Part shown: positions 1 through 56,589 of the stretch, in pieces | Layout: the number at the start of each line of letters is the position of its first letter | Numbering within the stretch: the stretch's first letter is position 1 | Source: a virus | Taxonomy: Duplodnaviria > Caudoviricetes | Reading direction: 5' to 3' (one strand) | IMG/VR virus record: IMGVR_UViG_3300027419_000038 | Location: 1 to 56,589 of that record | DNA: 56,589 nt | The notes under the pieces: generated by a model | The model's input: only the letters and a program-made list of their open reading frames with translations | Told to the model about the DNA's origin: nothing | Databases searched by the model: none | Position numbers and translations under genes: made by a program

Positions 1-127
1 AAAAAAAATAGAACCAAAAAAACAGAGCTAAAGAATGAACAGTATAAGACGGATGTTGTCGGCTCAAAAAAGGAATGAAAGTATATTAAAAAAAGAGTTA
101 TGTATTGTTCTTTATTGTTTATATTGG
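1..127. repeat. Direct terminal repeat, left copy (circular assembly overlap)
   Basis: Identical to 56463-56589; 127 bp equals a common assembler k-mer size. Confidence 0.95.
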
Positions 128-273
128 GTTATATAGGATGTTTCCGGTGTTGTCCTGGTATGTTCGGTTATCTGGTCTTATGCTGTTTGTAAACCATGGC
201 TTTTTAGTGTATGGGTTTATGTTGGTGGTTTCGGTTTCGGTGGTCATCTTTATTCCCTCTGGTCCGTATTGGT

Positions 274-477
274 TTATTTTAAGTTCTCTGTTTTTATAAG
301 TATTTCATGTCTACTAATTACCGTGTAGTGTTTACAGTATATGCACCCAACATATTCCCTGTTTTTAGTGTAGAAGTCTATTATCCATAATTCCTTATTG
401 ATTTTCCTACAGTCAATGGTTTCCGGATGTATGAATATGTTTATTGTGGTTTCGTTTCTTATAACTATATGTTTCAC
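274..477 (-). CDS. Hypothetical protein
   Basis: GTG start preceded by AGGAG; directly downstream of 492..1151. Confidence 0.6.
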   Translation of the reverse strand: MKHIVIRNETTINIFIHPETIDCRKINKELWIIDFYTKNREYVGCIYCKHYTVISRHEILIKTENLK

Positions 478-491
478 GGTTTCACGTCTCC

Positions 492-1151
492 TTAATGTTT
501 TTTTATGTATATGTGCATTCCTTTAATCTCTTTGCATAGTTTACAGTTTAGACATTTCCCCGGACATACGGTCTCTGGAATATAATCATCGATTTCATCT
601 ACCGCATTAAACCGGTTGTCTAGCATAAACCCACTACCATTGATTATTAGGTTTTTCGGTTTATTGGTCATTATTTCCTTTTTCATATCGTATCTAGCGG
701 TGTATCCGTATATGATTATGTCCTGTGTGATGTAGGCATTTTCTAATAGTTTTGCTAGTTTTTTTAGTTTTTCTAAATCTTCCGTATCTTCTATGTCTCC
801 TACTTCATTAAACCGTATGTACCTGGTTTTTATGCGCTCATTCCTTACTATGTCTAAGATATCATTAAATATATCTTCCGCATCTCTTAACTTCCAATAT
901 AAATGTTGTTTTTCATGGTATTTAGGCGTATCACGGTTATACGTTGCCTCTCCTTTTAATCCATAACAGATGTTCCTTACTTTGCATAGTCCTTTTTTAG
1001 CTGCCGGGCAGTGATATGCCGTACTCATGGAAAAAATTAAGGTATCCTTACTTATTTTTAGATTTCCACGTTTAATAGGCATTTTTTCCGGCAATATTGC
1101 TTTATTTATACTGTTTTCAATCTTCTTTATGGTTTCGGCTTTTAAATTCAT
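492..1151 (-). CDS. GP88-like Cys-rich (putative Fe-S) phage protein
   Basis: FSMSTAYHCP..GLC...ICYGLKGE, IRFNEVGD, YGYT and C-terminal CPGKCLNCKLC motifs resemble the phage gene product 88 family. Confidence 0.7.
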   Translation of the reverse strand: MNLKAETIKKIENSINKAILPEKMPIKRGNLKISKDTLIFSMSTAYHCPAAKKGLCKVRNICYGLKGEATYNRDTPKYHEKQHLYWKLRDAEDIFNDILDIVRNERIKTRYIRFNEVGDIEDTEDLEKLKKLAKLLENAYITQDIIIYGYTARYDMKKEIMTNKPKNLIINGSGFMLDNRFNAVDEIDDYIPETVCPGKCLNCKLCKEIKGMHIYIKKH

Positions 1152-1616
1152 CTTATAGGCTCCTACTTTTAATTAATTCTACCCCGTTACTAACGGTTAA
1201 TATCTCATATTCCTTAATAAAGGACTCTGCATATATCTCAGCGCTTATAAAAGTGTTAAATTCCATAATACCTTTAGTACATTCATCCTTTACTAGTTTA
1301 TCAGTTTTTAAGTCTCTTATTTGATATCTCATATTAAATTCCCCCTATGATGTATTCTCCGTTTATTATGTCTAAATGGAAGTAGTCACATCCTATAAAC
1401 CAACCTAATTCTGTATAACCGTTTACTAGTTGGAATAAAACTATTAAAACGGTTATTGCTATTAAAAATCCTATTGCTTTTTTTAAGTTTTTGGTTTCCA
1501 TTGTTTGACTTCCTTTAATTTTCCGTTGGTTACCCTCTGTTTTTTAGGGTATTTAAAGGTTTCGTTTTAAGGACTTTATTCTTAAATCAACATGGATATT
1601 GCTTTTTATATATATT

Positions 1617-1735
1617 TGCACGTACGCGCGTATACGCGTATAGGTGTACGCGCGCGTATACGTGTGTATATGTATGTACGTGTGTGTATAGGTGGGCGCG
1701 CGCGTGTGTGTATGTGGGTGTGTGCAGTGTGCAGA
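1617..1735. repeat. Alternating purine-pyrimidine tract (Z-DNA prone, rich in short palindromes)
   Basis: Uninterrupted RY alternation at 1617-1642, 1644-1690 and 1696-1716, including CGCGCG runs. Confidence 0.9.
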
Positions 1736-1766
1736 AGCCCCCCGCATCCTGGGGGGGATTCTTTGC

Positions 1767-1815
1767 GTGTATGTGTAGAAGCCCCCCATAGACCCTTTGT
1801 GTATGTGTAGAAGCC
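1767..1815. repeat. 17-bp direct repeat GTGTATGTGTAGAAGCC x2, with a degenerate third copy at ~1724-1739
   Basis: Copies at 1767-1783 and 1799-1815. Confidence 0.85.
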
Positions 1816-2027
1816 TTCGGGGAATGCTCAGGGGTTGTGTGGGCTTGAGGGTTGTGTGTTGTTGTCCTGGGACTATCTTGTTAAGGTGGTAAATCCTTAA
1901 CTCCAGAGTGTAAATTATTGATACTTGTATGTGCAAGTGTCATTAAAAATAAGGTTTCCATCGTTAGATGTGGGGGTAGTATTGGAAGTTGTAAAAAAAG
2001 AATGGTTTAGTATATAGTATGTGGTGT

Positions 2028-2285
2028 TTATGGGAGGGTTTCGTGGTTTTCAACTAATTCTTCCTCGATTTCTTCTAAGAGGAGTGTTTTCATCCTCTCT
2101 AAATCTCTTAAGACCACCTGATATGTTATTGCTTTTATACTCATTTCTATTGCATTTTCACAGGTTGAGGTTGGTATGGTTTTTATTGCAGCGTCTTGCT
2201 CTGTTTTTATAGTCTGTATTGTCTTATCTGTGTCTATTAACTCTAAATATAAGCCATTAATTTTTTGTTGTGATTCTAGGTTCAT
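2028..2285 (-). CDS. Hypothetical helical/coiled-coil protein
   Basis: ORF track; AAGGGA upstream. Confidence 0.6.
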   Translation of the reverse strand: MNLESQQKINGLYLELIDTDKTIQTIKTEQDAAIKTIPTSTCENAIEMSIKAITYQVVLRDLERMKTLLLEEIEEELVENHETLP

Positions 2286-2315
2286 ATTTTCCCTTCTTTT
2301 GATTTCTTATTTTGT

Positions 2316-2447
2316 AAATTTGGAATTTGGGAATTTGGAATTTCGGATTTCCAGATTTTGGATTTTAGAAATTCCAGATTCCTGTTTTTTGGATTTTGGG
2401 TTTTCTGGATTCTTAGATTTCGGATTCCATGGTTTCTGGATTTAGGA
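2316..2447. repeat. Degenerate tandem array of ~7-8 bp GGA(A/T)TT(T) units
   Basis: ttggaatttgggaatttggaatttcggatttccagattttggatttt... Confidence 0.8.
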
Positions 2448-2631
2448 ATATTGTTATTTCGATTGTGTTGCAGATGTAGCCGTTTCCAGTGTGCCTGGGG
2501 CAGGATGTGATGATTTGACTGTCTGTAACATTGTATTCGTCTTTGAGTGTTTGTTTAATTCTATCGTACTGAGTTATCATATCCTCCCCAATAGTATTGG
2601 GGAACATTTCTATCCTGTATCCTTTCATCAT
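2413..2631 (-). CDS. Hypothetical protein (probable start MMKGYR)
   Basis: ATGA overlap with the stop of 2628..2894. Confidence 0.55.
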   Translation of the reverse strand: MMKGYRIEMFPNTIGEDMITQYDRIKQTLKDEYNVTDSQIITSCPRHTGNGYICNTIEITIFLNPETMESEI

Positions 2632-2894
2632 GCGAGGTCCCCTATGGTTATCTTCATTGGGTACTGGGATAAGTAGGCTCTTGTCCTGTATCCTCCCAGG
2701 TGCCAGTTTTTGCAGAATGGACATTTGTATGGTGCTAACCGTTTTTCTATTGGTAGTTCTAGGTTGCGTTTAACTCCTACTCGGAGGGCATCGCCGTAGT
2801 CTGCGAATCTAGTCTTAGGAACACAGCTCCGTACTCTTCCTTCATTGTATGCCATGTTTGACCTGAGTAGGTCTTCATGAGTTAGTTTTTTCAT
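2628..2894 (-). CDS. Small Zn-binding phage protein
   Basis: YKCPFCKNWHL motif; GGAGGT RBS. Confidence 0.65.
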   Translation of the reverse strand: MKKLTHEDLLRSNMAYNEGRVRSCVPKTRFADYGDALRVGVKRNLELPIEKRLAPYKCPFCKNWHLGGYRTRAYLSQYPMKITIGDLA

Positions 2895-2898
2895 AGGT

Positions 2899-3207
2899 TT
2901 ACCTCCTGAAGGCTTTGCATTTGTTTTTTAACGTTAGTAATTCCATTTCTTTGTTTAATATATCGTCTTTACACTTGTATGATTGCCATTCATTGTATAC
3001 TCGTTCATATTCTTCTAGAGCTTCCAACCCGTTGCTGTATTCCTTATATTTGTTCTCATCAGTATAAGGATAATCTCTTAGAGTCATTGTGATTCGTATT
3101 TGATACTTCAAGCCATCAGAGATTAAATAAATGTTCCGTATATCCTTATAGGGTAAGTTTCCCATTTCTTTTATCCTCTCATAAACTCTTCTAAAGAGGT
3201 TGGACAC
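2899..3207 (-). CDS. Hypothetical protein
   Basis: Tightly packed operon; GGAGGG RBS. Confidence 0.6.
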   Translation of the reverse strand: MSNLFRRVYERIKEMGNLPYKDIRNIYLISDGLKYQIRITMTLRDYPYTDENKYKEYSNGLEALEEYERVYNEWQSYKCKDDILNKEMELLTLKNKCKAFRR

Positions 3208-3209
3208 GC

Positions 3210-3440
3210 TTAACCCTCCATTCTACGGGTCATTGATTTTAATTCTCGGATTATATTCTTAGCTGATGATTGCAGGTCTAGCCAATTTAATCTATCTGGG
3301 TCCTCAAAGTCATGGGGCCTGTAGTAATATTCTTCATCTTCATTATCTTTTATAAATCGTTCAACTATACCTAGTATATATTGGCAATCCCCGATTGAGT
3401 CTACATGGATTTCTTTGACTTCTTTAGTTGTTATTCTCAT
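3210..3440 (-). CDS. Hypothetical protein
   Basis: ATGA overlap with 3437..3631. Confidence 0.65.
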   Translation of the reverse strand: MRITTKEVKEIHVDSIGDCQYILGIVERFIKDNEDEEYYYRPHDFEDPDRLNWLDLQSSAKNIIRELKSMTRRMEG

Positions 3441-3631
3441 TTTTCAGCCTCCAATTCATTTATTACTTTGGTTATTTGCTCACGTATTTGTTTAGCGGTT
3501 TTAATGCTGAACCCCATGCCCACATGGTCATATTTACCCTCCCAATCAGCCCCTATATACAAGTGCCCAGGTATCATGCTTTTACGTACTGTTAAAATTC
3601 TTCCCTCATCTTCCGGATTTATAAATTTCAT
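3437..3631 (-). CDS. Small beta/alpha protein, paralogue of 3768..3992
   Basis: C-terminal SIKTAKQIREQITKVINELEAE; AGGTGA RBS. Confidence 0.7.
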   Translation of the reverse strand: MKFINPEDEGRILTVRKSMIPGHLYIGADWEGKYDHVGMGFSIKTAKQIREQITKVINELEAEK

Positions 3632-3767
3632 TCTATCACCTTCAATTCTCTTAATATTCGTTGGCGTTCTTCCGTTAGTTCTTTTATTTTCTCAGTTTCC
3701 CCAGGGTAGCATGACTTCAAATAGGATAGGGTGCGAGTTACCTCGCTGAGCTGCCCTTCCAGGTTGT

Positions 3768-3992
3768 TTATTGGCATTGTTCGGCCTCTAAGTGGTTAAC
3801 TACTTTTATGAGTTGTTCTATTATCCCCTTTGCGGTTTCTATGCTGAGAACAGCATCTTTACTGGGACATTTGCCACGGCCCTCCCCCTCGTCATTATTC
3901 CGTAGAACAATGTGTGGGGAGTCTTCACTAGTGGATAGTCCTACATGGATTTCCCGTCCAAATTCACTGATAAATACCTTTTTTTCCATCAT
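3768..3992 (-). CDS. Small beta/alpha protein, paralogue of 3437..3631
   Basis: C-terminal SIETAKGIIEQLIKVVNHLEAE. Confidence 0.7.
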   Translation of the reverse strand: MMEKKVFISEFGREIHVGLSTSEDSPHIVLRNNDEGEGRGKCPSKDAVLSIETAKGIIEQLIKVVNHLEAEQCQ

Positions 3993-4001
3993 AACCCCCC
4001 C

Positions 4002-4496
4002 TCAGTATTTGTATTCCTCTCCAACAAAGTCTCTTGGGTTTTCTATTATCCTTGCGTCTTCCATACCACGTAATAATCCCATTACTCGTTTGTAGTTTGG
4101 ACCTTCTTCTACTTCGAATATTATGGACCGCTTCCGTACTATTTTATGAGTGTTTTGTCTCTGGATTTGTTTTTTAACTGCTTTTATGTGTTTGCATTCC
4201 CGTTCCCTGTACACGTGGTCGGGGCAGGTGCAGGACCATCGGTCTTCGTCGGTGTAATGTGTTACAATGTAAGTTATTCCCCTGTCTCCAGTTACCCGGT
4301 ATTCTTCTATAGGGTTATGTTGTGTGCTCACCCCGTTACGTTTTAATATTTGTTCTGCTTTCCATTCACGTTCAGTTACCATATTATCAACTCCGTTCAT
4401 TTCCTTTTCAACATATCTTCTAAATAATTCATCCTTAATCTTTTTTTGCAGCTCCGTATCCCAGGGATTGCTTATTAATGCTACTGGGACATCCAT
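4002..4496 (-). CDS. SWIM zinc-finger protein
   Basis: YRV.G..G..YIV.....WSCTCPD......CKHIKAV is the SWIM CxCxnCxH motif. Confidence 0.85.
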   Translation of the reverse strand: MDVPVALISNPWDTELQKKIKDELFRRYVEKEMNGVDNMVTEREWKAEQILKRNGVSTQHNPIEEYRVTGDRGITYIVTHYTDEDRWSCTCPDHVYRERECKHIKAVKKQIQRQNTHKIVRKRSIIFEVEEGPNYKRVMGLLRGMEDARIIENPRDFVGEEYKY

Positions 4497-4750
4497 TAAC
4501 TCATCACCTCTTTTATTAAATGCTGTGCGAATAACCCTGTAGTTCTCATTTTAACTATCCTGGTTTCTACATTCACTTTTACTGGTATTACTGCGTCTAG
4601 AAGTTTGTTTACTAATCGGTTAGGTACTAGGAATTTCTGTTCAATTCCATCAGCCATTATTGCCTTAATTTTAATTCCATGTTCAAATACTGTGTGTTCT
4701 CCTTCAATATGGATTAATTCGTATGTGTTGTTCACTATATTTTCATCCAT
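4496..4750 (-). CDS. Hypothetical protein
   Basis: TAATG overlap with next gene; G-rich RBS. Confidence 0.6.
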   Translation of the reverse strand: MDENIVNNTYELIHIEGEHTVFEHGIKIKAIMADGIEQKFLVPNRLVNKLLDAVIPVKVNVETRIVKMRTTGLFAQHLIKEVMS

Positions 4751-4763
4751 AATTAAACCCCCT

Positions 4764-4955
4764 TTAAATATTCACATCCTCAATTTCCAACATAATTAAT
4801 GCCACTTTATAAATGTTTAATGCGTTTAATTCACCGTTACAGGTGTTTATTGCTTCTTTAGCTGGGGTGTATAGTTGTTCTATGGAATTATAAGTCCATT
4901 GTTTGTTTGTTTTACATAATTCTTGAAATTGATTGTACATTTCCATCGTTATCAC
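4764..4955 (-). CDS. Hypothetical protein
   Basis: Operon context; AGGTGA RBS favours the internal ATG. Confidence 0.5.
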   Translation of the reverse strand: MITMEMYNQFQELCKTNKQWTYNSIEQLYTPAKEAINTCNGELNALNIYKVALIMLEIEDVNI

Positions 4956-5106
4956 CTATTCGTCAGGGTGTAGACAGTCGTTATTCTCCCATCCGCACTG
5001 GTTTTCTTCTAATTCTGCTATACGGGTTTCTAGTTTGGTTATTTTCTTTTTCAGTTCTTGTATTTCAATCATGTTTTTCATTTTAATTCTCTCCTACTAC
5101 TACATT

Positions 5107-5130
5107 GGTGCCCCCCTCTTATATACTTAT
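5107..5130 (-). promoter_or_regulatory. Putative archaeal promoter (TATATAA) followed by GGGGGGCA motif
   Basis: Minus strand ataagTATATAAgaGGGGGGCAc upstream of an RBS and ATG. Confidence 0.55.
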
Positions 5131-5133
5131 GGG

Positions 5134-5385
5134 TTACATAAAGGGATAGGGTAAGCTATCACCCCGGTCTTTATCCTTTTTATGGTGCCTACATTTCCCA
5201 TATACTGGAACATGAATATATCCAGGTTCCCCTGCTTCTTCTGCCAATTTCTTACATGGAGTTAAGTCATCATAACTCCAGATTGGCTTAGAATATACAC
5301 ATGTCCCACAGCAACTAGCCATTTTGAATTGTGCGGATTTGATAACCTGCTCTCTTGATTTAACCATCATTCCACCTCTTTCCAT
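5134..5385 (-). CDS. Small Cys-rich protein
   Basis: CCGTC..C..C pattern; likely start MMVK after AGGTGG RBS. Confidence 0.6.
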   Translation of the reverse strand: MERGGMMVKSREQVIKSAQFKMASCCGTCVYSKPIWSYDDLTPCKKLAEEAGEPGYIHVPVYGKCRHHKKDKDRGDSLPYPFM

Positions 5386-5681
5386 TGTTCTATTACTACC
5401 TGTTCTTTTTTAACTTCTACTAATTCTAAGTCATCCCATCCATAGTCTCCCCAGGAGTCTTCCCCACATTGGGATTCTGTGGCTCCTTCACTACGCCAGA
5501 TTTTGTAGTATTTGTCTCCGATTTTAAATATGTAGTCGCTAGTAACCGTCCATCGTCCGTGGTCAGTTATAGTTTTCTCAATAAATTCTATGTCCATTCT
5601 CCATCCTTTTTTTTCCCTGAACTCTTCAGGGAAGTCTAATACTCGTACAAGTTCTTCTGCATTGATTTTCATTTGAATCAC
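5367..5681 (-). CDS. Conserved phage hypothetical protein
   Basis: HGRWTV..FK....YY....GATESQ pattern recurrent in tailed phages. Confidence 0.65.
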   Translation of the reverse strand: MIQMKINAEELVRVLDFPEEFREKKGWRMDIEFIEKTITDHGRWTVTSDYIFKIGDKYYKIWRSEGATESQCGEDSWGDYGWDDLELVEVKKEQVVIEQWKEVE

Positions 5682-5684
5682 TCC

Positions 5685-5939
5685 TTATCCGATTATTTCA
5701 TAATTGTAGTCGATTTGGTACATGTATTTGGAGCGCTTAATCCCCACTCTAGCCCCTACTGTTAAATCCATCCTCCCAGTGTGGGATATGATTGTTTCCT
5801 TGATTTTTTTATCATCCATGTAATTATATATGCTTATTCTATAAGTGGAGAACATTCTAGTTCTACCTATTACTTCTTCTATGATTCCATAGAGTGTATG
5901 GTTAGTCTCAATATACTTTTGCCTCATTTTATCACCCAT
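5685..5939 (-). CDS. Hypothetical protein
   Basis: Operon context; start uncertain. Confidence 0.5.
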   Translation of the reverse strand: MGDKMRQKYIETNHTLYGIIEEVIGRTRMFSTYRISIYNYMDDKKIKETIISHTGRMDLTVGARVGIKRSKYMYQIDYNYEIIG

Positions 5940-6049
5940 AAATCACAATCTGGACAGTACCAGGCGTTGTGAAATTCGAACATATCCTCATTACACTCCT
6001 GACATCTTTTAGGTTCAGTTTTTTGTTTCATTTTATCACTACATAATGA

Positions 6050-6535
6050 TTAGAGGGGTTCTCCCCTCCATTCTTTGTCAAAACGTCCTTCATCTAGTTT
6101 GAGGGTGAATCCTCCGATTGCTAGGTTCCAGATTTCAAATTCTCTGGTTTCTTCATTGAAGTACACCCACATGCGTTGGTAACCTAACCAGTTGATTATG
6201 TGTTCTTTATCCTGGCGTTCGACTCTTTTGAACTCTGCGTTTTCGTTTCGTTCAACCATATCTATCTGGCCATTGAATTGGGCATTGTATCGGATGAACC
6301 AGCAGTCAGGGGTTACTAGGTCTACGATTCTTCTCATTTGTGCTCTGGTTACTCTCCATTCTTTGTTTTTGTTTACTGCTTCGCTTAGTTTTTCACTGGT
6401 TACTTCATCCGGGGCTATGTTGTATAAGTCTACTTTGAATTTGTATTCTTTGTTTGCAGGGAATCTAAATTTTCTTTTCATTATTATGTGTGGTCTTCTT
6501 CCTTTACTGGTTGCTATTTCTAACATCTTATTCAC
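6050..6535 (-). CDS. Hypothetical protein
   Basis: 161-codon ORF in operon. Confidence 0.7.
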   Translation of the reverse strand: MNKMLEIATSKGRRPHIIMKRKFRFPANKEYKFKVDLYNIAPDEVTSEKLSEAVNKNKEWRVTRAQMRRIVDLVTPDCWFIRYNAQFNGQIDMVERNENAEFKRVERQDKEHIINWLGYQRMWVYFNEETREFEIWNLAIGGFTLKLDEGRFDKEWRGEPL

Positions 6536-6743
6536 CTTCTTTTTTAGGATGGAGTGCGAACATCATCTGTTTTGCTTTAATCATCCGTTCATTTAGGACT
6601 TCATCACAGTCCTCGCATTTGCAGGTGTCTTCTCTATCCATAAGAGGGTTCATGTCCCCCCCGCATGCCGGACATTCGAAGTCATCCAGGCAGTCCCAAA
6701 GTCGGTTTATTTCGTTTTTCTGTTTTTCATTCATGTTATACAC
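6528..6743 (-). CDS. Zinc-ribbon protein
   Basis: CPACGG...CEDC. Confidence 0.65.
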   Translation of the reverse strand: MYNMNEKQKNEINRLWDCLDDFECPACGGDMNPLMDREDTCKCEDCDEVLNERMIKAKQMMFALHPKKEGE

Positions 6744-6762
6744 TTCCTCTATATACTAAGTT

Positions 6763-6790
6763 GTCATGCCCCCTTAATATAGTTTACGGT
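6763..6790 (-). promoter_or_regulatory. Putative BRE-TATA promoter followed by GGGGGCATGA motif
   Basis: Minus strand accgtaaacTATATTAAGGGGGCATGA. Confidence 0.55.
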
Positions 6791-7032
6791 TCTTGCCTTA
6801 TTTTTTTGAGTTTAGTCCTACTTAATATAGTTGCTTTATAGTGATGGAGTGTGCCCCCTCCAGTATCTAATGTAGTCCAACTTTCTAATTTTATTAATTC
6901 CTCTGCATTATGCCTTATTAATTCAGAATTAAGCTTATCTAACACTGAATTACCTGTAGGGCTTTCATCATCTTCCCTCCAAGGCATTGCAAAGTTGTAG
7001 CCATGAGCTTCTATTTCATATATTTGAATCAT
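6784..7032 (-). CDS. Hypothetical protein
   Basis: GAGGT RBS. Confidence 0.6.
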   Translation of the reverse strand: MIQIYEIEAHGYNFAMPWREDDESPTGNSVLDKLNSELIRHNAEELIKLESWTTLDTGGGTLHHYKATILSRTKLKKIRQEP

Positions 7033-7042
7033 ATTAACTACC

Positions 7043-7387
7043 TCATTTTAGGATTGTGGGTTGGAACATACAAGCTAACCTCCCTAATCTATCCCATACT
7101 GGTTCGAATGAAGCCACATCTCCAGTGTTTTCATAATCTCGTAGACATTTGATTATTAATTCTTTAATTTCATTGAATAATGGGTGTGTTTTTTCTATTA
7201 TGAGTTCTTCATAGCCCCATTTATTATTCTCCATGAATCCAACTTGGATATCTCCATAGGAGAGTCCCAATGTGATGGGTCCGTTATCAAAGTCTACATC
7301 TCTCCAGTACCAGCCCATGTAGGGGAGAACTTTCTCCCCTGCGTCATCTGCCTTGTCTATTCTTTTATTTATCTCCTCACTATCCAT
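7043..7387 (-). CDS. Hypothetical protein
   Basis: GAGGTG RBS; PYMGWYWR motif. Confidence 0.7.
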   Translation of the reverse strand: MDSEEINKRIDKADDAGEKVLPYMGWYWRDVDFDNGPITLGLSYGDIQVGFMENNKWGYEELIIEKTHPLFNEIKELIIKCLRDYENTGDVASFEPVWDRLGRLACMFQPTILK

Positions 7388-7396
7388 ATTAACACC

Positions 7397-7603
7397 TCAC
7401 ATAAATTGCAGCAATATTTGTCTCATATCTCTTAATTCTGATATTTTACCCCGTATGTGTGCTATGTCACATGGTAATGCCCCCATATCTAATTTAACTG
7501 TTTCTATTTCTTTCTTATATTCTTCTATTCGTCTTTCTATCACCCCTAGTGTGAAGACTACTCCTACTTGTTCATCTTCTAAATCTACAGTTATTTTTGC
7601 CAT
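7397..7603 (-). CDS. Hypothetical coiled-coil protein
   Basis: G-rich RBS; helical pattern. Confidence 0.6.
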   Translation of the reverse strand: MAKITVDLEDEQVGVVFTLGVIERRIEEYKKEIETVKLDMGALPCDIAHIRGKISELRDMRQILLQFM

Positions 7604-7837
7604 TTAAAACCCCCCTTGTAGAATTAAAGCCACCATTACATATATGCAAAGGATTGTGAGGATTATGGCCATCACGACTACGCACCCTAGGAGTATTGTC
7701 ATCATATATTCTCTTATATCCTCAATATACATTTAATATTCCCCCATGTCTAGTTCTTCATCGCTTAAAGTCATTAATTCTTCCACGTCGAAATATTCCT
7801 CTGCCATTTTCTTAAATTTCCGTCGGTTGTACATCGT

Positions 7838-7975
7838 TTAATCCTTCCTGGGTGAAACTATCCTGTCACAATTTTTGCAATGATATTCCCCTCTACTCCT
7901 ACATATCCCTAATGAATGGACTTTGAACAAGTATCCCTCGGTGCATCCACAGTTATCGCATGGTTTGATTCTCAT
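7838..7975 (-). CDS. Small zinc-ribbon protein (start MRIKPC)
   Basis: CDNC...CKNC; GGAGGA RBS. Confidence 0.55.
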   Translation of the reverse strand: MRIKPCDNCGCTEGYLFKVHSLGICRSRGEYHCKNCDRIVSPRKD

Positions 7976-7977
7976 TT

Positions 7978-8229
7978 TTAATCCTCCGTGAGTATTGCAG
8001 GTAATATTAGTAACTGGTCGTTCTGGACATCCTTGTAGAATAGGTATAAGTCCCTGAGACATCCGCATTTAAGTCCTCCTAATTCGGATACTAAGTCATT
8101 CAATCGTTTATCTTGCTCAGGACTCCAGGTACTGCACCCTTCCATAGCTATATCGTAGGCGTTTTGTCTTAAATCCTGATTCACATCATTAATTCTGTCC
8201 AGTATTCTTTCCATTGTTCCTAATTGCAT
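7978..8229 (-). CDS. Hypothetical protein
   Basis: AGGTGG RBS. Confidence 0.6.
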   Translation of the reverse strand: MQLGTMERILDRINDVNQDLRQNAYDIAMEGCSTWSPEQDKRLNDLVSELGGLKCGCLRDLYLFYKDVQNDQLLILPAILTED

Positions 8230-8371
8230 TATCCCACCTTCTTTAAGTATCGTTCTAATAAATCCATCGCCAGGGGGAGGTGTCTGTTATTCGCCACCAT
8301 TGTTACTTTACCTGTGAAATCCATTATAGTGTATCTTCCGTTCTTTTTATTAATGATTATGGTTCTTTCAC

Positions 8372-8701
8372 TCATACTCTCACTTCGATTCCATCGTTTG
8401 TTAGGGTTATGTGGTCTACATTATATGTCCATACTGTGAATAGCTCTATTCCGCCTTTGTCCTTACAAATGAGTTGAGTTCCACCAGTAATCACTACTTT
8501 ATCACAGAGTTGGCTTACTATTTCCCCCCTACCTGTTGCTACGGTGACTTCTACATATTCTCCCTTGAATGCTGGAAGGATGTTTAACCATTTCATTTCA
8601 TCTAATTGTAATTTGATTGCGCATTCATCGTTGGTCATGTCCACTATTTTTAACTCATCGTTTTCTTCCAACCATTTTTCTAATATTTCTTCGTTTACCA
8701 T
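8372..8701 (-). CDS. Hypothetical protein
   Basis: Overlapping operon arrangement. Confidence 0.6.
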   Translation of the reverse strand: MVNEEILEKWLEENDELKIVDMTNDECAIKLQLDEMKWLNILPAFKGEYVEVTVATGRGEIVSQLCDKVVITGGTQLICKDKGGIELFTVWTYNVDHITLTNDGIEVRV

Positions 8702-8895
8702 TTGAATCGCCTGGGCATGTATCCTTGGTTTCTTAATTCTTTAGCTATTAATGTTTTAATTGTAAATTGGTTCCCACTATCAATATCCATATTAAATACA
8801 TCAATACCTAGGGTTTTTCTGAAGAATAGTTTAATAATCTGAGCTTCCTCTTCAGGGAGTTTTCCATATCCATCTTTTAAAGACACTGTTTCCAT
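8695..8895 (-). CDS. Hypothetical protein
   Basis: GGGTGA RBS. Confidence 0.6.
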   Translation of the reverse strand: METVSLKDGYGKLPEEEAQIIKLFFRKTLGIDVFNMDIDSGNQFTIKTLIAKELRNQGYMPRRFKW

Positions 8896-9051
8896 TTAAA
8901 TCACCCTCTCATTGCATATTGCAAATATTAATCCTGCGATTGCCCCTAACACTATTGCGAGTATTATTAGTGTGTAGGGGTGTTTTTCAGTTACCCATAT
9001 TATTGCTTTTTCGGTTTTGGTTTTTCTTTTCATATCCATGCACTCCTATTA

Positions 9052-9555
9052 CTAAGTTGTAGCGTCACCTATATATACTTTTGGGTAGGTTTGGTTTTCA
9101 GGACGAGTACCCAATCCTGGGGTGTATTTCACCGCTTTTACCTTTGTAAAGTTATTCTGAGTCATAGAATCATATAGATAATCATTATAATTATCCTCAT
9201 AGATTGCAGGATGATTTGTAGGGTCATAAGCTTTCCCATTCCAGAATAAAAAACAATGGCACTCTTCAGAATTGTACACATAAATCATGTGTATATTTCT
9301 TTCACCAATATTATATAGGTAATCTGCAAATGCTGTAGCCTTATCATCACAATCCCCTTTTCCATCGTTAAGTAATTGACTGGGGGCTTTGGCTAAACGT
9401 CCCCCATCAGAATCGTATGGTAAGTCGGCGATTATATTAAAATAGCATTCCACTGATTCATTTCCTGCGAGGATTGTAACATTATTTATCCCAAATGTAC
9501 AATTTACCCCCACTAAAACAACCAGATACATTACAAATAATAGTTCAGTTTTCAT
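9052..9555 (-). CDS. Secreted/membrane transglutaminase-like (papain-fold) cysteine peptidase
   Basis: Hydrophobic N-terminal signal; GKGDCDDKA (Cys), CHCFL (His), AYDPT (Asp); GGAGGG RBS before ATG 9555. Confidence 0.8.
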   Translation of the reverse strand: MKTELLFVMYLVVLVGVNCTFGINNVTILAGNESVECYFNIIADLPYDSDGGRLAKAPSQLLNDGKGDCDDKATAFADYLYNIGERNIHMIYVYNSEECHCFLFWNGKAYDPTNHPAIYEDNYNDYLYDSMTQNNFTKVKAVKYTPGLGTRPENQTYPKVYIGDATT

Positions 9556-9623
9556 AATATCCCCTCCGTTTTCCAATTCTCATTATGTATGCGGGGGTAT
9601 TTATATTTTTTGGAATTAATTTT

Positions 9624-9638
9624 TAAATAAAAAAAAAG
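9624..9638 (-). terminator. Oligo-T archaeal terminator after the RNA ligase gene
   Basis: T-tract on the minus strand immediately after the stop. Confidence 0.55.
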
Positions 9639-9641
9639 CCT

Positions 9642-11054
9642 TCAACTACGTGTTGCAGTGAAGGCTTGGTATACTTTACCAGATAGTCGTTTCCCATCAG
9701 GATAGAGTTTCGCATAGGTTTGCATCTTTAATGTAACCTCTGCATCTTCTCCCACCTCTTGGTTGACCCTGGCACAAATCTGTTCGAGTTCCTCTGTCAT
9801 ATCAACCTTTTTTATGAATTTCCCAAAGGTTGATTTTATTTTCTGTTCTGTGTTGGAGTCTTTTAGCAGTGGTTCTGGGTATTCTTCGCTTAATTCTTCT
9901 TTTACGAATGCTATGACATATTCTATTGGAATCTCAGCCAGGTCTTCATAGGAGTTTTCCTTTAGTTTGTTGAGTGCTTTGCGTATATCATGGGTTGGGA
10001 TTCCACATGCTTGTTTTATATGCCCTTCCCGTACACTGATGGCCTTACATTTGTTTAGGGTGCGTCCTGATTGCCATACTGCACCTTCAATTATGATTTT
10101 CCCAGGGTTTTCCTTCTGGAAGTTCATATTGATTTTCTCAAAGTATACTTCCATTTCTTTATATAATGCTCTTAAATCATCAGCACTGGGTGCGTCTTCA
10201 TCCATTTTAACCCAGGAGTCATATCTGTCTAGGAAATCTGCTGTGGGTAATGCCCCATATCCCCCATCAAGGGGCATTATTTTAAAGACTTCCATCGCAC
10301 GTGGGATTTTATGGACGTGGCATAATGCGTCGAATAATGTGGATTCTACAAGGTCTCCTTCACTATGGAATGCACAGAGTCCTACTAATTGGACGTTTTC
10401 AAATTCATCCCCTAGGAACCGGTAGTCTATTTCATGCAGGTTTTCTCCGCCGATGAGTTCGTATGCCATGGAGAATCCTGTTTGGGTTACTGCGTTTATC
10501 ATTCCCCCTGTGTAGGCTTCGAATGCCATGTCATAGAATTTCCCAGAGAGTTCGGGCATTAAACGGGTTTTCATCAGGACTTCTACGATTTCCCCTTTCT
10601 GGTTTTTGAGTGGGTACATTAGGATGTTTGTACCGTCTTCTTTCAATCGTACGGTAGGTAATTCGAGTTCGTGCCGCATATCTGGGTATGTTATCTTCGG
10701 CATCCCCTGCACGTACTGTTCCACCATTTCTTTGTCTACCTGGGTTATCATGAGACTCCCCATGTGCCCCCCCCGGCTTTTACAAATGTATCCTTGCACC
10801 TGCCGCCCCTGGGGGCTTTCTATTTCAAAAGGGTGGATGTTTTTAACACTAGTGTCCACCAGTTCTGCAAATTCTTCTCTTTCCATTATTACCATCTCCC
10901 ATTCAGGCCCCCTCAATACATTAGCAATTATGAAACCAATTGTAAAGAAGACTATATACATGAAATATTCCATATATACGTGCCCTACATACATTATAGC
11001 TAACATTACTACCAATATCCAAAATACTAATGATACCAATTGCATTCCACTCAT
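9642..11054 (-). CDS. ATP-dependent RNA ligase (Rnl2/Rnl3-like covalent nucleotidyltransferase) with N-terminal two-TM extension; probable internal start at 10886
   Basis: QGMPKI, motif I KEDGTN, Ia KTR, III YELIGGEN, IV EGAVW, V KCK; first ~48 aa hydrophobic. Confidence 0.8.
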   Translation of the reverse strand: MSGMQLVSLVFWILVVMLAIMYVGHVYMEYFMYIVFFTIGFIIANVLRGPEWEMVIMEREEFAELVDTSVKNIHPFEIESPQGRQVQGYICKSRGGHMGSLMITQVDKEMVEQYVQGMPKITYPDMRHELELPTVRLKEDGTNILMYPLKNQKGEIVEVLMKTRLMPELSGKFYDMAFEAYTGGMINAVTQTGFSMAYELIGGENLHEIDYRFLGDEFENVQLVGLCAFHSEGDLVESTLFDALCHVHKIPRAMEVFKIMPLDGGYGALPTADFLDRYDSWVKMDEDAPSADDLRALYKEMEVYFEKINMNFQKENPGKIIIEGAVWQSGRTLNKCKAISVREGHIKQACGIPTHDIRKALNKLKENSYEDLAEIPIEYVIAFVKEELSEEYPEPLLKDSNTEQKIKSTFGKFIKKVDMTEELEQICARVNQEVGEDAEVTLKMQTYAKLYPDGKRLSGKVYQAFTATRS

Positions 11055-11752
11055 ATTAATTCCTCCTTCACTCCGAAATCTGATATTCTATTGTCATGTG
11101 CCATATAATTTCCAATTATGATGTTGTATTCTCTTTTTGACAGCCCTATTGATGAGCAGTAGGGGTCACTTTGTATATCTACACTTCTCCCGGAACGCCA
11201 CATGATTAAAATACATAGTGCTAGTATAATTCTTTCACTTGCAGCCCGACTGTGTAACTTCTTAAGACCACCATTCATTTTAAAGTAGTTGAGAATATTC
11301 TTCACATCTTCAAGTTGTCCAGGGGTCATCTGATAGTTTGTTTTACAAACATCTGCAAATGCCCAATACTCTCTGTACCGGTGGTTTTTCATCTCACCCT
11401 CAGTGTCACGGTCGTATTTCCGTTCCAAGTAATGTACTTTAAAGTGTTTCTCTTTACGGGTTAAGAACTGGTGTTCTTCTTTCCCTATCAGGATTTTACC
11501 CTCATTCTGCCGTTCTGCCATCTGCTTTGGTTTGTTATGCTTCACACGTGAAGAGTCTGTTGTTTGCGGGTCTGAGATGAATCCACAAGCTATACATATT
11601 TTCTCCCCTCTATGATTATCTGCATAAGCATAAGCCAATGCTCCACAGTCTGGGCAGTATTTGGCTGTCCTTTGGTGTTGTTTTAGGCTTTCTATTGAAC
11701 CATTATCCTCAATATCGCCCCCCACACCCATTTCCTTCTGTTTGTCCGTCAT
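11051..11752 (-). CDS. TFB/TFIIB-like transcription factor (Zn ribbon plus one cyclin-like repeat)
   Basis: CPDCG....D..RGEKICIACGFI TFIIB-type Zn ribbon; C-terminal helical region with SRAASERIILALC. Confidence 0.75.
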   Translation of the reverse strand: MTDKQKEMGVGGDIEDNGSIESLKQHQRTAKYCPDCGALAYAYADNHRGEKICIACGFISDPQTTDSSRVKHNKPKQMAERQNEGKILIGKEEHQFLTRKEKHFKVHYLERKYDRDTEGEMKNHRYREYWAFADVCKTNYQMTPGQLEDVKNILNYFKMNGGLKKLHSRAASERIILALCILIMWRSGRSVDIQSDPYCSSIGLSKREYNIIIGNYMAHDNRISDFGVKEELI

Positions 11753-12302
11753 GTGTTGAATCCTCCAAGTATTTTTGTATTGTTTTCACTGTGGATGTAA
11801 TGTCACACCCCTTTGCCTGCCTCTGTATTGTGTTTAAGTCTTCTCCTATATTATCCTTTTGGATAAGCGAACAGCGTATGTGGGTTTGGTAAACTTTAGT
11901 TTGTCCCTGCACCCTTGATTGTAGTAAGCCCATGGATTCCATCGTATTGGATAATCTCCTAGCATAATCTATGCTTATCTTGAGTGTTTGGGCTATATCA
12001 AATGATGTAAATTCGACCCCAGAAACGTATAGTGGGAGGAGTTTTTCGAAATAAATCTTATGCACTCTTCGCATTAAGGCTAATTTGCCATGTACCTTCT
12101 CACATTCTTTACAGGAGTAACGGTACCCACTTAAATTGTTATTGTTTCGATTAAACTCCTTTATAGGTTTAACCTTCTTACACCTATTGCACGTTTGATG
12201 AGTTACAATCTTATCTGAATTGTAATAGGTTACTTTAACCCCCTGGGGGTCTGGGAGTTGGTAATTCTCCTTCTCAGGGATTTTAGCGATTTCCGAAATC
12301 AT
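11709..12302 (-). CDS. Zn-finger plus winged-HTH DNA-binding protein
   Basis: CNRCKKVKP..EF.......GYRYSCKEC; FTSFDIAQTLKIS..YARRLSNTMESMGLL wHTH. Confidence 0.7.
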   Translation of the reverse strand: MISEIAKIPEKENYQLPDPQGVKVTYYNSDKIVTHQTCNRCKKVKPIKEFNRNNNNLSGYRYSCKECEKVHGKLALMRRVHKIYFEKLLPLYVSGVEFTSFDIAQTLKISIDYARRLSNTMESMGLLQSRVQGQTKVYQTHIRCSLIQKDNIGEDLNTIQRQAKGCDITSTVKTIQKYLEDSTHDGQTEGNGCGGRY

Positions 12303-12660
12303 GTTTAGCCTCCTTTTCTAGTATTTGTGATTCATATTCTAACATTTCTTTAAACGTGTCCACACATTCCGTATGAACTAAGAAGTGACCTATGTACTCA
12401 TAAGAGTCAGGACCCCCTTCTCCATAAGAACGTGGGAGTATTTGTAATCTCCTATCACACACAATACACCCGTTTTTATGAATGTCGAGACAATCCCGAC
12501 TGTATTTTGTTTCTGTGGTTTCTATTCTCCGTGCTTCTGTGAAGTCACAGCCTTTATTCCTGCAAACAACCATGTTCTCGGATTTACGTCCCCAGTAACT
12601 AAGCCACCCCCCACATTCTGGGCACACATGGAAAGTCCACCTATCTCTCTTCTCAGCCAC
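12283..12660 (-). CDS. Double zinc-finger protein
   Basis: CPECGG..C...GC and CIVC..HTEC. Confidence 0.65.
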   Translation of the reverse strand: MAEKRDRWTFHVCPECGGWLSYWGRKSENMVVCRNKGCDFTEARRIETTETKYSRDCLDIHKNGCIVCDRRLQILPRSYGEGGPDSYEYIGHFLVHTECVDTFKEMLEYESQILEKEAKHDFGNR

Positions 12661-12843
12661 TTAAAGCCTCCTCTTGATTCCTGATTTTTCTAATTTGAAT
12701 ATGTGTCTTGCTTCCCGCCGTGAGTTGATGTTAAGGGCTGTATGGTGCCAGGCGAAGTAAATGGATAATCGTATCCCCTTTCCCTGACTCCTGGAGTGTT
12801 TAAACCCATATTTGAAGTGCCGTATGTCTTCTTTTATATGCAT
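12661..12843 (-). CDS. Hypothetical basic protein
   Basis: Fills the operon gap; GGGGGAG RBS. Confidence 0.5.
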   Translation of the reverse strand: MHIKEDIRHFKYGFKHSRSQGKGIRLSIYFAWHHTALNINSRREARHIFKLEKSGIKRRL

Positions 12844-13709
12844 GGAACTCCCCCATAATAAAAGAAATGTGCCACGATTTTATCCACATCCCGATTCAGT
12901 TTGGATAAAAAACTGTCATTATACACTTCAAAGTCCCAGTCTCCACTGTATAGGTTAAATTTACCCTTATCCCTGGCTACTCGGTCGTCCCCTACTGAGT
13001 TTTTCCTTGCACCCCCATCACGATAGATTCGCAGCCCCCTTACATTGTACTGTTCGTTGTATTTGGTTTTAAGCATACTGTATCCAGATTCATCTATAAC
13101 ATACGTGTTGCATCGCCCCACATCCTCATGGAAGCAGCAGTATCGGGTTCCTTCCCATTCAGTGTATGCAATCATATCCTCTAGTTTAAATTTGTTAAAG
13201 GATTGTTTTGTATGGAATGTATGGTCCTTGTCTCCAGGGTTTCGAGGTTTACGGTCGGTGTGGCTCCTTATCATTGGGATACCGTACATTTTTTCTATGT
13301 ACTCGGCTACATGGGTTTTCCCACTCCCGGACTCTCCTATTATGCATAGTATCTTTGGGCGTTTCAAAAACCTTTCCAGTGCTCCCATCGACCCAAGTAT
13401 AGGTATCCTGTGAGCTTTCGCATATTCCCTTTCCTGTGCAACGCCTGGTGAAGTTTTCCAGCCGGGTACTAATACCATTGCATCGGAGGAATCTAATAAT
13501 CCTAAGCTTGATTCTATCACGTCCTCGTATGTTAAATCTCCTTCTATTAAACATGATATGAAGTCGTTTCCAGGAACCATGGGGATTCCACCCTTTTTAC
13601 GAACTATCCCCCCATAGATTCCCATCTTTTTCAAATTCCGAATATATTCCATTTCACTGCCAGAGAGTTTACCAGCAACATATATTTTGTCTTTAATCAC
13701 TTTTAACAT
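12834..13709 (-). CDS. Fusion: DUF4406/nucleoside 2-deoxyribosyltransferase-like domain + guanylate kinase-like P-loop domain
   Basis: KIYVAGKLSG...SDAMVLVPGWKTSPGVAQEREYA; GESGSGKT, SHTDRKPR, DHTFH, YVIDESG. Confidence 0.85.
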   Translation of the reverse strand: MLKVIKDKIYVAGKLSGSEMEYIRNLKKMGIYGGIVRKKGGIPMVPGNDFISCLIEGDLTYEDVIESSLGLLDSSDAMVLVPGWKTSPGVAQEREYAKAHRIPILGSMGALERFLKRPKILCIIGESGSGKTHVAEYIEKMYGIPMIRSHTDRKPRNPGDKDHTFHTKQSFNKFKLEDMIAYTEWEGTRYCCFHEDVGRCNTYVIDESGYSMLKTKYNEQYNVRGLRIYRDGGARKNSVGDDRVARDKGKFNLYSGDWDFEVYNDSFLSKLNRDVDKIVAHFFYYGGVPCI

Positions 13710-14205
13710 CGTATGCCTCCAATTTATGGTTCATGAGGAAGTCTTCCATCACTAGACAATAACCCTCAAATTCTACCAGTGGAACTATAACCCCATACGC
13801 ACAATATCCCTTATTTTCCACCCGTAATTCAGGATACATTGATTTCCATCGTTCTATCTTCAATCTAATGGTGCGTGCAGGTATCACTAACAATTTACTT
13901 GCACCAGGGATGTAGTAAATCAAATAATCTGCTTTAGATGTGTAAGCCCACCCTGGTTTATCGTATATATCCATAGATACTGTTTCAATAAACACATTCC
14001 CCGTGACTGAAGCTTGGAAGTCTGTTTTGTATTCCATTTTATACTCCGTACCACCAGGATACTGGAAAATGCGGTCGTAACCCTCTGCCTTCTCAGTTTC
14101 CAACGTTACGGGCAGGATTGTAAAATAGGGTTTGAAGAATTTGTCAATTTCTTCTTCACCTTTTTTTCCTTTAACTAATTGCTCTGCGAAGTCGTATTTG
14201 GATAT
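13693..14205 (-). CDS. PD-(D/E)XK-like nuclease-fold phage protein (probable ATA start at 14205)
   Basis: F.EQL..G..GE, GYD, EYKTD....TGNVFIE..S..KPGW..TSKAD motifs; frame open upstream to ATA behind GGGGTGA. Confidence 0.7.
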   Translation of the reverse strand: MSKYDFAEQLVKGKKGEEEIDKFFKPYFTILPVTLETEKAEGYDRIFQYPGGTEYKMEYKTDFQASVTGNVFIETVSMDIYDKPGWAYTSKADYLIYYIPGASKLLVIPARTIRLKIERWKSMYPELRVENKGYCAYGVIVPLVEFEGYCLVMEDFLMNHKLEAYDVKSD

Positions 14206-14359
14206 GAGTTCACCCCAAATCGTTATCGAAGTCCCTTAATCCATTGTAATAGTCACGTGCACGTTTCTGCCTTCTTATTTTATCTTTTAACTGAGTCTTA
14301 TTATTCGCCTTGGGGATTGGGGGTTCTAGTGCACATAACGCATCAGTGAAGGCATCCAT

Positions 14360-14653
14360 TTAGGGTGCCTCCTTTTTTTTAAGATATTCTGCCAGGTGAA
14401 GTTTTAATGGCACCAATATCTTCCCAGGGACATTATTCAGTTTAACCATTTGCCTTGAGGAAGTCCATCCATCTCGGAAGTTTAAATACGGTTTCCCCAT
14501 GTTTGCACTGGTTATTCCTCTTACAAGAATCCCTTTGCTATCATCAATTTCTTTGATAATTCCAACGTTCAAGTCTCCACTATTATCGTGCCGGACCCCG
14601 TATGCCACTACATCCCCAGTATTTAATTTTTCTCCAAATATGTCACGTAGCAT
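14360..14653 (-). CDS. Hypothetical SH3/KOW-like protein
   Basis: DIFGEKLNTGDVVAY pattern; GGAGGT RBS. Confidence 0.6.
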   Translation of the reverse strand: MLRDIFGEKLNTGDVVAYGVRHDNSGDLNVGIIKEIDDSKGILVRGITSANMGKPYLNFRDGWTSSRQMVKLNNVPGKILVPLKLHLAEYLKKKEAP

Positions 14654-14655
14654 AA

Positions 14656-15033
14656 TTATACCTCCGATACATGTTCTTTTAATCGTCTAAGGAACTGTCT
14701 CCCATCAGCCCTCCCCATGCTTATTCTTAGAGTGGGCAAGTCCTCTTCTGCGATTGGGGGGGCGTAAATTTCTAACCCGGAATTTTTGATTAAGAGGTTA
14801 TAAGGTTCCCCATCTATATCTTCTCCCCGGATATCAACGGGGTGTAGGAGAGAATAGAAGAGAGTGAGGTGTTCTTCTAAGATATTTACTATTCGTATTG
14901 TTTCACTCACACTCCACATTATCCCCCTAGTTACATCACTAACCATAGTGACCCCTGTTGTTTTATCCCCATGGAGCCAGGTCCTGTATACTATTCCGTT
15001 ATTGCCCATATTCCTATACATCATTTCCGACAC
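14656..15033 (-). CDS. Hypothetical protein with two beta/alpha repeats
   Basis: GGAGTG RBS; two amphipathic helices each preceded by beta-like segments. Confidence 0.6.
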   Translation of the reverse strand: MSEMMYRNMGNNGIVYRTWLHGDKTTGVTMVSDVTRGIMWSVSETIRIVNILEEHLTLFYSLLHPVDIRGEDIDGEPYNLLIKNSGLEIYAPPIAEEDLPTLRISMGRADGRQFLRRLKEHVSEV

Positions 15034-15236
15034 TCCATCTCATTGATTTCCTTCGTTAAGAATGAAACTATGTCTTTACAATTCTGTAATGAGAGCAAAC
15101 AATCCCTCCCTTTTAAAGCCCCTTTTGATGGTATGCCCATGAAAACACCTTCCTCACCAGGGGGTTGTGCAGGATAATCATTCTTTCTAAAATAGAAAGG
15201 AGTGTCATACACCCCTTCCCCATCTAATTGAATCAT
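15021..15236 (-). CDS. Small beta/alpha protein
   Basis: C-terminal LSLQNCKDIVSFLTKEINEME; GGAGGG RBS. Confidence 0.6.
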   Translation of the reverse strand: MIQLDGEGVYDTPFYFRKNDYPAQPPGEEGVFMGIPSKGALKGRDCLLSLQNCKDIVSFLTKEINEMECRK

Positions 15237-15526
15237 TCAGACCCCTCCTTCAACTCCCCTTTACTCTGGAGTTCTGCTAAAATGTCTCCAGGGGTTGGAG
15301 TTCCCTCTAATCGGAGGTTGGGCATCATCTGAGCCATGTTCCCTAAAATTGCCACCAGAACATGTATTTCCTTTTTACTAAGCTCTGTTTCGATAAAATC
15401 AGTGCCATCATCTACTACAATGCAGATGACATCCCCTATGAGGTTTATAGTTAATTCAACTGAAGCCCCATTCATATCCGAGGTGCTTAAATTTGCATAT
15501 ACTCCATCTTGTTTTCTATCGGCCAT
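15233..15526 (-). CDS. Small beta/alpha protein
   Basis: TELSKKEIHVLVAIL helix after beta-rich segment. Confidence 0.6.
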   Translation of the reverse strand: MADRKQDGVYANLSTSDMNGASVELTINLIGDVICIVVDDGTDFIETELSKKEIHVLVAILGNMAQMMPNLRLEGTPTPGDILAELQSKGELKEGSE

Positions 15527-15986
15527 CCTTCATCATCCCCTCTACTTCATTTACGTGCTTTGTTAAGTATTCAATTAAACCTTTCACTGCGTTTAATTGG
15601 ATTATTGCGTCTTCTTTTTTATCCCCATTCCGTGTTCCTTTGAATGCGTTATCTCCAACAACGAAGAGGACATCCCCATCATGGTAGCGTTCTAATCTTA
15701 CTTTACCGAACGGTCCTTCCGCAGAGAAATTATCAGCGAACATATCACACATCATACTCCCCGGGACACTGGGGTCTCTATAGATGTATCCTTTTTTATC
15801 CTCTTTTTCCTTGGTGAAGTGTTCTAGGATTTTCTTGGACAAATCAACACCCTGGTCTCCGTCAATCATGAATTGTAAGTCCCCATCTTTATAGAACTCT
15901 ATAGCATCGGTTGTATAAGTAGGGTAAACGTCAACTTTTATGTCTTCCCCATTATCATTTTCGTAATTGTATTGTTCCATTGGCAT
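15516..15986 (-). CDS. Hypothetical protein with two beta/alpha repeats
   Basis: AGGAGG RBS; C-terminal IQLNAVKGLIEYLTKHVNEVE. Confidence 0.7.
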   Translation of the reverse strand: MPMEQYNYENDNGEDIKVDVYPTYTTDAIEFYKDGDLQFMIDGDQGVDLSKKILEHFTKEKEDKKGYIYRDPSVPGSMMCDMFADNFSAEGPFGKVRLERYHDGDVLFVVGDNAFKGTRNGDKKEDAIIQLNAVKGLIEYLTKHVNEVEGMMKDGR

Positions 15987-16015
15987 TTCCTCCTTAAAAA
16001 AATGGTAATTGGAGT

Positions 16016-16426
16016 TTATTTTATGATAAACTCTTCTGGGAATAGTGGGTAGCCACTCATTTCCTCATAGTTTTCCACGCAGTAGTTGTACATGGTTTCG
16101 ATACGGGTGTTGTGGAATGTGAAGACTGGTTTATGGGGGGGGTGGTTTAGTTTAGTCCATAAGCCTAGTTTCTGTATTTCGTTGTTCATCCACACGTGGA
16201 TTGCGTTTTGCCTATCAAATCCCCTCGCATAACAATATGGTATTGCCATAGGGATTTCTAATGGTAGGTTCCTGAAGAATCCTGGTATTTTAAACTGAGA
16301 TTCGAGTACTGCTAGTTCTTTACGTTTTTCCTCTAGTTTTGAGGGGATTTCTTCAAGTTTGGTTTCTAAGAATTTGATTTCTCCCTTAACCTCTGTTATT
16401 CTTTGACTTGCACTACATGTTGCCAT
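16016..16426 (-). CDS. Coiled-coil protein, paralogue of 16429..16809
   Basis: FKIPGFFRN...WMNNE...GYPLFPEEFI. Confidence 0.75.
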   Translation of the reverse strand: MATCSASQRITEVKGEIKFLETKLEEIPSKLEEKRKELAVLESQFKIPGFFRNLPLEIPMAIPYCYARGFDRQNAIHVWMNNEIQKLGLWTKLNHPPHKPVFTFHNTRIETMYNYCVENYEEMSGYPLFPEEFIIK

Positions 16427-16428
16427 AT

Positions 16429-16809
16429 TTACATCCTCCGTGGTATGAATTTTTCAGGGAATTTTGGATGCCCTGCCATGTCTTTAACCTTGTCAACGGC
16501 TACGTTGTATATTCTTTCAACACAGTTTGCACTGAATATGATTTCTCCACTTATCTGAGGTAATGCGTTGTAGTCTTTGAGTTCGTTCATCATCCATTTC
16601 TGGTATGGTTTTTCCACCCCCATAATTTGTCCAGCGTAACCTCCTCGTGGTTTTAAACGGATTCCAGTCATGTTCCTGAAGAATGCAGGGATTTTGAAAT
16701 CTCGTTTTAATTCTTCTAGTTTAGCCGTAGATTCTTTTAATTCGGCTTCCTTCATTTTAACTTCTTCTTCTGCTAATTCTATGGCTGTTTTTGCTTCACA
16801 TGTACTCAT
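16429..16809 (-). CDS. Coiled-coil protein, paralogue of 16016..16426
   Basis: FKIPAFFRN...WMMNE...GHPKFPEKFI. Confidence 0.75.
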   Translation of the reverse strand: MSTCEAKTAIELAEEEVKMKEAELKESTAKLEELKRDFKIPAFFRNMTGIRLKPRGGYAGQIMGVEKPYQKWMMNELKDYNALPQISGEIIFSANCVERIYNVAVDKVKDMAGHPKFPEKFIPRRM

Positions 16810-16814
16810 ATTAT

Positions 16815-17408
16815 TTACCTCCGTTTAGCCTTGCCTTTTTCAGGTTTTGGCTGTATTCTACTACTTAACATATCGGCATGGTGCACGATATGTGCTTCTG
16901 GGGTTTGCGGGTCGATGAGTGACCCCCATCCCCTTCGTACGTCGCCGTGGTGGCTTCCCACCACATGGAGTATTGGGTTTAATTTGGCTTTAGGGAATTT
17001 AAGTTCCTTGGCAGCCTCTTGGATTATTAAAAATCCTTCCCCAATGTGTTCTAATTGCTTAGATATGTCAGTTCGTTTGTATGGGACTTTTTCAGAGATT
17101 GCACCACTTTTTAGGATGTTATCCTGGTAGTGTCTCGCTTTTCCCACATCATGGAGTGTTGAACCAACATCTACGACGTTTGTGTCTACTTTTGACTGGA
17201 AATGGTTTGCCATTATCATGGAAAGTTTGTTTACGTCCACGGAATGGTCTTTTAATCCACCTTTATAGTTGTGGTGGTATTTGGTCGACCCTGGCATTGT
17301 GAAAAAGCCGTTTCCAGCTATTTCTAATGCCTTTTCGATTAATTGCAAGTATCGGGGGTGCAATTCATCAAATTCGATTCCCAGTTTTTCAATTATTTGT
17401 GAGGGCAT
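16815..17408 (-). CDS. HD-domain phosphohydrolase (YhaM/Cbf1-like, lacking OB domain)
   Basis: PGSTKYHH..GGLKDHS, LHDVGK, EHIGEG, SHHG, TPEA.IVHHAD. Confidence 0.9.
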   Translation of the reverse strand: MPSQIIEKLGIEFDELHPRYLQLIEKALEIAGNGFFTMPGSTKYHHNYKGGLKDHSVDVNKLSMIMANHFQSKVDTNVVDVGSTLHDVGKARHYQDNILKSGAISEKVPYKRTDISKQLEHIGEGFLIIQEAAKELKFPKAKLNPILHVVGSHHGDVRRGWGSLIDPQTPEAHIVHHADMLSSRIQPKPEKGKAKRR

Positions 17409-17442
17409 TAATTGTCTCCATAGTTAATAGTGGGGGATGATA

Positions 17443-17472
17443 GTATATAAAGGTTTGCATTCATGCCCCCCC
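17443..17472 (-). promoter_or_regulatory. BRE-TATA promoter of HD operon with upstream GGGGGGGCATGA motif
   Basis: Minus strand GGGGGGGCATGAatgcAAACCTTTATATA. Confidence 0.7.
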
Positions 17473-17781
17473 AGGTTTTATTTGGGGTCGAACATTACAT
17501 TCAACTATCTTGTTATTCGCCTGTAACTCTTTAATTATCCTATCTACATCAATATGTACTCCTTGGATGGTCACGAAAATCCAATCCTCAGTGCCTTCTA
17601 ATCTTAATTGTACTTCTACCATTAACTCACTCCTATTACATGGCTTGGGGCTACAAAACCATACGGAACCTTGATAATATAGTTATCCTTGTCCACCTTG
17701 ATTATTTTAATGGTGCCTTTAGGATATTTTTTCATCCAATGCATTACTGTTTTTTTAGGCACCCATTGTATCCCCATAGTG

Positions 17782-18162
17782 TCACCTCGTCACACGATTA
17801 TATATTCTCTCTTGGAACCTATATAAATCTATGTTTGAGGTCATTAACTTAGGGTCTGGGGATTGGGGAGTGGTGCGGACACTCCCATCCTTATTCGTCC
17901 CAAATAGGATGTAATTAATCATTCGTTGGAAATCCTTGGATTTCAGTTTCGGGTATTGTCTCCGAAGGGTTGCCATCATTGTTTTAACCCCTTCTATCAT
18001 ATAAATTTCCTGGTACCATTCAGCAGTACCTGGGATTGCTTTGTATTTGTGGGGGGGTTTGGGTTTTGGTTTTTCCTCTGGTTTGGGTGGTAAGAATGCG
18101 TCTAAACCTTTACCTTCGGGAGCTTTTCTTCGTTTAGTTGTTTTTTTTCTTGCTTTTTGCAT
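17782..18162 (-). CDS. Hypothetical basic protein
   Basis: AGGTGTG RBS; K/P-rich N terminus. Confidence 0.6.
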   Translation of the reverse strand: MQKARKKTTKRRKAPEGKGLDAFLPPKPEEKPKPKPPHKYKAIPGTAEWYQEIYMIEGVKTMMATLRRQYPKLKSKDFQRMINYILFGTNKDGSVRTTPQSPDPKLMTSNIDLYRFQERIYNRVTR

Positions 18163-18280
18163 AAGTCACACCTTCCGAATCCTATTTCTGCATATTCATT
18201 GTTTTCAGTATCGTAGCATTGACTAATTTCATTTAGTAATACTGGACGACCACAGCGTTTACAGCGTACCCACTCACTCA

Positions 18281-19288
18281 TTATTGGCTCTCCTTTATCA
18301 ATCGTAATGCTCTGCCTTTTTGCATTCCAACGTGCTTGACTAAAAAGTTATAACTTCCAACACTGATTCCACATGCACTACAATGGAATAATTTGTCAGT
18401 GTAGAATGCACTGGCGTTGTTGTCATCGTGGAATGGGCAGTTGACTATGTATTTGTCTCCTTTGCGTTCTCCAGGACTGTATACTTTCTCAAATACCTTA
18501 TCCATTACATCCCAATTGGTGATTGCTACTGATGCACCAGTGTTAACTGTTTCTTGGAATTTTGCCAGTCTTTCAGCCACTATCTTATTAGCTTCACTCC
18601 TGATGAGTTTACGATTTAACTCATCCTGTTGCTCATATTGCATTCTTTGAACGATAGTGTTAATATTAGTGGACTTTGCGTAGATATTACTTATTGGTTT
18701 ACATTCCTTCCCACTTTTAGTGTTCTTGGTATAGGGTAACCGTTGCGGGCGCATGGGGTTTCGTAATGTTCCTTCACAAACATATTCTGGATTCCATTTA
18801 TCTATCATCCATTCTGCTGTTGCTATGATGGTTTCCTGGGGAACTCTCATAGGGTTTGCCATGGGCACCCATATATGATACCCTTTAGCTCCTGAGAATT
18901 GGATGTAATTTTTACACTTGAAATAGTCCTCTACATTCCTACTGAACTTTTCAACTTCTACTAATACATCCTCTAATTTCTCTGGCTCATCCGTATCAAA
19001 GTCAAACCAGATTTTGTCTACTATCATATCTTTAGTTCCACGTTTGTGGGTGTCTGGGTGAATGTCCCATCCATAAGAGGATATATATGAGTCGAATCCC
19101 CTTTCATTACACATATCCGCGTGTGTTTTGATATCTTTAAATGAACGAGCTAGTATGTGGCGATTAAACCGTTTACTCCTAGGGTTATAGCGTATAAGTT
19201 CATAAAAAGATTGTGGATATAATAATTGATATAATGCATCCCTAGATAATGTATCCACATAAGGGAATGTTCCAACATATTGTGCCAT
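18281..19288 (-). CDS. Archaeo-eukaryotic primase (AEP) with C-terminal CHC2-type Zn finger
   Basis: WFDFD, FSGAKGYH, RLPYTKNTKSG; CPFHDD..S....FHCSACG. Confidence 0.9.
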   Translation of the reverse strand: MAQYVGTFPYVDTLSRDALYQLLYPQSFYELIRYNPRSKRFNRHILARSFKDIKTHADMCNERGFDSYISSYGWDIHPDTHKRGTKDMIVDKIWFDFDTDEPEKLEDVLVEVEKFSRNVEDYFKCKNYIQFSGAKGYHIWVPMANPMRVPQETIIATAEWMIDKWNPEYVCEGTLRNPMRPQRLPYTKNTKSGKECKPISNIYAKSTNINTIVQRMQYEQQDELNRKLIRSEANKIVAERLAKFQETVNTGASVAITNWDVMDKVFEKVYSPGERKGDKYIVNCPFHDDNNASAFYTDKLFHCSACGISVGSYNFLVKHVGMQKGRALRLIKESQ

Positions 19289-19289
19289 T

Positions 19290-21170
19290 TTATCTCCTCA
19301 CTCGTTTTTTCCGTTTGCTTTTATCAGTTTTACGTGTGGAGCGTTGTTCTTCGAACTCATCCTCAGTCATATACCCATCTTCCCATGGGGGTAATTCTCG
19401 TGGGTCTATTTCTGTTTGTCCACCATGTGCTTCCTTGAATCCTGCTAAGAAAGTGTCTTCATCTACTTTGTGTTTAAGACCTTTCAGGACTACATTTATA
19501 AGATAATCTTGGGCTTTTTCCTGGGCTTCTGGTGATTCTAAATCTAAATCCGGGTTGCTTAAGGAGCCTTTGCCTTTTGATGGGTTGAGTGAATAGAATT
19601 TCTTAGTTGAACGCCCCCCTGCCGGTATTTGTACAATGTAGTCCATTTCAACTAGTTTATCCATCAATCGGTTGAGATTACTTGCCTCTAATCCAAATGC
19701 AGGTTTATCCTCATCCTTAACTTTCTGGAACCATGATTTTATCTTACGAGCGGTGATTAGCTCTGGAGTTTTCCGTTCATCTAATCCCTCTGCACTGCGT
19801 TTGCACCTCATGGGACGTAATAGTCTGAATTTGCCCTTTTGAGTCTCTCTCCCCTCTTGGCTGATTAAATAATCATAGAAGTCAATTAAATCTTTCTTAA
19901 TTGTGCCTTTAGGGGGTATCATTTGGGTTACTAAGAGGTTATCCTCCATGGTAGCAAACATGAACTGTTCTTCTTCACCCACGGTGAATTTACCACGGTC
20001 ATTCCTATTCAATAATGCTATTAACAACACACTGTCCCGGATTGTGGCATAGTTCCGTTTGTACTCCTCTCCGAATGAGAATACCCATTCTTTAAGAGTA
20101 TCATGGTATGGGTTGATTATGTGGTCTTTGGGGATTTTACTCCTTTTTGCTAAGAACCTAATGTAATTCTGGAACTGGGGGAATCTAACTTCACGGTAAT
20201 GGTTTTGGATTCCTTTGAATACTCCATCAACATCAGTATATCGGGTGAATTTGTCAAAAGCTTTACGGTTATCACTTACAGTGTATGAGACCACTCTACT
20301 CTGCAATTGGTTATCCCCAACTATTGTGGGGCTTGTATAGAATGCCCCTACTTGCCCGCGTAGTATGAGTTCAATGGTGCTGAAATCATCATTCATATCA
20401 GATTTAGTGTATACTGCTTCCCCACCTTCACCTGATAAATCTTTTAGGGTTTCCAATGCAGGTAATGCCCCTGCACGATTGATACTATCTCCTAAATCTC
20501 CAAAGAATATCACACAACGGTCTAGGTAGCGTTCTCCTAAGCCTTGTGTTGGTCTGAAGAGTGCTGCTTCTGTTATTCGCCCTTTCTTCATGTATTCTTT
20601 AGGTAATAAATGTTTAACTGTTTTTTCTATTTCGGATTTCCCACTTCCAGCGTCTCCTAAGATTTCTACTCTTAATGCGTTGAATCCTAATATGGTGGCT
20701 AGGCACCCTATAGTGGTTCCTGCGACCAAGGTTCCTTCTCCAGCTACCATCCAGTTTCCAACGTTCTTTAACCAAGTGACTACGTTCACTTTTTGTTCAG
20801 CCAGGTACTCTTCAAATAAATGTGTTTCTTCTGTTATGAGGGCTTCCTCTGCCTTTAATTCCTCCTTGTCTGCTTCTTTACCCATAGTTTCTATTGATAT
20901 TTGATAATCAGTGTATTGCATCTGGATATCCATCAATGCTTCATCCATATTGTTTACAACTGGGAATGGGGCTTTACATGCAGTTATTTTTTTAATAAAA
21001 TGTTTATATCGTTTGTTTTGAGTGGTTACTTCATCTATTGGTTTTTGGAGAGGAACAGCTTTGTCTAAGATAGCTACCCCTTCTTTATCTAAGAGGTTAA
21101 GGGAGTTGGCATCGTCGTCGTAAACCAACCTATACGCCTTAATATCCCTCACAAATACATTATCATCCAT
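19290..21170 (-). CDS. AAA+ (MCM-like) replicative helicase/ATPase with C-terminal wHTH
   Basis: Walker A GDAGSGKS, ITEAALF, degenerate Walker B VIFFGD, Arg finger QLQSR; adjacent to primase. Confidence 0.8.
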   Translation of the reverse strand: MDDNVFVRDIKAYRLVYDDDANSLNLLDKEGVAILDKAVPLQKPIDEVTTQNKRYKHFIKKITACKAPFPVVNNMDEALMDIQMQYTDYQISIETMGKEADKEELKAEEALITEETHLFEEYLAEQKVNVVTWLKNVGNWMVAGEGTLVAGTTIGCLATILGFNALRVEILGDAGSGKSEIEKTVKHLLPKEYMKKGRITEAALFRPTQGLGERYLDRCVIFFGDLGDSINRAGALPALETLKDLSGEGGEAVYTKSDMNDDFSTIELILRGQVGAFYTSPTIVGDNQLQSRVVSYTVSDNRKAFDKFTRYTDVDGVFKGIQNHYREVRFPQFQNYIRFLAKRSKIPKDHIINPYHDTLKEWVFSFGEEYKRNYATIRDSVLLIALLNRNDRGKFTVGEEEQFMFATMEDNLLVTQMIPPKGTIKKDLIDFYDYLISQEGRETQKGKFRLLRPMRCKRSAEGLDERKTPELITARKIKSWFQKVKDEDKPAFGLEASNLNRLMDKLVEMDYIVQIPAGGRSTKKFYSLNPSKGKGSLSNPDLDLESPEAQEKAQDYLINVVLKGLKHKVDEDTFLAGFKEAHGGQTEIDPRELPPWEDGYMTEDEFEEQRSTRKTDKSKRKKRVRR

Positions 21171-21180
21171 TATCGAACCC

Positions 21181-21447
21181 TCATTGGATGTATTGTTCTT
21201 CGCCGAACTTCAATGAAGTTGGGTCGGTCAAATCATCAAGGATTTCAGGTTCTAGGAATGTCATGTGGAATTTCTCTGAACCATACCAGTATATCATTTC
21301 AATAGGTCCATTGTCCTCCCTAATGTAAACTACTTTCCCTTGTAAATCAAAATCCACAAAGGTGGCGTTTTTGTATTCTTTTTTCCCATACGTTAAATTA
21401 ACTTTAGTCCCTTTCAATTCTTTTAGTAAAAACACGTTACTTTTCAT
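21181..21447 (-). CDS. Hypothetical Sm/SH3-like small protein
   Basis: GGAGGT RBS; beta-rich. Confidence 0.55.
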   Translation of the reverse strand: MKSNVFLLKELKGTKVNLTYGKKEYKNATFVDFDLQGKVVYIREDNGPIEMIYWYGSEKFHMTFLEPEILDDLTDPTSLKFGEEQYIQ

Positions 21448-21474
21448 TTTCTAACCTCCAATAAAGATAAGGAG

Positions 21475-22461
21475 TTATTCGGCAGGTTCTCCTGCCATCT
21501 CCTTCAACTGTTCAAATTCTTCCTTAGTGATTCCATCGTGTTTGAGGTAATATTCCCCTGCATCGAGCATTGTCTTGTTATTCACCGAATACTGGGCATC
21601 TTTCACTCCCTGGAGGACATACGAAACGAACCGATGACTTTTAGCCTTTTCGTCCCAATCTGTTGAGACATCACCCGTAACTTTTTCAGGTGTTGGTTGC
21701 TCATCTCCTTCGTCTTCCCCTCCAGATACAGCATCCCCGTCGCTGTCAGGAACTTCGGTTCCAGGTTCTTCTTCAGTTCCAGTTTCACTAGCCCCCCGTT
21801 TCCTACCACGTCTACCACGTCTACCACGTCTACCATTACTGGACTTGGTGGTTGAGGGGGTTCCATCATCATCTTTGAGAGCCATTTCTTCGGCAGAGAC
21901 CTCTCCAGCCCCAATAAGGTCGGAGATTGCACGGTTAACTGCTCTGGTGAAAGCGGTTCCGATGATGTCATGGTCTGCGTGGGCGAAATGCTTCCTTCCA
22001 TTGCAAGGCCCCTTGCAGAGCGTAATCGTTCCATCGTTATTGGTTTTATCGTTCTCATGTCCTTTCTCCCATGATGAACACGCCCCAACTCCTGTAGAGT
22101 ACCTTTTGTTTGGAAGGGTGGCTTTAACCCGGTATTTTGCGAGTATAACTTGGAACAGTTCATTATATTTGATATCCTCATCCATCATTTCAACTGAAAT
22201 GTTGAATGCTGTTGCATATTTCCTCCAGGCACTCTTCTTTTTGAATTTACCTTGGCTTGTTGTTTGGTAATCTGCGTCGTCGAGTAAATCATCCGTTAAT
22301 TGCAGGTAGTCTTTCCAGAATTGGAGTGCCCCATCTACATCAATACCTCCAGACCCCATAAGGGCTGGAGGCACGTCTTCTATGGTTTCTGGGAGGTTTT
22401 CTACTGGGTCTTCGTCTGCTAATGAGTCGTCAAACACTTCTTCTTCTTTTTCACTCATCAT
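21475..22461 (-). CDS. Rad52/Sak-like single-strand annealing protein
   Basis: GVGACS...A.TRAVNRAISDLIGAGEVSAEE motif followed by acidic linker. Confidence 0.7.
   Translation of the reverse strand: MMSEKEEEVFDDSLADEDPVENLPETIEDVPPALMGSGGIDVDGALQFWKDYLQLTDDLLDDADYQTTSQGKFKKKSAWRKYATAFNISVEMMDEDIKYNELFQVILAKYRVKATLPNKRYSTGVGACSSWEKGHENDKTNNDGTITLCKGPCNGRKHFAHADHDIIGTAFTRAVNRAISDLIGAGEVSAEEMALKDDDGTPSTTKSSNGRRGRRGRRGRKRGASETGTEEEPGTEVPDSDGDAVSGGEDEGDEQPTPEKVTGDVSTDWDEKAKSHRFVSYVLQGVKDAQYSVNNKTMLDAGEYYLKHDGITKEEFEQLKEMAGEPAE
21804..21835. repeat. 9-bp tandem repeat CTACCACGT x3 encoding (GRR)n
   Basis: ctaccacgtctaccacgtctaccacgtctacc. Confidence 0.85.
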
Positions 22462-22469
22462 TTACACCC

Positions 22470-22886
22470 TTATTCCAAATCAATCTTATCTAGGACTTCT
22501 TTTGGAATATCTGCGTTACGAATGTAAGTTACTTCGTACACAATTCTTGGGTACTGACTATCCCCTGATGGGGGTAATACTTGTGTTACTTCCACAAACA
22601 CGTAATCGTCAACAAATATGTCACTCATCTTGGATTTAATGCCCTGGTGAGCAGGTAATGATACATATATAACTTCTTCCCCACGTTCTACACGTAGCAC
22701 GTATTTATCTCCAAAATTCTCCTTTCCTTCTTCTGGAGGTTCTATGTCGTCGAGCAATCCTTCAATCTTCTGCCCGACACTATCTGGCTTCCAATAGAAT
22801 TGTCCTTCTTTTCCACCCTGTATACCGTCGCTGATTGCTTTTTTAGCTTCTGCTTGTTTAGTTTTCATGAACTCCTTCAATGACAA
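22470..22886 (-). CDS. OB-fold single-stranded DNA-binding protein-like
   Basis: WKPDSVGQKIEG plus beta-rich core; next to SSAP; AGGAGTTG RBS, TTG start. Confidence 0.6.
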   Translation of the reverse strand: MSLKEFMKTKQAEAKKAISDGIQGGKEGQFYWKPDSVGQKIEGLLDDIEPPEEGKENFGDKYVLRVERGEEVIYVSLPAHQGIKSKMSDIFVDDYVFVEVTQVLPPSGDSQYPRIVYEVTYIRNADIPKEVLDKIDLE

Positions 22887-22904
22887 AATACCAACTCCTT
22901 TTGT

Positions 22905-23022
22905 TAATTATAGGGGGTTATAGCTCCCCCCTGAGCTTCTTCTGCGTTTATCGTGCCAACTAGATTTACACGGGGCAGTGATAGGTGTACACCTACGGAA
23001 GTCTTCTTTGCCCAGGACTCCC
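22905..23022 (-). ncRNA. Putative structured leader/ncRNA (pseudoknot plus alternative hairpins)
   Basis: GGGAGUC/GACUUCC stem whose loop GGGCA pairs with downstream UGCCC; internal UAGGUG/CACCUA hairpin. Confidence 0.4.
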
Positions 23023-23024
23023 TA

Positions 23025-23098
23025 AGCCGGATGAGGGATTTGAACCCCCGACAAGAAGGTTACAAACCTCCCGCTCTGCCTTCCTGAGCTAAACCGGC
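23025..23098 (-). tRNA. tRNA-Thr(UGU)
   Basis: GCCGGTT..TAGCTCAG..GGAGG-TT TGT AA-CCTTC..GGTTCAAATCC..ATCCGGC; no encoded CCA. Confidence 0.9.
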
Positions 23099-23100
23099 AA

Positions 23101-23275
23101 AGCCCCGTGTTGGATTTGAACCAACGTTCATCGGTGTTTGCACAATGTGGGGACGCTTCCAGTCAGTACGTCATGTTCCCCATCTTCTCCAACATTCTCA
23201 CGCTCGGTACGACCAGGAGCACGAATGTTAAAGTGTTCTGCAACCGATTGCCACGCCTGACTTGGCTAACGAGGC
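23101..23275 (-). tRNA. tRNA-Cys(GCA) with 102-nt intron (23136-23237) at 37/38
   Basis: ATCGG-TT GCA G|intron|A-CCGAT; BHB central helix TTGC/GCAA with 3-nt bulges; U73 discriminator typical of Cys. Confidence 0.9.
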
Positions 23276-23377
23276 AATTTAGTAGTTTTTATCCTGGATA
23301 CCAGCCAGTTGTTTTTTGTTCTGCGCTCATACCAAAAAGCACGGAAATTGTGTTTTGAATGGCTATGGGTTAGCCAA

Positions 23378-23449
23378 TAGGAGAATTGGGACTTGAACCC
23401 AAGATACAAGGTCTTCAGCCCTGCGTTTTCCCGACTAAACTATTCTCCT
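23378..23449 (-). tRNA. tRNA-Phe(GAA)
   Basis: AGGAGAA/TTCTCCT acceptor stem; CAGGG-CT GAA GA-CCTTG; GGTTCAAGTCC. Confidence 0.88.
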
Positions 23450-23452
23450 GAA

Positions 23453-23527
23453 CGGGGACGGGGGGATTCGAACCCAACCGACTTCCAGATTAACAGTCTG
23501 GCGTTCTACCTCCTGAACTACATCCCC
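23453..23527 (-). tRNA. tRNA-Asn(GUU)
   Basis: CCAGA-CT GTT AA-TCTGG; G73; T stem has two extra nt. Confidence 0.88.
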
Positions 23528-23529
23528 AA

Positions 23530-23615
23530 GATTGTACGGATGGCTAAGTCCGTACAATTGCTTAGTTCTCTAAATATTAAAGGTTGTTGTAACCCGAAGG
23601 CTTTTTTTACAACAA
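23530..23615 (-). ncRNA. Putative structured inter-tRNA small RNA
   Basis: 9-bp stem enclosing a cUUCGg loop, then 10-bp stem AUUGUACGGA/UCCGUACAAU whose loop CUUAG is complementary to upstream CUAAG. Confidence 0.45.
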
Positions 23616-23617
23616 AG

Positions 23618-23768
23618 TCCCCTCAGTCGGATTTGAACCGACGACAATCCGGTGTCTGCGTAGAGGAAAGGAATTACAGTGGGTGGGCAGACAGGCACGT
23701 TTCGTGCCCGTTCCACTCACCTTTCACTCTCTCTACAGCCGGACGCTCTTCCTCTGAGCTATGAGGGG
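23618..23768 (-). tRNA. tRNA-Tyr(GUA) with 79-nt intron (23654-23732) at 37/38
   Basis: C1-G72 and A73 (archaeal Tyr identity); TCCGG-CT GTA G|intron|A-CCGGA; relaxed BHB CTGT/GCAG. Confidence 0.9.
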
Positions 23769-24243
23769 AATTGAATATTAAAAGAGGACAGGTTTTATGT
23801 TTTTATTTAATCTCCTATCCTCTGTCGTCGGGTGTTTGGTACCAACACCATGTCTTAGGTGGTGATTCTATGACATTGATTAATTATGTGAAGAGGGTAT
23901 ATATATCTATCCCTATGTTTATTGTTAATGCTAGTATGCACATAATAATTAAGCCCAGTCCTGCGATTTCTCCTATTTGCCATAACTTGGTGCCGATGGT
24001 GATTAAATCCATTTAAATCACCCCATCTAAAATCGCAGCTATGGCTACTAAGCCTAATGCTATTATTAAAAAAGTTATCTGTTTGTCTTTTGCTCTATCA
24101 CTCATTTATACCCTCTCCTTTTTTCTTTTGTGGGGGTTGGAGTCGGGTGGGGGAAATATTATATTTAATATTAACTTTGATTCGGATTGAATCTGTTTTT
24201 TGATTGAATCTGTATCCCGACTCCATACCAACCTTGGTTTTTG

Positions 24244-24263
24244 AAGCTTATATACTTTTCGGT
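24244..24263 (-). promoter_or_regulatory. BRE-TATA promoter upstream of tRNA/replication cluster
   Basis: Minus strand accgaaaagTATATAAgc. Confidence 0.65.
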
Positions 24264-24518
24264 TATTGGTGTTTTCTGCGGTAGGCAATGGCTGCAAATG
24301 CCGGAAGAAATTTTGCAGAAAAATTCTGAGCATTCTCCGTATGTTATAAGTCCATCGTTAGGTGGTGAGTCTTTGGTTTGAAAATGATTTTTGAAAAGTG
24401 CAATTCTGAAAAAAAATGGTTGCAGAAAACAATCTCGCCTTAAAACTTGAAAAATATATATAAGTATATGTATATGTTATTTTTTATATATAGTCTATGA
24501 TACTTATGTATTAAACAT

Positions 24519-24536
24519 CCTATATAAAGGTTTTCT
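24519..24536 (-). promoter_or_regulatory. BRE-TATA promoter
   Basis: Minus strand agaAAACCTTTATATAgg, same 13-mer as at 17445-17457. Confidence 0.6.
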
Positions 24537-24599
24537 ATTATTTTCTTCAACACACTTTCAATTCGACAACTGTTTGATTTTCCTTACTTTAAAAAAAAT

Positions 24600-25439
24600 T
24601 TAGAACCCACATCCACAGGGTTCTGGTCGGTCTCCGAGTCCTTTGCAGATTACTTCGGGTGCGTAGATTTTTTCTACTTCGAAGGTTCCGTCTTTTCGGA
24701 AGTGGAGTATTGGGAATCCTGCGGGTTCTGGGTGGAGTCCTAGGTCTTGTGCGTAACTACCAGGGTAATCTAGGAAGTGTCCTGTTAGTATTAGGGATTT
24801 TGTGTGTTCCCTGATTACTCTTTGTCTTCCGTTAACTACATCTACATAGTTGTCATAGATTGGTTTGTGTTCTAATCTATGCACGTGACCCATGGCGAAG
24901 ATGTTAGCTTTTTTGTACTTCTCACTCATTTTACTGGTGCTGTTTATCTTAGTATGTGGTAATTTAGCACCACTTGACCCATGTGTAGTTATCATTTTCC
25001 ACGTGTAATCTCCAACAGTTATTGTATGTTGGAGGAAGCTGTTAGCATAAGGCACATCTAAGAACTCACATAAATTTACGAGTTCGGTCATGCCAGTATC
25101 CTTACCACGTTTATCATGATTTCCATCATGAAGGGCAGTACATCGTTTCCTAATAGGCTTCGCCTGTTGTTTGAAATACCTTTTCTGAAGGTCTGGGGTC
25201 ATGGTTTGCTCGTAGACTCCTATTCCTATACTATTTTTTGTAGCATATTCCAGGTAATCTCCCATCCCACACCATGGTATCCTATATCGTTTGAGATAAT
25301 CGAACATCCATTCGGTGAAATCTTTCAACCATGTTAGACCGGCGATATGAATATCCCCAATCAATGCATAGCGTAAATCCTTCTGAGAGTCAATATAAAC
25401 CTCTTCAGTAATATCCATACCTTTTCCTAAGTCTAACAC
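24600..25439 (-). CDS. Calcineurin-like metallophosphoesterase
   Basis: GDIH, GMGD, GNHD, THG, MGHVH motifs. Confidence 0.92.
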   Translation of the reverse strand: MLDLGKGMDITEEVYIDSQKDLRYALIGDIHIAGLTWLKDFTEWMFDYLKRYRIPWCGMGDYLEYATKNSIGIGVYEQTMTPDLQKRYFKQQAKPIRKRCTALHDGNHDKRGKDTGMTELVNLCEFLDVPYANSFLQHTITVGDYTWKMITTHGSSGAKLPHTKINSTSKMSEKYKKANIFAMGHVHRLEHKPIYDNYVDVVNGRQRVIREHTKSLILTGHFLDYPGSYAQDLGLHPEPAGFPILHFRKDGTFEVEKIYAPEVICKGLGDRPEPCGCGF

Positions 25440-25451
25440 ATCTTAACCTCC

Positions 25452-26366
25452 TTATGGGATGAAATTCCCTTCGTAATGTAAGAAAACATATCCATTGTTA
25501 CATATAAGCTCATCAATGGATTTACCTTTAGCCCATCCAGCTATATCTGCTTTTACACCATTAACTAAGCCTATATAGTGCCCGTACCATACTCCATCAA
25601 GACAACGAACTTGGCAGTGAACTCCTTGACAGGTTAATCCTAACGCCCTGCACGCTGGAAGCAGAACATCGTTAACTAAATCCGCACAATTACCTTTTCG
25701 GCTTGTTACTGTAGTGTATTGGCTCTGTTGCTGGTCATAGTAGTACACATATTTGAAATACTTTGCAATGACATTCCTAATATCTTGTAAAGTGTTTATT
25801 GTACCTAATTTACGTAATTCGGCTAGTACCCACACGTCTCCTTCAACTACACCTGGTTTTACAACCTGGTACGTTGGAATAGAACTCCACGTTTTAGGAC
25901 CAACTATTCCATCAGGAGTATGTCCGGTGACTGATTGGAATGCTTCAACAGCTAATTCAGTTATCCCACCAAACACTCCGTCTACTGTAGCTGTGTAAAA
26001 TCCGAAATCTTGTAGTTTTTGCTGTAAGAATACAACGCACTGGTTTTGGTTTCCAATGCTTAGAACAACTTTAGAACACCCTTCGAAATCCCTAGGCTCT
26101 GTATTAACTGGAACTTCAACTGGGGGTTGCTCAGCTTCAGTAGAAGGTGGATTCACATACACTGCTGGACCTTTAGCATAGTTAATAATCCTCTGAACCA
26201 TATCTGCAAATTTACTCCCAGAGACATAATCTCCAGTCAAATCTTCTTTTAAGTTTACACTATCAGGTAATCTGTTATTCAACTTCACATAAGCCGAATA
26301 TCGCTTATACATTTTCCTGAATGTTTCATTTGGGATTAATGTTGTTGTATCTGATATATTTCCCAT
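25452..26366 (-). CDS. pei: Endolysin: pseudomurein endoisopeptidase (PMBR + PG_binding_1-like domain + peptidase C71-like domain)
   Basis: ETFRKMYKRYSAYVKLNNRLPDSV (PMBR); LQQKL..FGF..VDGVFG..T..AV..FQ...DGIVGPKTW; YVYYYD..GNCAD..VRC..GHY. Confidence 0.85.
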   Translation of the reverse strand: MGNISDTTTLIPNETFRKMYKRYSAYVKLNNRLPDSVNLKEDLTGDYVSGSKFADMVQRIINYAKGPAVYVNPPSTEAEQPPVEVPVNTEPRDFEGCSKVVLSIGNQNQCVVFLQQKLQDFGFYTATVDGVFGGITELAVEAFQSVTGHTPDGIVGPKTWSSIPTYQVVKPGVVEGDVWVLAELRKLGTINTLQDIRNVIAKYFKYVYYYDQQQSQYTTVTSRKGNCADLVNDVLLPACRALGLTCQGVHCQVRCLDGVWYGHYIGLVNGVKADIAGWAKGKSIDELICNNGYVFLHYEGNFIP

Positions 26367-26402
26367 TTTATTACCTCCATTTTATAAAAAAAATAACCCT
26401 AT

Positions 26403-26816
26403 TTATGTTAATCCATAAATAGGTTCATTAATTTGAGTTTTAACATGATTCATCATCTTTTCTTCCGGGCTTAACTCAGGTACTGGTGCTGTTACAACTA
26501 CTGGCTCCGGTTCGGGTTCTGGCTCCACATATTCTATTAAATATCCCCATGCACCGTTTGCATGTTTATCCGCACCAGTTGTTCCATCGTAATCAGAATC
26601 ACATATTGCACATGTGATTTCACCCTCATAAGTCCCTTTAGGATTCACTAATAAACAATTAACATGGTCACAATTCGGGCAGTAATCTTCCCAGACATAA
26701 TAACCACTATATCCTCCATACATCCCTCCAGGTATGAAATACCCTTCAACAGTTCCCGCACTTGACGATGGAACCATTAAGAGAAATAATGCAAGTAATA
26801 GTAAAATTCGCTTAAT
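26403..26816 (-). CDS. Secreted Cys-rich protein (probable ATT start giving a signal peptide)
   Basis: GGAGTTGA-4 nt-ATT, then KRILLLLALFLLMV; CPNC..NPKG.YEGEITC..CDSDY. Confidence 0.65.
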   Translation of the reverse strand: MKRILLLLALFLLMVPSSSAGTVEGYFIPGGMYGGYSGYYVWEDYCPNCDHVNCLLVNPKGTYEGEITCAICDSDYDGTTGADKHANGAWGYLIEYVEPEPEPEPVVVTAPVPELSPEEKMMNHVKTQINEPIYGLT

Positions 26817-26846
26817 TAAATCAACTCCTTTAAAAAAAGAGTAAAA

Positions 26847-27164
26847 TTACTCTATTAATTTGAAATATACTAGAGTAACAATCTCATACAGGTCAAAGTC
26901 ATCATAACAATCCTGCATTTCCATCAGCAGTCCATCAAAGTCCCTACATCCAGGGTCATGGTTGATTGTTAAATCTTCCTGCTCAACATCCTGGAATCTC
27001 ATTACTTTGATTTCAGTCACTTCTGCCACATCTACTGCCTCACCTTCTAAATCATAGAGGTTAATCTTTTCACCCACCAATAATAGTGCGTGTTTAACCC
27101 CTCTTCGGCAAGTCATATTCAATCCATCTTTAAATGTAGGTTTTACAAATTCTAATCCTTTAAT
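26847..27164 (-). CDS. ASCH/PUA-like domain protein (probable ATT start)
   Basis: LEF..P.FKDGLNMTCRRG...AEVTEI....F.DV..ED ASCH pattern; GGAGTTGA RBS before ATT. Confidence 0.7.
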   Translation of the reverse strand: MKGLEFVKPTFKDGLNMTCRRGVKHALLLVGEKINLYDLEGEAVDVAEVTEIKVMRFQDVEQEDLTINHDPGCRDFDGLLMEMQDCYDDFDLYEIVTLVYFKLIE

Positions 27165-27232
27165 ATTATCAACTCCTTTTTTTTATCTGTATTATATTAG
27201 GATTAACACCTATATATAACTATGCTATGTAT

Positions 27233-27994
27233 TTACACCCCAACAGATATAGTAAATCCTTTACTGATTTGAACATTCCCTTTAGCAACCCAGTCAATAT
27301 TAACCGCCGTTGAAAATGTGGCTAGATTAACATCAACAATCCTTATAACACAAGAATCCTCCGATTTAGACACTATAGATGGTGTGAATAAGTGATTATG
27401 GGGGGTTAATTCGAGTACAGGGGGGTCGGTGAATATCACATTAAAATTAATTTTCACATCTGCGGTTGCTGCGCCAGTCCCAGTTATAGTAGCAGTCCCA
27501 CAATCATCCATACGTATATAATCATTCAAATAAGTCGTATCCACAATCTGCGTATGATAAAACACCGTACCAGGGGTAACTGGGGTGAATTGGATATAAT
27601 CTAAGTTAACAGTATTAGCAGATAACTGGTCTACAACAACACGATACTCAGATTTGGGATTGAACATGAATATGACAGGTGTTCCAAATTTCTGGGCAGG
27701 GATTGGCTTTGAGGCATAAATATCAATAAAATCCCCCCCATTCTCCTGAATACGTACACGTATGTCCTTTTCAACAGTGCTCGTAGAATCCCATAATATA
27801 TTAATACACTGTATTCCCCCCAATGCTGAAACCGGGAGCACACCAGTATCCAATAAGACCATACCAGGGGTATTCCCCTGGACGGCATTACTATTCTGGT
27901 ATTTACTATCAATAACTATATTCGCATTCTCCCCTTTATATATTACAGCATCGAACAGCATCGTCCCGTTTGCAGGTAATCCTGTGTTACTCAT
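27233..27994 (-). CDS. Tail fibre/receptor-binding protein (CBM-like plus C-terminal H-type-lectin-like domain)
   Basis: NLDYIQF; G........INF...F..PP.....IDWVAKG. Confidence 0.65.
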   Translation of the reverse strand: MSNTGLPANGTMLFDAVIYKGENANIVIDSKYQNSNAVQGNTPGMVLLDTGVLPVSALGGIQCINILWDSTSTVEKDIRVRIQENGGDFIDIYASKPIPAQKFGTPVIFMFNPKSEYRVVVDQLSANTVNLDYIQFTPVTPGTVFYHTQIVDTTYLNDYIRMDDCGTATITGTGAATADVKINFNVIFTDPPVLELTPHNHLFTPSIVSKSEDSCVIRIVDVNLATFSTAVNIDWVAKGNVQISKGFTISVGV

Positions 27995-30291
27995 CTTAAC
28001 ACCTCATATTCATACACAAAATCAGATAAACTCACATTACACGTATAATCCCCTTCAACAGACGTTTTAAACCTAAGAGCTTGGTACTTATCCACACCAT
28101 CATAACCTAAATTATACACTCCTTTATCCTCTAAACGAACTATGTTAGAAATATATCCTTCACTACTTCCCAATTCTAAACCATAAACATAACCCGGGGT
28201 GGGTAAATTATTCCATGGGCGGCTAAACGTTAAAGAAGTAGCATCATCCCCAGGAGTTCCATCAGGAGCTATATTATACTGACTTGCGAATTTCGCCTGA
28301 CCCATACCATAAAAATAGTAATTATTATAATATGCCGCAACACCTGTAGGAGTCTCCCTACCAGTCATTGCAAAATACCCTGCCGTATTATCAGACTTAT
28401 AACTCAATCGAAACACACCATCAATATACACATACGTTCTGAACTCAGTTACCTTAAATAGGTACGTGTGGTAATTAGCATCCATTGTAGCAGTATACTC
28501 GCTGAGAGTAGCAATTGTAGCCCCTCCCCTCCGTTCCATCACCTGGAATTTATAAGGTGCGGACCAATTCTGGTACCAAATATGATATCCATTAGTTACA
28601 ATATCTGCCTCACCAGTATCATAAGCCCCATCCCAATGCGTTGCGAACTCCACATTAGACCCAATCTTCCCACTAATAGTCACCTGATAAGGAGGCTTCA
28701 ATTTCTTAACAGTTCTCAAATAAGCCCGGTCTCCCGTACTAGTATTTGTTATTCTAATTTCCGCCCCAGTCTCAGCTACTGTGGCATTACCATGAGTAAC
28801 AGCAGTCCAGATACTCGTATTGATACTGTTATCATCAAAGCTGTCTGAAACAGTGGCGGATACTGCCCCAAATGTCAATGGTTGTACTGCCGAATGTCTA
28901 CATATACAAATGTTATCAAATGTGATGGAAGTGTCTCTATTTCCCCCCATACCATAATGCCCGACCCGTATGTGGTTAGTGTAATCCGCGTCGATGTATA
29001 ATACATTGTTTATCCAAACACGCATATTAGTTCCAGTATCAATCACTGTTAAGTGATATGTGGTACCAGCGGGGACTTTACCAGCCATCCACGTAGCATC
29101 AGCAGCAATATGCATACTCCCATCATAATATGATAAAAACCGTATCTTCTGATTAGTTCCATCGTAATGTGTGTCAATTAAATTAACTTTGGCACCATCC
29201 GCTTGATATCGTGGGACTGATAACCATGCGTATGGGGTTTCTGAACCCACACCCTGGGTTTTTATTTTGAAATCAGCCTCTATCCTACACCCATCTGGGT
29301 CATAAACTCCTAATGTATTATAGAATATGTTTGAAGGGTCATCCGAACCATTTCCTGTATGGTTTACACTATAGGTTCCTGATATTTTATCAGTTCCGGA
29401 AACTATACTGGTAGTCCCATGGAGATTCCACCATTGCCTGTAGGGGAATACTCTCCCCGCACCATACTGGGCATCCTCAAAATCATCATGAACCCTGTAC
29501 ACCATGAATGGGGCGGATTTATCCGTAGTTGCTGATGAATTCCCAAAATGGATTAATATGGGGGTATAATATGGGCTTGGAGCTATAGTATCCAAACTAA
29601 CCTTAAATACAGCGTATGTACTCGCAACATACTCTGAACGATGGAAACAGAGGAATGTTTTACCATCGGGGTGTGTGAATCGAATATCTGTGAAATCCGT
29701 ATTAATACCTGTTTCCCAAGGTACGGTTATAGTAACGACTAATTCTTTACTTACAACTCCGGGAGTCCCCCCAGCTAAATATGCTACACGCATGTAACTC
29801 CACCCTTGAAGCCACACGTTCCTAATCCGTACATCAGACAAATGCTTATAACGGAAGGGTAAATTTATATGGAATTTACCAGAGGTTCCACTATTGTCTA
29901 CATGGTTTAATTCTGGGGAACCTCCACAATTAGCTAAATTGAAAACAACCTCCCGTGTTTCTTCTGTTGTGGAAATGTTTGATGAAACATACTCTGCAAT
30001 TAATTCTTCTTTCCCAGAGTTAATTATTCCCCATAACTGTACAATAGTCCTGTATTGTCCTGGCGTTGAATCTGCCTTGGTTGTTAGTTTACATCGTGCG
30101 GATGACCACCTTACATTGTTTGATTCGAGTGGGTGGCAGGTGTTTTGGAAAGCACCAGTTCCATAACTCCCACTAGGTTTTTGGAATACTGCGAGTCCAT
30201 CGTTAAGGGCATAAAAATTATTATATGGGGCATCCTGCTGTATTGCCCCCACCCCGTCTTTTTTAACACTTACGTATGTCATAATTTTCAC
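27991..30291 (-). CDS. Adhesin/receptor-binding protein (DUF2341 plus two ConA/LamG-like lectin domains)
   Basis: DFTDIRFTHPDG...IHFGN; HDDFE..FDNI; SDSFDDNSINTSIW. Confidence 0.75.
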   Translation of the reverse strand: MKIMTYVSVKKDGVGAIQQDAPYNNFYALNDGLAVFQKPSGSYGTGAFQNTCHPLESNNVRWSSARCKLTTKADSTPGQYRTIVQLWGIINSGKEELIAEYVSSNISTTEETREVVFNLANCGGSPELNHVDNSGTSGKFHINLPFRYKHLSDVRIRNVWLQGWSYMRVAYLAGGTPGVVSKELVVTITVPWETGINTDFTDIRFTHPDGKTFLCFHRSEYVASTYAVFKVSLDTIAPSPYYTPILIHFGNSSATTDKSAPFMVYRVHDDFEDAQYGAGRVFPYRQWWNLHGTTSIVSGTDKISGTYSVNHTGNGSDDPSNIFYNTLGVYDPDGCRIEADFKIKTQGVGSETPYAWLSVPRYQADGAKVNLIDTHYDGTNQKIRFLSYYDGSMHIAADATWMAGKVPAGTTYHLTVIDTGTNMRVWINNVLYIDADYTNHIRVGHYGMGGNRDTSITFDNICICRHSAVQPLTFGAVSATVSDSFDDNSINTSIWTAVTHGNATVAETGAEIRITNTSTGDRAYLRTVKKLKPPYQVTISGKIGSNVEFATHWDGAYDTGEADIVTNGYHIWYQNWSAPYKFQVMERRGGATIATLSEYTATMDANYHTYLFKVTEFRTYVYIDGVFRLSYKSDNTAGYFAMTGRETPTGVAAYYNNYYFYGMGQAKFASQYNIAPDGTPGDDATSLTFSRPWNNLPTPGYVYGLELGSSEGYISNIVRLEDKGVYNLGYDGVDKYQALRFKTSVEGDYTCNVSLSDFVYEYEVLR

Positions 30292-32558
30292 CTTTTTTGA
30301 ATGAATGCTCCAGGACTTCTGAATCCCATAGTCCCTAATGATGTTTGAGAATACATACTCCTTGAATTTGAGTTATCATAGCCTAGGAGTTGTCTTTTGA
30401 TATTTAGAATGGCAGAGTTGAATCTTTTACTTGGAAGATTCAGGTCAATGGTTGTTTGAAATTCCTGAGATTCTAAATTGAATGAGTTATCCATACTCTT
30501 GATATTATGATACCCACTTAGGTATTGCTGTGGTAAATCCGTCACTAAATAATTCGAAGGGTTTAACAAAACAGTGCCCATAATATCTAAGCTGAATCCA
30601 ACATAAGCGTAGGAGTTAGTTTCGATGTATTCCTTCGCATCCTTATCTGCATCAACTTGAGTATTTACATCACTTAAATCCTTATAATTCTGCCAAGGAC
30701 CATAACGGAGATAACTATCCATGTTCATATATGATGAAGAACCAACAGCATCATTAGCTCCTTCTTTATAATGCCAATGTCTCAACGCCTTATTAGCAAA
30801 TCCAGAGCTTCCTTTACCCACACTAGGCTTGTAAGTTATGTTGGATATTTTAAGGATGTTGAAACCCTGTTTGGCTTCTACTTCTCCAGGATTCCCATAC
30901 AATTTCTCCATTACAAATACATCTTTACAACGTTCCTTACCATATTTAACATACCCTGCATACCCGCTTTCCTCACATACTTTACGAACAACCTCAATAG
31001 GGTAATTAGTCCCCATATCTAGGTGGAGTTGCATATTCGTTTCTTCAGCCATTAATCCAATATTATCCACATACAATACTCTGTCTTTGAGATTAGAACT
31101 ATTCCATTCATTCAATTCATCTACAAATGACACTTTAGTGATATAATAATGGCTTGATGGGCAAATCTTATCAAATGCTTCTTTCAAATTAAATTTAAAA
31201 GCTACGGGAATTCCAGTATATTGTGGGGGGGAGTGTCCAATTACAGTGCCCTCAACACGTGAAGAATTGAAGGTTATGGTGTATTCCTGAGCGTCACTCG
31301 GTTGCTGCCCGTCTTTAAACATTTCAACAACAACATTTCCTCTAAGAGGATATACAGTTCCACTCCCCACTGCAAGATAATCAAACACCAGTAACGGGTT
31401 CTCCGCAGCATCTTTAGGATTCCCAATACTAGCCCACCATATAGAGTCACATGCTAAGCTCTGAACCTCACTACAAGTTTTAATCTTCACATCATTATAA
31501 CTCAACATTAACGATGGAGCAGGGTTTCCAATATTCTTATCATGCTTTTTAGCATATCCAGAACATGCTATGGAATTATAATCCGAAACATCCCCCATAT
31601 TCAATAAAAAGGCATAACTAGCCTTTACTTCAGTCATTATGGGATATTCATTATTCGCACACTGGAAGTCCAAGAATTGTAGGATATTGTTGAAATTATA
31701 GTGTGGGAAGACTGATTTTTCATCATCAGAGGGACCAATACCCAAAGAATAATTCATATAGGTGGGTTCACGGTACATGTCGATTAACCTATCCACAAAA
31801 TCAAATGAAATCGTATTATTATCTGGATTTTGAGTGTAACCTAACAAATACCCTCCAAAATCTGGTTTGGCTTTCTTACGAGTCTCACCCACATAAAACG
31901 TAACCGAATCCATGAAGTCAAAAATCATCCTAGAATAAGGATTAGATTCTAAGAAGAAATCCTCTTTAAAGATAACATTCATCTTAGCAGTATTCAACTC
32001 AGCTATGTTATTCTTAGAATATGAGGCAGTCTTAGCCTCCAAACTCAATTCAGGATTAGTATCATCCGTTGAAAGCGTAATCACTTTCTTCACTATAAAT
32101 GACTCAACCCATGTATCCCTACTAGTCCATTTAGCCTTCAAAGTATGGGTTCCTGACGATAAAGTGTGTTTACCGAAGTCCAACATCACTAGACGTAAAG
32201 CATCACTCCCACAATCCTTCTCATCCACATCAACAGAATCCAATTCCAGCGTTACTTTAGGATTATATATTTTAGGGTGTTTCACCACCCTCATATAAAT
32301 CCTGTACTCTCCACTTTCAGGAAGTACAATATCTTTAGTTAAACTACCACTGGCAGTAGTATTCCAATTATGGAATCCTATAGCGTCAAATCCATAAATA
32401 GTCTTATAATCAACACCAGCCGAAGCAATGCAATCTTTACAGGGGATATAATTGATTAATGAATGGTCTGTTGCTTCTATCTCTGCTCGGAAGTAGGGTT
32501 CAGCGAAGTGTGTTACGGGGGCTTCGCCCCTTAATGTTGGAATAAAATTAGCATACAT
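30288..32558 (-). CDS. Tail tip/hub protein with N-terminal CBM6/35-like domain
   Basis: LPESGEYRIY...LSSGTHTLK; position downstream of distal tail gene. Confidence 0.65.
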   Translation of the reverse strand: MYANFIPTLRGEAPVTHFAEPYFRAEIEATDHSLINYIPCKDCIASAGVDYKTIYGFDAIGFHNWNTTASGSLTKDIVLPESGEYRIYMRVVKHPKIYNPKVTLELDSVDVDEKDCGSDALRLVMLDFGKHTLSSGTHTLKAKWTSRDTWVESFIVKKVITLSTDDTNPELSLEAKTASYSKNNIAELNTAKMNVIFKEDFFLESNPYSRMIFDFMDSVTFYVGETRKKAKPDFGGYLLGYTQNPDNNTISFDFVDRLIDMYREPTYMNYSLGIGPSDDEKSVFPHYNFNNILQFLDFQCANNEYPIMTEVKASYAFLLNMGDVSDYNSIACSGYAKKHDKNIGNPAPSLMLSYNDVKIKTCSEVQSLACDSIWWASIGNPKDAAENPLLVFDYLAVGSGTVYPLRGNVVVEMFKDGQQPSDAQEYTITFNSSRVEGTVIGHSPPQYTGIPVAFKFNLKEAFDKICPSSHYYITKVSFVDELNEWNSSNLKDRVLYVDNIGLMAEETNMQLHLDMGTNYPIEVVRKVCEESGYAGYVKYGKERCKDVFVMEKLYGNPGEVEAKQGFNILKISNITYKPSVGKGSSGFANKALRHWHYKEGANDAVGSSSYMNMDSYLRYGPWQNYKDLSDVNTQVDADKDAKEYIETNSYAYVGFSLDIMGTVLLNPSNYLVTDLPQQYLSGYHNIKSMDNSFNLESQEFQTTIDLNLPSKRFNSAILNIKRQLLGYDNSNSRSMYSQTSLGTMGFRSPGAFIQKR

Positions 32559-32561
32559 TTT

Positions 32562-34913
32562 TTACACCCCATGAACAATTCGTAATCTCTGGTCAACAGG
32601 GTTAAGCCATTCCATTGCCAAATTAGAGAATGAATTTAGATTGCTTGGGGGTTCCATTTGGTCATACACTCCAATCCCAGTTAATTCGGAAGCAGGTAAA
32701 CTATTACTCTTTATAGTGGTTGGTTTGTTTTTAATCACCATCATCCCAAACCTATTGGAAGCATAGGGAGCCATTGTCCAAGGGGATGTTGTTGTTGCGT
32801 TAGGTTTTGGGGCTATTTGGAAGATATCCCCCGTTATTGTTGCACTCTGCGTTGTGGGTGTTAAAACTTTCATCGACACTTGTTCCGTTAAATCGTTTGT
32901 TAAAGTATACCAAAACGAATAACCCACTAATGATGTAGTTAATGTTATTGTAGAACTACTTGTGGATGCTAAGCTCACCCCAGCCCCATCCCGTTCATGT
33001 ATTTGAAATACCACGGTTTTACCCGCAACACTACTTTTAAGGGCGGCGTTAACATTTAATATTAATCCCACACGACTCCCTGAAGGGAGGGGGGTATATG
33101 GGGTTTGCATTATCCCCTCCCCCGCCGATGCGTTGTTTGTTGTAAATTCAATAGCGTACCCCGTACCACCATAACCTGGAGTAACTCTTTGGATTGTACT
33201 TCCGGACGCACCCCAGCCTGTAAGGTCAGTTTCAAGCCCGTACTGGTTAGTAGTAAGTATATTATATACTGGGCTTATTAAACAATAAGGCTGGGTGAGC
33301 ATGGGCACATCCACACCCCCGGCTAAACCATTCTGTAACGCCCCATCCCGATAATACATCGTTTTAGTGGAGAACCCAAGGTCATTATATGGGTGTTTAA
33401 CATAAACAAATGGTTCGTTCCTCCGGATAGTCCATAGTGTCCTGTTTATTTGTAATTTCAAATATTCGGGAGTCTGGGCTAATAATTGGAGGTGTGTGAT
33501 GGTTTCCCCTAATGTGAATGTGTTTATAGTATCATATTGGGTACCAGTCCATCCTTTCAAAACAACCCCTGTTGATGTGGGGGTTAAGCTAATTCTCCCG
33601 TTTTGGATAATGCAACCCCCAACAGCTAATCTTTCTTCCACACCGTAAGTTTGACGTGATGTGGATGTGGGGTTATTATTGTTCCACACTTCTGGGCTGT
33701 TTAAGTATAATTTACCCATATTAGTCGGGTCTGATTGGAGTAAAACATCATCTAATGTGTTGAATAATTTACATGACCCTCTACTTCCAGTAGGCGTTCC
33801 AGAAACATATCCTGTATCTGGCACTTTGGAAACTGGAATTTTAGATGGAGGATTTGTATCATAAATCTTAAGATTAGCCACATTCACTGTTCTTGAAGTA
33901 GCCTCATGACTATGATACACAAACCCAACCCGTAGGGCATTCATATTACTTAACCCACAAGCCCCTTCCCATATTTTAACATAAGAAGAACCATTATGGA
34001 TGTATGCTACCATAAATCCATCAGCATCCAACGTCACTTTCCAATTCTGAACAGTAGCTGATGTGTTTGTTCTTGTTATTGGGTCTACAGGAGGTCTTGT
34101 AATTCGATAATCATGAGTAGAATTCCCACTATCATTAATGCAAAGCATAGCATCGTTCCATTCACTAGCTTGATTGAAATGATTGGGGCTAATCACAAAA
34201 TGAAGATTATGCCCATCATGATAAGGAACCGTACTCGTTGCAGGAACTTCCAAGTCAAATTCGGCTGTGAATGGGGCTTGGAATTGCGCTTTAGTCATAA
34301 TAGCCCTAGAACCCCAGGAAGGAGCACCAGATATAATAGTAGTCCTATTCCCAGACATAGCAAGTTTACCACCAGACACAGTGGTAGAACCTCCAGTCAT
34401 GTTCCAAGCACCATAATCCTCCCAAATAGTTGTGGTGTTTAAACTATCAAATGTTTCTTCAAATAACACTCTTTGAGTAGTCCAATCGTACTCGAAGTCA
34501 TAATCTGTAGTAGCAACCGCACTATTAACAAAATCCATTTCTAAATAAGCATTCTGATTATTAGTTATTAATTCAATAGTTAATGTGGCTTTAGCACGTG
34601 TAATGTTAATATACTCAACATCAACATCCCGTATGAGATAATAACCCCTATGAGGCAATCCCTTACCAGTCAAAACACCAGTGGAAGCATCAATCCACAC
34701 AGGACCCCAATCCTTAGAATTAGAACCACGGATAGTTATATCCCCACTAGTTTCACTCTTCCCACGTGTAATAAGCCCACGTAACATCCAGCATTGCCAT
34801 GCGTCAGCGACGATGGTGAATTTCTCAACACCATCGACACCATAATCATTAGATTCCTCTAAATAGAACCCCCCACTAAACGTGAGAGGCCCTATAATAC
34901 AATCATTTGTCAT
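32562..34913 (-). CDS. Distal tail protein with inserted lectin and CBM_4_9-like domains
   Basis: Directly after tape measure; LFEETFD, NQYGLETDLTGW. Confidence 0.65.
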   Translation of the reverse strand: MTNDCIIGPLTFSGGFYLEESNDYGVDGVEKFTIVADAWQCWMLRGLITRGKSETSGDITIRGSNSKDWGPVWIDASTGVLTGKGLPHRGYYLIRDVDVEYINITRAKATLTIELITNNQNAYLEMDFVNSAVATTDYDFEYDWTTQRVLFEETFDSLNTTTIWEDYGAWNMTGGSTTVSGGKLAMSGNRTTIISGAPSWGSRAIMTKAQFQAPFTAEFDLEVPATSTVPYHDGHNLHFVISPNHFNQASEWNDAMLCINDSGNSTHDYRITRPPVDPITRTNTSATVQNWKVTLDADGFMVAYIHNGSSYVKIWEGACGLSNMNALRVGFVYHSHEATSRTVNVANLKIYDTNPPSKIPVSKVPDTGYVSGTPTGSRGSCKLFNTLDDVLLQSDPTNMGKLYLNSPEVWNNNNPTSTSRQTYGVEERLAVGGCIIQNGRISLTPTSTGVVLKGWTGTQYDTINTFTLGETITHLQLLAQTPEYLKLQINRTLWTIRRNEPFVYVKHPYNDLGFSTKTMYYRDGALQNGLAGGVDVPMLTQPYCLISPVYNILTTNQYGLETDLTGWGASGSTIQRVTPGYGGTGYAIEFTTNNASAGEGIMQTPYTPLPSGSRVGLILNVNAALKSSVAGKTVVFQIHERDGAGVSLASTSSSTITLTTSLVGYSFWYTLTNDLTEQVSMKVLTPTTQSATITGDIFQIAPKPNATTTSPWTMAPYASNRFGMMVIKNKPTTIKSNSLPASELTGIGVYDQMEPPSNLNSFSNLAMEWLNPVDQRLRIVHGV

Positions 34914-34924
34914 TCACTTTCCTC

Positions 34925-37900
34925 CTATACGTACAAACCATCAGCAACTTCATTCAAAGAGTCATTAACAGCACCTTTAATTTCACGGAGCAGTTTAACT
35001 CTATCATACACATCACCAATGTTAATCACCAAAGAAATAATTTTAGAACTATTCGAAGTGTTCCCAGGCATAAATCCAGCCCCACGCTGAGCAGGCCCTG
35101 TCCAAGTACCCCTATGCTGAAATGCAGTCGTATCAAAGGTTTTTGAACCAACTGTTGCCCATGTGTGTGGGATTGAACCCCAGAAACCGTTAGTGAGTCC
35201 AGCGTTAAGTCCCATTGACTGTGCAAGAGCCACAATCAGTTGCGCCCCATCATAGCAATTACATGAACGGGAGGAAAGAACCTCCGCATTGGACTTCCCA
35301 TCGCCAAAGTAGAATGAATATCCAATCCCACTCATCATAGCTCCAGCTAACTTCTCGAATAACCCCATTCCACCATTTTTAAGAGTTTCCAGACTGAAAG
35401 TGGTTCCGAATACAGTCATTTGCCAGTTCATTATAGCATCAAGAGCCTGACTAGTCCAGCCCGACATCCCATCCCAACCAGCACTGCATTTCTCAGGGTC
35501 ATTGCATGAGAATAACTTCTGTAAACTCTTATCAACAGGTAAATTCTCACTCCTTCCAGCAGTAGGTATAACTCCACCCATTAATGCGTTCGTAGAGTCT
35601 GCAACTGTCTTCCCGATTCCACCTAAAAACCCAGCACCCTTTTTACCAGGGATTGTGACATCAGGTCCTACACCGGGGAATCCTGCACCAGGGATTCCGG
35701 CTCCTAATAGCGTAGAAGCTCTACTCCCAATATTACTAACTACACTACTAGCTCTACTACCTCCCGCTCCTCCAGGATTCCTAATGAAATTCCAAAAGGA
35801 GGATAGATTATTCCATAGTTGAGAAATAGGTCCCCACACCCCATCACGGATGGAATTTGAAGCACTTATAAGGCTAGCTTTCGCAGCATTCCAGGCATTA
35901 ACTATTTGATTAACATGGTATGAAACATTAGCTACTAAGGGTCCAAGCCAACCATTCCAGGCAGCTTGAATTAACACTCCCAATGATATTGCATAATTCC
36001 ATAATAATAGCAATGCATTGTAAAAGGGCATTACGATAGAATTATAGAACCAGTCCCATCCCTTGTTAAGTTCAGCCCATAACCATTGGATAAACAATAT
36101 TATGGGCATTATAAGGGTTGAGCATGTGGCATAAATGTTTTCCCATATTTGTGTCCAGAGGCTATCTAATTCCCGTAAAGCTGGGAATAATCCAGGACTA
36201 TTACCTGTAATCCAGTGCCATAATAGAATTATGAAATCAGTGATTTGGATAACTTTATCCGCACCGGCTATATCGAACTGTAATGGTTTTGATATTGTCT
36301 CCGCTATGTCCCCATACCATTTACCAAAATTGGTTAAAGCATCTTGGAAATAATCTCCAACGGGGTTCTCACCACTACCTGGGTTCAAAGCCTTTCCCAA
36401 TCCAAACCATAACTGGTCTCCAAAGCCTTCGGCTTCAGCCCAATCGTAATCCCAATTAGCTTGTCCTTCACCACCCCATTTACGTTCACCAGGTTTACGG
36501 TCACGGTATTCTACAGCTAAGTCTGATTTTGCCTTCGTATCAGCATCTAACTCCCCTTTATTAACAGCAGTTATTTGCTCAGCAGCCTCGTCCGGACTTA
36601 ACAGTCCTTCTCGTTGTTTCCATAATATAATCTGCTTTTGTAATTCTTTACGAGCAGCCACATTCTGTTCTATAGAAAGTGTTACGCCATCTAATGACTT
36701 TTTAAGAACATCATTAGCATAGGCTTGATTTGATTCAGCAGTATTCAATCCGTTTTGGGCTTCTTTAAGCTCGTTTACTTTATTCTTATACGCCTCAGTT
36801 CCGGGTGTTAATTGAGCTAATTCGGTTTTTAAAGTCGCAACTAATTTTTTAGCATCATCATATTCTGCATTGGCTTCACTGATTTTTTGATTTAACTGAC
36901 CCTGCTGTTCTCTGGCTTTTTCTAATTCTGTTGTGAACCATCCCAGTTCAGTCCCTGCCCAGATTATACCTCCAGCTAACAATGCAAAGGCAGCTACCCA
37001 TCCAATTATTGGGATTCCAAGCATCGTGGTTCCCAGAACACCCATGGCTCCAGACAATAATCCAGTTGCAGCCGCGGCGGCAACCATGGTTGGAATGAAT
37101 GCTACAAACAATCCCAGCATTAATGCGATTATTCCAGCAACAATAGCTAATTGTGGGCCTTTACCTAAAGACTCCCACCATTCCCTCAATCCAGTTGTAA
37201 GTCCTGCAAAGCCTAAAGCCAATGAACTTATGGCTGGGAGCATTACATCTCCAATCAATACTAAGAACTCACCAACAGTGTTTCCTGCTACTTGTAATGC
37301 ATCATCTAAGGTTTGTATTTTAGAAGTAAACGTATCCCAGTGTTTAGCATACCCTATTTTCTCCAGAGCAGCCATCATGGAAACTTTATCATTAACATTA
37401 CCAGTCCAACCAGCTTTAACAAGGTCTTTTTGACCCACACCAGTTTCACGGGATAATCTGATAAATTCTCCTTCTACTACTTCTCTTATAGCTAATTGTG
37501 CGTCTTGAGGAGTACGCCCTCCACGTAGAAATTGCGTATATACCATTGCAGCGGGTTTCGTCATTGCAGCCGTTTCTTCTGGATTCAAGTTTTGCATGGC
37601 TGCAACGTTAGCTAAGATTGCCCCTACTTGGTATTTATTCACTTTAGGCCATTGTTTATTCATTGATTCCAATGCGTCGGTAACTATTTGAATTTGACTA
37701 GCGCCCCAACCCATCTGCCTGAATAAACCTTCCATTTCTTGCTTTGCCATCATTGAGCCAGTTGCAGCTTGGGTGAATGCTGTTAAAGCATTAAATCCAA
37801 ATACACCCATCATCACCCCACCAGCTATTTCTAGCATGAAACTAGCACGGTGGAGTAATCTAAATGCACTAGTACCCTTATTAGCTCCGGCTTCAGCCTT

Positions 37901-38740
37901 ACCCATACTGGTGTTGACTCTATCCCCGAACTCAGCAGCTTTCAAACCAGTTTCATCCATCGAACTTCGCATGGATGTCATAGCTGTACGAGTGGATTGG
38001 TCTAAATAATTATTAGCATTGTAAATGTGGGCATATTTATTGGTAACATCAGCGTCTAAGTTGTTTAAAGCATACCTAACTGATTCAATGTCTCTTAAAT
38101 AATTCTTACCAAAATCAGAGTCCTGTGAACTTTTAACAGGTTTTATTAATGTTTCATTAAGTTCAACCCTGGCTCTTTTTAATTTATAAAGCTCATCAAG
38201 TTCTTGTTTATAATTGGTACTAGCCATCAATCGTTCATTAAGTCGAATACCTTCCCGTATCAACTCATTTGTATCTTTCTGTGCCTTTCCAACCAATGAT
38301 TGTGTTGACACCCCGAAATCACTAGCACTATACCTTATAGGGGTTGTTTTCCCAATCCCAGTTATTTGATTGAATAAATCCCCATAACGTCCAGATAAAC
38401 CTTTTAAACTCTTATCTAAATTCTTAATTCCATAACTAACACTAGCAGTGTGATTATTCCATGCCTTATCCTTCTCAGCCATTTCTTTCATGAAATCAGC
38501 ATGAGATGAGGATTGCACTTCTTTCAATTTCCTAGTAGACTCTGCCACCTTATCTGTTTGCGTGGCAATATCCTTAGTCTTCTTAGAAACAACATCTAAT
38601 CCCCCACCAGTATTCTTGGCAAAAGATTCAATACTATGCCATCCTGTAGCTATTTTCTTTAACTCTTTATCCCACTGTCTATCAAATTGGTTTGTATCTA
38701 ACAGTAACCTTGCTTTTACACTTCCACCATCCGCTGACAT
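34925..38740 (-). CDS. Tape measure protein with C-terminal Pei/transglutaminase-like peptidase domain
   Basis: 1271 aa helical, Trp-periodic repeats, TM segments; YSFY..NCYD..HTW..FDTT triad. Confidence 0.9.
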   Translation of the reverse strand: MSADGGSVKARLLLDTNQFDRQWDKELKKIATGWHSIESFAKNTGGGLDVVSKKTKDIATQTDKVAESTRKLKEVQSSSHADFMKEMAEKDKAWNNHTASVSYGIKNLDKSLKGLSGRYGDLFNQITGIGKTTPIRYSASDFGVSTQSLVGKAQKDTNELIREGIRLNERLMASTNYKQELDELYKLKRARVELNETLIKPVKSSQDSDFGKNYLRDIESVRYALNNLDADVTNKYAHIYNANNYLDQSTRTAMTSMRSSMDETGLKAAEFGDRVNTSMGKAEAGANKGTSAFRLLHRASFMLEIAGGVMMGVFGFNALTAFTQAATGSMMAKQEMEGLFRQMGWGASQIQIVTDALESMNKQWPKVNKYQVGAILANVAAMQNLNPEETAAMTKPAAMVYTQFLRGGRTPQDAQLAIREVVEGEFIRLSRETGVGQKDLVKAGWTGNVNDKVSMMAALEKIGYAKHWDTFTSKIQTLDDALQVAGNTVGEFLVLIGDVMLPAISSLALGFAGLTTGLREWWESLGKGPQLAIVAGIIALMLGLFVAFIPTMVAAAAATGLLSGAMGVLGTTMLGIPIIGWVAAFALLAGGIIWAGTELGWFTTELEKAREQQGQLNQKISEANAEYDDAKKLVATLKTELAQLTPGTEAYKNKVNELKEAQNGLNTAESNQAYANDVLKKSLDGVTLSIEQNVAARKELQKQIILWKQREGLLSPDEAAEQITAVNKGELDADTKAKSDLAVEYRDRKPGERKWGGEGQANWDYDWAEAEGFGDQLWFGLGKALNPGSGENPVGDYFQDALTNFGKWYGDIAETISKPLQFDIAGADKVIQITDFIILLWHWITGNSPGLFPALRELDSLWTQIWENIYATCSTLIMPIILFIQWLWAELNKGWDWFYNSIVMPFYNALLLLWNYAISLGVLIQAAWNGWLGPLVANVSYHVNQIVNAWNAAKASLISASNSIRDGVWGPISQLWNNLSSFWNFIRNPGGAGGSRASSVVSNIGSRASTLLGAGIPGAGFPGVGPDVTIPGKKGAGFLGGIGKTVADSTNALMGGVIPTAGRSENLPVDKSLQKLFSCNDPEKCSAGWDGMSGWTSQALDAIMNWQMTVFGTTFSLETLKNGGMGLFEKLAGAMMSGIGYSFYFGDGKSNAEVLSSRSCNCYDGAQLIVALAQSMGLNAGLTNGFWGSIPHTWATVGSKTFDTTAFQHRGTWTGPAQRGAGFMPGNTSNSSKIISLVINIGDVYDRVKLLREIKGAVNDSLNEVADGLYV

Positions 38741-38741
38741 A

Positions 38742-39188
38742 TTAATACACCTCCCTTAACTCTCTAGCTAAAATTCCTTCCATATCTGGCGTTGCTAACT
38801 CTAATCCTAATGACATGTATTTCATAACAGGAGTTTTACCACTTTTACGGATGGGGTGGTTTAAATCCACCTCATGCTGGAACTCAGCATAATCATACCC
38901 ATCAGGGTCTTTAGCACTATACCATAAGTCTACAACTTTGAAACGGGGATTCAACCCATAAAATTCATTATAACTAAAACCACGCCCTCTTGGCCCCCCA
39001 TGTTGCACTGGAAATGATGTTCCCTCCAATAAACCAAAACGAAAAGGTACAAATGGAAATGTAACCTCTTCAACATGATAAGCAAAATCCCTTAATCCAG
39101 CCACACCCACACGCCGCTTACCCATATCCTGGGCTTGTTTGAACTTAAATGTAGCGTCGTCACCATCTAATAATAATAACAGAGTCAT
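38742..39188 (-). CDS. Putative neck/tail-completion protein
   Basis: VPFRFGLLE..YAEFQHE..KYM pattern of HK97 gp10/minor capsid-like proteins. Confidence 0.6.
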   Translation of the reverse strand: MTLLLLLDGDDATFKFKQAQDMGKRRVGVAGLRDFAYHVEEVTFPFVPFRFGLLEGTSFPVQHGGPRGRGFSYNEFYGLNPRFKVVDLWYSAKDPDGYDYAEFQHEVDLNHPIRKSGKTPVMKYMSLGLELATPDMEGILARELREVY

Positions 39189-39218
39189 TACAAAAACTCC
39201 TTTAAAAAAAAAAGATGT

Positions 39219-39557
39219 TCAATCGTCAGAGTCTCCCCTTAAACGATTGAACATCTCTACCATCCCCCTATCTTCAGGAGGAGCATTATCTTCCCCAATA
39301 TCCACCGGCTTGGAGTTTGAACTCCCCGCCCTTGGCATTGAACCCCCACCACTATGACCTGAACGCCTATTAGCCTTCTCATACTCTTTTTTCTCATCTT
39401 CAAGAGAACGTTCTTCAATTAAAACACAATTAAAGAAATCAACATCTAATGTTTCCCGTATATCTGGAACAGACCAACGGAATTGCTTAGCTGCAAAGTG
39501 TACAAAGGTATCTAGGATTCGTATTTCTGATAATTTATCCTCATCTATATCATCGAA
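39219..39557 (-). CDS. C-terminal part of tail assembly chaperone GT (reached by +1 frameshift)
   Basis: +1 frame open across TTT CGA TGA; FRWSVPDIRE typical of gpT-like segments. Confidence 0.7.
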   Translation of the reverse strand, partial: FDDIDEDKLSEIRILDTFVHFAAKQFRWSVPDIRETLDVDFFNCVLIEERSLEDEKKEYEKANRRSGHSGGGSMPRAGSSNSKPVDIGEDNAPPEDRGMVEMFNRLRGDSDD

Positions 39558-39909
39558 AGTCTGGGATATTCCCACTACCCATATTATTAATCTGAGCATC
39601 TATGGCTGCGTCGATGATTTTCCCCTTCAGATTTTCAATATCCGAATTGGAGCGTTTATGTTTTATATAAGTTATAATCATTGGAAGTCCCTGAGCCAGA
39701 TAGAAATCATCCATCTCAGCTTCCAGCATTTCTTCAGGTTCGAAGTCTTCAATAAATGTTGCTACAATCCTTCCCATAGCTAGTAACTGTTCATTTCCAT
39801 TAGTGGCGTTTATCATAGCTTCCTGAATATCCCCTTGCATATCCATAAGCTGAGCCATTTTAACACGTTTTAGGGTTCTTTTCTTCCCTATGAAATCAAA
39901 CTTCTTCAT
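39550..39909 (-). CDS. Tail assembly chaperone G
   Basis: Between major tail and TMP genes; AGGTGA RBS before MKKFDF; ends TTT CGA TGA. Confidence 0.75.
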   Translation of the reverse strand: MKKFDFIGKKRTLKRVKMAQLMDMQGDIQEAMINATNGNEQLLAMGRIVATFIEDFEPEEMLEAEMDDFYLAQGLPMIITYIKHKRSNSDIENLKGKIIDAAIDAQINNMGSGNIPDFR

Positions 39910-39989
39910 ATTATCACCTGTTTTGTTTTTATCTATGATTTCCCCTTTACTTTCCCCACGCAATTAATTTAAAAAAAAAATAAGTAAGA

Positions 39990-41000
39990 TTAAATTGCAG
40001 TAATCTTACTCACTATGATGAAATCAGCCTTTTTGTTACTAGAGTTATTCATCCCAGTGAATGTAAATTCAAAGGATTTAGCTCCATCCCCACCCTCGGT
40101 AGGTTTAACATCAGTGATTTCAGCATTATACACATCCGCTTGGAATGAGTATTTAGTACCAGTACCCGCATCAGCAGCACCAGTATATTTCCACTGCAAT
40201 GCCTGAGAACGGTTAGCAGAACTAACAGCAGCCCCAGATACAGAACCTGTAGCCCAAAGACGCTGTTCATCCTGAGTGTATTTCAAAGTGAAAGAACCTT
40301 CACATGTCAGGTCTCCCATATCCTTATTCACACTACCAAACGGATTTCCAGCATCGACAGTCGCTTCAATATTGTTAGACAGTTTAAGCGACCCTTCAAC
40401 ATAGTTACTCAAAGCAGAACCTAAAGCTCCGCCAACATCACCCATTTTGAACGTCAATTCACCAGTTTTAGCTGGTTGGGTTGTAGTATAAGTCAAAGTA
40501 GGTTCAGTTATGTCAAAGCTAGGGAAATCAGAAACATATCCAATAGTTAAGTTTGGAGATTCCTCTGTAGGGAATGCGAACTCTAAATTATTCGCAACAG
40601 CCCCTTCAAACCGTTTAGCTTCCTCAGAACCCACATTATATCCGTGAGTGATGGAATAGAATGGTAACGTGTCCGCCCAGGAGAATGTATGAGTGTATGC
40701 TGTAGTAGCACCAACTTGGACTGAAGAAACACCTCCGCAGAAAGCGAATATAATATCCTCAATACCCCCATCCCACCTAAGCCTATCCTTAAACTCAGGT
40801 TCGGCGAAAGCTTTAGTACGACTATTAACAGTCCCTTTACCCCTAGCACCAATATGCCCCTCGTCAGATTCAACTTCAATCTGAGCATTACCAGTAAACT
40901 CCTGATACTTAATCATAGCAGTAGGAGCCACACCAGTTGCCTCAGTGCTCTGTTTACCGACACCAGCATAATGGAAACTATTACTTGGATACTGAGCCAT
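39990..41000 (-). CDS. Major tail (tube) protein
   Basis: GVGKQST..T.V.P; YTHTF; FEGAVANNLEF; L.NNIE; synteny. Confidence 0.85.
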   Translation of the reverse strand: MAQYPSNSFHYAGVGKQSTEATGVAPTAMIKYQEFTGNAQIEVESDEGHIGARGKGTVNSRTKAFAEPEFKDRLRWDGGIEDIIFAFCGGVSSVQVGATTAYTHTFSWADTLPFYSITHGYNVGSEEAKRFEGAVANNLEFAFPTEESPNLTIGYVSDFPSFDITEPTLTYTTTQPAKTGELTFKMGDVGGALGSALSNYVEGSLKLSNNIEATVDAGNPFGSVNKDMGDLTCEGSFTLKYTQDEQRLWATGSVSGAAVSSANRSQALQWKYTGAADAGTGTKYSFQADVYNAEITDVKPTEGGDGAKSFEFTFTGMNNSSNKKADFIIVSKITAI

Positions 41001-41167
41001 TATTTAACCCCCTTCCCAGGCTTAATTGGTTTAGGATTATCATACTGAGGGTCTTCCAAAAACCTTTTTTCGAGTTCTTTAGGCACATCCACAACTTCTC
41101 CTGGTTGAATAGTTTTACCCAGGACCATGCAGACTGCCTCAGTCACTCCGTTGTATTTAAACTTCAT
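41000..41167 (-). CDS. Small virion-module protein (55 aa, MKFKYNG)
   Basis: ATGA and TAATG overlaps with both neighbours; translated by hand. Confidence 0.6.
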   Translation of the reverse strand: MKFKYNGVTEAVCMVLGKTIQPGEVVDVPKELEKRFLEDPQYDNPKPIKPGKGVK

Positions 41168-41631
41168 ATTATTTGTACCTCATAAATTATATTAAACGTG
41201 ATTGTAACGACATTAGCGAAGATGTTCTCCGATTTCATATCATATACTGTACTCTCCCGGCTTGAAACGTATTCTATATTAGTCACATAATCTGTTAACT
41301 GGTTAAGACGATACGCTTTACGGATTGCCTTTTCAACCTGCTCTTCATACAGATATAACTCTGGAAGAATCTGCTTCTTGTTAACCGGCTGAGTATAAAT
41401 CTTAGTCCTAAATGGGAGATTATATGTATAAAACCCAGCACCACCATCACGCATATCGGCTTTGATTCTATCCCCACGTTGAACAGAGGTTGCTGGAAGG
41501 CGAATACGGGGATTAATAAACCCCTCACCCTCATACAAATCAATTTTAGTCCTTCCAAACTCCGATTCAATCGCCAGGATGAAAGCTTCCTTAATCTGCT
41601 GGATAATAGCTTTAGACACTGAGACCACCAT
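41164..41631 (-). CDS. Putative tail terminator
   Basis: Size, LPAT motif, position before tail tube gene. Confidence 0.6.
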   Translation of the reverse strand: MVVSVSKAIIQQIKEAFILAIESEFGRTKIDLYEGEGFINPRIRLPATSVQRGDRIKADMRDGGAGFYTYNLPFRTKIYTQPVNKKQILPELYLYEEQVEKAIRKAYRLNQLTDYVTNIEYVSSRESTVYDMKSENIFANVVTITFNIIYEVQII

Positions 41632-42439
41632 ACCCTCCTATGAGGATTAATTTCTTTCCAATAGTAGTATCCCCTCCACGAAGATACTCCTCACACTTGG
41701 TTTCAGCATCAGCCAACAACCGAATCGCATAATTCTTCGTGGCTAATTTAGAACCATAATCCCACTGAGCAGTATCCTGACCATTTAAATACATCCAACA
41801 ATAAGCTCCAGCCGCCAAATGACTAGCCACCAATAAATTATCAGACCCATCACCACTAGGCATCGTAACTTCATTTATTTTAGATAAGACAAACTGGATT
41901 CCATCGTTAAGTTCGAATGATTCAAGCTGTTCAACAGTAACAACGAATTTGTGAGACTTAGCAACTATTCTACCAATAGTTATAATTTCCCCAGCAGTAC
42001 GGGCTACATTACATTGAATCCCTATAGATTTAACCGCACCTAAAAATTCAGGGTTGGGTATCTCTAATGACACTATTTCTGTGTTTCCAGCGTCAATGTC
42101 TGGTAAGTCTATGGTTTCGTGCATGAAGTTAAACATTATGGAATCAGAGAAACCTAGTGTAAAATCACCAACCCCTATATCTTCACTAGGTGTAATGTGC
42201 AACTCAATACTTAACCTATCATCAAGTCGCAGAGGGTCATCGAATTGCACGAAGATGACATCATCCTCTGTCATATCCGTTACCTTCAAAGCATTATCAA
42301 AGACGGTTGCAGTGGTGGGGTCAAGTTCTAATGTTAAATCATCATTACCCTGGGAACTCCACACTTCATCAAAAATTGAGAGTTCATGTCTATCGACAAT
42401 AACTCCTTCAAGATAATGGAGTACATCCAAATAACCCAT
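41612..42439 (-). CDS. Putative head-tail adaptor with inserted beta-rich domain
   Basis: Helical termini (ASHLAAGAY) flanking an acidic beta-rich insert. Confidence 0.5.
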   Translation of the reverse strand: MGYLDVLHYLEGVIVDRHELSIFDEVWSSQGNDDLTLELDPTTATVFDNALKVTDMTEDDVIFVQFDDPLRLDDRLSIELHITPSEDIGVGDFTLGFSDSIMFNFMHETIDLPDIDAGNTEIVSLEIPNPEFLGAVKSIGIQCNVARTAGEIITIGRIVAKSHKFVVTVEQLESFELNDGIQFVLSKINEVTMPSGDGSDNLLVASHLAAGAYCWMYLNGQDTAQWDYGSKLATKNYAIRLLADAETKCEEYLRGGDTTIGKKLILIGGYGGLSV

Positions 42440-42459
42440 AATAACACCCCATCACAAAC

Positions 42460-42990
42460 TTATGCTCGTAGTACAACCACATCAAATATATTATCGGCAG
42501 TAGCAGCAGCAGCTAAAGTAACAGTAACCGCACCACCAGCACCAATTTCAATATCATCCACAAACTGGTCCTGATTACCATTAGGATATATTCCAAGAAC
42601 CTGACCACCAATCAAGAGAGCATCATCAACACTAGCCCCACTAGATTGTCCAGTCGATACAGTTACAGTTTTAACCCTATATCCAAGCTGGTCTTTTTGA
42701 ACAGCATCAGAATCAATCTCAGTTTCACCAACAGCATCAGCTTGAATTGTAGTTGCACCATTAGCAGCAATAGCTATATCGCCAGACACAGCTACATCTT
42801 GAGCTACTCCCTGAGCATCATAAACAATTATCTTAGCCTCGGTGCTGGGTTCCAGCATACCTAATTCAATCTCACCAGTACCATCGAGAGCACTTACCTT
42901 ATCATCAACCTCTTTAATAAGGTTGTATATGGCTCGCCTCCACATATCCCCTATTCCGAAAACCTGGTCGAACCTTTTACTTAAAGTCAT
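42460..42990 (-). CDS. Putative head fibre/decoration protein
   Basis: VSGDIAIAANGATTIQADAV fibre-like repeats; follows major capsid gene. Confidence 0.55.
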   Translation of the reverse strand: MTLSKRFDQVFGIGDMWRRAIYNLIKEVDDKVSALDGTGEIELGMLEPSTEAKIIVYDAQGVAQDVAVSGDIAIAANGATTIQADAVGETEIDSDAVQKDQLGYRVKTVTVSTGQSSGASVDDALLIGGQVLGIYPNGNQDQFVDDIEIGAGGAVTVTLAAAATADNIFDVVVLRA

Positions 42991-43031
42991 ACTTCTGACC
43001 TCCTAAAAAAAATCATTTAAGGATTTTATCC

Positions 43032-43937
43032 TTAAATGTTATTCATGAACAGGTAATTAGGTCGTGTGATAGGAATAGCGAACTCCACACCAAACTGATA
43101 CTCAGTTTTGGGACGCATACCATCATGATTCAAAATACACATGTTCACAACAGGCCGGTACTGGGCACCGTTCTGTATTTTAGCAGGTTCGTAAGAGCCT
43201 TTCAGCTTCCTATATATAATGGACCCAGGTTTACGTGCAGAATTCCAACCATACAGACTACCCTCAGATATACCATTAGCAATGTAATAGTGCATGAACT
43301 GCTGGTAAGAGATGTCCTGACCAATCATTTTCAGATTGTCAATACCATCTTTCTTTATAATATATTTACGCAGTTCATCAAGGTTAGTACCATTGTACAG
43401 GAGAGTATCTAAATCAGACTCCCTCTGGTCAAGCCTCTGCATGAAACTTCTGAAATTAGATAAATCCACAGCAATCTGAGTGGAAGTATCCCAATTACCA
43501 TCTTCCAAAGCAATATTCTTATCCACAGCAGCACTAGTAATAGCAACGGCTGAAGAAGATTCAATGAAAGTAGAAATACCATAAGCCAAATCCTGCAAAT
43601 CCTGAAGGAAAGCTTCAGGAGCTTCTTCCATCATATCGTTTTCCACAATGTATCGGTAACCGTGTTGCCTCATACGTGTGGATTCGACTTCCATTTCCCC
43701 ACTGTTCACGAGAGTAAGCTCGGAACCAGCAGCAGAAGGCATAGGCTTTTCAATAACCCCTTCCGCAAACAATTCCTCCGCAGTTTTCTCCCTAGTGAAG
43801 AAATCATACCTTCGTGCCTTAGTCTCACCGTAACCCAGTAAAGGAGCGAGTTTCATCCCCTTATACACTTCATCTTCCACATACCATTGTGCAAGGCTAC
43901 GGTCAGTCAGCACATCAATTGGTTTAACATCTACCAT
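43032..43937 (-). CDS. Major capsid protein (HK97 fold)
   Basis: 301 aa; AGSEL..; HG...VE..M; C-terminal FAIPITRPN; synteny. Confidence 0.8.
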   Translation of the reverse strand: MVDVKPIDVLTDRSLAQWYVEDEVYKGMKLAPLLGYGETKARRYDFFTREKTAEELFAEGVIEKPMPSAAGSELTLVNSGEMEVESTRMRQHGYRYIVENDMMEEAPEAFLQDLQDLAYGISTFIESSSAVAITSAAVDKNIALEDGNWDTSTQIAVDLSNFRSFMQRLDQRESDLDTLLYNGTNLDELRKYIIKKDGIDNLKMIGQDISYQQFMHYYIANGISEGSLYGWNSARKPGSIIYRKLKGSYEPAKIQNGAQYRPVVNMCILNHDGMRPKTEYQFGVEFAIPITRPNYLFMNNI

Positions 43938-43971
43938 ATTATAACACTCCTATTAAATAAAAGAAGAATGA

Positions 43972-44496
43972 TTAATCATTCTCCAGAACTATACCACTAT
44001 TAGGACGGAATATTCTCATGTAACCACCAGCATTCTGGGCTACAGTCATCAAAGAGAAAGCGTATAGTGTAACAGCGTCTTCTTCCTTATTATATGCATC
44101 CTTATGTCCAGTCGCAATAGCAACAGCATCACCAGGAGCAATAGCTGCATTATCATGCACAACCTTCACATAATCAATCGTACCATCCACCTCAATAGTG
44201 GCGATTGGTTTCTGCTCATCAGTCAAGTTAGCATAAGTTGTAGTCACTTTAGGAAGCTTTACAACCTCCATTCTGTTACCAACCCTACCAATAGGCACCC
44301 CCGTTGTCAGAGGTTCGACAGTATTATCATAAGTTGTGTTAATCTGCACCTCAGTGTACTCTGGAATGTCAGTTGCATAAGAACCCCCTTTAGCAGGTCC
44401 CTGGTCAGTTAACATATCCTCATCTCTGGTAAAATTCCCCACGTTCAAGAAAAATGTTATACGTGGCTTACGACCAGTAATATCTATTGATACCAT
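43972..44496 (-). CDS. Capsid cement/decoration protein
   Basis: PIGRV..AIAPGDAV pattern; between scaffold and capsid genes. Confidence 0.6.
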   Translation of the reverse strand: MVSIDITGRKPRITFFLNVGNFTRDEDMLTDQGPAKGGSYATDIPEYTEVQINTTYDNTVEPLTTGVPIGRVGNRMEVVKLPKVTTTYANLTDEQKPIATIEVDGTIDYVKVVHDNAAIAPGDAVAIATGHKDAYNKEEDAVTLYAFSLMTVAQNAGGYMRIFRPNSGIVLEND

Positions 44497-44538
44497 ATTT
44501 TATCCTCCATATTTACAATTCAATCATTCAATTGAAAT

Positions 44539-45396
44539 TCATAACACACCGCTATCCCTAGCCTTCTGCATATCCTCATAAGTAGGTTTCTTATCATCAG
44601 GCGTAGCTTTAACAGGTTTTTTAGTGCTCTTAACTTTAGCCCCTTTAGGTGTGGTGTCTTCAACAACATTATCCACTTCCTTGGCTTTAAGAGCCTTTAA
44701 TTGTGGAATACTCCACGTTTTATAAGCTTCTTTGAGAGTCTCATCTTCTCCAACGATTTCATCCAAGAGGGTTTCTTTGAATTTATCCTCCCGACCACGC
44801 CGGATTTTAAGCTCCCCTTCGTATTCTGTATTGGTTTCCTTCAAGGCGTTGAGTTCTGTCTCAATAGTTCCCTTATCAGTCTCCAATGCACTGATTGTCT
44901 GTTCTTTTTGAGCTAGTTCAGTTTCCAACTGCCCAATCTTAACCTGCAATTCTCCAATCTTAATTTTATCTTCTTCAGCCATTTTGTTATCCTCCAATTC
45001 TGCGTTGCATAATCGTGTTTCCGTTTTGCGAACAGGTGCTCCATTGTTCGTAGCCCAAACAACCTTGTCGAGTCGTGCGTTTAAAAGGCGTTTAACTCCT
45101 TCATCAGTCATCTCTGTTTCAAGCACAGTCACATCGGTACTAAATTTAACATCATCCTCCGGAGTATCAACCGGGACAGCCAAGTCAGCCCACAAACCAT
45201 GCGTAGGGCAGTGACCTATCTTAACAACATTCCCAATCTCAATTCCATCATGGAAGTCAAGTTCAACAACCTGATTTCGTAAATCCTGAGCCATTAACTC
45301 AAGCACTTCAGGCGTATACTCATAAGTCCCCTTCGGATATTCAACCATTCCAGGGGTATCAATCAAAGCTCTCTTTATCTTCATATCAGACTTCAT
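44539..45396 (-). CDS. Prohead protease-scaffold fusion (nested scaffold start at 44982)
   Basis: N-terminal FHD..IGNV..FS protease-like region; C-terminal coiled coil; internal GGAGGA RBS before MAEEDK. Confidence 0.7.
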   Translation of the reverse strand: MKSDMKIKRALIDTPGMVEYPKGTYEYTPEVLELMAQDLRNQVVELDFHDGIEIGNVVKIGHCPTHGLWADLAVPVDTPEDDVKFSTDVTVLETEMTDEGVKRLLNARLDKVVWATNNGAPVRKTETRLCNAELEDNKMAEEDKIKIGELQVKIGQLETELAQKEQTISALETDKGTIETELNALKETNTEYEGELKIRRGREDKFKETLLDEIVGEDETLKEAYKTWSIPQLKALKAKEVDNVVEDTTPKGAKVKSTKKPVKATPDDKKPTYEDMQKARDSGVL

Positions 45397-45397
45397 T

Positions 45398-45703
45398 CTA
45401 AGCACTTCCAAGTAATTCATCAATATCTTCTTCAATAATATCGGATGTGAATTTACCATCATCAGTTATAGCCTGAGCCTGAGCCTGTAACTTCCCACTT
45501 TGGGATAACAAGCCCTCTGGGAGAACTAGTATTGCTACACCATTAGCTCCATCCTCTATTGTCCCATTATACTTTCTAAGTTTACCACCTAGTTTACAAC
45601 GAACGATAACACTCCCATTAGTAATATTAATGGGAACTCCTAGTGGGTTGAGGAAAATAAACCGCATAGTGTACCCATAATCTCCTTCCTTCCAGTTAGT
45701 CAT
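45398..45703 (-). CDS. BppU N-terminal-like baseplate/fibre attachment protein
   Basis: GDYG....F....G.PINITN..V...DGANG....L.QSG..Q pattern. Confidence 0.65.
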   Translation of the reverse strand: MTNWKEGDYGYTMRFIFLNPLGVPINITNGSVIVRCKLGGKLRKYNGTIEDGANGVAILVLPEGLLSQSGKLQAQAQAITDDGKFTSDIIEEDIDELLGSA

Positions 45704-47255
45704 CTTCAACATCCCCTTCAATGTAATAAACTTTCTTATCAGCTATTTCAACATCATAAACATTACTGTCTTTAAAACTATTCATGTGGACAATTCCGGG
45801 GTTAATTTCCAGATTAAACTCTTTAAAAATGTCCAACATTAATTGGTAAACTAAAATTATCTGAATTGTAATATCTACATCATCAACAGCTTCAGAACTA
45901 TCAAATATTCCCATTGTGTTTATAATATGCAATGCTTCCTGAGCCTCGCTTGTTTCAAGTAATGGGACTAAAGCATTAATTCCTAATTGGGCAATCCCAA
46001 CGGAAAAATCTGTTGTTGTGAAATTATTACATTGATAAATTATTTCGGAATCAATTCCAGCATCATCAATCCCAAATATTTTATTTCTACTAATATTTTC
46101 AGATATAAATGTGTTTAAATCATTGATTGTTGGTTTAACCATTATGTTTGGAGTTTCGAAGAATCCTGGATAAACCCAATCATAATTACCATCATCCTCT
46201 TTGAAGATTGCTTTACCTAAATAGATATATTCTCCCAACAATAATGAATGTTGAAGCCCAGCATAACAACTATATGCCCCAGCAGGTGCTGTGTAACTCC
46301 CTTCTAAAGTCAGCCATTCATCAGTTTGAGTTACAGGATATAAATACTTAAACCCACCTAATTGAACCCCATAATAATCATAAAAAGCGAATATTAAGCG
46401 TGGAGGGTAAATTGTATTTGATTTTACCCGTATTTTTTGATAGTAACTTTTCCCAGGGGTTATTCCCCTAATTCTACCAAGGGCAGAATCATTCATAATG
46501 TATGTATTCCTACCCCCCATCCCATCCACTATGCAAGTTCTTTTAACACATCCTTCATCCCCTTCATCTTTTTCAAGAGTTTGGTATTCTAGTGTGGTGT
46601 ATGTTCCTCCACTTACAGCATAATTTGATGTGGACTGGTTAAGCTGACCTCCCGTTGCTGGGTTTGGGTGTAACATATTTCCAGGGCGGTCGTAATGGTT
46701 AATTTTATTTTTCTTAAGTACCCCATCCCCATAATAAGCCTCTAAAACATCCAAATACATCACGTTTGGGGCTGAGGGTTGGTATAATGTAATATATTCC
46801 CCCCCAGCACTCCACCATTGATTTAACTTGAAGGTGACTTTTTGCCAGGAATCAGTAACTGATACAATTTGACTTGTAGATATGGCTGCGTTGGCTCCGG
46901 TAACATACATCACGACATTAAATGGGGTTGGTGCTCTGACCCAAATACTTGTTTCACCCCCCTGACCTAAATTCCAGGTTAGTGTGGGGACTGTTAATCT
47001 CCCAGTATTATAATTCCCCCCACTGTGATTCCATTGGAGTTTGAGGGAATAAGTTCCACTTAAAACATAATCTGTGCTTTGGGTTTTAGTTGGAGGGGTG
47101 GTTCCACTCGCACCATATTCTGAAATATTATCCATATTCTGGACTGCAAGACTGTACCTGTTAGATTTAACATCTGAAATATTAAATGAGTTATTGACTG
47201 ATACACTATCAGAACCTACCCCTGATTCTATTAAATTAATAGTATTATCAGTCAT
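45696..47255 (-). CDS. Fibre/adhesin with two CBM_4_9-like domains
   Basis: SGTYSLK, VTDSWQKVTF, TPGKSYY, EWLTLEGSYTAPAGA; acidic repeats at both ends. Confidence 0.7.
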   Translation of the reverse strand: MTDNTINLIESGVGSDSVSVNNSFNISDVKSNRYSLAVQNMDNISEYGASGTTPPTKTQSTDYVLSGTYSLKLQWNHSGGNYNTGRLTVPTLTWNLGQGGETSIWVRAPTPFNVVMYVTGANAAISTSQIVSVTDSWQKVTFKLNQWWSAGGEYITLYQPSAPNVMYLDVLEAYYGDGVLKKNKINHYDRPGNMLHPNPATGGQLNQSTSNYAVSGGTYTTLEYQTLEKDEGDEGCVKRTCIVDGMGGRNTYIMNDSALGRIRGITPGKSYYQKIRVKSNTIYPPRLIFAFYDYYGVQLGGFKYLYPVTQTDEWLTLEGSYTAPAGAYSCYAGLQHSLLLGEYIYLGKAIFKEDDGNYDWVYPGFFETPNIMVKPTINDLNTFISENISRNKIFGIDDAGIDSEIIYQCNNFTTTDFSVGIAQLGINALVPLLETSEAQEALHIINTMGIFDSSEAVDDVDITIQIILVYQLMLDIFKEFNLEINPGIVHMNSFKDSNVYDVEIADKKVYYIEGDVEDD

Positions 47256-47261
47256 TTAAAT

Positions 47262-47801
47262 CTAACTCCAAGTTATTTCTATTGATACAACCCATACTTG
47301 CCCAGCAGTCTTAGTTCCCTGAGATGAAACTTTACGATTTAATAAGGTACCCACCCCATCGGCACCATTAGTTACACAAAACTCATTCCAAGCCCAATTG
47401 GCCTCAGTTCCAGTAAATGTTGATTGCCATATGGCTTTCTGAGAAGTCCCATAAGTTGGGAATCCTGAATCCATGGCTTTGAATAATTTATTAGTTGCAG
47501 CTTGAAGGTTTGTTTGACTTGCAACCTCCGCTGTACTACTATCCCCAACACCTATCTTAGCATTGGTATTATCATATTTTGTTCCACCTGCACTACAAAG
47601 TATTGTTGTTAAATTATTGATACCAACATTCATTAATTGATTAGGTTCAAAATTAGACACATCCATTATTTTTCCAAGCTTCCAGTCTTCCTCATTAGCG
47701 TATTTGGTTATTGTCCACTTTGCGTGTTCTTTAGTCCCATCCTTAATTTTAATCCCATGTCTTGCAACCCTTACAAGAGTGTTATAAACATCACGAATCA
47801 T
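47262..47801 (-). CDS. Tail-collar fibre-like protein
   Basis: IGVGDSSTA....T.L...EANWAWNEF...LLNRKV. Confidence 0.6.
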   Translation of the reverse strand: MIRDVYNTLVRVARHGIKIKDGTKEHAKWTITKYANEEDWKLGKIMDVSNFEPNQLMNVGINNLTTILCSAGGTKYDNTNAKIGVGDSSTAEVASQTNLQAATNKLFKAMDSGFPTYGTSQKAIWQSTFTGTEANWAWNEFCVTNGADGVGTLLNRKVSSQGTKTAGQVWVVSIEITWS

Positions 47802-48067
47802 TTTAACACCTCTTCAGGCTCAACTTCAATTATTTCAACAGGTTTAACAATAACATCACCGTCAACTATTTCAAAACCAACACTAACAACTTGGGAGTTC
47901 GTTGGAACTAATTCATTAATCTTAGAATTGATTTGTTCACTTACAATGTCTAATTTTTCCTGTATTTCGTCAACAGTGTTCCCATCATTCTCTAATTTTT
48001 TTATATATTGGTTGATGTCAACTTCTCGGAATGAGTCTGTTACAGGGTCATAAACGCTTTGTTTCAT
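47798..48067 (-). CDS. Hypothetical virion-module protein
   Basis: GGGTGA RBS; ATGA overlap. Confidence 0.6.
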   Translation of the reverse strand: MKQSVYDPVTDSFREVDINQYIKKLENDGNTVDEIQEKLDIVSEQINSKINELVPTNSQVVSVGFEIVDGDVIVKPVEIIEVEPEEVLK

Positions 48068-48072
48068 TTAAA

Positions 48073-48417
48073 TCACCCTGATGGTGTTTTGAACTGTGTT
48101 TCCATGTAGGTTCCTGCAAATGAGCCAGTCCCACCGTATACGGATACTGCACGGATTGCGTGTCCTGAAAAGCCGGTAACTTCTACGAATCCCACACCAT
48201 TTGAGGCGTTTATAGCTGTACCTGTCTTGAAATCAACCCACGCCCCGTTACTCATCTTCATTTGTACTTTTGGAGTTATTGTTGCACTTCCAGTTAATAT
48301 ACCTACTTTAACTGCCACTATAAATGCAGTATGCTCTTTAACACTAATCTCAGCCCCGTTAACAGTAGCATTGAATGTAGCGTTATCTATATCTACAACC
48401 GTTTTAGTAAATGTCAT
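48073..48417 (-). CDS. Small beta-rich virion protein
   Basis: KVQMKMSNGAWVD..IRAV; ATGA overlap. Confidence 0.6.
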   Translation of the reverse strand: MTFTKTVVDIDNATFNATVNGAEISVKEHTAFIVAVKVGILTGSATITPKVQMKMSNGAWVDFKTGTAINASNGVGFVEVTGFSGHAIRAVSVYGGTGSFAGTYMETQFKTPSG

Positions 48418-49235
48418 TTAGTCATCCCCATAATCCTTTTTAATATGTTTGTGAAGCTTAACCTTAACTGAGAACCACTCACCGGCCTGAATGTGCACCT
48501 GCACCAAATATGATACGGGCATGGAGGTAAGGTATCCATCGTATATGGGTTGTTTGCTTCGAAGAATCTACAAAAAGAACAAACATCATTATCATGCTTG
48601 GTTATCCAATCATATAATGTGTCCTTTTTGTAAACAAAATTGTAATATGCTTTTTTTGCAGTATTGTAACTACTCATTACCCCATGTACGACCATTCGTT
48701 TGATTCTGTACACTGCTCGGCGGACTATGACTCCTGTTTTAACTTTAGCATCAGGTTCCTGCTCCTGTCGTGCTTTTATAAAGTGTGAACTTGTTTTTAG
48801 GTCGTTTTTGACCTCATCACATATAGCCCGAACGGTTAATTTCTGGTCAGTTAGAGAGTATTTATTATCCACTTTCACTTTTTCTTCTAATTGTTTTGCC
48901 AAATTCTCTTTTTCTGTGCTGGTTAGAAGGAATCTTGAGTCACTCATACTTCCAAACACATCTAATAATGCGTCAGCTATTCCTATCAACACTATTGCTG
49001 GGAGCATTGACTCAATTATTAATAATATGTCATCGTAGAGTGTATTTACTCGGTCATCAATCCCAGCATACATGTCCTCTGGACTCATGGATTGTATGTC
49101 TTGGTAGAATAGTTCAAAAAGAGAGACGAGTGCAACCTCATAAGTAGCTCCAACTTCACTATTATCCATCGTTAAGGTGAAGTCAGGTTCTATGGGTTCT
49201 ACTGATTCTTCTCTAGGGTCTACCATGGTTGCCAT
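48414..49235 (-). CDS. Head morphogenesis protein (Mu gpF/SPP1 gp7-like)
   Basis: WITKHD..VCSFC....PYHIWCRC; directly after portal. Confidence 0.85.
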   Translation of the reverse strand: MATMVDPREESVEPIEPDFTLTMDNSEVGATYEVALVSLFELFYQDIQSMSPEDMYAGIDDRVNTLYDDILLIIESMLPAIVLIGIADALLDVFGSMSDSRFLLTSTEKENLAKQLEEKVKVDNKYSLTDQKLTVRAICDEVKNDLKTSSHFIKARQEQEPDAKVKTGVIVRRAVYRIKRMVVHGVMSSYNTAKKAYYNFVYKKDTLYDWITKHDNDVCSFCRFFEANNPYTMDTLPPCPYHIWCRCTFRPVSGSQLRLSFTNILKRIMGMTK

Positions 49236-49236
49236 G

Positions 49237-50706
49237 TTAACTCACTGTTCCTTTAACACCCTTCCAACCCCTCTTCCTTAATGCTAGAATTATAGGGTCA
49301 TCCTCAGTGTTTTGTAATCTTTGTGTCTTCTGTGATTCTTCGTTGCCAGGTTGGGCTGGTTTCCCACGTGTTTCATTAGGGTCGGCATTCATATTGACTT
49401 TAGCTTGTATTTGCATGGCAGGTTCTAGTATATTCGGTGTTTTGTTTGGGTTAGCGTCAACTAATTCTTGGTATCTGCTGAAATATCCTTTTAATATAAA
49501 GTCTTTATCCAAACCCGGCACTATTGACACTAATGTGTTGGCAATGTTTGCTGATTCGGCTTCATCATCTTTATCAAGGTCGGGGTACTCCCCGAAGATA
49601 TGTCCAATAGCATTCTCCATCCTACCAATGGTTAGAGCTTCGTTTATAATATCAGGCTCTAACCATGACTTAATGAATGCACGGAGATACTCCATATACA
49701 CTAAGAATCCGGCAGAACCACTCATCTGTTCTTTGGTAGTGAAACGACCACCCTTGCTGGATTCAAATTTAGAATCTGGAGTCATTAAAACTGAACGAAT
49801 CTCTGTCTTGAAATATTTAAGGTATAATGTGTAATCTAATAACGAATTTGCACCCATACGTGTGGGTTTAATCCCAGCAGGATATCCCACAACTTCCTTC
49901 TCATCAGATTCACTGAACCAAGAGATTATTTTCTCAATATCACTATCAGAAACTTCACTTATATCATAATCATCAGCACCAATCTCTAAACCCATTATAG
50001 CTCCACTTTTGTGGGCTGATTTTATAAGGTACTTTTCAGTACGCTTCTTCATATCAATAAGGTCTAGTGCAGCATATATTGCACTCCTACCATCACCATC
50101 TTTCTCCATATACTTTAAATGGATTATTTCTTCAGGTGCGAAGTGATATGTAACCTCTTCCTCTTCCATTTGGATATCATCGAAATCAGCGTTCTGCCAA
50201 CCATCAGATGGCACTAATACGGTGGCTTTTTGAATGTATTCTAATACTTCATCCGTTTTAGGGTCTCGTATGATTAAGAAATCGAACTCATCCCCATCAT
50301 AAGCGAGGAAGTCCAGGCATAATTTACCGTTACGGATTGATTTCTGGATGAAACAAGCCCCATCCACTAAACACTTCTCAATAGCTTCATCAATGAACTC
50401 ATTAAGCTTCCATTGCTTAGAACATTCCTCAATGTACTCTTTAGCTTTCTGAAACTGCTTAGGGTCGTCAGTGGCAATGCGTAAGTCATGATTAGCAGTA
50501 ATCACTGCATTGTTAATCGATGAGTTAACAGTTGAATCATTCTCATACGCCCACCTAGCATTTTTAATAGTCCTTGGAATACGCTCGTATCCCATATCCT
50601 CAAAATTAGGGAGTTCGGTGTCAGAATCCTCTTCGTTGGCTGCACCTCTAGCGATACCATCTTGATTCGTGTTAAGCAACCGTCCCATCATCTTCAATAA
50701 TCCCAT
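49237..50706 (-). CDS. Portal protein
   Basis: 489 aa after terminase; LVDGACF, FAPEEIIHL..GRS motifs. Confidence 0.88.
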   Translation of the reverse strand: MGLLKMMGRLLNTNQDGIARGAANEEDSDTELPNFEDMGYERIPRTIKNARWAYENDSTVNSSINNAVITANHDLRIATDDPKQFQKAKEYIEECSKQWKLNEFIDEAIEKCLVDGACFIQKSIRNGKLCLDFLAYDGDEFDFLIIRDPKTDEVLEYIQKATVLVPSDGWQNADFDDIQMEEEEVTYHFAPEEIIHLKYMEKDGDGRSAIYAALDLIDMKKRTEKYLIKSAHKSGAIMGLEIGADDYDISEVSDSDIEKIISWFSESDEKEVVGYPAGIKPTRMGANSLLDYTLYLKYFKTEIRSVLMTPDSKFESSKGGRFTTKEQMSGSAGFLVYMEYLRAFIKSWLEPDIINEALTIGRMENAIGHIFGEYPDLDKDDEAESANIANTLVSIVPGLDKDFILKGYFSRYQELVDANPNKTPNILEPAMQIQAKVNMNADPNETRGKPAQPGNEESQKTQRLQNTEDDPIILALRKRGWKGVKGTVS

Positions 50707-50718
50707 TGTATCTCCCCT

Positions 50719-52074
50719 TTACACAGCACTGAGGAATCTTCTACTACGCTTTTTAGTAGCCCCAAATAAGTAATTAAACGCTCCTGAGAAACAATCCACT
50801 TGGTCGTCGTGCCCACCTTCGTCAGGAGGGAATGCCACGATTTCCTCAAAGAAATCCTCATTCCACGGAGCATCCATAATATAAACAAATCCCTGTTCAC
50901 TGTAAGCCGAAATCCGCTTAGCACGGTCTTCTTTACTTCCACTGTTCCGTATTGATTCGAATCGGAATCCAGGGAGAAGTCTACTATAATAATTAGCTAC
51001 AATCTTACCAGATGAACCTGGCTCTTCTTCCATACAAACCGTGACACCATATCCATCGTGCTGGGCTGTTTTAAGAATCAGAGCTTCCACCTCATTTGGT
51101 GTTCCACGCATCCGTTTAACATCCCGAACATAACAGAAATTAGCTTCATCCACTTCCATTAGCAGACCAACAGTCCAATCCGGGTCACGCCCAGCTTTAC
51201 TTGGCTTTGTTGCAGCTAAATCCCAGTATCTGCACCGTTTAACTATTTTCCTCGGCACATTACGATAGAATTTGTTTTCGAACCATTTTAGTTTGAATAA
51301 TCCCCCTTCAATTCCAACATCCCAGTCACCATACTTTAATTGTTGCCGGGTTACATAATCGAGCTTGTCTAGTTTTGATTCGTAGTCTGCTCGGTCTATG
51401 TGTGGATTGTCGAGGTAAGAAGCTGGAATAAATGGCTTCTCATTATAATCGTTAACTGCTATAAATCTTCTTTTAACCCATTGGTGTCCTACACCCCCTG
51501 GGTTTGTCCCAGCTCTCATTCTACTGGGTATTTCACTACCTTCAAGTCGCCTAAGACGACTGAACAAATATCTGTATTGTGTTTCTGTAAATTGTGTTAA
51601 TTCATCAAAAGCAACATAATCAAACTCAGTACCTTGATAACGGTATTTATCATTCTCTGTTTCAAGATACCCGAATGTTACGGTCGCTCCAGACGGAAAT
51701 GTCCATGTTTTCTTACGGTCATCCCATTTCGCATCTGTATTATATAACCATGACGCAGCCCTGTCCATCAAGGCACCGGGTAACGCTAAATCTGCATAAG
51801 TACGACGTAAAATCAGTGCACTATACTCTGCATGACTCACATGACGTAATGCATCCATAAGTATAGCATCAGACTTACCCCCTCCCGCCTGACCTCCGTA
51901 GAGGACTTCTTCTTGTGGGGTAAGTAAAAAATGAACTTGTTTCATGAAGGGGCGGTGGGGAATGTACTCATTCTCCAATATCTCCGTCATCAGGGTTTTC
52001 TTCTCCTGCATCGTCAGGGGTTTGGTCCGTAGCATCCTGTGCCACTTCTTCCCCGACTGGTTCGGCATCGCCAT
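50719..52074 (-). CDS. terL: Terminase large subunit
   Basis: YGGQAGGGKS, FDELTQF, TNPGG.GH.WVK, WDLA, HDDQVD. Confidence 0.95.
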   Translation of the reverse strand: MAMPNQSGKKWHRMLRTKPLTMQEKKTLMTEILENEYIPHRPFMKQVHFLLTPQEEVLYGGQAGGGKSDAILMDALRHVSHAEYSALILRRTYADLALPGALMDRAASWLYNTDAKWDDRKKTWTFPSGATVTFGYLETENDKYRYQGTEFDYVAFDELTQFTETQYRYLFSRLRRLEGSEIPSRMRAGTNPGGVGHQWVKRRFIAVNDYNEKPFIPASYLDNPHIDRADYESKLDKLDYVTRQQLKYGDWDVGIEGGLFKLKWFENKFYRNVPRKIVKRCRYWDLAATKPSKAGRDPDWTVGLLMEVDEANFCYVRDVKRMRGTPNEVEALILKTAQHDGYGVTVCMEEEPGSSGKIVANYYSRLLPGFRFESIRNSGSKEDRAKRISAYSEQGFVYIMDAPWNEDFFEEIVAFPPDEGGHDDQVDCFSGAFNYLFGATKKRSRRFLSAV

Positions 52075-52621
52075 CTTTCTCACCCTCTAAATCTTCAAAG
52101 TAATTCACGTACTCCTCTGCACGTTTCTTAACTTCGGCTTTAATCTCTTCAGGAGTTTTACCTTCACTACGGCTAGTTGCTTCACCCATCAGGAGTAACC
52201 CTAGTTTCAATATTCTATCAATGTCAACTGTGTTGTTTATTTGGATTATATCTTCTGGATTTAACTCAGTACGGTCAAGGTACTGGTTTATGATTCCATC
52301 AATAATATCCAGGTATCGTGCACGGGTTTCAACCATATCCCGCTCAGTACGAAGCTCAACACGCCTTCGTACTTTCTTCTTACGCTCAGCACAACGTTCA
52401 TCCCATTTAAGGACTTTACGCCAATTGAATATTGTGGCGTAGGCAATATCGAGTTCTTTTTCTATTTTAATAACTCGTTGTCGTACTGGTAATGAATCAC
52501 CTAATGAAAAGTATAATTCGTAAGCTTCATGTTGTCTATCTGTCTCGTTTTCTAAACAAATCTTTGGTCTTCCTCTTTGCTCTGTTTTGGGTCGTCCTCT
52601 TCCTCGTTTTTTCTTAGCCAT
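51968..52621 (-). CDS. terS: Terminase small subunit
   Basis: N-terminal RGRP repeats and HTH (IAYATIFNWRK..W..R); immediately upstream of terL. Confidence 0.7.
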   Translation of the reverse strand: MAKKKRGRGRPKTEQRGRPKICLENETDRQHEAYELYFSLGDSLPVRQRVIKIEKELDIAYATIFNWRKVLKWDERCAERKKKVRRRVELRTERDMVETRARYLDIIDGIINQYLDRTELNPEDIIQINNTVDIDRILKLGLLLMGEATSRSEGKTPEEIKAEVKKRAEEYVNYFEDLEGEKDGDAEPVGEEVAQDATDQTPDDAGEENPDDGDIGE

Positions 52622-52632
52622 GATTATCCCCC

Positions 52633-53115
52633 TTAATTGCCGAAGAATTTCAGAATTGATTCAGCATTTGTAATTATTAATGTGATTATTGAAATGATTA
52701 GAGTCCCACTTAACCATTTAATGTATTTTGTACTCTCTTTCCTGGCGGTCTGCTCATCCTTTATATGGTCATCCAACTTCACTGTAAGAGTTCTGACCAT
52801 TTCCCCAAGCTCAGCGGTGTTCTTTGTCAAATCATCAATATCCTTTTCACTTCGGTCTATGCGCCCGTAAATGTTCCCCCTCACTTCTGTAGTCCCCTTT
52901 TGGAATTCTATCAATGCTGGAATGTTCCCATTCCATTTACAGAAATGTTGAGAGGTACTTATTTCTAATTGTGCTACGCAAGAACGTAATTTAGAAACCT
53001 CCTGCATTAAAGAGAACATCATAAAAATAGCCGGGTCTTTAGTATCCCCGGACTTTAACATATCTTTAAAAGGTTCTAAATCTAATTCTTCCCCATCACA
53101 ACCATTCATAAACAA
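52633..53115 (-). CDS. Coiled-coil protein with C-terminal TM helix (possible lysis accessory)
   Basis: Heptad-like region then WLSGTLIISIITLII. Confidence 0.6.
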   Translation of the reverse strand: MFMNGCDGEELDLEPFKDMLKSGDTKDPAIFMMFSLMQEVSKLRSCVAQLEISTSQHFCKWNGNIPALIEFQKGTTEVRGNIYGRIDRSEKDIDDLTKNTAELGEMVRTLTVKLDDHIKDEQTARKESTKYIKWLSGTLIISIITLIITNAESILKFFGN

Positions 53116-53205
53116 AATCCCCTATAAATAATAATAATAAAATTTCTGCAACAGAGATGGACTGCATAATCCGGAATAAATATTGCAGAAATGAAACGGA
53201 GCGAT

Positions 53206-53460
53206 TTAGACGGCTCCTTCGCCTTCTTTGACTTCAGATTCACTTGACTTAATCTCAGCCTTTTCCTGCATGTACTGTTTAGTGTAGTACACACTGACTA
53301 TTGCCAATCCAGCCCCTACAAGCCCCACGACGGTGGGTCCGTAAGGAGTGAAATACCCAAGAATCTGTGACTGGTACTGATAAACAAGCCCTAAGATAAC
53401 TGGTCCGACAACACTCAAAATTGTGGTGAGTGAATCCTGTAATTTTTTGTCCATAAACAA
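53206..53460 (-). CDS. Putative holin (two TM helices)
   Basis: Two hydrophobic segments and charged C-terminal tail; GGAGGT RBS. Confidence 0.55.
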   Translation of the reverse strand: MFMDKKLQDSLTTILSVVGPVILGLVYQYQSQILGYFTPYGPTVVGLVGAGLAIVSVYYTKQYMQEKAEIKSSESEVKEGEGAV

Positions 53461-53583
53461 ACCTCCAAAAAAACATTACCCCCTTAAACATGGGAATAAA
53501 TAAAATAAAAAACATGTTGGCAAGAGTAACCTTTATATTCTCTTACACTATACTATATATAGTAACGTAGAACACACTTTCTA

Positions 53584-53601
53584 AACCGAAAGTTTATAAA
53601 G
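53584..53601 (+). promoter_or_regulatory. BRE-TATA promoter of right-arm operon
   Basis: aaccgaaagTTTATAAAg ~45 bp upstream of AGGAG RBS/ATG 53646. Confidence 0.75.
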
Positions 53602-53645
53602 CAAGGAGTTCTAACATACATGAGTATAAACAGGAGCTGATAAGA

Positions 53646-53960
53646 ATGCAAGACCCAATAAAAGCATTAAGCAAGATTCATAGGATGGTTCATGACGTAT
53701 ACACCACCCTAGAAGACATAGACAAATACATAGACGATACGGGATTATTAGAAGACTTTGAAACCATAGAAATGGCAAAAGAACACTTAAACACGGCAGA
53801 TGGTATAACAGACCTACTATTAATAACCAAAAACAAAGACGGGGACAAAAGAGCATTATTCGTTGGAGATGTACACGAATTACACCGATGGGTAGCCTGG
53901 GATGTGGAACATAACGAGGTATTAAAACAAAAAGAATTAGATAGCAAAGCAGGAGACTAA
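53646..53960 (+). CDS. Hypothetical protein
   Basis: AGGAG RBS; first gene of plus-strand operon. Confidence 0.7.
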   Translation: MQDPIKALSKIHRMVHDVYTTLEDIDKYIDDTGLLEDFETIEMAKEHLNTADGITDLLLITKNKDGDKRALFVGDVHELHRWVAWDVEHNEVLKQKELDSKAGD

Positions 53961-53966
53961 ACAACA

Positions 53967-54320
53967 ATGTCAACAAAACTAACAATCAAAAAATGGGGAG
54001 TAGTAACCGGAATCAAAGTATTAGACCCAGACGGGTTCGACAGAACAGATTCCAACGTTATGAGCAGAACATACACCTTAAAAGAATTCATACTCGGAGC
54101 AGCACACTGCACATGCCAATGGCGAAAAGGAAGCATAATCCTAATCGACGAACTATTAGACATATTCAAAGAACTTGAAACAAAAGAACAGAACCAAGCT
54201 ATAGTAAAACAGAAATCCCTGGAGATAATAAACCAAATCACAGCAGGATACGCCCTACCAAGCCCTACAGAAATAATAAACATCTATATTGAAACATCCA
54301 AAAAACTAGGAGGCGAATAA
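53967..54320 (+). CDS. Conserved phage hypothetical protein
   Basis: GIKVLDPDGFDR..T..EF motif recurrent in phages. Confidence 0.7.
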   Translation: MSTKLTIKKWGVVTGIKVLDPDGFDRTDSNVMSRTYTLKEFILGAAHCTCQWRKGSIILIDELLDIFKELETKEQNQAIVKQKSLEIINQITAGYALPSPTEIINIYIETSKKLGGE

Positions 54321-54623
54321 ATGATAAAAACAAAAATAATTTCAACAACCAAAGGATTAAAAGGAGTAACCTTAGTAGATAGTGAATGGAAGGACTACTG
54401 TAAAATAATAGACCAAGGATACATCCTAAACGAAGCAAATAGAAGCTGGATACACCCAGACGACCTCGAACTATATAAATCAATGATTGAAAAGCAAAAA
54501 GAATGCATTCTAAACGCACACAAAAAAGAAATAAGAAAACGTGAGAACCAATGGACCATAGCATACATAATACTAGGATTATGCTTCTTAGCCGTATTAA
54601 TATTTAACATATGGTGGGCGTAA
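54321..54623 (+). CDS. Membrane protein (C-terminal TM)
   Basis: WTIAYIILGLCFLAVLIFNIWW; AGGAGG RBS. Confidence 0.65.
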   Translation: MIKTKIISTTKGLKGVTLVDSEWKDYCKIIDQGYILNEANRSWIHPDDLELYKSMIEKQKECILNAHKKEIRKRENQWTIAYIILGLCFLAVLIFNIWWA

Positions 54624-54793
54624 CAATGGAATGGAGTAAACGACCCTGCCCAAAATGCTGGGGAAGAATGGAAATGCGAAGCCTAAACAACTACTACGAA
54701 ACCCATGAATACAAATGCGAAGACTGCGGACACACCTACCACGTAGACGGCTTAGACATACAAAAACATGAAAAAGACGGAGACATAACATGA
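54611..54793 (+). CDS. Zinc-ribbon protein
   Basis: CPKC...YKCEDCG; likely start MEWSK. Confidence 0.65.
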   Translation: MVGVTMEWSKRPCPKCWGRMEMRSLNNYYETHEYKCEDCGHTYHVDGLDIQKHEKDGDIT

Positions 54794-54959
54794 ATAAGAA
54801 TAGCACACAAGTCAGACCCAGAAAACGAAATCATAGTACACATCAAAGGAGACACAAAAGCACTAATGAGGGCAATGATGGCATTAAGAAAAGAACACAT
54901 CCTACTACAATGGTGGATGGGCATATACGCTGAAGACGGATAAAAAGGAGACACTAACG

Positions 54960-55205
54960 ATGGAAAGAGAACCCACACAAGAAGAAATGGACAAATACGA
55001 CGAATACATCCGAGAAACACTAAACTTCCCCGAAGAAGAACCCCCACAACCATTCACAACCAAAATAACATACAAACAACCAGAATACTACCTACTAGAC
55101 GCATACTGCCCACACTGCCAAGAACAACTCACAATATGGAACGACGGCTGGATAAGATGCACATACATAATGTGCGACTACGAAAAACAATTCGTGAGGC
55201 AATAA
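54960..55205 (+). CDS. Zinc-ribbon protein
   Basis: CPHC...C....C; AGGAG RBS. Confidence 0.65.
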   Translation: MEREPTQEEMDKYDEYIRETLNFPEEEPPQPFTTKITYKQPEYYLLDAYCPHCQEQLTIWNDGWIRCTYIMCDYEKQFVRQ

Positions 55206-55379
55206 CGATGGAAATAGACGAATTAATCACAAAATGGGCATACGATATAGCATACTTACTAGAACAACATACAATAATACGATTAAAAGGAAAAACAAGC
55301 CCAACACAAGACTACTTCACAACACTAGACCAAATACAAGAAACAGCACTCAAAACAGCACTAAAAGGAGACTGATACG

Positions 55380-55610
55380 ATGGAACCAAGAATAATAAGA
55401 ATATCAAACCCACTAAACATAACAAAAAGCATAATACAAGCCATAAGAAACTACACCCCATTCGCAGTAACAGGACATGGATACATAGTGGAATACAAAC
55501 AAAAACTATTCCGAGTAGAATGGAGCGTTAGAGAAGTCACCGGAGAAATGGTACCTGGCTTAAACCGAAAACACATAGCAGAATACGAATTAACCGAAAA
55601 GGAGGAATAA
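55380..55610 (+). CDS. Hypothetical protein
   Basis: AGGAG RBS. Confidence 0.6.
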   Translation: MEPRIIRISNPLNITKSIIQAIRNYTPFAVTGHGYIVEYKQKLFRVEWSVREVTGEMVPGLNRKHIAEYELTEKEE

Positions 55611-55611
55611 A

Positions 55612-55935
55612 ATGAACGCAGGAGACTTAATAGGACGAATAATAGGAATCGGAATCCTATTACTCATAATTGGAGCAATAGGATACGGAATGATAATGAT
55701 GCAAGTAAACGGAGGATTCCAAGGACGAGGAATCATAAACGACAAATACACCAACACCAACGGAGAACACATAATAGAAATAGTAACACCAGGCGACACA
55801 GACACACGACACCTCAAAATATACAAAATAGAAGCACAAATCTACAACGGAGTACAAGTAGGACAACTATACGAATACGGAGGAGAACACAACACAATAA
55901 ACTGGTACGACATACCCTACGACGACGGATTCTAA
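55612..55935 (+). CDS. Membrane-anchored protein
   Basis: N-terminal TM helix; AGGAGG RBS. Confidence 0.7.
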   Translation: MNAGDLIGRIIGIGILLLIIGAIGYGMIMMQVNGGFQGRGIINDKYTNTNGEHIIEIVTPGDTDTRHLKIYKIEAQIYNGVQVGQLYEYGGEHNTINWYDIPYDDGF

Positions 55936-56012
55936 AAAAACAAAACCAAAAAACACCAAAACACAATTTTTTATATACAACAAGCCCAAATATACAAAAG
56001 AGGGCTATACTA

Positions 56013-56036
56013 CTTTTTCTTTTTTCTTAATTTTTC
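56013..56036 (+). terminator. Oligo-T terminator of right-arm operon
   Basis: T-tracts after the last plus-strand gene. Confidence 0.55.
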
Positions 56037-56462
56037 CTACCCCCCCCATGCCAGTTACACGATAAGCCCGTGGGGGGTGTGAAAATTGTTTTAGGGTTTA
56101 GTTTGACCCCTATTGTGGATAGGATTGCTGTATGTATCTGTGTTGCTCTTCTATCTCTTTATCTATCTCTTTATAACATATGTTATGTGCCTTATTCTAT
56201 GCTCTGTTTCGTCATATGATTGCTTAGCGAAACAGTGACAGGGGCAGACCACTGGTCCTACCTTCTAATGGTTACTAATAGTAACTAAGCACACATCACC
56301 ATAAAACTACCAACTGATATAGGGGTAACAGTGTAAAAGTAGACATAAAATACTATCACTAGTACCATATAGCATAGTACGATAAAGGAAACAATAACAA
56401 TAGGCACCTACTAGTGACAATACTATAAGCCACACGTCATTAAAATAACACCTAAAAATCTA

Positions 56463-56589
56463 AAAAAAAATAGAACCAAAAAAACAGAGCTAAAGAATGA
56501 ACAGTATAAGACGGATGTTGTCGGCTCAAAAAAGGAATGAAAGTATATTAAAAAAAGAGTTATGTATTGTTCTTTATTGTTTATATTGG
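56463..56589. repeat. Direct terminal repeat, right copy (circular assembly overlap)
   Basis: Identical to 1-127. Confidence 0.95.

Follow-up and report, generated by a model that had tools for sequence, protein, structure and literature searches.

The open reading frame at 9642-11054 on the minus strand of a tailed virus genome very likely encodes an ATP-dependent RNA ligase, judging from its sequence motifs and modelled fold, and carries ahead of the start used by its relatives a hydrophobic extension that none of them shares. The extension (residues 1-53) is real DNA. Its sequence features indicate that it is probably translated, and its in-frame fusion to the ligase is most likely recent. 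We lean, with moderate confidence, towards the reading that the gene encodes an RNA ligase of an unnamed clade, composed of N-terminal and adenylyltransferase parts of the Rnl1/Rnl3 type and a helical C-terminal domain of its own, to which a hydrophobic stretch has become fused, giving a ligase that would be tethered to the membrane. Coordinates of the features are collected in Table 1.

Table 1. Features of the ligase gene and its surroundings in the window.
Feature	Position	Strand	Remarks
Whole ligase ORF	9642..11054	-	470 aa, ATG start; hydrophobic extension, linker and RNA-ligase-like protein
AGGAGG Shine-Dalgarno element	11062..11067	-	7 nt ahead of ATG 11052-11054
Upstream zinc-ribbon gene	11051..11752	-	translationally coupled; sub-threshold TFIIB zinc-ribbon matches
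First hydrophobic segment, residues 6-24	10983..11039	-	KD19 = 2.64
Second hydrophobic segment, residues ~30-47	10914..10967	-	KD19 = 1.8
Linker, residues 48-56 (RGPEWEMVI)	10887..10913	-	modelled as disordered; pLDDT <50 for residues 48-55
Five-G run, codons R48-G49	10908..10912	-	in-frame fusion depends on its exact length
Ancestral start region	10884..10899	-	ATG M54 (10893-10895), ATG M57 (10884-10886), SD-like GGAGATGGT (10891-10899)
N-terminal subdomain, residues 57-115	10710..10886	-	assigned the GMPK element, in which at least 90% of 56 homologues share P119 and K120
Nucleotidyltransferase domain, residues 116-351	10002..10709	-	from structure comparison of the model
Motif I, KEDGTN (138-143)	10626..10643	-	K138, D140 and G141 invariant in 56 sequences
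Motif III, YELIGGEN (198-205)	10440..10463	-	E199 and G202 invariant
Motif IV, EGAV (323-326)	10077..10088	-	E323 and G324 invariant
Motif V, KCK (335-337)	10044..10052	-	K335 and K337 invariant
All-helical C-terminal domain, residues 352-470	9645..10001	-	family-specific; two models; pLDDT 86.6
Nine-T run just past the ligase stop codon	9629..9637	-	likely archaeal oligo-T terminator
HD phosphohydrolase	16815-17408		conceivably a candidate end healer
Calcineurin-type metallophosphoesterase	24600-25439		conceivably a candidate end healer

Virus genome and gene layout

The window, that is, the whole stretch of DNA analysed, is a 56,589-bp record representing a complete virus genome with direct terminal repeats. 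Its G+C content is 39.5%, and about 93 ORFs are tightly packed on the minus strand. Among its products are the large terminase, portal and tail tube proteins, as well as a pseudomurein endo-isopeptidase (Pei, Peptidase_C71, E 4.5e-11). Pseudomurein walls are found in Methanobacteriales-type archaea. The combination of these genes points to a tailed archaeal virus, and the distribution of pseudomurein suggests a Methanobacteriales-type host. The genome also carries genes for tRNA-Thr, tRNA-Phe and tRNA-Asn, and a fourth tRNA, interpreted as Tyr(GUA), whose intron of ~79 nt lies at the canonical 37/38 position. A search for close relatives of the virus with N-terminal peptide patterns matched 76 stretches of metagenome contigs and no relatives; the upstream zinc-ribbon protein, searched in viral contigs, matched 8 stretches, again with no relatives among them.

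A sequence-only reading of the window had described the ligase frame as starting at ATG 11054, behind an AGGAGG element and coupled to the upstream stop through ATGA, and the ORF list and the sequence bear out all three points. The TGA stop of the upstream gene (11051-11053) and the ligase ATG (11052-11054) form a 4-nt overlap. AGGAGG followed by ATG after 3-10 nt occurs 10 times on the coding strand; six of these sites, including the ligase ATG, are called gene starts, two others lie at most 6 nt from a called start, one starts another listed ORF and one is intergenic. Neighbouring genes in this virus often share 1 or 4 nt between stop and start, the 1-nt type occurring four times elsewhere. 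Both the AGGAGG context and the 4-nt overlap at the ligase start are therefore typical of gene starts in this virus. The upstream gene had been called TFB, and it does show zinc-ribbon matches, but solely below the Pfam and NCBIfam cut-offs. At the other end of the ligase gene stands the nine-T run. Archaeal transcription terminates at oligo-T runs, and if the run is read as a terminator, the ligase would be the last gene in its transcription unit.

Motifs and homologues of the ligase

A word-indexed search returned 21 homologues that are 38-46% identical to the window protein, and an exhaustive search with a limit of E <= 0.001 extended the family to 192 representative clusters. When 56 diverse homologues are aligned, the only invariant residues are K138, D140, G141, R164, E199, G202, E323, G324, K335 and K337. 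These ten residues correspond, in order, to motifs I, Ia (R164), III, IV and V of covalent nucleotidyltransferases, with K138 as the predicted AMP-accepting lysine. The motifs quoted by the sequence-only reading are all present in the translation, GMPKI at residues 117-121 and KEDGTN, YELIGGEN, EGAV and KCK at the positions given in Table 1.

Sequence-family searches with the window protein itself returned little. Pfam gave DUF7659 alone (E 0.084), with no match to PF09414 at E <= 0.1 and none to PF09511; no meaningful match came from NCBIfam, PHROGs or PDB sequences. A profile of the 56 homologues found nothing below E 0.1 among PDB sequences, T4 Rnl2 appearing at E 0.76. The relatives are more informative. 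The Pfam RNA_ligase family PF09414 is matched at E <= 0.01 by 8 of the 56 homologues, and PF09511 by one (E 6.7e-05). One protein, P0034, which is 33% identical to the query, matches PF09414 at 32.2 bits (cut-off 27) and has an N-terminal MJ1316 domain (E 6.4e-19), a domain described as 'RNA cyclic group end recognition'; another, P0062, has the MJ1316 domain at E 2.9e-05, just below the cut-off. Neighbours in the ESM Atlas are viral clusters with PF09511 or PF09414. Six homologues carry inteins within catalytic motifs: between G141 and T142 of motif I in P0013, P0017, P0037 and P0050, and between K and CK of motif V in P0119 and P0144. Viruses (L001, L002) have homologues, as do a Methanofastidiosum MAG and a Methanobacterium MAG. 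In the order to which the Methanobacterium MAG belongs, 24 of the 301 genomes sampled contain one, in line with the host type suggested above. Motif conservation, the modelled fold, the intein positions and the Pfam links of relatives together support the reading as an RNA ligase.

Structural models

The AlphaFold2 model of the 470-aa protein has a mean pLDDT of 84.2 and contains a nucleotidyltransferase fold, with an Rnl3-like N-terminal subdomain and adenylyltransferase architecture. Foldseek places T4 Rnl1 first (E 3.7e-09) and MthRnl second (E 4.7e-08), followed by the Palaeococcus Rnl3, fungal Trl1 and T4 Rnl2. The top 25 matches consist of RNA or tRNA ligases, with the exception of one Aquifex entry titled a putative DNA ligase by its depositors. 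DNA ligases score at most 9.2, and RNA ligases outrank them by 3 to 8 Z units. The structure matches all cover model residues 54-351, a range that aligns with the N-terminal and adenylyltransferase parts of Rnl3, Rnl1 and Trl1. The sequence-only reading had named an Rnl2/Rnl3-type RNA ligase; the models agree with an RNA ligase, but the nearest structures are Rnl3, Rnl1 and Trl1, not Rnl2.

The C-terminal domain appears to be specific to the family. It has no Foldseek match at E <= 0.001; alignments to Rnl3 end at about model residue 351, and no Rnl3 is present among the best 50 matches of the C-domain model. The C-terminal domain of T4 Rnl1, which confers tRNA specificity, did not align with it either. 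Two models agree on a helical C terminus, as had been proposed from the sequence, and in both of them the OB-fold domain that follows the nucleotidyltransferase domain in DNA ligases is absent. Rnl families are described as told apart by their C-terminal domains (PMC12645390). Since the C-terminal domain of the window protein has no confident structural match, the modelled protein looks like a member of an unnamed Rnl clade.

The hydrophobic extension

Strong hydrophobicity extends over residues 1-47. The Kyte-Doolittle 19-residue average (KD19) peaks at 2.64 over residues 6-24 and at 1.83 over residues 26-44, both segments reaching membrane-spanning length, and the dip between the peaks is shallow, to ~1.1. 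AlphaFold models the extension as a single helix from residue 3 to 47 with pLDDT of 57-75. Two transmembrane segments are thus a reasonable reading of the extension, short of proof.

The 56-codon stretch without a stop, mostly hydrophobic, stands as first described: frame 0 has no stops over the 56 codons, against 11 and 2 in the two remaining sense frames. An open frame arose in 0.44% of 20,000 mononucleotide shuffles of the extension (p ~0.004). The stretch is rich in A+T and in T, with T at 59% of its second codon positions. We scored its codon usage by a log-likelihood for which 32 long genes served as the training set. The score exceeds 250/250 and 249/250 off-frame windows; among in-frame windows it reaches only the 5.6th percentile, much like hydrophobic in-frame windows from other ORFs. 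Another assembler's Logan contig from run X1 is identical to the window over 9600-11800 at a depth of 15.8. Because the record itself probably derives from run X1, which is then not an independent sampling, this agreement rules out an assembly slip and leaves room for a population variant.

Distribution of the extension among relatives

Query residues 1-44 are left uncovered by all 150 representatives listed out of 192 matches, and a fused hydrophobic extension is absent from all 35 homologous loci for which DNA context was available. These loci comprise two sets, of 12 and 23; L038 was left out, as the contig end cuts the locus, and so were L014 and L015, duplicates of L012 and L013. Within the 35, L002 is near-identical to L007 and L006 to L009. 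In all 12 loci of the first set an in-frame stop lies at most 24 codons upstream of the conserved start, and each of the 18 aligned homologues whose N-terminus is present starts where M54/M57 lie. A tblastn hit that seemed to extend L001 to query residue 12 is spurious and runs across stop codons. Among 167 proteins fetched, the window protein alone has an N-terminal segment with KD19 >1.6; two other proteins above this value owe it to internal strands. No standalone homologue of the extension was found among proteins of 30-98 aa. The membrane anchor is therefore present in the DNA and probably translated, but is kept by no relative examined.

Two situations among the 35 loci resemble the extension in layout. 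In one of the 23 loci of the second set, L027, an in-frame open stretch of 62 residues with KD19 of 1.53 precedes the ligase start. The corresponding sequence in sister loci is broken by stops, so the stretch looks accidental and indicates that chance open leaders do occur. In L004 and L005, which form one lineage, a separate small membrane ORF of 74 or 33 aa ends right at the ligase start. They are the only loci of the 35 in which a membrane ORF with its own stop precedes the ligase, the layout that the sequence-only reading had named as one that would speak against it; that objection is thus borne out in part. BLASTP gives no alignment between the L004 ORF and the extension, which are unrelated in sequence.

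The conserved N-terminus also changes the meaning of the internal start that the sequence-only reading had singled out. An in-frame ATG at 10886 with an SD-like element does exist, but all relatives begin at this position, and the 'second start' M54/M57 is therefore the ancestral one. GGAG followed by ATG after 3-10 nt occurs 104 times on the coding strand and marks a gene start in only 28 of these cases, which makes the SD-like element at M54/M57 weak evidence by itself. An internal promoter was considered and rejected: the TATA-like TGTATATA at 10953-10960(-) is no evidence for one, as the consensus (with at most 1 mismatch) occurs 134 times against 142.7 expected. With a weak SD-like element and an uninformative TATA-like word, the sequence leaves dual isoforms possible but unsupported.

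Origin of the fusion and alternative explanations

The in-frame fusion hinges on the five-G run. With one G fewer, a tandem TAA TAA (10886-10891) would come into frame and overlap ATG 10886 by its last A; with an extra G, the frame would close at TGA (10903-10905), just ahead of the SD-like element. Since the fusion is a single base away from two ordinary genes, a recent fusion, a variant or an error fits better than an old selected architecture. It might then be asked whether the genome really holds two genes, a membrane protein of ~50-54 aa followed by a soluble ligase of 414-417 aa, the fusion then being due to one base too many or too few called in the five-G run, or to a variant that is rare in the population or very young and devoid of selected function. 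We consider this rather unlikely, though several observations favour it: loss or gain of one base in 10908-10912 yields a stop that overlaps ATG 10886 or lies 8-17 nt before both ATGs, 1- or 4-nt stop/start overlaps are common in the genome, the small membrane ORF of L004/L005 abuts the ligase start in the same layout, and all relatives begin at M54/M57. However, both assemblies, the Logan contig included, show five G, at a depth of ~16, and a homopolymer of five bases is rarely miscalled in a short-read consensus. The L004 ORF, moreover, is unrelated to the extension in sequence, and the protein collection yielded no standalone homologue of it.

Alternatively, the extension could be untranslated, the true start being M54/M57 and 10896-11054 a leader or intergenic stretch that is open by chance. 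The start position of every homologue, the chance open stretch of L027 (one of 23 loci), the AT- and T-richness of the region and its low codon score for a coding sequence are all compatible with such a leader. Nevertheless, we find it quite improbable, given the 0.44% chance of an open frame, a codon score above nearly all off-frame windows, and a strong AGGAGG-ATG that overlaps the upstream stop, none of the nine other such sites lying in a clear non-start context; a non-coding gap of 168 nt would also be unusual among the tightly packed genes here. More remote still is the prospect that the protein is a DNA ligase, a capping-type enzyme or a catalytically dead relative. The window protein itself lacks a sequence-family match and its C-terminal domain a confident fold match, but the catalytic motif residues are all invariant, RNA ligases stand 3 to 8 Z units above DNA ligases, the OB domain is absent, and relatives have PF09414 and the MJ1316 RNA-end domain. 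A tethered RNA ligase of an unnamed clade, with a recently fused hydrophobic stretch, is the reading that we retain.

Comparison with known ligases

The Rnl3 family includes MthRnl of Methanobacterium thermoautotrophicum (5d1o), Pyrococcus Pab1020 (2vug) and the Palaeococcus pacificus ligase (8uce). The window protein differs from it in having no PF09414 match, in its hydrophobic N-terminal extension and in failing to align, after residue 351, to the Rnl3 dimerisation and C-terminal domains. T4 Rnl1 (2c5u, 9do4) acts with Pnkp against the PrrC anticodon nuclease. By contrast, the window protein has no PF09511 match, its C-terminal domain did not align with that of T4 Rnl1, and no Pnkp partner was recognised in the virus: a scan of 42 viral ORFs revealed no polynucleotide kinase-phosphatase or other end-healing partner. 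Two chromosomal homologue loci likewise contain no recognised RNA-repair partners. The P-loop protein at 12834-13709, considered as a polynucleotide kinase, is guanylate-kinase-like instead. Only the HD phosphohydrolase and the calcineurin-type metallophosphoesterase could conceivably heal RNA ends.

The ligase domain of fungal tRNA ligase Trl1 has been called the Rnl6 clade (PMC12645390). Trl1 also contains, fused to this domain, a kinase and a cyclic phosphodiesterase, and is described as requiring a 2'-phosphate end (PMC6379707, PMC11404444); the window protein has neither a kinase nor a cyclic phosphodiesterase domain. Archaeal tailed viruses such as HGTV-1 are described as carrying Rnl2-family ligases together with tRNA genes (PMC8651126), and the present virus similarly combines an RNA ligase with tRNA genes, four in number and one with an intron. 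As for the membrane, RNA enzymes such as RNase E are held there by a short N-terminal or internal hydrophobic element (PMC13657362, bioRxiv 10.64898/2026.03.25.714103). The window protein is likewise an RNA enzyme with a short hydrophobic element, known here from sequence; theirs are nucleases with conserved anchors, whereas here a ligase has a singleton anchor. Literature searches, judged by titles and abstracts, brought up no transmembrane or membrane-anchored RNA ligase, and no work on this ligase clade, the MJ1316 angle included.

Possible function

By analogy with its fold relatives, K138 would take AMP from ATP and hand it to a 5'-phosphate RNA end, after which the break would be sealed through attack by the 3'-OH. 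The likely role of such an enzyme would be the repair or joining of broken RNA, chiefly tRNA, during infection. In this genome alone, a hydrophobic stretch of ~50 residues, potentially enough for a two-span hairpin, would have been fused in frame before the normal start of the family. Initiation at the strong coupled start 11054 would then tether the ligase to the cytoplasmic face of the membrane via a short flexible linker, and the old start M54/M57, kept inside the frame, may also yield a soluble form. The analysis itself establishes the sequence, its motifs, the modelled fold, the start-site context and the fact that no relative examined shares the extension; catalysis, the RNA substrate, translation and topology of the extension, the isoforms and any benefit of the tether are what we infer in this scheme. 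Its fullest version, a functional fusion in a new clade with a tethered ligase from 11054 and a soluble form serving RNA repair or circularisation at the membrane, is unlikely in our estimate. If it were true, cleavage by membrane-associated host RNases might be undone at the membrane, and the protein would be the first transmembrane RNA ligase described.

The membrane extension, being a singleton, is currently a curiosity, and the main lesson to be drawn from it is that a one-base homopolymer change can join an enzyme in frame to a small membrane ORF. The clade itself, with 192 representative clusters, has no family entry in Pfam or PHROGs; together with a C-terminal domain that has no confident match, this makes it a candidate new Rnl family. 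The intein insertions and MJ1316 fusions found among its members offer clues to the active site and to RNA-end recognition.

Inteins, domain fusions and neighbours of the ligase homologues

LAGLIDADG inteins are present in six ligase homologues (P0013, P0017, P0037, P0050, P0119 and P0144) and occupy two sites, one within motif I, between KxDG and TN, and the other within motif V, between K and CK. In the homologues P0034 and P0062 an MJ1316 'RNA cyclic group end recognition' domain is fused N-terminally to the ligase; by count, such fusions make up 3 of the 56 homologues. At 6 of 23 genome loci (L018, L024, L025, L027, L031 and L032) the ligase homologue is preceded, at a distance of roughly 200-300 nt, by a small conserved ORF (about 85 aa) that matches no Pfam family above the cut-off. 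At L031 a weak HATPase_c_2-like ORF comes before this small ORF. The small ORF and the ligase homologue may form a conserved chromosomal module.

In the virus itself, the gene directly upstream of the ligase had been named TFB in the sequence-only reading. Its only matches are to zinc ribbons and are sub-threshold (TFIIB ribbon, E about 7e-04, bits under the cut-offs); the product has no cyclin-fold match and, at 233 aa, is shorter than a TFB.

Other genes of the virus

Features of the viral genome
Feature	Position	Strand	Remarks
Zinc-ribbon gene ("TFB")	11051-11752	(-)	
Weak second transglutaminase-like protein	9052-9576		directly after ligase; E 0.036
Two-domain fusion protein	12834-13709	(-)	DUF4406/phrog_355 + phrog_1815
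HD-domain phosphohydrolase	16815-17408	(-)	
tRNA-Thr, tRNA-Phe, tRNA-Asn	23025-23528		adjoining fourth tRNA gene
Fourth tRNA gene	23618-23768	(-)	Rfam match, missed by ARAGORN
Calcineurin-type metallophosphoesterase	24600-25439	(-)	phrog_7339, 'DNA repair exonuclease'
Pseudomurein endo-isopeptidase	25452-26366	(-)	Peptidase_C71, E 4.5e-11
Hydrophobic ORF block	53600-55900	(-)	close to one genome end

The metallophosphoesterase and the HD phosphohydrolase are the sole candidates seen for RNA end healing. The fusion protein combines a nucleoside 2-deoxyribosyltransferase-like domain with a guanylate-kinase-like P-loop domain (E 2.4e-21); it belongs to nucleotide metabolism and is not a polynucleotide kinase. 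The anticodon loop of the fourth tRNA gene is interrupted by an insertion of about 79 nt. We read the gene as tRNA-Tyr(GUA), split at 37/38 by an intron, the 3' part of which can base-pair with the anticodon.

Translations of the ORFs in the block near the genome end are very hydrophobic, with poor codon scores, large gaps between them and no SD elements at the ORFs; the block may represent membrane proteins or non-coding sequence. The N-terminus of the weak transglutaminase-like protein is hydrophobic. The endo-isopeptidase also carries a PG_binding_1 domain, and this enzyme indicates a pseudomurein-walled host.

Follow-up and report, generated by a model that had tools for sequence, protein, structure and literature searches.

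[quoted passage not shown] The intron is probably a long canonical tRNA intron spliced by the enzymes of the host, with hairpins that serve as a scaffold and not as a cargo, and it appears to be dispensable for the virus lineage. The dispensability is argued from close relatives of the virus which appear to carry an intron-less tRNA-Cys.

The window, i.e. the whole stretch of DNA that was analyzed, comprises a complete IMG/VR virus record; its 56,589 bp carry direct terminal repeats, score 100 for CheckV completeness and have a G+C content of approximately 40%. All genes with family matches are located on the minus strand, and the following were identified:

50719-52083: large terminase
49237-50706: portal
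39990-41000: tail tube protein
18281-19288, minus strand: primase-polymerase
25452-26366, minus strand: protein with PG_binding_1 and Peptidase_C71 pseudomurein endoisopeptidase (Pei) domains, adjoining the tRNA cluster

According to the terminase, the nearest isolates are the Methanothermobacter phages psiM100 and psiM2 (51% identity) and PhiF3 (43%), and the protein database contains one close homologue of the terminase that is labelled as Methanobacteriaceae archaeon. Because of these two relationships and the presence of the Pei domain, the host is most likely a pseudomurein-walled methanogen of the order Methanobacteriales. No family match to RtcB, the tRNA-intron endonuclease (EndA), L7Ae or Rnl-type RNA ligase was found in the virus genome by searches which, in control genomes, matched RtcB, EndA, L7Ae and Rnl-type ligases in 10, 4, 7 and 8 of 14 genomes, respectively; judged by its gene content, the virus is wholly dependent on the splicing enzymes of its host.

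Two of the listed proteins have features of their own. The putative primase-polymerase combines LigD_Prim-Pol and DNA_primase_S matches, both weak, with a C-terminal DnaG-type CHC2 zinc ribbon fused to them. For the lysis enzyme (25452-26366), only the PG-binding part was matched in the best 15 of 160 phage records retrieved by tblastn, and neither the psiM2 nor the psiM100 Pei was among these 15. Homologues of 46-63% identity are present in metagenomes, and the protein looks like a member of a divergent Pei lineage.

The tRNA-Cys gene belongs to a cluster of five tRNA genes on the minus strand (23025-23768), two of them interrupted, which were called by ARAGORN with introns allowed:

23025-23098, minus strand: tRNA-Thr(UGU), 2 nt downstream of tRNA-Cys (ARAGORN, Rfam)
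23101-23275, minus strand: tRNA-Cys(GCA) including the intron, a 175-nt pre-tRNA body with CCA not encoded (ARAGORN with introns; cloverleaf in both the MFE and centroid folds)
within 23025-23768, minus strand: tRNA-Phe(GAA) (ARAGORN with introns allowed)
23452-23528, minus strand: tRNA-Asn(GUU) (ARAGORN)
23617-23768, minus strand: tRNA-Tyr(GUA) with a 79-nt intron at 23654-23732 (ARAGORN, Rfam)

The genes of each of the pairs Asn-Phe and Cys-Thr are spaced by 2 nt, and tRNA-Thr and tRNA-Cys are probably co-transcribed. Default ARAGORN recovers three of the five genes and Rfam four, tRNA-Cys being missed by both. When introns were allowed, ARAGORN made no tRNA call in 20 dinucleotide-shuffled windows and none in psiM100 and PhiF3.

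The tRNA-Cys gene is divided as follows:

23238-23275, minus strand: 5' exon of 38 nt, comprising acceptor, D arm, 5' strand of the anticodon stem and the loop UUGCAG
23136-23237, minus strand: intron of 102 nt at position 37/38 (ARAGORN with introns)
23101-23135, minus strand: 3' exon of 35 nt, comprising A38, 3' strand of the anticodon stem, a 4-nt variable loop, T arm, acceptor and U73

These intron ends are identical to those of the original prediction, which had been made from the letters of the window. After removal of the intron, ARAGORN folds the remaining 73 nt into a standard cloverleaf in which the acceptor stem has 7 bp, the T loop reads UUCAAAU and the anticodon loop has 7 nt; G37 and U73 are present. 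In PMC4090602, archaeal tRNA introns are given as 11-129 nt long with medians of 12-25 nt, the exception being the tRNA-Trp introns of 65 nt, within which a box C/D RNA is nested; this agrees with the statement in the original prediction that most archaeal tRNA introns are much shorter than the present one and that the long tRNA-Trp intron encodes a box C/D guide. With its 102 nt, the Cys intron lies far above the median of 12-25 nt and inside the overall range.

Two other identities of the intron have been considered and rejected. Copies that would mark it as a repeat or mobile element were sought elsewhere, and none were found: in the window the best sense match extends over 13 nt (E = 0.064) and the best antisense match over 11 nt (E = 1), blastn of the region 22000-25000 against 50,697 phage records matched the tRNA exons only (16 records), blastn of the tRNA-Cys precursor against 72,556 plasmids gave no match, and no further copy was found in IMG/VR. 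There is also no sequence likeness between the Cys intron and the intron of tRNA-Tyr. As for coding capacity, inspection by eye revealed only an ORF of 10 codons on the RNA strand and one of 28 codons on the opposite strand, both of which were judged to be due to chance.

The splice motif, drawn from the sequence, consists of two halves (the slash marks the cut):

23237-23243, minus strand: 5' half of the BHB, with UUGC at 23240-23243 and the bulge AG/A at 23237-23239, cut after 23238
23135-23141, minus strand: 3' half of the BHB, with GCAA at 23138-23141 and the bulge AC/A at 23135-23137, cut after 23136

In pre-tRNA numbering, UUGC 33-36 pairs with GCAA 135-138 by Watson-Crick pairs only, the two bulges of 3 nt each occupy positions 37-39 and 139-141, and the outer helix is formed by ACA 40-42 with UGU 132-134. 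The junction called by ARAGORN corresponds to cuts that follow the second base of each bulge and leaves the correct 7-nt anticodon loop. In the thermodynamic model, the four central pairs have probabilities of 0.21, 0.97, 0.99 and 0.99, and the three outer pairs, which form a weak 3-bp helix, of 0.01-0.02. The strict BHB fold (-56.7) is less stable by 3.8 kcal/mol than the MFE fold (-60.5), which favours a slipped variant; the 3-nt bulge on the 3' side is present in the MFE. According to this model the BHB is a well-formed pairing scheme, with a 5' bulge that needs the enzyme or a sub-optimal fold.

Since the BHB can be drawn at the canonical position 37/38, excision by the host endonuclease, as originally proposed, is the expected fate of the intron, though the strict motif is not the most stable fold. 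The euryarchaeal alpha4 and alpha2 endonucleases are described in PMC4033280 as acting on canonical BHB motifs only, a preference that fits an intron at 37/38. The favoured course of events would begin with transcription of tRNA-Cys, probably together with tRNA-Thr, after which pairing of the anticodon loop with the intron's 3' end could create the BHB. The host splicing endonuclease would then cut both 3-nt bulges and the host RtcB would join the exons, as expected from what is known of these enzyme families; on the same grounds, host enzymes would be responsible for trimming the ends of tRNA-Cys and adding CCA. The released intron would probably be circularized and then degraded.

Relatives of the virus provide an independent view of the intron. 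According to the run index, the analyzed stretch occurs nearly whole in one groundwater sequencing run, possibly the one from which it derives, and in parts in eight others, four of which belong to one wastewater study and are labelled RNA-Seq. None of the listed runs is recorded as RNA, which carries no information on expression. Contigs of runs X2, X3, X4 and X6 were placed on the window at a likeness of at least 80%, where they match the flanking ORFs, the other tRNAs and the spacers at 87-98% identity; these runs therefore contain relatives of the virus. In X4, a contig of 99 nt covers 23237-23308 with 6 differences in 72 positions, including 33 nt of the virus-specific 5' leader, and then resumes at 23134, so that it skips 102 bases that correspond exactly to the intron with a 1-base ambiguity (short side of 27 letters); its differences show that it stems from a relative. 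In X3, a contig of 585 nt extends from the 22470-22886 ORF across tRNA-Thr as far as 23127, continues with 27 letters which replace 26 exon letters together with the intron, and resumes at 23256 (short side of 22 letters). When these 27 letters are read by eye on the tRNA strand, the loop UUGCAGA can be recognized, flanked by two arms of partial complementarity, and the contig appears to represent an uninterrupted tRNA-Cys with a different anticodon stem. Both joints come from two samples of the one wastewater study, have short sides under the 30-31 letters that the tool gives as a guide, and were obtained with the likeness set below 95. No contig of X2, X3, X4 or X6 at 80% or above covers the intron body or the region 23818-24423, which was counted as no evidence.

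The meaning of the X4 joint depends on the type of library, which the tool reports for X3 and X4 as 'RNA? (probably DNA)'. The tRNA-Tyr intron is retained in X3 (a 385-nt contig placed on 23613-23768 that differs at 22 positions and has 7 gaps, no fewer than four indels being inside the intron), and this, together with the contigs that span intergenic spacers, favours DNA. If the libraries are DNA, the Cys intron appears to be a presence/absence polymorphism among viruses of about 90% identity; if they are RNA, the X4 joint could be a spliced product and not an intron-less gene. In either case the predicted ends of the intron are confirmed by independent sequence. A lack of conservation had been named beforehand as the observation that would speak against a guide or cargo role, and it is what the contigs of the relatives, joining across the intron with short sides, appear to display. 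No close relatives were found in the viral, metagenome or genome contig collections: one candidate locus was an unrelated phage contig of higher GC which has only the T arm and acceptor end in common with tRNA-Cys, and five further viral loci encode TerL proteins of only 33-44% identity and no tRNAs.

The same observations bear on the idea that the gene is decaying, i.e. that a recent insertion is spliced poorly or never and the tRNA-Cys copy is a pseudogene in this lineage. It would account for the failure of the Rfam tRNA model to detect the gene, for the energetic cost of the strict BHB with its weak outer helix, and for the apparently uninterrupted gene in relatives. We nevertheless consider decay very unlikely: the exon features of a working tRNA-Cys are all intact, the register of the BHB yields a perfect 7-nt loop, and the X4 joint falls exactly at the BHB-defined ends, which is expected if the intron has been gained or lost through the chemistry of splicing or is being spliced.

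Two hairpins make up the body of the intron:

23187-23233, minus strand: hairpin 1, with an 11-bp lower stem, a 1-nt/3-nt internal loop, upper stems of 5 bp and 3 bp, and a CGU loop
23148-23182, minus strand: hairpin 2, with the 6-bp stem UGGGGA/UCCCCA and a 23-nt loop that contains AUGACG and CUGA

Hairpin 1 is identical in the MFE and centroid folds, both for the intron alone and within the pre-tRNA. The 6-bp stem of hairpin 2 is present in all MFE and centroid folds, with uncertain inner pairs that vary between folds. The two hairpins that had been described from the letters are thus recovered, and the description of the intron as clearly a structured cargo proved overstated: the intron alone has a z of -1.24 and is matched in stability by 26 of 200 shuffles, and the whole tRNA-Cys precursor reaches a modest z of -2.38 (5 of 200 shuffles at least as stable). 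In our preferred reading, a host-spliced intron with scaffold hairpins, they would hold the intron ends at a three-way junction and so allow the BHB to form. The tRNA-Tyr precursor is very stable (z = -5.41; none of 200 shuffles was as good), and in the MFE its 5' splice site lies in a 2x2 internal loop, not in a clean 3-nt bulge (by eye).

The original prediction had likened the intron to an H/ACA or K-loop guide RNA, on the strength of AGAAGA as a hinge and of AUGACG, CUGA and a following ACA. Box C/D RNAs have RUGAUGA (box C) towards their 5' end, CUGA (box D) towards their 3' end, a K-turn or K-loop for L7Ae, and, upstream of box D, a guide of 10-12 nt that pairs with the target. Archaeal H/ACA RNAs comprise a lower stem, a two-sided pseudouridylation pocket and an upper stem with a K-turn or K-loop, and an unpaired ACA directly follows the lower stem on its 3' side, some 14-15 nt away from the pocket. 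The intron has been compared with both arrangements by simple pattern tests on these consensus sequences. All four motifs are indeed present, each being expected by chance: CUGA occurred in 62%, ACA in 98% and ANANNA in 85% of 5000 dinucleotide-shuffled versions of the Cys intron. Nothing within one mismatch of RUGAUGA or UGAUGA was found in either the Cys or the Tyr intron. The only CUGA of the Cys intron is internal, at position 72 of 102, and not at the 3' end; nothing resembling box C stands at the intron 5' end, and the canonical C/D arrangement is absent. The pattern for an L7Ae-binding K-turn or K-loop (a 3-bp C stem, a 3-nt bulge and tandem GA/GA, in both orientations) had no candidates in the two introns, as compared with at least one in 1308 of 2000 shuffles.

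The hairpins do not resemble an H/ACA unit either. Hairpin 1 has its 1-nt/3-nt internal loop only and no pseudouridylation pocket, and hairpin 2 lacks both a two-sided pocket and a stable upper stem, offering its single 23-nt loop or, in an alternative fold, a one-sided bulge of 5 nt (by eye). The ACA at intron positions 90-92 abuts or overlaps the stem of hairpin 2, its first A closing a U-A pair. Predicted duplexes of the intron with nine viral targets (its own exons, the other tRNAs and two spacers) gave z values from -1.23 to +0.69 against 300 shuffles, so there is no excess of complementarity to these targets, and the Rfam search for a guide RNA that had been proposed as a check returned only two microRNA-hairpin noise matches (E = 3.6 and 6.2).

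That the Cys intron is a box C/D or H/ACA guide directing 2'-O-methylation or pseudouridylation of host or viral RNA is hence highly improbable, and on architecture this reading is close to refuted. What it has on its side is the precedent of the euryarchaeal tRNA-Trp intron, a box C/D guide according to PMC4090602, and the co-occurrence of AUGA, CUGA within 12 nt and then ACA, a set chosen post hoc and found in 5% of 5000 shuffles. Against these stand the missing box C and internal CUGA, the lack of K-turn and K-loop candidates, of two-sided pockets and of Rfam matches, the ordinary complementarity to the intron's own exons, unlike in tRNA-Trp, and the relatives that appear intron-less. The Cys intron adds no new class of guide RNA.

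The excised intron could act as a viral small RNA other than a guide, i.e. a stable regulator, sponge or protein decoy that is probably circular. Its length well above the archaeal median, the robust hairpin 1 and the second long, very stable intron in tRNA-Tyr all suggest such a role, and metazoan tRNA introns are described as giving rise to stable circular RNAs (PMC4536317) and free yeast tRNA introns as regulating mRNAs via base pairing (PMC13079951). We regard it as unlikely, however, as the intron is apparently absent in close relatives, folds alone no better than its shuffles, finds no antisense match in the viral genome longer than the 11 nt mentioned above, and forms duplexes with viral tRNAs and spacers which are no better than those of shuffles. 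There is only a slight chance that both introns are recently acquired, virus-borne accessory RNAs, which would be released by the host EndA and RtcB as circles and act during infection; if so, the forms with and without the intron would capture, as it happens, the gain of a tRNA intron carried by a virus.

A use of the intron might also reside in the gene or its precursor. That a compact virus keeps 181 nt of intron (Cys and Tyr together) may hint at a use of some kind, which counts against the preferred reading. The interruption could gate or time the maturation of tRNA-Cys through the host EndA and RtcB, or shield the gene against recombination with the host tRNA gene or against use as an attachment site by integrating elements, as in the idea of Randau and Soll. 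The shielding idea has been published for cellular tRNA genes (PMC4090602 and PMC4033280), and the two interruptions among five viral tRNA genes and the full dependence on host splicing enzymes are in line with a role at this level. Relatives appear to manage without the Cys intron, which leaves such a role a small probability in our estimate.

Our preferred interpretation, a canonical intron with a scaffold body, can be set beside several known systems. Euryarchaeal tRNA introns are found mostly in tRNA-Trp and tRNA-Met. The Cys intron shares with canonical archaeal tRNA introns the 37/38 position, the 4-bp helix with two 3-nt bulges and the symmetric cuts, and differs in its location in a viral genome, in its length of 102 nt against medians of 12-25 nt, and in residing in tRNA-Cys. 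It is similar to the euryarchaeal tRNA-Trp intron (Haloferax volcanii and others) in being long, in its 37/38 position and in the releasing enzymes expected, and differs from it in that box C, a terminal C/D pair and a K-turn are missing and complementarity to its own exons near positions 34 and 39 is not seen. Intron gain by transposition in Thermoproteales offers another parallel, an intron that one lineage possesses and its near relatives apparently lack; by contrast, no second copy of the Cys intron has been found in tRNA-Tyr, the genome, phage records, plasmids or IMG/VR, and transposition is therefore not demonstrated. The metazoan tricRNAs (PMC4536317) likewise derive from a BHB-bounded intron released by a splicing endonuclease and RtcB; the long structured body of the Cys intron could, by analogy, give a stable circle.

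Archaeal viruses rarely carry tRNA genes, and the only interrupted one that was found in the literature on them is that of HGTV-1, a haloarchaeal tailed virus, mentioned in one line of PMC13532342 as having tRNA genes, one with an intron. HGTV-1 infects another host order and, as given in PMC8651126, carries 34 tRNA genes together with RtcB and Rnl2 ligases of its own, in contrast to the five tRNA genes, two of them interrupted, and the lack of RtcB, EndA and Rnl-type ligase matches in the present virus. In the literature covered, which does not include the main methanogen-virus compendium, no description of a BHB intron in a methanogen-virus tRNA gene was found. If our interpretation is correct, tRNA genes whose processing depends on the splicing endonuclease and ligase of the host can be carried by a virus that infects a pseudomurein-walled methanogen, and virus-borne BHB introns can be long. 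Snapshots of tRNA intron gain and loss have been called for (PMC4033280); if the contigs are confirmed as DNA, the two forms of tRNA-Cys would be a natural allele pair with which the gain or loss of an archaeal tRNA intron, and its cost or benefit to a virus, could be followed.

Other parts of the tRNA cluster deserve a brief description. The five viral tRNAs read the codons UGY, UAY, UUY, AAY and ACA. In the 55 minus-strand ORFs of the window (14,535 codons), Cys codons are rare (190) and those for Tyr (674), Asn (749) and Phe (571) are common; codon supply is therefore a weak reason to carry tRNA-Cys in particular. The tRNA-Asn(GUU) gene is absent from relatives in runs X2 and X3, the contigs of which pass from 23449 straight to 23530, the sides of the joints being 63 and 65 letters long, so the set of tRNAs differs among close relatives. 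The spacer between tRNA-Tyr and tRNA-Asn (23529-23616, minus strand) gave no match in the Rfam search. It contains two strong hairpins, one of them a perfect 10-bp stem, which flank the A/T-rich stretch TTTAATATTT (z = -4.21; 0 of 200 shuffles as good), and it may represent a promoter with processing signals or a small RNA. This spacer is the best-conserved piece in the relatives, with 2-3 differences per 65-167 nt.
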